This document shows positions 1-20,000 of a stretch of DNA of 20,000 nt, one piece after another. The translations under genes were made by a program, and so were the position numbers. Origin of the DNA: an uncultured virus (IMG/VR IMGVR_UViG_3300009034_002461) (lineage: Duplodnaviria > Heunggongvirae > Uroviricota > Caudoviricetes); IMG/VR virus record IMGVR_UViG_3300009034_002461; one strand, written 5' to 3'. The first letter of the stretch is position 1, and each line of letters begins with the position of its first letter. The notes beneath the pieces were generated by a model. That model saw nothing but the letters and a program-made list of their open reading frames with translations, had not been told where the DNA came from and did not search any database.

Positions 1-186
1 CAATTCAAGCACCCTAACAGTAGAATATTCTTTTACTTCTTCAATTATTAGTGAACTTTTTGTAAGCTTTTCAATTAACCTAACACTCTTTCTCAATCTC
101 TCAATCTTTTTAATATCTGCATTTATTTTTTCAATTATTTTAATACATTCTGCAAGTTCTTCAACTATTTTATTTATATTTAACAT
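1..186 (-). CDS. Class I SAM-dependent methyltransferase, N-terminal part (runs off window)
   Basis: Not in ORF track. ATG at 186 overlaps the stop of the 180-692 gene and follows AAGGAAGG. Translates MLNINKIVEEL...ERLRKSVRLIEKL...STVRVLEL, ending at a motif-I-like VLEL; resembles the N-termini of 6805-7434 and 7445-8071. Confidence 0.6.
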   Translation of the reverse strand, partial: MLNINKIVEELAECIKIIEKINADIKKIERLRKSVRLIEKLTKSSLIIEEVKEYSTVRVLEL

Positions 187-692
187 AAGTTACCTTCCTT
201 AAAAATTTTCTTTCTTAATTTTTCAAGTTTATTATATTCTTTACCTAAATCATGACTAATTAACCAGTCTTTATCCCAGCATCTTTTTTTTCTTTTACAA
301 ACATCATAGAACTTTTCTGGAATATAAACTGGAATTGTTTTTATATTAAACCATAAACAACAAGCAGTCCTATGATTTCCTCCGCACATTTTATAATTAT
401 TATTCATAATAATATATGGTTTATATTCTTCTACAAATCCATTTTTCTCAAATGATTTTATAATTTTAATAAACTTGTCACTCCTTTCATCGACTTTTCT
501 ATATTTATAAAATTTAGAATATAATTTATATCTGAATTTTTTTGGACAATTATTAGCATAAAAGTTTTTGACAAATAAATATCTAACCATTAAATCATAT
601 CGATAAAATTTACCATCCTTAAATTGCTTGGATAAAAAATAACCCAAATCGATATATTTCTTTTCCATTTTATCGAAATCACGATGTATCAT
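180..692 (-). CDS. ParB/sulfiredoxin-fold protein, paralog 5 of 5
   Basis: Motifs KFYRYDL, IIKSFEKNGF, CGGNHR, WFNIKTIPV; same pattern as four neighbours. True start may be the ATG at 668. Confidence 0.7.
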   Translation of the reverse strand: MIHRDFDKMEKKYIDLGYFLSKQFKDGKFYRYDLMVRYLFVKNFYANNCPKKFRYKLYSKFYKYRKVDERSDKFIKIIKSFEKNGFVEEYKPYIIMNNNYKMCGGNHRTACCLWFNIKTIPVYIPEKFYDVCKRKKRCWDKDWLISHDLGKEYNKLEKLRKKIFKEGNLC

Positions 693-1167
693 TTACCCCA
701 ACCCTTTTTAATATAATCTTTTTAGTTTTTTTCAATTGTGAAAAATATTTTTCAAAACCATTTTTTCTCATCCATGCCGATGAGTGTCTTCTTTTTCTAT
801 CTCGACAACGCTCATTAAATACAACTGGCACTTCTTTTATTCCAAACCAAATAGACAGAACAATCCTGTGGCTTCCCGAACATATATAATGTCTTTTATT
901 CATCGTAATAGGAAATTCTTTGTCATATCCTTTTTCCTCAAACGAAGAAATCAATGAAAAAAACTTACTATATTCTTTTTTTATATGTTTTTTAGAAACT
1001 TCTTTTGCTTTGTATATTAAATCGTATGGTTTATATCTGAATGATTTTGGTTTGCCTTTTTTGTAAAAATTTTTTATAAATAGATATATGACAACTAAAT
1101 CATATCTCAAAAATTTTCCGCCTTTAAATTGGCTATTAATAATATTTTTAACTAATATATTTCTCAT
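679..1167 (-). CDS. ParB/sulfiredoxin-fold protein, paralog 4 of 5
   Basis: KFLRYDL, LISSFEEKGYDKEFP, CSGSHR, WFGIKEVPV. Confidence 0.7.
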   Translation of the reverse strand: MRNILVKNIINSQFKGGKFLRYDLVVIYLFIKNFYKKGKPKSFRYKPYDLIYKAKEVSKKHIKKEYSKFFSLISSFEEKGYDKEFPITMNKRHYICSGSHRIVLSIWFGIKEVPVVFNERCRDRKRRHSSAWMRKNGFEKYFSQLKKTKKIILKRVGVNDTS

Positions 1168-1631
1168 TCCACGATGCCTATTGTCTTAAATAATTTATTT
1201 TTTGCTCTATTTATAACTTGCATGTTATTTTGAAAGCCATTATCTTCCAACCACTTTTTATTAAATCGTCTTCTTTTTCTTTTACACGATTCATTTTTAA
1301 TAAATGGAATTTCATTTATATCCAAGTACAAACATATGGCTATTCTGTGTGTGCCTCCACAAATATGATAATCTTTACTAAATTCCAATGGATATTTTTT
1401 ATCATATCCTTTTTTCTCAAATGAATCAATTAATTTGATAAATCTTTTACTCCTATCTTTTATCCCTCTTGCGGCAGATAATTTTGAATACAATTTGTAT
1501 TTAAAATCATCTGGTTTATTTTGTTTGTAAAATTCTTTAACAAATAAATATCTTATAATAATATCATATTTGCAAAATTTACCCTTTTCATATTGATTTT
1601 TCAAAATGGTTTTTAAATCTATATAATTCAT
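1164..1631 (-). CDS. ParB/sulfiredoxin-fold protein, paralog 3 of 5
   Basis: KFCKYDI, LIDSFEKKGYDKKYP, CGGTHR; ATGA overlaps with both neighbours. Confidence 0.7.
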   Translation of the reverse strand: MNYIDLKTILKNQYEKGKFCKYDIIIRYLFVKEFYKQNKPDDFKYKLYSKLSAARGIKDRSKRFIKLIDSFEKKGYDKKYPLEFSKDYHICGGTHRIAICLYLDINEIPFIKNESCKRKRRRFNKKWLEDNGFQNNMQVINRAKNKLFKTIGIVE

Positions 1632-2110
1632 ATTATATTCAATTTTTTAAATATCTTTTTCTTTGTTTCTTTTATATCTGGCATATATTTTTTAAAACCA
1701 TATTCGATCATTTTTTCTCTAGTATATTTTCTTTTTTTCTTTCTATAATGTTCTCTATATATGACAGGAAATTCTTTTATATTAAACCAAAGACATAACG
1801 CTATTCTGTGTTTGCCACCACCAGTTATATAATCACGAGTCATATACAAAGGATATTTTTTATCGTATCCTTTTTTCTCAAATGATTTAATTAAAGCAAT
1901 AAATTTCCTGGGTTGAGCGTCTCGTTCTCTTGTTTTTATTATCAATTCATATGGAGTAAAATATAAATCTTTTGGCTTTTTCATTTCGTAATACTTTTCT
2001 ATAAAAAGATATTTCACGATTAAATCATAACGAGAGAATTTATCATTATCTTTTTGATTAGCAATATAATCTTTAGTAAAACAAAATTCGACGACTTCGT
2101 TTACTGTCAT
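1628..2110 (-). CDS. ParB/sulfiredoxin-fold protein, paralog 2 of 5
   Basis: KFSRYDL, LIKSFEKKGYDKKYP, GGGKHR, WFNIKEFPV. Confidence 0.7.
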   Translation of the reverse strand: MTVNEVVEFCFTKDYIANQKDNDKFSRYDLIVKYLFIEKYYEMKKPKDLYFTPYELIIKTRERDAQPRKFIALIKSFEKKGYDKKYPLYMTRDYITGGGKHRIALCLWFNIKEFPVIYREHYRKKKRKYTREKMIEYGFKKYMPDIKETKKKIFKKLNII

Positions 2111-2111
2111 T

Positions 2112-2582
2112 TTATATACCCAATTCCTTAAAAATTTTTCTTTTATACTCTTTTATTGTCTTCATATCCTTTTTAAAGCCATTGTTTTTCATCCAATGAC
2201 CGCTGAACCGATCTTCCTTGCGTTTACATTTTGGATGTAATTCTATGGGTATTCTGGGGATTTTAAACCAGATGCAACAAGCGAATCTATGGCTTCCTCC
2301 GCATAAATAATATTCTTTTTTACCAACGCTGATTGGATATTCTTTATCATATCCTTTTTCTTCAAATGAATAAATCAAAGGAATAAAATCCTCCGTCTTT
2401 ATTCTTTTAGTTTTTGCTATTCCTTTATATAATTTATTATATATTTCCCAATTAAAATCATCTGGTTTATTCTGTTTATAAAATCTTTCTATAAACATAC
2501 ATTTTACAATTACGTCATAACGCCAAAATTTTCTATTATTAAACTGTTTTAGCATTAAATTTTTTGTTTTTATCCATTCCAT
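2112..2582 (-). CDS. ParB/sulfiredoxin-fold protein, paralog 1 of 5
   Basis: KFWRYDV, LIYSFEEKGYDKEYP, CGGSHR, WFKIPRIPI. Confidence 0.7.
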   Translation of the reverse strand: MEWIKTKNLMLKQFNNRKFWRYDVIVKCMFIERFYKQNKPDDFNWEIYNKLYKGIAKTKRIKTEDFIPLIYSFEEKGYDKEYPISVGKKEYYLCGGSHRFACCIWFKIPRIPIELHPKCKRKEDRFSGHWMKNNGFKKDMKTIKEYKRKIFKELGI

Positions 2583-2583
2583 T

Positions 2584-3261
2584 TTATTCGATTTTTAAAT
2601 CCTTTTTTATCCAAAGTTGTTCCATATGTTTTTGTTCATTTATATTATCATTACCAAATTTAAATACAAAATTCTCGGAAATTTTATTCATAATTTCTTT
2701 CTTTTTCTGAATGAATTGCCTTGAGTTAAATTTTTTACATTTTCCATGCAACTCTATATATAATACATCAGAAATTTCTAAAAATCTTTTTGTTTTTGAT
2801 TTGAAAATATCAAATTCACAACCTTCGCAATTAATAATTAAATAATGAATTCTTTTAATGTTTTTATTTTCACAAAAGTCATCTAATGTCAAACACGGAA
2901 TTTCTTTTTTCTCGATTTTTGCCCAGGTTTTATTTTTCAAATACTTTTTATGCAAACTATTACTTTGAGATGAGCCTTTCATTTTGTCGTGATTTGCGAC
3001 ATAAAGATTTACAATTCCATTGTACGACGATATGGCTATATTAATTGGAATAATTCCCTTAAATTGTTCAGTATTTTTCTTTAATACTTTAAAATTCTTT
3101 GGACACGCCTCTATACAATATGCAGTATAATTATTTAAACCATCGCAAACTTTTTTAACAACATTTCCCGTATATGCTCCTACATCGACAATCATTGGTT
3201 TATTAATCTTTAATAAATATAGATTAGCAAATTCCATCATTTTATTTTGAATAACACCCAT
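2584..3261 (-). CDS. FkbM-family methyltransferase
   Basis: VDVGAYTG motif I, IEACPKN, TLDDF, INCEGCE (variant of KIDVEGxE), IELH. Confidence 0.85.
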   Translation of the reverse strand: MGVIQNKMMEFANLYLLKINKPMIVDVGAYTGNVVKKVCDGLNNYTAYCIEACPKNFKVLKKNTEQFKGIIPINIAISSYNGIVNLYVANHDKMKGSSQSNSLHKKYLKNKTWAKIEKKEIPCLTLDDFCENKNIKRIHYLIINCEGCEFDIFKSKTKRFLEISDVLYIELHGKCKKFNSRQFIQKKKEIMNKISENFVFKFGNDNINEQKHMEQLWIKKDLKIE

Positions 3262-4166
3262 TATTTTTTCTCCAATACTATATATCTTACAATTTTCTTT
3301 GTTGTTCTATCTCGCCTGGGAATATATTCCTCATGTGATTTAGAACAAAAATAAATAGCATCGTTTGCTGGAATAGTTTCATATATTCCGCGATACCACC
3401 CGCTGCTTTTATATACTTTTATTGGCTTGTATCCCTTTTTCGCAAATAATTTTGGTCTGGCTATTGCCGCTGATATAACATATCTAAAATAAAAACCTAA
3501 TTCGACCATATTTATTAATGCTTTTTTCATATTAAGTTTTTTATTATATAAATGAGGATGCACTTCCATGAAGATTTTAGTGCCAGATTTAGATTTTTCT
3601 GCTGTTTTATGCATTCCATTTAAAATATTTACTTCATGCCCCTCTACATCAAATTCATAAATATCCGGCAATTCTTTATCTTGCAAAAAATTGTCTACAG
3701 TTTGCGTATTAACCATTTTTATATTGCCGGATGAAGCACGATTCTTTGATAAAGAACCCAAATTAGAATGGCCAGAAACAAAAAATTTTGTTTTTTTATC
3801 CATATCTACTTTATCAGATATTGCAATTTTTTTAGTAATTACATTCTTATAATTATTTAATTCTATATTCTTTTTTAGAACTTTATAGTTTTTTGTTTTT
3901 GGCTCAACGGCATAAATTAGACCATTTTTTCCAACTAATTTAGCCAGAATAAGAGTTAAATATCCTATATTCGCTCCTATATCAAAACAAACATGTCCTC
4001 TTTTGACATGTTTTCTTATTAACGACATAAATTCTAATTCTCTTAATTTATATCCATTTGTTTTTCTCAATGTTTTACTTATTCCAGGATCGTCCTTAAT
4101 AAGATACATTTTGTTTTCACCAAAATCTTTCAATATTAAATACATTTTTTTATTATTTTCATACAA
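3261..4166 (-). CDS. FkbM-family methyltransferase
   Basis: FDIGANIG, AVEP, TVDNF, FDVEGHE, MEVHP. True start may be the ATG at 4145, overlapping the upstream stop. Confidence 0.88.
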   Translation of the reverse strand: MYENNKKMYLILKDFGENKMYLIKDDPGISKTLRKTNGYKLRELEFMSLIRKHVKRGHVCFDIGANIGYLTLILAKLVGKNGLIYAVEPKTKNYKVLKKNIELNNYKNVITKKIAISDKVDMDKKTKFFVSGHSNLGSLSKNRASSGNIKMVNTQTVDNFLQDKELPDIYEFDVEGHEVNILNGMHKTAEKSKSGTKIFMEVHPHLYNKKLNMKKALINMVELGFYFRYVISAAIARPKLFAKKGYKPIKVYKSSGWYRGIYETIPANDAIYFCSKSHEEYIPRRDRTTKKIVRYIVLEKK

Positions 4167-5173
4167 TTTTTAATAGCATTAAGTTTTCGTAATTCTTTAT
4201 ATTTCTCTCTAATTTTCAATGCTTTTTTACTTTCTAATACAATGTCATCGTAATTTAGTATTAGATTAGATAATTTGTTTAATTTTGTGTGTTGTGGCCA
4301 GTCAAACCATTTTTTTGTTCTTTCTCTGTGATCTCTATGTTTTTCATAAGAATATTTTGCCATGCCACAGATATTTATCCATTTTTTTTCTGATCCTAAA
4401 AGCCAAATAGTAGTAGAGCTTCCTATATTCAAAATAAATTCATGAGATGCTATATTTTTCATTAAATTTTGATCAGATATATGAATTAGAAAATTATATT
4501 TTGAGACATTCATTATATTCAATGTTTTTTCAATTCCCCTTTTATGACAACATAAATAAGGGACAGGATGTGTTTTTATGGTAATTTTTTTTATACAATC
4601 TGGAATATTATTGAATATACTTTCCATAAAATACATATTATTTCTTCTTGTCTTTTTTTCATCTAAAAATTCTCTAACAGGAGAGACATATCCACGACCA
4701 CCACCGGGATGAATCAATAATAATGAGCCTTTTTCTTCATCAATTTCACTTTGATACTTATCAAATAAATTGCACATAGGATTTCCAACTTTATATTTAT
4801 CTTTTCCATGTCTGCAATAAAAATCATTATAAGGCAATGCAACAAAATCCTTATTATATATTTTTTTATCGAGTGTCAGATAAAAGCCATCAATTTTATT
4901 TTTTAAAGTAGTAAAGTTGACTTTATCGAAGTATTTATATGGAATATTAAAATTATCTATTAAATGTTTTACAGACCCTTTACTTGCTTTTGATGCGTTC
5001 ATAGGTCTATCTAAAAATCTCTTTATATCAAATTTATTTTTATCTTCTTGGACCTCGATCCATAATTCATATCCATTTTTAATAATTGGATCAATAAAAT
5101 GAGCTATTGCTCTGTACCTCTGCATCATTGTTCTTTTAAATACCAATCTTTTAGACATTGTTCCAATTATCAA
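4136..5173 (-). CDS. Putative GT-B transferase with HP motif (resembles bacterial sialyl/Kdo-transferase, capsule-synthesis or glycerophosphotransferase C-terminal domains)
   Basis: ITIKTHP followed by IASHEFILNIGSST matches the 'KxHP ... SS' pattern of CMP/CDP-donor GT-B enzymes; operon context. Confidence 0.45.
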   Translation of the reverse strand: MIIGTMSKRLVFKRTMMQRYRAIAHFIDPIIKNGYELWIEVQEDKNKFDIKRFLDRPMNASKASKGSVKHLIDNFNIPYKYFDKVNFTTLKNKIDGFYLTLDKKIYNKDFVALPYNDFYCRHGKDKYKVGNPMCNLFDKYQSEIDEEKGSLLLIHPGGGRGYVSPVREFLDEKKTRRNNMYFMESIFNNIPDCIKKITIKTHPVPYLCCHKRGIEKTLNIMNVSKYNFLIHISDQNLMKNIASHEFILNIGSSTTIWLLGSEKKWINICGMAKYSYEKHRDHRERTKKWFDWPQHTKLNKLSNLILNYDDIVLESKKALKIREKYKELRKLNAIKNCMKIIKKCI

Positions 5174-5840
5174 ATTCCCAATCTAATTCATGCGAACTAT
5201 AAAATTGAGTATTTGGAAAATCTATCACTAAATACTCAAGATGTTTTATCATGGCTTTAGATTTATACCAATCTTCATTTTGATATTCTTTATTTGCTTT
5301 GGTTAAATAATCATTTTTATAAAAATCTATACCAAATAAATATAATTTTTCGGGACTATTTTCCATCAAACATAAATCAATAGCTAAAAGACTTGTCGTT
5401 GGCCACGCTCTTCTGTTTTTGTGTCTGATTTCTAATTTTCCGTTCCTAATCTTCCTCTTTAATTTTTTTATAATATCTTTATAACAATCACATTCTTCCA
5501 TATAATGTTGAATATTTTCCATTCCGACAGAAGGATATCCTCTAGTTTTCATTTTTTGTGGAAGAAATTTTACATCAACTGGGTAAGCATTTTTAAAATC
5601 TTTTGATTCAAATGAATTGCATATTACTTCTCGGATACGAAGTTTTTTATATAACTTTTCAGATAATTGATTCGGACCCCTGCCAACAACATGAATGATA
5701 TTTTTGTTTAAGAAATAATCAATTCCTATTTCTTTTATTTCTTTATTAAAATTATTAATAATATAAATGGCATCAAAATGACATTGAATATCTTTGTAAT
5801 TAATCAAGCTTTTTCCGCGTCCAAGCACAGCACATATCAT
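5151..5840 (-). CDS. GT29/GT42-like (sialyltransferase/Maf-like fold) putative CMP-sugar transferase
   Basis: CAVLGRGKSL...INNF N-terminal motif and PTTSLLAIDLCL...KLYLFGIDFY C-terminal motif. Confidence 0.6.
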   Translation of the reverse strand: MICAVLGRGKSLINYKDIQCHFDAIYIINNFNKEIKEIGIDYFLNKNIIHVVGRGPNQLSEKLYKKLRIREVICNSFESKDFKNAYPVDVKFLPQKMKTRGYPSVGMENIQHYMEECDCYKDIIKKLKRKIRNGKLEIRHKNRRAWPTTSLLAIDLCLMENSPEKLYLFGIDFYKNDYLTKANKEYQNEDWYKSKAMIKHLEYLVIDFPNTQFYSSHELDWEFDNWNNV

Positions 5841-5842
5841 AA

Positions 5843-6802
5843 TTATCTCCCCAATATTTTTTCAAAGAAATCTTTATATTGCAAGGCGATATTATGTATA
5901 TCAATATGTTTATTACTTACTACTATATCTCCTTGAATTGCTCTATGAAAAGCAGCAACGATTATGTTTGTATCAAACTTAGGAGGATTATATAAATCAA
6001 CTGGTTCAAAGTCATATGGTTTATCTATCTTGCAGATTATCCCGCCAGCATGTTTGACAATTTCTTTCGTTCCTCCAACATTATTAGTAATAACTATCTT
6101 TTTAGCACATATTGCTTCAACGACAGAATTAGGACAACAATCAAACCAACATAGATGCACTACGGCATTTGACATTATTAAGTACCTTGCCAAAGAAGCG
6201 AATCTAAGTATTCCAAGATATCTAACTTTAGATGTAGAAAAATATCTTCTAATATGCTTTCTAGATAAACCAGATTGTTTTAAATCGCCAGCAATCCATA
6301 AACACGAATTTGGGATTTCGGCATGCAAAAATGACTTTATTGTTCTTTTTAAACGTTTATGAGGTCGCCATCTTGAAAAAGCCAAAAAATTATATTCGAA
6401 ATCAGATTCGGCTGGTTTTATGGAAGAAAAATATTCAGGATCTGCTCCATTTAATATTACTTTACTAGGTATATCAAATTTATGTATATATCTTCTTACC
6501 ATATTTTTACTAAATTCTGATTGATATATGACAGCATCAGCTTCTTTACTATGCTTTTTAATATCATAATTCAATTCTTTATATGATATTGCTGTATTAT
6601 GATAAACGCCATTAAACCTGACAACTTTTAGTTTGGCATTTGTTTTTTTCTTTATTTTAATAAGATGTAATGATATATCATGGGGTTTTTTGGGATTACT
6701 TGTTATGTCCACGCCAAGATTTTTCAAAGCATCTGATAATCTTAACATAAAAAGCCCCTTGCCTGTTTTTGCATGTTTATTAAGTGGTAAATATATTTTC
6801 AT
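5843..6802 (-). CDS. Glycosyltransferase, GT4-like (GT-B)
   Basis: IYQSEFS, ILNGAD, WRPHKR, DCCPNSVVEA, GGTKE. Confidence 0.88.
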   Translation of the reverse strand: MKIYLPLNKHAKTGKGLFMLRLSDALKNLGVDITSNPKKPHDISLHLIKIKKKTNAKLKVVRFNGVYHNTAISYKELNYDIKKHSKEADAVIYQSEFSKNMVRRYIHKFDIPSKVILNGADPEYFSSIKPAESDFEYNFLAFSRWRPHKRLKRTIKSFLHAEIPNSCLWIAGDLKQSGLSRKHIRRYFSTSKVRYLGILRFASLARYLIMSNAVVHLCWFDCCPNSVVEAICAKKIVITNNVGGTKEIVKHAGGIICKIDKPYDFEPVDLYNPPKFDTNIIVAAFHRAIQGDIVVSNKHIDIHNIALQYKDFFEKILGR

Positions 6803-6804
6803 AA

Positions 6805-7434
6805 TTAATTATAGAACATTAAGTTTGGCCATCTCGTATCCTTATTGCGAATCTTTATATCAGAGAAATAAGGAGAAAAGAGATTCTTTACCTGTTTTAT
6901 ATTATACAATCCCAATTCATTAGCTGGTTTACCTGGCTTAATATCTTCGGATATTTCTGGGTGGACTCCCACAATCAATAATTGTATATTTGGTAAAATA
7001 TCACGCATCATATTTATCTCTTCATTATTTAAATGATGTAAAACTTGAAATACCATTATGGCGTTTATATTATCGTTAAAAAATTGTTTATCTTTCACAT
7101 AATCAAAAAAACTCATATAATAAAAACTACAATTTTTAACATGAAAATATTTGCTAGCAAATTTTGCTTTTTTTATAACTTTTTTTTCTCTATCTATATC
7201 TATTCCAATAACATTTTTGAACTTTTTAGAAGCTACAATTGAATATACTCCATTATTACAGCCAACATCTAAAACATTCAATGATGAGCAAAGAGAATTA
7301 CTAATTGAATTTATGAATTTTATAGCACCCGTTAAACGTTTATTGAGTTTCTGGTGACCGCCCTTGCCATTAATTTCTATCCACTTCTCCTTTAATTTTG
7401 GATATAATTTTTTAAATTTCTTAACTGTAATCAT
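6805..7434 (-). CDS. Class I SAM-dependent methyltransferase (paralog of 7445-8071)
   Basis: VLDVGCNNG, VIGIDID, FQVLHHL. Confidence 0.85.
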   Translation of the reverse strand: MITVKKFKKLYPKLKEKWIEINGKGGHQKLNKRLTGAIKFINSISNSLCSSLNVLDVGCNNGVYSIVASKKFKNVIGIDIDREKKVIKKAKFASKYFHVKNCSFYYMSFFDYVKDKQFFNDNINAIMVFQVLHHLNNEEINMMRDILPNIQLLIVGVHPEISEDIKPGKPANELGLYNIKQVKNLFSPYFSDIKIRNKDTRWPNLMFYN

Positions 7435-7444
7435 TATTCGAACC

Positions 7445-8071
7445 TTATTTAGTTATAATTAATGTTGGCCATCTTGTAGATAAATTACGGACTTTTATTT
7501 TTGTAAAAAATGGAGAAAAATAATCAGTCGCCTGTTTAATTGTATATAATCCCAATTTATTTGCTGGCTTTCCTGGTTCAATTCTATCCCCGACTTCAGG
7601 ACGCACACTTATAATAAGAATTTTTATATCAGGCAATAATTGTTTCAACATAAATATTTCATCGTCATCTAAATGATATAAAACCTGAAAACCGAGAATG
7701 GCTTTGATTTTATCATGCTCAAATTTTCCACTATCAACATATTTAAAGAAACCCATTTTATGAAAAGAACAATTTTGCCTATGAAAAAAATTAGCAGCTA
7801 TTTTTGCTTTTTTAATAACACTTTTAGAATCACGATCAGTATCTATCCCAATAACTTTTTTAAATTTATAAGAAGCCGCGACAGATAATATGCCACAATT
7901 GCATCCGATGTCCAAAGCATTACAAGAATATTGGCTTAATTTATTAATTTGTTTTACTGCATTAAATAATCTTTCATTGGGTTTTTGATAATTACCCCTT
8001 TTGTTAACTTTTTTTTGCCAAGATGATTTCAGTTCTGGATATCTTTTCTCTATTTTGCGTTTAGCTAACAT
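7445..8071 (-). CDS. Class I SAM-dependent methyltransferase (paralog of 6805-7434)
   Basis: ALDIGCNCG, VIGIDTD, FQVLYHL; shares PGKPANxLGLYxIKQ and TRWP with neighbour. Confidence 0.85.
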   Translation of the reverse strand: MLAKRKIEKRYPELKSSWQKKVNKRGNYQKPNERLFNAVKQINKLSQYSCNALDIGCNCGILSVAASYKFKKVIGIDTDRDSKSVIKKAKIAANFFHRQNCSFHKMGFFKYVDSGKFEHDKIKAILGFQVLYHLDDDEIFMLKQLLPDIKILIISVRPEVGDRIEPGKPANKLGLYTIKQATDYFSPFFTKIKVRNLSTRWPTLIITK

Positions 8072-8081
8072 AGGAATCTCA

Positions 8082-8840
8082 TTAATCGTCTAAAAATTTA
8101 GTATTTTTCCTTGTAATCCCTTCTCTTCTTCTTAACTTATCTTGTTTATTTAATATTCTGGTGACTTTATCATTGTATTTTTTATTCTTTTTTCTCATAC
8201 TCATCATAGATTTTTTATGGCATCTATAATAAGCAGCGTCAATATTTATAAACTTTTTAGAAACTCTTTGCAATTCATTATCATTATGACCGAATAATCT
8301 CCACCACATTTCTTTATCTGCTCTAGATCTTAATTTTTCGTCATACAATCCGAATTTCCTATGAATGTTTTTTTTATACAATACTGTTTGAGCATGAATT
8401 CTCGCATGACCTCTCACTGCATTTTTGTGATTTATCTTATACGCTTGTTTTAAACTTGTATTATATTCTACGTTAATAGCTTTTGCATGAACGAAATCAA
8501 CCTTATAATCTAGCAACCCAAATACCCTTCTTGAAATAGATTTTTCGGTCATCATATCATCAGCATCTAATACAGTTATAATTTTGCCTTTAGAATGCGT
8601 TATCCCAATGTTTTTAGCAACTGAATAGCCAGAATTAACTGGTGTCTTTAACAGAGTTATATTATCTGCGCGATCTTGTAATGACTTAACTATCTTAACA
8701 GAATTATCAGTAGAACAATCATTGATTACAATTATTTCAAAATTTCCATAATCTTGTCTAAGTATAGATTTTAAACACCATTTTATATATTGTTCATAGT
8801 TATATAGCGGAACTATAACGCTTACTAATGGGCGCCCCAT
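8082..8840 (-). CDS. Glycosyltransferase family 2
   Basis: VSVIVPLYN, INDCSTD, NSGYSVAKN, LDADD. Confidence 0.92.
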   Translation of the reverse strand: MGRPLVSVIVPLYNYEQYIKWCLKSILRQDYGNFEIIVINDCSTDNSVKIVKSLQDRADNITLLKTPVNSGYSVAKNIGITHSKGKIITVLDADDMMTEKSISRRVFGLLDYKVDFVHAKAINVEYNTSLKQAYKINHKNAVRGHARIHAQTVLYKKNIHRKFGLYDEKLRSRADKEMWWRLFGHNDNELQRVSKKFINIDAAYYRCHKKSMMSMRKKNKKYNDKVTRILNKQDKLRRREGITRKNTKFLDD

Positions 8841-9601
8841 GTTTGTTTCCCTTTATAATAATTGAAAAATCTCAGCATTTCAGATGCATGATATTCAATA
8901 TTTTTTTTATCCTTATCTGACAGCTTTTTCATTGACATTTTATTAAAATCAGGAGATTTTTTTACGGTAAAATATTTGTTGTCTCCACATATATTTAATC
9001 GTGGTATTTCCCATTTTTTCTTTATCTTAATAGGATCGACACCTATAAAATCAAATACTTTATCCATTGTCGATTGCACATCACTGCATAAATCTTCATA
9101 TGTTATTAGTAAAAAATCTATTTTTTCTGAATCTCCCATCATAATTTTATTACACTCATTCCATTGTTTTGCGCATATTTTAATTTTATGTCCTCTTCTA
9201 CGGTGAATGCCCTCTGCAACCGCATACCCATTTCTAACGATTCCAATAAATTTAGATGGTGGAAAAGCAAGATCCATGAACTCAAGCCTTAACATGTGAT
9301 GAGGGGATTTTTCTACTAAAAACTTTTTAGACAAATCCCAATTCTTATAAAAATCTCTCTTTATTTTTTCTGCATGATGTTTAACTAAATCATCTTTACT
9401 CCAACGGTACACACTAGGATATAAAGCAAACAAACGTCTTTTTAAACCAAGTTTTGCATCATGTGGTAAATACTTACAATAATGTTGTCCCTCTTGCATC
9501 AGTACTGATAGTTCTTTATTTTTACTCATAAAAAATCTTAAAAGACCTGTGCCAGAATTTGTACATCCAGTTATAAATATATGAATATGTTCCAAGACCA
9601 T
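8825..9601 (-). CDS. Sulfotransferase-family protein
   Basis: IFITGCTNSGT (5'-PSB-like), VEKSPHH, IVRNG, ITYEDL, VFDFIG. Confidence 0.85.
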   Translation of the reverse strand: MVLEHIHIFITGCTNSGTGLLRFFMSKNKELSVLMQEGQHYCKYLPHDAKLGLKRRLFALYPSVYRWSKDDLVKHHAEKIKRDFYKNWDLSKKFLVEKSPHHMLRLEFMDLAFPPSKFIGIVRNGYAVAEGIHRRRGHKIKICAKQWNECNKIMMGDSEKIDFLLITYEDLCSDVQSTMDKVFDFIGVDPIKIKKKWEIPRLNICGDNKYFTVKKSPDFNKMSMKKLSDKDKKNIEYHASEMLRFFNYYKGKQTWGAH

Positions 9602-9604
9602 CTC

Positions 9605-10519
9605 CTATTGTTTAAGATATTTTATAAATTTTCTCATATTTCTTCCTCTACTACCTATCTTTTCATTTAATAATTCTACCATATTATTTTGAAGTTTCAG
9701 TCTTAATTCTTCATTCATCATTAACTTATTTAGATATTCAGATGCAATATTTAGATCCCTGGCCGGATACACCATCGCCGTCTTTCCATGTACGGCATAA
9801 TCATTCATTCCATTTCTGATATAATCGGTACATATCAATGCACACCCAGACAAAGAAGACTCAATGGGGGGATTATGCAGTCCTTCTAATTCGGTTGGTG
9901 CAAACCATACTTTTATTTTGTTATACCAATTATTAAGGACTTTTTCTTTAGGATTTTTTATGTCTCTATTCAACATCTCCAATTTATATCCAGTTTTTTG
10001 AGATATTTTCACGGCATCTTCATGTCTCTTTGTTTTATGCAATTTGCTATATAGTGCCCCGAATATATTTTCGCGTTCTACTTGTTTCACGCAAAATTTA
10101 TTATCATCTATTCCTGGATAAATCAATTCTGATTTTATATTATGACTTGATAGATATTTTTTCAACCATTCGCTATTAACTATACACTTCAAAGATCTAT
10201 AACACGATAATAATTTCTTTTCACTTGCATTCCACAATTCATGAGCCCTTATATAATAGAACTTTTTCTTTATCTTTGATCTTAGCACATCTTCAACGCT
10301 ATAGTAGCCAGTTGCAATAACAACATGCCCATTTGGACATTTATTGCCCACAATAAATTGTATATTCTTCAAATTATGCCATGTATATTTATTTAGGACA
10401 TTGCTATAGAATATAATCTCATGACCTAATTTACACAAAACTCTTCCACACTTAACAAGAGTTCTACTACCTCCATTGTTTCCCAAGCCTGTATTGTAAA
10501 GATTGAATACTATTTTCAT
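9605..10519 (-). CDS. Glycosyltransferase, GT4-like (GT-B)
   Basis: NGGSR, VIATG, VNSEWL, PGID, EGLHNPPIE (Ex7E). Confidence 0.85.
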   Translation of the reverse strand: MKIVFNLYNTGLGNNGGSRTLVKCGRVLCKLGHEIIFYSNVLNKYTWHNLKNIQFIVGNKCPNGHVVIATGYYSVEDVLRSKIKKKFYYIRAHELWNASEKKLLSCYRSLKCIVNSEWLKKYLSSHNIKSELIYPGIDDNKFCVKQVERENIFGALYSKLHKTKRHEDAVKISQKTGYKLEMLNRDIKNPKEKVLNNWYNKIKVWFAPTELEGLHNPPIESSLSGCALICTDYIRNGMNDYAVHGKTAMVYPARDLNIASEYLNKLMMNEELRLKLQNNMVELLNEKIGSRGRNMRKFIKYLKQ

Positions 10520-11502
10520 AAGATATTTTTAATTAATTTATATAAATGATCGACAGCTTTTTCCATGCATATATTATCATCATAATATTTCTTTATATTA
10601 CCATCACAATTAAGCATCTTCTCAACTCCATTCATAATATTTTTTCCGTTGACAAGAATACCAGTTTCTTCAGTGATATATTTTTCATGCCAAAAATTCA
10701 TATTATTAGTAGCAACAACTGGGATGCCACAAGCTAGATATTCTGGTATGACTCTTGGACATGAATCATAGTTAGTTGAGCAACAAACTCCCACTTTACA
10801 TGAACTAATTTTTTCAGGCAAATATTTCCGCAAAAACCATCCTGCCCAATTTATATCTACATTTAATTTCTTTGCTTTATTTACATATTCCTTACTATTA
10901 TTCCCCAAGTTTAAAATGCTATATTTCGTGTTTGAAAATGTTTTCAATAATAATTTATGTCTTTTTATGGTTCCTTGTGAAGCATTTGCTATAAAACAAA
11001 TATCATATTTCTTTTTTGTATTATATGGTCTGAATAATGTAGCCGCTGGTTTTATGAATAATTTAACTCGTTTTCCTTTTCTCTTTATCTCTTTCTTCTG
11101 TTTTTTAGAGTCTACTAAAAATAAATCATATGTGTCAAAATTGCTTTGTGGATAATATCGTGTTCCTGCACCGTAATAAACCTTTTTCGCTTTTGGATAT
11201 TGTTTCAAAAAATTATCATAATAAGAAAAACCCCCACGACACACGATAAGATCTGGATAAAAAGACGGCTTGTAAGTTTCTAATTTTGATAACCATTTTT
11301 CCCTAAATCTACTATTAACAACAAATTTTCTTTTTTCAAAATCACTTTGATATAGTAATTCTGCTTTTGCTTTAAACTTTTTAGACAAATAGTAAAAAAG
11401 TTGAGTCCAAACATCGCTACAATTTTCTATACAATTATATAACACTTTTTTGGGATGTTCGTGTCGCGGGGGTATAGAGCCCCTCAAAAATATAATATTC
11501 AT
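10516..11502 (-). CDS. Glycosyltransferase, GT4-like (GT-B)
   Basis: KKYDICFIA, KRH, DSCPRVIPEYLACGIPVV, ETG. Confidence 0.85.
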   Translation of the reverse strand: MNIIFLRGSIPPRHEHPKKVLYNCIENCSDVWTQLFYYLSKKFKAKAELLYQSDFEKRKFVVNSRFREKWLSKLETYKPSFYPDLIVCRGGFSYYDNFLKQYPKAKKVYYGAGTRYYPQSNFDTYDLFLVDSKKQKKEIKRKGKRVKLFIKPAATLFRPYNTKKKYDICFIANASQGTIKRHKLLLKTFSNTKYSILNLGNNSKEYVNKAKKLNVDINWAGWFLRKYLPEKISSCKVGVCCSTNYDSCPRVIPEYLACGIPVVATNNMNFWHEKYITEETGILVNGKNIMNGVEKMLNCDGNIKKYYDDNICMEKAVDHLYKLIKNIL

Positions 11503-12137
11503 AATATAATATTCCTCAAAGAAAAAAGATATTTCGCTTTATTCTTTTTTCTTTCCAAATAAATGGTAGAATTTGTATAAAAATAATTATAAATTTTTAT
11601 ACAATATTTTTTATCACCAGTTCTTAATTTATGTGGTGTCCTATTTAAGTATAGATTCATACTTATATCTAATTTATTGTTCAAAAAATCACATAATCCA
11701 GATAACAAAGATCGGGATGACGATGTAATATCAAAATATACCGACTTATGATCTCCCAAATACCAACACCCATCCCCGTCAAAATAGCCTCTTATAAAAT
11801 CCTTTTTTAAATCATTATCGATAAAATATATAACTTCATCCCATGATATTGTATAAGTTTTTTTATTGTAAATACCATCAAATTTTAGATTTTCTATTAA
11901 TTTTTTAGACGATATTCGAAACTGTACATATTTTATATTTTTATAAGAATGTTCTTCTAACTTATTTTTAGATTGACAAAATTTTTTAAATTTTTCTAGA
12001 TGACGCTCATCTTTATACGATAATTTTATGGATAAAGTATTCCTATCCTTGCAAATATATCCATCTGATGCTATAAACCCTAACCAATATGCACGATGCT
12101 CAGTATCAACATTTCTAAAACAATCACTTATCTTCAT
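11499..12137 (-). mobile_element. Free-standing double-motif LAGLIDADG homing endonuclease gene
   Basis: AYWLGFIASDGYI and FIRGYFDGDGC motifs, C-terminal YLERK; ATGA overlaps at both ends. Confidence 0.88.
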
Positions 12138-13090
12138 GATAAAATTTCCTTACATTTGCTAATTATCAATCCCATATCTATATTTCTACACTGCCATTTA
12201 CATTTTTCTTTATTTATTTGCCAAAAATCATATCCCATTAATAATTGACATGGAGAGCATTGCAAATCTTCTCTTCGTAATGGATGAGCATAAATATGAA
12301 ACTTTTTTTCATAATTTTTTTTCATATCAGTAAAAGTAAATAAAACGATGTTAGGTACACCAATCATATTCGCAAGATGGTATGTACCAGTATCGTTCGA
12401 TATCAATAATCTAGTCCCTTTAATAGCCGATATAGTTTGTTCTAAAGATAGCCCTGTAAAATTCTTTGTGCCCTTCACGCGTTCACTCTTACAACCCAAG
12501 CTACCGACCGTATATCCCAAACCTATCAATATATCTGCAAGTTTTCTATATTTCGGATAACTCTTAGCTTCCCATCTTTTTTGCGACTCATCACTTGTTT
12601 TACTATATCCATCGTGCATTAAAATATCAGGAATTCCCCCACCCTTCTTTATATGCGATAATACTTTTCCAGATTTCAAAAAATCCTTGTCAGAAAAATT
12701 ATTATCAATTGATTTGAGATTAAAAAGTACTTCTGAAAATTCTTTTCTCATATTTAACATCATCCTATTATGTATTGGTATACCGGATCTCGTTCTTTTG
12801 TTTATAAAACTATAACTAGCTGGTGTACCATGACACGCATAAGTAAGTATTTGAAATCGATATTTATGCTTTTTCATTTCTTCGTTTGAACGATATACAC
12901 CTTTTTCATATTTAGATAAAAATATTTTTTCTGCAGATCTAAATAATATTTTAGTTATTTTTGTTTGTGTCGGAATAGAATTATAAACCCATATTGGATT
13001 TGGAAATACTTTTCTACAATATAAAAATGCTGGTACTGTTTCGACTTGATTGCCTATACCGTCCCCGACTACAAATAATATTGGCTTCAT
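12134..13090 (-). CDS. GT9-like (ADP-heptose heptosyltransferase family) glycosyltransferase
   Basis: DGIGNQV, ISNDTGTYHLANMIGVPNIVLF, C-terminal CSPC...C...C. Confidence 0.85.
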   Translation of the reverse strand: MKPILFVVGDGIGNQVETVPAFLYCRKVFPNPIWVYNSIPTQTKITKILFRSAEKIFLSKYEKGVYRSNEEMKKHKYRFQILTYACHGTPASYSFINKRTRSGIPIHNRMMLNMRKEFSEVLFNLKSIDNNFSDKDFLKSGKVLSHIKKGGGIPDILMHDGYSKTSDESQKRWEAKSYPKYRKLADILIGLGYTVGSLGCKSERVKGTKNFTGLSLEQTISAIKGTRLLISNDTGTYHLANMIGVPNIVLFTFTDMKKNYEKKFHIYAHPLRREDLQCSPCQLLMGYDFWQINKEKCKWQCRNIDMGLIISKCKEILS

Positions 13091-13107
13091 ATCTATCCTT
13101 CAATAGT

Positions 13108-13869
13108 TTAGCGGATTTGTTTAGAACTTTTATCGTGTTTGCCACGTATTCTATTATATGGAGGTAAACTCCTAGTATACGTCACGTATTTCTGCTCAAT
13201 TTTTTTTCTTTGTTTGTCATTCAGTCCATATACATTATAATAATATAAAGTATTTTTTATAAACACGACTCTCTCTTTGCCTGCCATTTCTAACATTGGG
13301 AACATAAAAGCAAGATCTGTTCCTCTTTTAATCCATTCTCCATCAGGCAAGACAAAATCTTTTCGATCTATCTTATCCCACAACCATTTTTTAAATGTTC
13401 TCAAAGCACTCGTTGACCAAGCATTTCTTCTATGAGAATTATTTGCCCACACTTTATCTGGAACTCTTTTATTCCAATTAGCACCTGCATTAGAAGTATA
13501 TGAGCCATATGTGATCCAACATTTTCTTTTTCTATATACTTTTCTAACTATTGCAATCGCCTTAGTCGTAAAAAAGTGATCATCTAAATCAAGATGCATA
13601 ATAATAGATTCATCATTTTTTATACATCTTGTACAAATATATCTATTATATAACGCTCCATGATTGCGTTGTTTGTGGACTTTTACTATTTTAAATCTAC
13701 TATCATTCTTTATCAGCGATTTGACTACTTCCGGCGTACTATCATCAGATGGATCTATAGCTATAAAACATTCAAAATCTGGGATACTTTGTGTAACAAT
13801 AGATTTATGCCACTGTTTTACAAATTGTTTACAATTACAACCAACGGATATTATTGAATACTTAATCAT
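13108..13869 (-). CDS. Glycosyltransferase family 2
   Basis: YSIISVGCN, IDPSDD, HLDLDD, WITYGS, TDLAFMFPMLEMAG, LYYYN. Confidence 0.85.
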   Translation of the reverse strand: MIKYSIISVGCNCKQFVKQWHKSIVTQSIPDFECFIAIDPSDDSTPEVVKSLIKNDSRFKIVKVHKQRNHGALYNRYICTRCIKNDESIIMHLDLDDHFFTTKAIAIVRKVYRKRKCWITYGSYTSNAGANWNKRVPDKVWANNSHRRNAWSTSALRTFKKWLWDKIDRKDFVLPDGEWIKRGTDLAFMFPMLEMAGKERVVFIKNTLYYYNVYGLNDKQRKKIEQKYVTYTRSLPPYNRIRGKHDKSSKQIR

Positions 13870-13871
13870 TT

Positions 13872-14750
13872 TTATATCCCGAAATAATATTCTCTTATTG
13901 ATAAATTTGCATTAAAAATTTTTCTAATAATCTTAGACATGTGGCATTTTATATCTAATATAGTTTTCATATAATTCAAAAATGTTCTTCCCAGAACAGG
14001 CGATCCGGCAAATTTATGAACTTCTCTTCCTACCTCTAATATGCGTGGATCTATATCGCTAATATCTATTCTTTGATATAGTTCTTGTGGCAATTTTGTC
14101 GGAGAGTACCAATATAGTTTTTCAGGAGCATCACCAAGAGGACTATCCAAAGTTTTTCTCATCATATATTCTGCCTTTCTATGCTTCCTATAGAAATATA
14201 TTTTAAGCACTTCTTGATCGCATCCCCATATCCACGATCTATATTCAACATTATTTTTTTTTGCAAATCTAACATAATCTTGAAACGTTTTTGGTATAAA
14301 TTGTCTTTCTCTCAATTTATGTGCCCTAAATCCACACATACCAGCGAGCAAAGGAGTATTATGTTCTCTAAAACTTCTTACTCCATGAATGTAAAGATTT
14401 TTGCACCTTAAAAACAAACGCATAGCGACAATTTCTCTTCTTATTGGTATAGCATCAAGATCTCTACAAAAAACGACTTTGACATCTTTATCCCACAAAG
14501 GTCTCATTCTCCATAATGTAGGTTGAGTGATTTTGACTTGCTTCTGTATAACTTCTATTTCAAGCTTATCAGTTCTTTTTGCTATTTTCTGTAGAAATTT
14601 AAATAAAGGAAAATTGATAATACTTTGCGGAACATGTATGCGGTTAACAAATTTTTTAAAAATAATGCTATTGGCAATTAGTACAATTGGTATCGGAACC
14701 CAATATCTTGCATCGCTGCCAAATAACACAAATGACATAATATTCTTCAT
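13872..14750 (-). CDS. Uncharacterised DxD protein, putative GT-A glycosyltransferase
   Basis: SFVLFG..Y, WRMRPLWD, CRDLDA, RE, H..R...H, LAGMCG, DQ; I recognise this pattern from unannotated proteins in glycan loci. Confidence 0.5.
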   Translation of the reverse strand: MKNIMSFVLFGSDARYWVPIPIVLIANSIIFKKFVNRIHVPQSIINFPLFKFLQKIAKRTDKLEIEVIQKQVKITQPTLWRMRPLWDKDVKVVFCRDLDAIPIRREIVAMRLFLRCKNLYIHGVRSFREHNTPLLAGMCGFRAHKLRERQFIPKTFQDYVRFAKKNNVEYRSWIWGCDQEVLKIYFYRKHRKAEYMMRKTLDSPLGDAPEKLYWYSPTKLPQELYQRIDISDIDPRILEVGREVHKFAGSPVLGRTFLNYMKTILDIKCHMSKIIRKIFNANLSIREYYFGI

Positions 14751-14756
14751 AATGAA

Positions 14757-15680
14757 TTAAACCCTTTTTCCTTTTATAGCTATACTATAAACTTCCATGT
14801 TGCTTCTCATCGGTCTAAGAGTAATTGAAACCTCTCTATCCGTGCATTTTACACTGAATAAACGTTCTCGATTAATCGATAGAAAAAGCTCATTTCCTCT
14901 TCTTTTAACTTTGATAGAAAATTTACGTCCTTCTCTTATTAATGTACTAGTAGGAACATCAAAATCTATTTTCTTAAACAGTGGTCCTTCCGTAAACATT
15001 TTACCAGTATGTCTCCCCTGAAAACCGAATACAGAATCATTTATTTCAATACCACAAGCGCTGTCTCTTATCTCTGTTATACTTAATTTCGCTTTATATG
15101 AGAAATCTCCCTCTAATTTAGCAGATCGTATTTTAACCCTCGCGCCACCTTGTAGGTAATAATACATAGGCGACTCTATGTATTTTTCAGATTTCAACAA
15201 TTTCAGTATACTTGCAGAAAACGCTCTATCTTCTTCTCTCTTTATATTAGGGAAACCAACTTGCAATGCCAATTTTCTTTTTATTGGATTTAAATGGTTA
15301 GGAGGTCTGTAATAAACACCATCTCTGAAATACCATCGTTTATTTTTTATAGAGTGAATGAATGTTCTCGGATCTCTACAACTAAAAGTTACGATACCAT
15401 TTATTCCGCAACAATCTGGTCTGTCTTTTGTGGCTTTCAAAATATTAGTGATATAATCATAAGGAATCAAGTCATCATCATCTACGAATGAAATATATTC
15501 ACCACGAGCCTTGTGCAATAATATATTTCTTTTTTTTCCAATTGTTTTCTCCCCATTGTCTGTTTCAATAACTATTTCAACCTTGCCTTTTAACTGAGGT
15601 TTCAGTCTATATAATAATCTGTCTAACAGTACATGTCTGGATGCTAATGTGCAAACTAAGATTGATAATCTCTTGTCCAT
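14757..15680 (-). CDS. GT2 glycosyltransferase fused to a C-terminal beta-rich (ConA/lectin-like) domain
   Basis: LSILVCTL, DNGEKTIGKKRN, FVDDDD, EED, MYYY; then about 130 aa of alternating hydrophobic strands. Confidence 0.8.
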   Translation of the reverse strand: MDKRLSILVCTLASRHVLLDRLLYRLKPQLKGKVEIVIETDNGEKTIGKKRNILLHKARGEYISFVDDDDLIPYDYITNILKATKDRPDCCGINGIVTFSCRDPRTFIHSIKNKRWYFRDGVYYRPPNHLNPIKRKLALQVGFPNIKREEDRAFSASILKLLKSEKYIESPMYYYLQGGARVKIRSAKLEGDFSYKAKLSITEIRDSACGIEINDSVFGFQGRHTGKMFTEGPLFKKIDFDVPTSTLIREGRKFSIKVKRRGNELFLSINRERLFSVKCTDREVSITLRPMRSNMEVYSIAIKGKRV

Positions 15681-15689
15681 AATTAAATA

Positions 15690-16553
15690 CTAAAACTCTC
15701 CCCAATTTTCGCCCATGGAAACCGCGACAACGCAATTTTTCTTATTCTTCCTATATACTGTTCTATTATTTTCTAAACATTTTTCCTTAGACCAATCAGC
15801 TTCTTTTCTATGATAAATATGAAAAACAGTATGATCATTATCTGGTTTCAATGTCCCAGACCCCAAATATCTCCATGCCCTTAAATTAAAATCTAGATCT
15901 TCAAGTCCATAACCTATAAATCTTTCATCATACCCACCTATTGCCATATAAGTTTTTTTCTTCATAGAGTAAAAACCATTACCAAGAGCTTTATTATCAT
16001 AATAATATTTACGATTAGGTTTCGGTATATCTTTTAATTTTTTTTCCTTCCTTCCATACCTTTCTCGCGCCAAAGCAAAAGAAGAACTTCTAGGTATTAT
16101 AACATGACTTATAAAATTACAATCAAATGTTCTACGTCGAATTGCTGTTTGACTAATTCTAGGTGTGACAAAACGCACTCTATGAGCTAATTTTGTATCG
16201 TTTTTATTGTGATTGAAAAATGATTTAATTTCCTCCAAAAAATTACAATTTACTAGTGAATCTGCATCAATCATTGTAATGTAATTACCAGAAGAACGTT
16301 TTGCGGCGTAGTTAAGAGCTTTTGTTTTCCAAAATATGCCTTTATAGGAAGGATGTAAAAATTTCAAATTTAATTTATTTTTATATTCTTCTTCTGCTGC
16401 TCTACTATGACTATTATATCCGAGATCTGTTATTATAATCTCATAAGTATCTTTTTTAACGCGTTGCGAAGCAAGAAATAATGATCTCAACAAAACTCTC
16501 AAAGAAGCGATTCTATTACGATAAGCAACGATAACAGTATTTTTATAAGACAT
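15690..16553 (-). CDS. GT2 / GT7-C-type glycosyltransferase
   Basis: VIVAYRNR, KTKALN, IDAD, GGYDERFIGYGLEDLDF, HIYH. Confidence 0.88.
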   Translation of the reverse strand: MSYKNTVIVAYRNRIASLRVLLRSLFLASQRVKKDTYEIIITDLGYNSHSRAAEEEYKNKLNLKFLHPSYKGIFWKTKALNYAAKRSSGNYITMIDADSLVNCNFLEEIKSFFNHNKNDTKLAHRVRFVTPRISQTAIRRRTFDCNFISHVIIPRSSSFALARERYGRKEKKLKDIPKPNRKYYYDNKALGNGFYSMKKKTYMAIGGYDERFIGYGLEDLDFNLRAWRYLGSGTLKPDNDHTVFHIYHRKEADWSKEKCLENNRTVYRKNKKNCVVAVSMGENWGEF

Positions 16554-16576
16554 TTATCCATCTCACAAAATAACAA

Positions 16577-16615
16577 AAATATACACGATTATGTATATTT
16601 ATTCGGAACTATCAA
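16577..16615 (-). promoter_or_regulatory. Candidate sigma70-like promoter for the glycan operon, overlapped by an inverted repeat
   Basis: Minus strand TTGATA (16615-16610), 16 nt, CATAAT (16593-16588). Inverted repeat AAATATACAT-aatc-GTGTATATTT spans 16600-16577, followed by more Ts. This is the only sizeable intergenic gap next to the operon. Confidence 0.45.
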
Positions 16616-16628
16616 ATATCTCTATGCA

Positions 16629-17204
16629 TTATGAGACGGTAGCATTCACTTTATCTGCTTCTTTCTCCTTCCACGCTTTTTGAACGATACATTCGCCATC
16701 CATATGATCCAATTCATGAAAAATAACCCTGGCCCTGAAACCTTTAAATTCTTCAATATGATCCATCCAATTTTCATCAAAATATTTTATTTTAATAGAA
16801 TAAGGTCTTTCGACATTACAAAAAATATTAGGATATGACAAACATCCTTCATTCGCCACAAGTTTTATAGGATCTTCATATAAAATCTCAGGATTGATGA
16901 AGATTTTGACAAAATCAACTCCGACCTTAAATCTAGCAGCAAATATTCTTTGGGCTATCCCAATCTGAGAACCCGACAAACCAACACCATTTTTTGTAGC
17001 AACCAAAATTCGTTTTAAATCATATGATATCTGTTTTATGTGATTTCCTTTTACGCATGTCTCGCATACCTTCTTTAATATTGGATCATCAAATTTAATA
17101 ATTCTATCAACTAATGTTATACGATGTTTTTCTTTAGCTAACTTGTCTTTAAGGGCTTTTTTCTTTCTAGCTCTGGCTTTAGCCTTTCCTTGTAATTTAC
17201 CCAT
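16629..17204 (-). CDS. def: Peptide deformylase with basic N-terminal extension
   Basis: Three PDF motifs GVGLSGSQIG, EGCLS, HELDH; SD GGGAG. Confidence 0.96.
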   Translation of the reverse strand: MGKLQGKAKARARKKKALKDKLAKEKHRITLVDRIIKFDDPILKKVCETCVKGNHIKQISYDLKRILVATKNGVGLSGSQIGIAQRIFAARFKVGVDFVKIFINPEILYEDPIKLVANEGCLSYPNIFCNVERPYSIKIKYFDENWMDHIEEFKGFRARVIFHELDHMDGECIVQKAWKEKEADKVNATVS

Positions 17205-17216
17205 TTTTGATCTCCC

Positions 17217-17618
17217 TTAAAAATTCAATTCAACATTAAGTTCCATCCTACCATCTTTTCTCCTACGCTTAGATTTTAAATGATACTTAGCATTTTTTTT
17301 AATTGCTCTACAAACAAGATTTGTATTATATATCTTGTGTAATTTTTTATAGTCAAATATATTATTCAGTTTATCATATTCGGATATATGAAGTTGGAAT
17401 TTTCCATTTACATTTTCAAACCCGACATCATTACTTCCCATGCCAACTTGATTGCGTGGTATAATGATATGAGCCTGTTGTTTTCTCAAATCACCGAGAT
17501 AACCACGTAATTTTTTTGCAACAGAGTTGATAATGGGATTATATCCCATTTCTTTTAACGAATCGATCAAACATTGTTGATCATTCAGATCTATTCTTAT
17601 CAAATGATATTCACTAAT
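17217..17618 (-). CDS. DUF1257 (Ycf35-like) protein
   Basis: LIDSLKEMGY, LRGYLGD.R, AHIIIPR, SNDVGF, ISEYD. Extending from TTG 17603 to ATT 17618 gives MSEYHLIRID, with GGGGA 7 nt upstream. Confidence 0.75.
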   Translation of the reverse strand: MSEYHLIRIDLNDQQCLIDSLKEMGYNPIINSVAKKLRGYLGDLRKQQAHIIIPRNQVGMGSNDVGFENVNGKFQLHISEYDKLNNIFDYKKLHKIYNTNLVCRAIKKNAKYHLKSKRRRKDGRMELNVELNF

Positions 17619-17620
17619 AA

Positions 17621-17857
17621 TTATATCCCCGATTTTCTAACTAATTTTATTGCTCGAATAAGACCATAAACACTCACACAAAATCCAATCGTGTTTATTA
17701 TAATAATTGCAGGAAGAGCGAGAAGAATACCATATGTAAGGAATCCTATTGCCCCAGCCAATAAAAATATCTTAATGACAATAATATTTTTAAATATCGC
17801 TGCCCCATAAATTAACAATCCTGACATGATTCCTATTGCTTCAACAATCCAACTCAA
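17621..17857 (-). CDS. Small three-TM membrane protein (YgjV-like)
   Basis: Hydrophobic 78 aa, WIVEAIG...FLTYGILL...PAIIIIN; TTG start after AAGGAG. Confidence 0.65.
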   Translation of the reverse strand: MSWIVEAIGIMSGLLIYGAAIFKNIIVIKIFLLAGAIGFLTYGILLALPAIIIINTIGFCVSVYGLIRAIKLVRKSGI

Positions 17858-17875
17858 AATACTTCTCCTTCTTGT

Positions 17876-18088
17876 TTATTCCGGTCCTCTTGAAGAAACA
17901 AATACAATCATACAATCTCTATCTATTTCTATTTCTTGCCATGTAACCGCATGAGTAGCAATAGCACATACTTCATCATCATTTTTACCTGCTTCTCTGC
18001 ACCGTTCCAATAAGCCTGCAAAATCAACAATATCAGCCTGGCTCGCTGGGTGTTCATATGTGCCAATTTTAAATAGGACAACCTTTAT
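17876..18088 (-). CDS. Hypothetical 70-aa protein with apparent ATA start
   Basis: Not in ORF track. Open frame MKVVLFKIGTYEHPASQADIVDFAGLLERCREAGKNDDEVCAIATHAVTWQEIEIDRDCMIVFVSSRGPE* fills the gap between tmRNA and the next gene; AAGGA at 18100-18096 lies 7 nt before ATA. Confidence 0.65.
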   Translation of the reverse strand: MKVVLFKIGTYEHPASQADIVDFAGLLERCREAGKNDDEVCAIATHAVTWQEIEIDRDCMIVFVSSRGPE

Positions 18089-18114
18089 GACAATTTCCTT
18101 TTTCTAAAATATAA

Positions 18115-18427
18115 TGGAGCCGTTGAGAATTGAACTCAAGTCCTGTCATTCCGTTAATAATGCTTCACATGTTTTTTGCCATTATGGTTAGGACAAATTA
18201 CCATACAAACTAAACTACAAGTGGGTTTCTTTGAAACTCAAAAAGTCAACCGATGCCTGGACGAATCATCTATCGGTGTCAATAATTATCCTTCTGCTTA
18301 TTTTAAGCAGCCAATCTTAACTCATTGTCAATTAGACAATTTTCCGTAGGATTTTATTAAACGGCCAACCCACGATCCGTTACATGTAGCATTTACCTCA
18401 AAAATGCAGTCGAAACCTGTCGGCCCC
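18115..18427 (-). ncRNA. ssrA: tmRNA, 313 nt, tag (A)DNELRLAA*
   Basis: 5' GGGGCCGACAGGTTTCGAC; 3' GACTTGAGTTCAATTCTCAACGGCTCCA. Acceptor stem GGGGCCG/CGGCTCC has G3-U. Helix ACATGT/ACATGT; PK1 ACGG/CCGT plus CGTGGG/CCTACG. Tag at 18329-18303, stop within hairpin CTGCTTA-AAA-TAAGCAG. CCA tail not encoded after the discriminator. Confidence 0.95.
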
Positions 18428-18470
18428 AGATTACTAATATATTTAATTGTAAAATAACAATTCCTTCTAG

Positions 18471-18833
18471 TTAATCTATAACTAAATGTCTTGATTTACA
18501 TATCGGACAATATGGATCTGGATCATTTTTCCAATCTTTTTCCGTCCACCATTTCATATTCTTTATGCGATTAATAATATTATGAAACTCTACCATTATA
18601 AAATCTTTAAATTCTATATTAAAATCTCCATAACCATTTGGTTCGCCAGGAACATTGTAATCTAACATAAACCGCTTCCCAACAAGAATCTTCCTTTTAT
18701 CTATACTCTTTTTTAAATATTCTAAAAAATTATCTTTCCAATGAAAAATCGAAATAATAGGATTATAATCTTCTGTCCAAAAATCATCTTGATTCCAATC
18801 ACAATCAAAACAACGGATATACGCCATGTTCAT
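18471..18833 (-). CDS. Hypothetical protein with terminal CxxC pairs (putative Zn-binding)
   Basis: CFDC near N-terminus, CPIC near C-terminus; AAAGGA SD. Confidence 0.7.
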   Translation of the reverse strand: MNMAYIRCFDCDWNQDDFWTEDYNPIISIFHWKDNFLEYLKKSIDKRKILVGKRFMLDYNVPGEPNGYGDFNIEFKDFIMVEFHNIINRIKNMKWWTEKDWKNDPDPYCPICKSRHLVID

Positions 18834-18845
18834 TTCCTTTCATAT

Positions 18846-19097
18846 CTATGCTTTTGACCTCCACTCTGTTCTACAATTGATACATATTCTTAATATACTA
18901 CGATTATCCAAAATTAATCTACGACCTGCATAAGAAATTTCTCCACACTTAGGACAAATAGACGTTGTTCTAACATAAATTCTATTTTTTAATTTTTCTG
19001 ATATATCTTTTATCAACATGCTTCTCGAAATTTCATCAGACGATAACCTACTTATTATTGATTTTATTATCGATTTATAATCTTTTTTTTCTTTCAT
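18846..19097 (-). CDS. Small Zn-ribbon protein
   Basis: CPKCG...CINC; ATGA overlap with upstream gene. Confidence 0.65.
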   Translation of the reverse strand: MKEKKDYKSIIKSIISRLSSDEISRSMLIKDISEKLKNRIYVRTTSICPKCGEISYAGRRLILDNRSILRICINCRTEWRSKA

Positions 19098-19627
19098 TTA
19101 TTCATATATTTCAATATATATTCGGAAAATTCCCAAACAGCACCATGTCCACCATTATGTAGAGAAATGAAATCAGCCACTTCTCGCACTTCTTGAATAG
19201 CATCTTCTGGGCAGCCAGAGAATCCTGCCAATTTCATGCATTTTAAATCATTTTCTGAATCACCCATATACGCTATGTTGTCCCATGATAACCTCAGAGC
19301 ATATAGACTATTAAATAATTTTTCTGTTTGACTTAAATCGCCAATTATTGCATTTATCTCATATTGTTTTGTTACTGCATTCGCAATTAATTTGACAGGA
19401 AAATCCAAACTCTTTATTTTTCTTTTTATACATTTACCATCTGAACCTGTTATAATTATTATTGGTATTTTATTGCGATGCAACTGTTCCAATCCATGAA
19501 AATCCCTTGTATAGAAAGATTTTATAACTCTGCCCTTATCTGAAACTTGATATATGCCATCAGTTAAAACTCCATCAACATCGAATGCGACAACTTTTAT
19601 TTTGCTATCTTTTTTGTCTTCCATCAT
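19094..19627 (-). CDS. kdsC: KdsC/YrbI-family HAD phosphatase (Kdo-8-P or Kdn-9-P phosphatase-like)
   Basis: FDVDGVLTDG, KSFYTRD..G, IITG, K, AYMGDSEND, GGHGAVWE; AAGGAG SD. Confidence 0.85.
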   Translation of the reverse strand: MMEDKKDSKIKVVAFDVDGVLTDGIYQVSDKGRVIKSFYTRDFHGLEQLHRNKIPIIIITGSDGKCIKRKIKSLDFPVKLIANAVTKQYEINAIIGDLSQTEKLFNSLYALRLSWDNIAYMGDSENDLKCMKLAGFSGCPEDAIQEVREVADFISLHNGGHGAVWEFSEYILKYMNK

Positions 19628-19680
19628 TTTATTCTCCTTTCAATATCTTATCATTCCGATAGTATATTATAGAAGAGAAA

Positions 19681-20000
19681 ATGATAACTTTAATTATTTA
19701 TAGCATGTTCATGATTAGTTTTTTAATTACGATTCGCTCTATCGTAATTTTGCTTGGTTTAATAATAGTACCAATTGCATTACTATTTGCTAAAGATGTA
19801 GAAAATACAGATAATGGCGTTTGGCATCTTAGAAAACTTCCTAATTGGGCATGGTTATGGTCAAATGATCGCGATGGCAGTCTGGGCGATAAACGCGGTA
19901 GTTGGAGAAAAAGAGTCGAAAATCCAGAAAGCTTTTGGAATCAATTTTTTTGGCTGGCAATTCGCAATCCGACTAACAATTTCTCTCGTTCTATTATGAG
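19681..20000 (+). CDS. Phage-type membrane protein, partial (runs off window)
   Basis: Frame from ATG 19681 is open to the window end: MITLIIYSMFMISFLITIRSIVILLGLIIVPIALLF...LPNWAWLWSNDRDGSLGDKRG..W...FWLAIRNPTNN. TM segment plus a W-rich RNP motif I recognise from phage hypothetical proteins. Confidence 0.7.
   Translation, partial: MITLIIYSMFMISFLITIRSIVILLGLIIVPIALLFAKDVENTDNGVWHLRKLPNWAWLWSNDRDGSLGDKRGSWRKRVENPESFWNQFFWLAIRNPTNNFSRSIM

Follow-up and report, generated by a model that had tools for sequence, protein, structure and literature searches.

Tandem ParB/sulfiredoxin-like paralogs of a phage glycan gene cluster and their relatives in bacterial nonulosonic-acid operons

Introduction

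The ParB/sulfiredoxin (Srx) fold is chiefly familiar from chromosome segregation and from three enzymes acting on small molecules. In canonical ParABS systems, ParB works with a ParA partner and harbors a helix-turn-helix (HTH) and a C-terminal dimerisation domain. Nonulosonic acids (NulOs), such as sialic, pseudaminic and legionaminic acids and Kdn, decorate flagella, capsules and O-antigens, and shape host, phage and immune recognition. The ParB fold has been the subject of a survey started from the Pfam model PF02195, whose section 9 carries a heading to the effect that nucleotide specificity is not reliably predicted by either sequence analysis or AlphaFold3 (PMC12704722). The words sialic, polysaccharide, nucleotidyltransferase and "nucleoside diphosphate kinase" do not occur in the available part of its main text. 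Within the literature searched, ParB and nonulosonic acids are co-mentioned, and none of the papers connects nonulosonic-acid genes with a ParB-like or Srx-like protein.

The paralogs described here depart from canonical ParB in all three respects, being devoid of HTH, dimerisation domain and ParA partner. They are single-domain proteins of 155-170 residues without any Pfam match above threshold, in line with the absence of the first two elements proposed in the original prediction, and no ParA-like gene is found among the 24 neighbouring proteins scanned with Pfam.

The five-gene array and its neighbourhood

The window (the whole stretch of 20,000 nucleotides analysed here) carries at 180-2582 five consecutive, coupled ORFs on the minus strand (p1 to p5, Table 1), exactly where the original prediction had placed them. 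The end of the upstream FkbM gene is 1 nt away from p1, and p1 is separated from p2 by 1 nt; the following genes overlap by 4 nt (p2/p3), 4 nt (p3/p4) and 14 nt (p4/p5). In the alignment of the five proteins, the identity to the first sequence is 36-43% and 22 columns are invariant. They have in common the motifs (R/K)YD and SFE(K/E)(K/N)G(Y/F), and a loop that ends with a His-Arg pair. The ORF list and the alignment thus agree with the adjacent, coupled paralogs of 155-170 residues and with the motifs that had been reported, and the Cys located three residues before the variable loop position in four of the five is seen as well. Their paralogy is far beyond chance, given the family-profile E-values (1e-59 to 8e-70) and the position-wise orthologs, with 54-67% identity, present on the viral contig L001.

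Table 1. Features of the array and of the two genes upstream of it.
Feature	Coordinates	Strand	Length	Loop	Family profile or Pfam match	Remark
p5	180..692	-	170 aa	CGGNHR	family profile, E 1e-60	last array gene
p4	679..1167	-	162 aa	CSGSHR	family profile, E 3e-59	
p3	1164..1631	-	155 aa	CGGTHR	family profile, E 2.5e-64	structure modelled
p2	1628..2110	-	160 aa	GGGKHR	family profile, E 1e-61	
p1	2112..2582	-	156 aa	CGGSHR	family profile, E 8e-70	first array gene
FkbM-family methyltransferase	2584..3261	-			PF05050, E 1e-16	directly upstream of the array
Second FkbM-family methyltransferase	3261..4166	-			PF05050, E 4e-16	conserved in L001, L054 and L055

In the window, as in L001 and L052-L056, the gene immediately ahead of the five-gene array is FkbM-like. 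The Pfam scan of the neighbours reveals methyltransferases and glycosyltransferases, which bears out the methyltransferase and glycan surroundings of the original description. It is these genes, and not NeuB, that the five-gene array itself adjoins, a fact that counts against the role favoured below. The PDB sequence search with the neighbours at 4136-5173 and 5151-5840 returned no meaningful match, and the idea that the latter is sialyltransferase-like, a guess without support, was abandoned.

Fold and superfamily membership

The AlphaFold2 model of p3 (pLDDT 93.1, pTM 0.89) was submitted to two fold searches, both of which are headed by structures of the ParB/Srx superfamily, at modest scores. 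Foldseek returned no match at E<=1e-3; among the matches listed, nearly all are ParB/Srx members (PadC, with an E-value of 7e-2, the N-terminal domain of pNOB8 ParB, Noc, Srx, SerK, KorB and SbnI). In the independent search, the best nine matches are Srx from A. thaliana (6ky4; Z 5.5, 82 residues, rmsd 3.7), KorB (4.9), PadC (4.6), pNOB8 ParB (4.4), Atu1540 (4.2), SerK (5x0b; 4.1), human Srx (4.0), SbnI (5ujd; 3.5) and Osa (3.3), values to be read with the tool's own caution that a Z below 8 can reflect a common arrangement. With such modest scores (Z 5.5, Foldseek E 0.07), the assignment to the ParB/Srx fold is of moderate strength only.

Profile comparison points in the same direction. Using hhalign, the family alignment A4 matches four chromosomal ParB N-terminal domains with a probability of 51.5 and an E-value of 1.5e-4 over 54 columns, the reversed control of the same comparison giving 0.05 and 0.85. 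Restricted to the five window genes, the comparison reaches 25% and an E-value of 7.6e-4. The pairing places SFExxGY..P on ParB Box I and (D/G)GxHR on the GERR of Box II, and the His and Arg of this loop are invariant in 42 of 42 family sequences. All five paralogs also have weak ParB-like PHROG matches (E 0.01-0.08). Fold searches and hhalign are thus in favour of the ParB/Srx fold that had been predicted, although with modest scores.

The proposal of an undescribed family stands, as the family is absent from every curated library searched (Pfam, NCBIfam, PDB sequences). None of the five paralogs nor of the 28 family members examined matched Pfam, and PF02195 (ParB_N) in particular detects 0/5 and 0/28 of them, even at E<=1. 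The family represents a remote branch that lies outside this Pfam model. Since PF02195 does not detect the family, the published fold-wide survey, as far as its available part describes it, could not see this branch (PMC12704722). In NCBIfam, the family domain is unmatched, the PseD model (P0096) and a weak NeuD match (P0055) both falling outside the domain. PDB sequence searches with profiles A1 (the five paralogs) and A4 gave spurious matches only (kallikrein, Sec62), while PADLOC reported two weak MTase_II matches and no other defence family. The protein atlas returned "hypothetical protein" clusters only, the ParB_N clusters scoring TM 0.42-0.47, and the cluster look-up of ten relatives gave the domain no functional name.

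Phage orthologs and conserved array order

The order of the array is kept in four phage contigs (the window, L001, L052 and L054), with position-wise orthology and tree support of 92-100. Over positions 180-11538, the window is collinear with L001, with 51-67% identity. Paralog p1 clusters with the first array genes of L001, L052 and L054 (support 100/99), and is 63% identical to the product of L001 9004-9534. The ortholog clades of p2, p3, p4 and p5 are supported at 98/96, 97/96, 92/92 and 100/100, respectively. The residue before the His-Arg pair is Asn in the six members of the p5 clade, and Lys (window, L001, P0009/10/12/13) or Thr (L052, L054) among p2 orthologs. In the p4 clade, the loop reads CGGSHR in L001 and L058, and HGGSHR in L052, L054 and L060. 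The five genes may well stem from ancient duplications, each being conserved in its own right, and belong to an unnamed ParB/Srx-fold family.

A second arrangement is observed in phage loci L002, L059 and L062, where a two-gene array of the family comes after a NeuB/cytidylyltransferase cluster. The genes ahead of these arrays encode PIG-L, formyltransferase, NeuB, Capsule_synth-like, HpcH aldolase, CTP_transf_3, 2-hydroxyacid dehydrogenase and sulfotransferase proteins. A tblastn search of p3 and P0035 against 50,697 phage records gave zero matches. Metagenome contigs scanned for an exact match to 42 bases of the window's left end likewise gave none.

Bacterial relatives in nonulosonic-acid operons

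The family, an unnamed ParB/Srx-like family of NulO operons defined here by profiles A2 and A4, comprises 1410 representatives with a cut-off of E<=1e-3, and 686 when the cut-off is E<=1e-10. In its bacterial members, the usual loop is DGSHR. Among the 108 family proteins of at least 230 residues, 92 possess an additional domain (domain Y) directly C-terminal of the family domain. Domain Y displays a nucleoside-diphosphate-kinase (NDK) fold (Z 12.5, rmsd 2.5 Å, 119 residues) with invariant His, Arg and Lys residues; the PDB sequence search with its profile A7 returned nothing relevant. In Bacilli and Clostridia loci with an unfused family gene, domain Y is encoded by a separate gene of the same operon, and the gene order is HAD - family gene - NeuB - cytidylyltransferase - NDK-like. 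Of 49 genome loci, 36 have an NDK-fold partner no more than 5 kb away. The window, L001, L002 and a 188-kb viral contig, the latter a fragment with an estimated completeness of 38%, yielded no such partner. The "stand-alone" character given to these proteins in the original prediction therefore holds only for the phage clade, whereas the majority of the long bacterial members carry an NDK-fold domain in fusion or have one encoded beside them.

The neighbourhood of the bacterial genes is highly recurrent. The Pfam scan reveals NeuB and/or CTP_transf_3 within three genes in 16 of 20 bacterial loci. With local HMMs, a gene resembling NeuB or CMP-sugar synthetase is found within 5 kb in 41 of 49 bacterial genome loci, and in 32 of the 35 loci having at least 3 kb on both sides. 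The same linkage holds for 26 of 40 single-copy metagenome loci, and for all nine of the roomy ones. The most constant neighbour is CTP_transf_3 (38/49 genome loci), which is present in L015, L016 and L023, where an HMGL-like aldolase replaces NeuB. Genes of the Wzx, Wzy, Wzm and Wzt types accompany the bacterial relatives in their polysaccharide/NulO operons. In L007 and L023, the family gene adjoins Wzt-type ABC transporter genes. The family domain is also found fused to NeuB (P0146), CTP_transf_3 (P0098), Maf (P0046, P0096, L028) and HAD (L042), as well as to six methyltransferases and two Capsule_synth-like domains, and is often joined to a small nucleotidyltransferase.

The linkage of homologs to glycan genes, which had been expected, is strong, and can be worded more precisely as a linkage to NeuB, CTP_transf_3 and HAD genes of nonulosonic/ulosonic-acid loci. 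It is quite plausible that bacterial operons making CMP-activated nonulosonic/ulosonic acids regularly include the family, along with a NeuB-type synthase, an HAD phosphatase and a CMP-sugar synthetase. The occurrence of a conserved but unannotated ParB/Srx-like and NDK-like pair inside most operons of one type (41/49) points to a pathway step, or a nucleotide-handling function, that is missing from current schemes, and would extend the ParB/Srx fold into carbohydrate metabolism.

Conserved and variable residues

The original prediction laid stress on the position equivalent to the catalytic Cys of Srx, an emphasis that does not withstand the comparison of orthologs. This position is occupied by Ser in 83% of 121 aligned bacterial-type domains; the ortholog groups taken together show S, T, K, N, A or G there, with both K and T within the p2 group. 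The Cys upstream of it is also replaced, by His, in three p4 orthologs. As both positions vary even between orthologs, neither behaves as would be expected of a catalytic residue common to the family.

Other residues distinguish the phage clade from the bacterial type more clearly. The Asp of DGSHR, 98-100% conserved in the bacterial type, is replaced by G, N or S in the phage clade, and Gln52, 98% conserved in bacteria, is never kept. In p4, Ile takes the place of Arg27. Every paralog group retains Asp23, Tyr48, His95 and Arg96 (p3 numbering), with the exception of two p7 copies displaying His at Tyr48. The change from DGSHR to GGxHR together with the loss of the Gln is a sharper mark of the phage clade than the "Srx position". 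The loss of the near-invariant Asp and Gln, together with the Ile replacing Arg27 in p4, suggests that the phage proteins may act differently or be non-catalytic.

Possible roles

The paralogs could well be diverged NTP-dependent phosphotransferases tailoring nonulosonic-acid glycans, and not DNA-partition proteins. Paralogy, fold, conserved array order and pathway linkage are directly supported, and there is about an even chance that nucleotide binding, phosphotransfer and separate specificities follow the scheme proposed here. A nucleoside phosphate would be bound via the conserved (D/G)GxHR loop, the equivalent of ParB Box II and of the GGCHR loop in Srx, and a phosphoryl group would be transferred to a pathway sugar, sugar acid or acyl substituent, as is the case with SerK, SbnI and Srx. 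In the phage clade, the NDK-fold partner would have been dropped, the loop converted from DGSHR to GGxHR and the gene multiplied, with five copies now following two FkbM methyltransferases and two copies following the phage's own NeuB/cytidylyltransferase cluster. Each copy would most likely act on its own acceptor or position of a phage-encoded glycan that is heavily decorated (methylated, sulfated). Two further observations count against this role, namely the absence of the NDK-fold partner from the phage loci examined, and the coupling of the five paralogs, which fits a hetero-oligomer equally. The prediction of a complex between p1 and p2, each with its ortholog alignment, returned a score of 0.00 and no answer, and speaks neither for nor against such an assembly.

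A broader proposal is put forward tentatively: the ParB/Srx-like domain and its NDK-fold partner might jointly carry out a central step, so far overlooked, in a widely distributed pathway to CMP-activated sialic-acid-like sugars. Large phages would have stripped the domain to its core, deriving five to eight specialised paralogs for a hyper-decorated glycan of their own. This core step might take two forms. The first is that of a missing kinase in a phosphorylated route, a series of sugar kinase, 9-phosphate synthase, HAD phosphatase and CMP synthetase that would mirror the gene order of Bacilli and Clostridia. The second is that of an acid-activating enzyme with Srx-like chemistry, producing an acyl- or sugar-acid phosphate for N-acyl decorations. 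Five to eight conserved paralogs lie in a glycan cluster spanning over 20 kb, and the contig that bears it is related to the 188-kb fragment; this suggests an elaborate virus-encoded glycan.

It is rather doubtful, but worth considering, that the paralogs are non-catalytic subunits binding nucleotides or CMP-sugars, acting as ParB-CTPase-like switches, adaptors or scaffolds, and possibly forming a hetero-oligomer that would organise the cluster's methyltransferases and glycosyltransferases or present the activated sugar to them. Translational coupling and an order fixed in four contigs suit equimolar subunits, and the phage clade is devoid of the Asp and Gln that are near-invariant in bacteria. 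The fusion partners (Maf, CTP_transf_3, NeuB, methyltransferases) all handle CMP-NulO or CTP, and many ParB-fold proteins are NTP-dependent switches and not enzymes, according to the available part of the fold survey (PMC12704722). However, the family is consistently paired with an NDK-fold domain whose His is retained, which suggests phosphoryl chemistry over sensing, the closest structures include the enzymes Srx, SerK and SbnI, and the four residues Asp23, Tyr48, His95 and Arg96 persist throughout the paralog groups, the two p7 copies aside.

A recycling of cytidine nucleotides is improbable. The ParB/Srx domain would convert CMP, the by-product of NulO transfer, into CDP, and the NDK-fold domain would then yield CTP for the adjoining CMP-sugar synthetase. 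Such a cycle would account for CTP_transf_3 being the most constant neighbour, even where an HMGL-like aldolase replaces NeuB, and for the NDK fold of the partner domain. ParB, KorB, Noc and PadC bind CTP, as indicated by the titles of their structure entries and by the available part of PMC12704722, and sialyllactose production engineering depends on improved CTP regeneration, as the accessible part of PMC13457516 reports. It leaves unexplained, however, the five to eight diverged paralogs of a phage without NDK-fold partner as well as the methyltransferase fusions, and cells already possess Cmk and Ndk.

Finally, it is very improbable that the paralogs act on DNA as ParB-like proteins and are placed in a glycan cluster by chance, whether as a nuclease, a factor of partition or anti-defence, or a part of a DNA-base hypermodification system: their weak profile matches are to ParB-like partition proteins, nucleases and ParB-like N-termini of DNA methyltransferases, and ParB-fold domains are common on phages according to the available part of PMC12704722, but neither Pfam nor the model reveals an HTH or other DNA-binding domain, PADLOC adds no defence family to the two weak MTase_II matches, and the relatives reside inside polysaccharide/NulO operons with Wzx/Wzy/Wzm/Wzt-type genes and a NeuB/CTP_transf_3 linkage of 41/49.

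Comparison with described systems

The N-terminal domains of ParB, Noc, KorB and PadC share with the family the counterparts of Box I and Box II, which are aligned, whereas the Box III counterpart is not aligned in the family; KorB, PadC, pNOB8 ParB and Spo0J are among the structural matches. SerK and SbnI share the fold, and both are listed by Foldseek, while the PDB searches with profiles A1 and A4 gave no sequence-level match to them. As small-molecule kinases operating within a biosynthetic pathway, they exemplify the mode of action proposed for the family; Asp23, the acidic residue of the (R/K)YD motif, is a candidate counterpart of the SerK catalytic acid. They are, however, proteins of ~240-254 residues with a further C-terminal domain, whereas the window proteins are single-domain, and their pathways, serine phosphorylation according to the entry titles, are unrelated to the glycan genes among which the family sits.

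Srx provides the best structural match and, like the window proteins, is a single-domain protein. Its G-G-C-H-R loop has the same form as the G-G-x-H-R of the phage clade. In Srx, the catalytic Cys stands before the His-Arg pair, whereas in the window the five paralogs display S, K, T, S and N at this place, and their orthologs also G or A. A helical insert and a helical extension at the C-terminus are present in the window proteins, which exceed Srx by ~50 residues; the identity is 16%. The context of Srx is peroxiredoxin repair, and that of the family, glycan genes.

A last parallel is offered by the WbdD-type capping of O-antigens, in which a kinase and a methyltransferase act at the glycan terminus. 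The WbdD kinase has a protein-kinase-like fold, and the likeness is a functional analogy only, without homology. On the side of the family, six members are fused to methyltransferases, and the phage array is located after two FkbM methyltransferases.

The five-gene array and its neighbourhood

The window is AT-rich (G+C 24-33%), and its minus strand carries nearly all of the coding. The five paralogs are transcribed from p1 to p5 with successive gaps or overlaps of 1, 4, 4, and 14 nt. Their alignment displays 36-43% identity to the first sequence and 22 invariant columns, and all five share the motifs (R/K)YD and SFE..G(Y/F). The original prediction had described these adjacent ORFs and their motifs accurately in all details. 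The first 62 residues of the gene that follows the array resemble a charged coiled coil, and no counterpart of it is found in L001 or L002, two loci of a related viral contig, at E 1e-8.

Features of the window and of relatives' loci (numbered L001 to L100), with ortholog clade support for p1 to p5
Feature	Sequence	Position	Strand	Details
p1	window	2112-2582	-	156 aa; loop CGGSHR; support 100/99
p2	window	1628-2110	-	160 aa; loop GGGKHR; support 98/96
p3	window	1164-1631	-	155 aa; loop CGGTHR; support 97/96
p4	window	679-1167	-	162 aa; loop CSGSHR; support 92/92
p5	window	180-692	-	170 aa; loop CGGNHR; support 100/100
Gene after array	window	1-186	-	starts 7 nt before p5 stop; continues past window edge
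Two FkbM methyltransferases	window	2584-4166	-	upstream of array
Two conserved family-less proteins	window	4136-5173, 5151-5840	-	345 and 229 aa; upstream
Glycosyltransferases, GT1, GT2, GT9 types	window		-	upstream
Two class-I methyltransferases	window	6805-7434, 7445-8071	-	209 and 208 aa; tandem paralogs
Sulfotransferase	window	8825-9601	-	upstream
Free-standing LAGLIDADG endonuclease	window	11499-12137	-	PF14528, E 5.6e-14
Peptide deformylase	window	16629-17204	-	PF01327, E 1.4e-35
KdsC-like HAD hydrolase	window	19094-19627	-	
Class-I methyltransferase counterpart	L001	3234-3860		
Weak family member	L001	18292-18783		DGSHR; family profile E 6.7e-5
Split type IA topoisomerase	L002	15654-17665		two overlapping ORFs
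HAD-HMGL-like locus	L015	6164-9684		
HAD-HMGL-like locus	L016	6113-9654		
HAD-HMGL-like locus	L020	6130-9011		
HAD-HMGL-like locus	L023	7806-12327		
Three-domain protein	L005	7959-9356		
Three-domain protein	L018	7899-9398		

The nearest relative found is the 188,075-base IMG/VR contig that carries L001 and L002. CheckV estimates its completeness at 38%, which would imply a very large phage genome. Window positions 180-11538 are collinear with L001 gene for gene, with protein identities of 51-67%. The two family-less proteins match nothing in Pfam, NCBIfam or PDB sequences; their L001 counterparts, 51% and 56% identical, occupy the same place between GT1 and FkbM genes. The class-I methyltransferase pair has a single counterpart in L001, so its duplication is specific to the window's phage. 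The LAGLIDADG gene has a GT1 gene on one side and a GT9-like gene on the other. The collinear part of L001 lacks it, and the top hit for its product on the related contig is a longer LAGLIDADG protein encoded in L002 (29% identity). The closest phage relatives of the peptide deformylase are found in cyanophages P-RSM6 and S-SRM01 (34-36% identity). The related contig harbors well over 30 kb of glycan genes, including a UDP-glucose dehydrogenase, a B12-radical SAM enzyme, and a complete nonulosonic acid (NulO) block. Its topoisomerase is apparently split into a Toprim and core ORF (475 aa) and a C-terminal zinc-ribbon ORF (204 aa), with HNH endonuclease genes on either side.

Arrays and orthology in phages

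Five-gene arrays directly follow FkbM genes in the window, L001, and L052-L056, and two-gene arrays occur in L002, L059, L062, and L064. In a maximum-likelihood tree, each window gene clusters with its positional counterparts in the arrays of L001, L052, and L054. The duplications are therefore older than the divergence of these phages, and every copy has been retained. The short-array genes form two further clades. Protein P0011, recorded like the window's proteins on a 73,147-base contig, falls in the first of these, which makes it likely that the window's phage carries a sixth copy beyond the window itself. The short arrays end a conserved block composed of a PIG-L deacetylase, formyltransferase(s), a methyltransferase, NeuB+SAF, a Capsule_synth-like protein (~580 aa), an HpcH aldolase, CTP_transf_3, a 2-hydroxyacid dehydrogenase, a sulfotransferase, and finally the two family genes. 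The 188,075-base contig possesses seven strong family members and a weak, divergent eighth with the canonical bacterial-type loop. This eighth gene is flanked by a GT1 gene and a hexapeptide acetyltransferase.

Fold of the family domain

Pfam returns no match for p1-p5 or for 28 family members, NCBIfam none for the family domain, and PDB sequence searches nothing relevant; weak ParB-like PHROG matches are obtained, at least one per paralog (E 0.01-0.08). The AlphaFold2 model of p3, built from a 28-sequence alignment, has a pLDDT of 93.1 and a pTM of 0.89. Foldseek gives no match at E<=1e-3, and the rows shown are nearly all ParB/Srx proteins: PadC, pNOB8 ParB-N, Noc, Srx, SerK, KorB, SbnI, and Spo0J. 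In an independent structure search over 48,161 chains, the top nine are members of this superfamily, from Arabidopsis thaliana Srx (Z 5.5, 82 residues, rmsd 3.7) to the ninth, Osa (Z 3.3). As these scores are modest, a profile test was added with hhalign, in which a 42-sequence family alignment matches four chromosomal ParB N-domains over 54 columns (probability 51.5, E 1.5e-4), against a probability of 0.05 (E 0.85) for the reversed control. With p1-p5 alone, the values are 25% and E 7.6e-4. The SFExxGY..P motif corresponds to ParB Box I, and (D/G)GxHR to the GERR Box II. Taken together, the model searches and the profile test support the ParB/Srx fold well, and with it the fold originally predicted, in all likelihood correctly. 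The family nevertheless falls outside PF02195.

Family size, loop, and partner domains

A word-indexed search retrieves only 35 family proteins; an exhaustive profile search yields 1410 representatives at E<=1e-3, of which 686 also pass E<=1e-10. Among 184 domain-bearing proteins, the loop is DGSHR in 101, DGAHR in 20, GGSHR in 19, GGNHR in 10, NGSHR in 9, NGAHR in 6, and GGKHR in 5, the other 14 having rarer forms or no recognisable loop. Only its His and Arg are invariant in 42 diverse members.

A Pfam family is present in 14 of the 105 long members scanned: methyltransferase (six), Capsule_synth/Epimerase_2-like (two), Maf (two), CTP_transf_3 (one), NeuB (one), and, weakly, a DUF6036/DUF2204 nucleotidyltransferase (two). 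Flank clustering reveals a domain Y of ~145 aa directly C-terminal to the family domain in 92 of 108 proteins of at least 230 aa, and a domain X of ~200 aa in 33 proteins. In the model of the three-domain protein P0058 (pLDDT 87.8), domain Y (residues 358-502) has the nucleoside-diphosphate-kinase (NDK) fold (Foldseek E 7e-3, probability 1.00; second alignment Z 12.5, rmsd 2.5 Å, 119 residues), and domain X resembles the putative nucleotidyltransferase TM1012 (Foldseek E 8e-3). A His, an Arg, a Lys, and an Asp are invariant in Y, and a sequence search with Y gives no tie to NDK. The bacterial three-domain protein, matched by no Pfam or NCBIfam model, assembles the TM1012-like nucleotidyltransferase, before or after the other two domains, with the ParB/Srx-like and NDK-fold domains; it directly adjoins NeuB and CTP_transf_3(-HAD) and is seen in L003-L051 and L065-L100. 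No NDK-like Y domain was found on the 188,075-base contig, itself estimated to be 38% complete.

Residue changes in the phage copies

Across 121 bacterial-type domains, the positions with 80% conservation or more include, in p3 numbering, R21, D23, R27, Y48, Q52, R55, S70, D92, S94, H95, R96, and W127. Phage paralogs retain D23, R/K27, Y48, H95, and R96, except for an Ile at R/K27 in the window's p4 and a His at Y48 in two copies of the p7 group; Q52 is never retained, and D92 is replaced by G, N or S. At the residue preceding His-Arg, all p1 and p4 copies have Ser, six of six p5 copies have Asn, and p3 has Thr. The p2 group has either Lys or Thr there, and the short-array clades have Ser, Gly or Ala. 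Judging from these alignments, this residue is paralog-specific, yet it is no shared catalytic residue. The weight originally placed on it, as the Srx catalytic position, and on the Cys three residues upstream is not sustained: the former varies across and within paralog groups, and the latter is a His in three p4 orthologs.

Genomic context in bacteria

The 49 bacterial loci belong to Bacteroidota, Bacillota, Verrucomicrobiota, Spirochaetota, Cyanobacteria, Chloroflexota, and Proteobacteria. A Pfam scan of three genes on each side in 20 of them finds NeuB in 11, CTP_transf_3 in 15, and either in 16; the exceptions carry a Wzm/Wzt transporter (L007), an HAD-HMGL fusion (L020), Capsule_synth-like and DAHP-synthase-family/KdsA-like genes (L029), or glycosyltransferases (L051). 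Local HMMs built from Pfam-annotated neighbour genes place a NeuB-like or CTP_transf_3-like gene no more than 5 kb away in 41 of the 49 genome loci and in 26 of 40 single-copy metagenome loci. Among loci that extend 3 kb or more on each side of the family gene, the counts are 32 of 35 and nine of nine, respectively. Typical orders are NeuB - CTP_transf_3(-HAD) - [X-ParB/Srx-Y] and, in Bacilli and Clostridia, HAD - ParB/Srx - NeuB - CTP_transf_3 - Y, with Y as its own gene. This makes the family a regular component of operons devoted to CMP-activated nonulosonic acids or related ulosonic acids. The predicted glycan link thus holds, and participation of the family in such glycan pathways is very highly probable.

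In some Clostridia, Bacilli, and Bacteroidales loci, an HAD-HMGL-like aldolase, fused or adjacent, replaces NeuB beside the family gene. A cytidylyltransferase is also present in L015, L016, and L023, and a NUDIX hydrolase in L015, L016, and L020. These loci may make a CMP-activated keto-acid sugar by another route.

Proposed mechanism

The family domain has a nucleotide-binding fold including a phosphate loop, it is constantly associated with enzymes making and using CMP-sugars, and its partner domain has the fold of a phosphotransferase acting through a phospho-His. Srx, an enzyme of the ParB/Srx fold, transfers phosphate to a sulfinic acid; SerK and SbnI, of the same fold, act on serine according to their structure entry titles. 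By analogy, the family domain would bind a nucleoside phosphate and pass phosphate on to a molecule of the pathway. For the phage copies, the chances of phosphotransfer appear evenly balanced. The original interpretation is supported in part, and the predicted enzymatic activity is not among the points that hold up.

The order HAD - family gene - NeuB - cytidylyltransferase would suit a kinase feeding a 9-phosphate synthase, whose product is later dephosphorylated. The methyltransferase fusions and neighbouring Wzt genes would suit phosphorylation of a glycan terminus, and activation of an acyl substituent is also conceivable, given the aldolase and dehydrogenase that adjoin the short arrays of the phages. 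The retention of five paralogs beside methyltransferases, a sulfotransferase, and about ten glycosyltransferases suggests that p1-p5 may each serve a separate acceptor, the main alternative being that the phage paralogs form a hetero-oligomer instead.

Comparison with known systems

Among known proteins, Srx, SerK/SbnI, and the ParB CTPase domain come closest. The family differs from Srx in lacking the catalytic Cys, from SerK/SbnI in lacking the second domain and a serine context, and from ParB in lacking the HTH and ParA. A survey of the ParB fold took PF02195 as its start, and its fusions include HTH, HNH, DNA and RNA methyltransferase, CBS, DUF3850, and others (PMC12704722). The words sialic, polysaccharide, nucleotidyltransferase, and nucleoside diphosphate kinase are absent from its main text (PMC12704722). 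Literature searches found no paper tying ParB-like or Srx-like proteins to genes for nonulosonic acids and, with no Pfam or NCBIfam family either, the novelty claimed in the original prediction stands. The family, which has no name, is a widespread branch of a known fold; its metabolic setting is new, and its expansion in phages is unusual.
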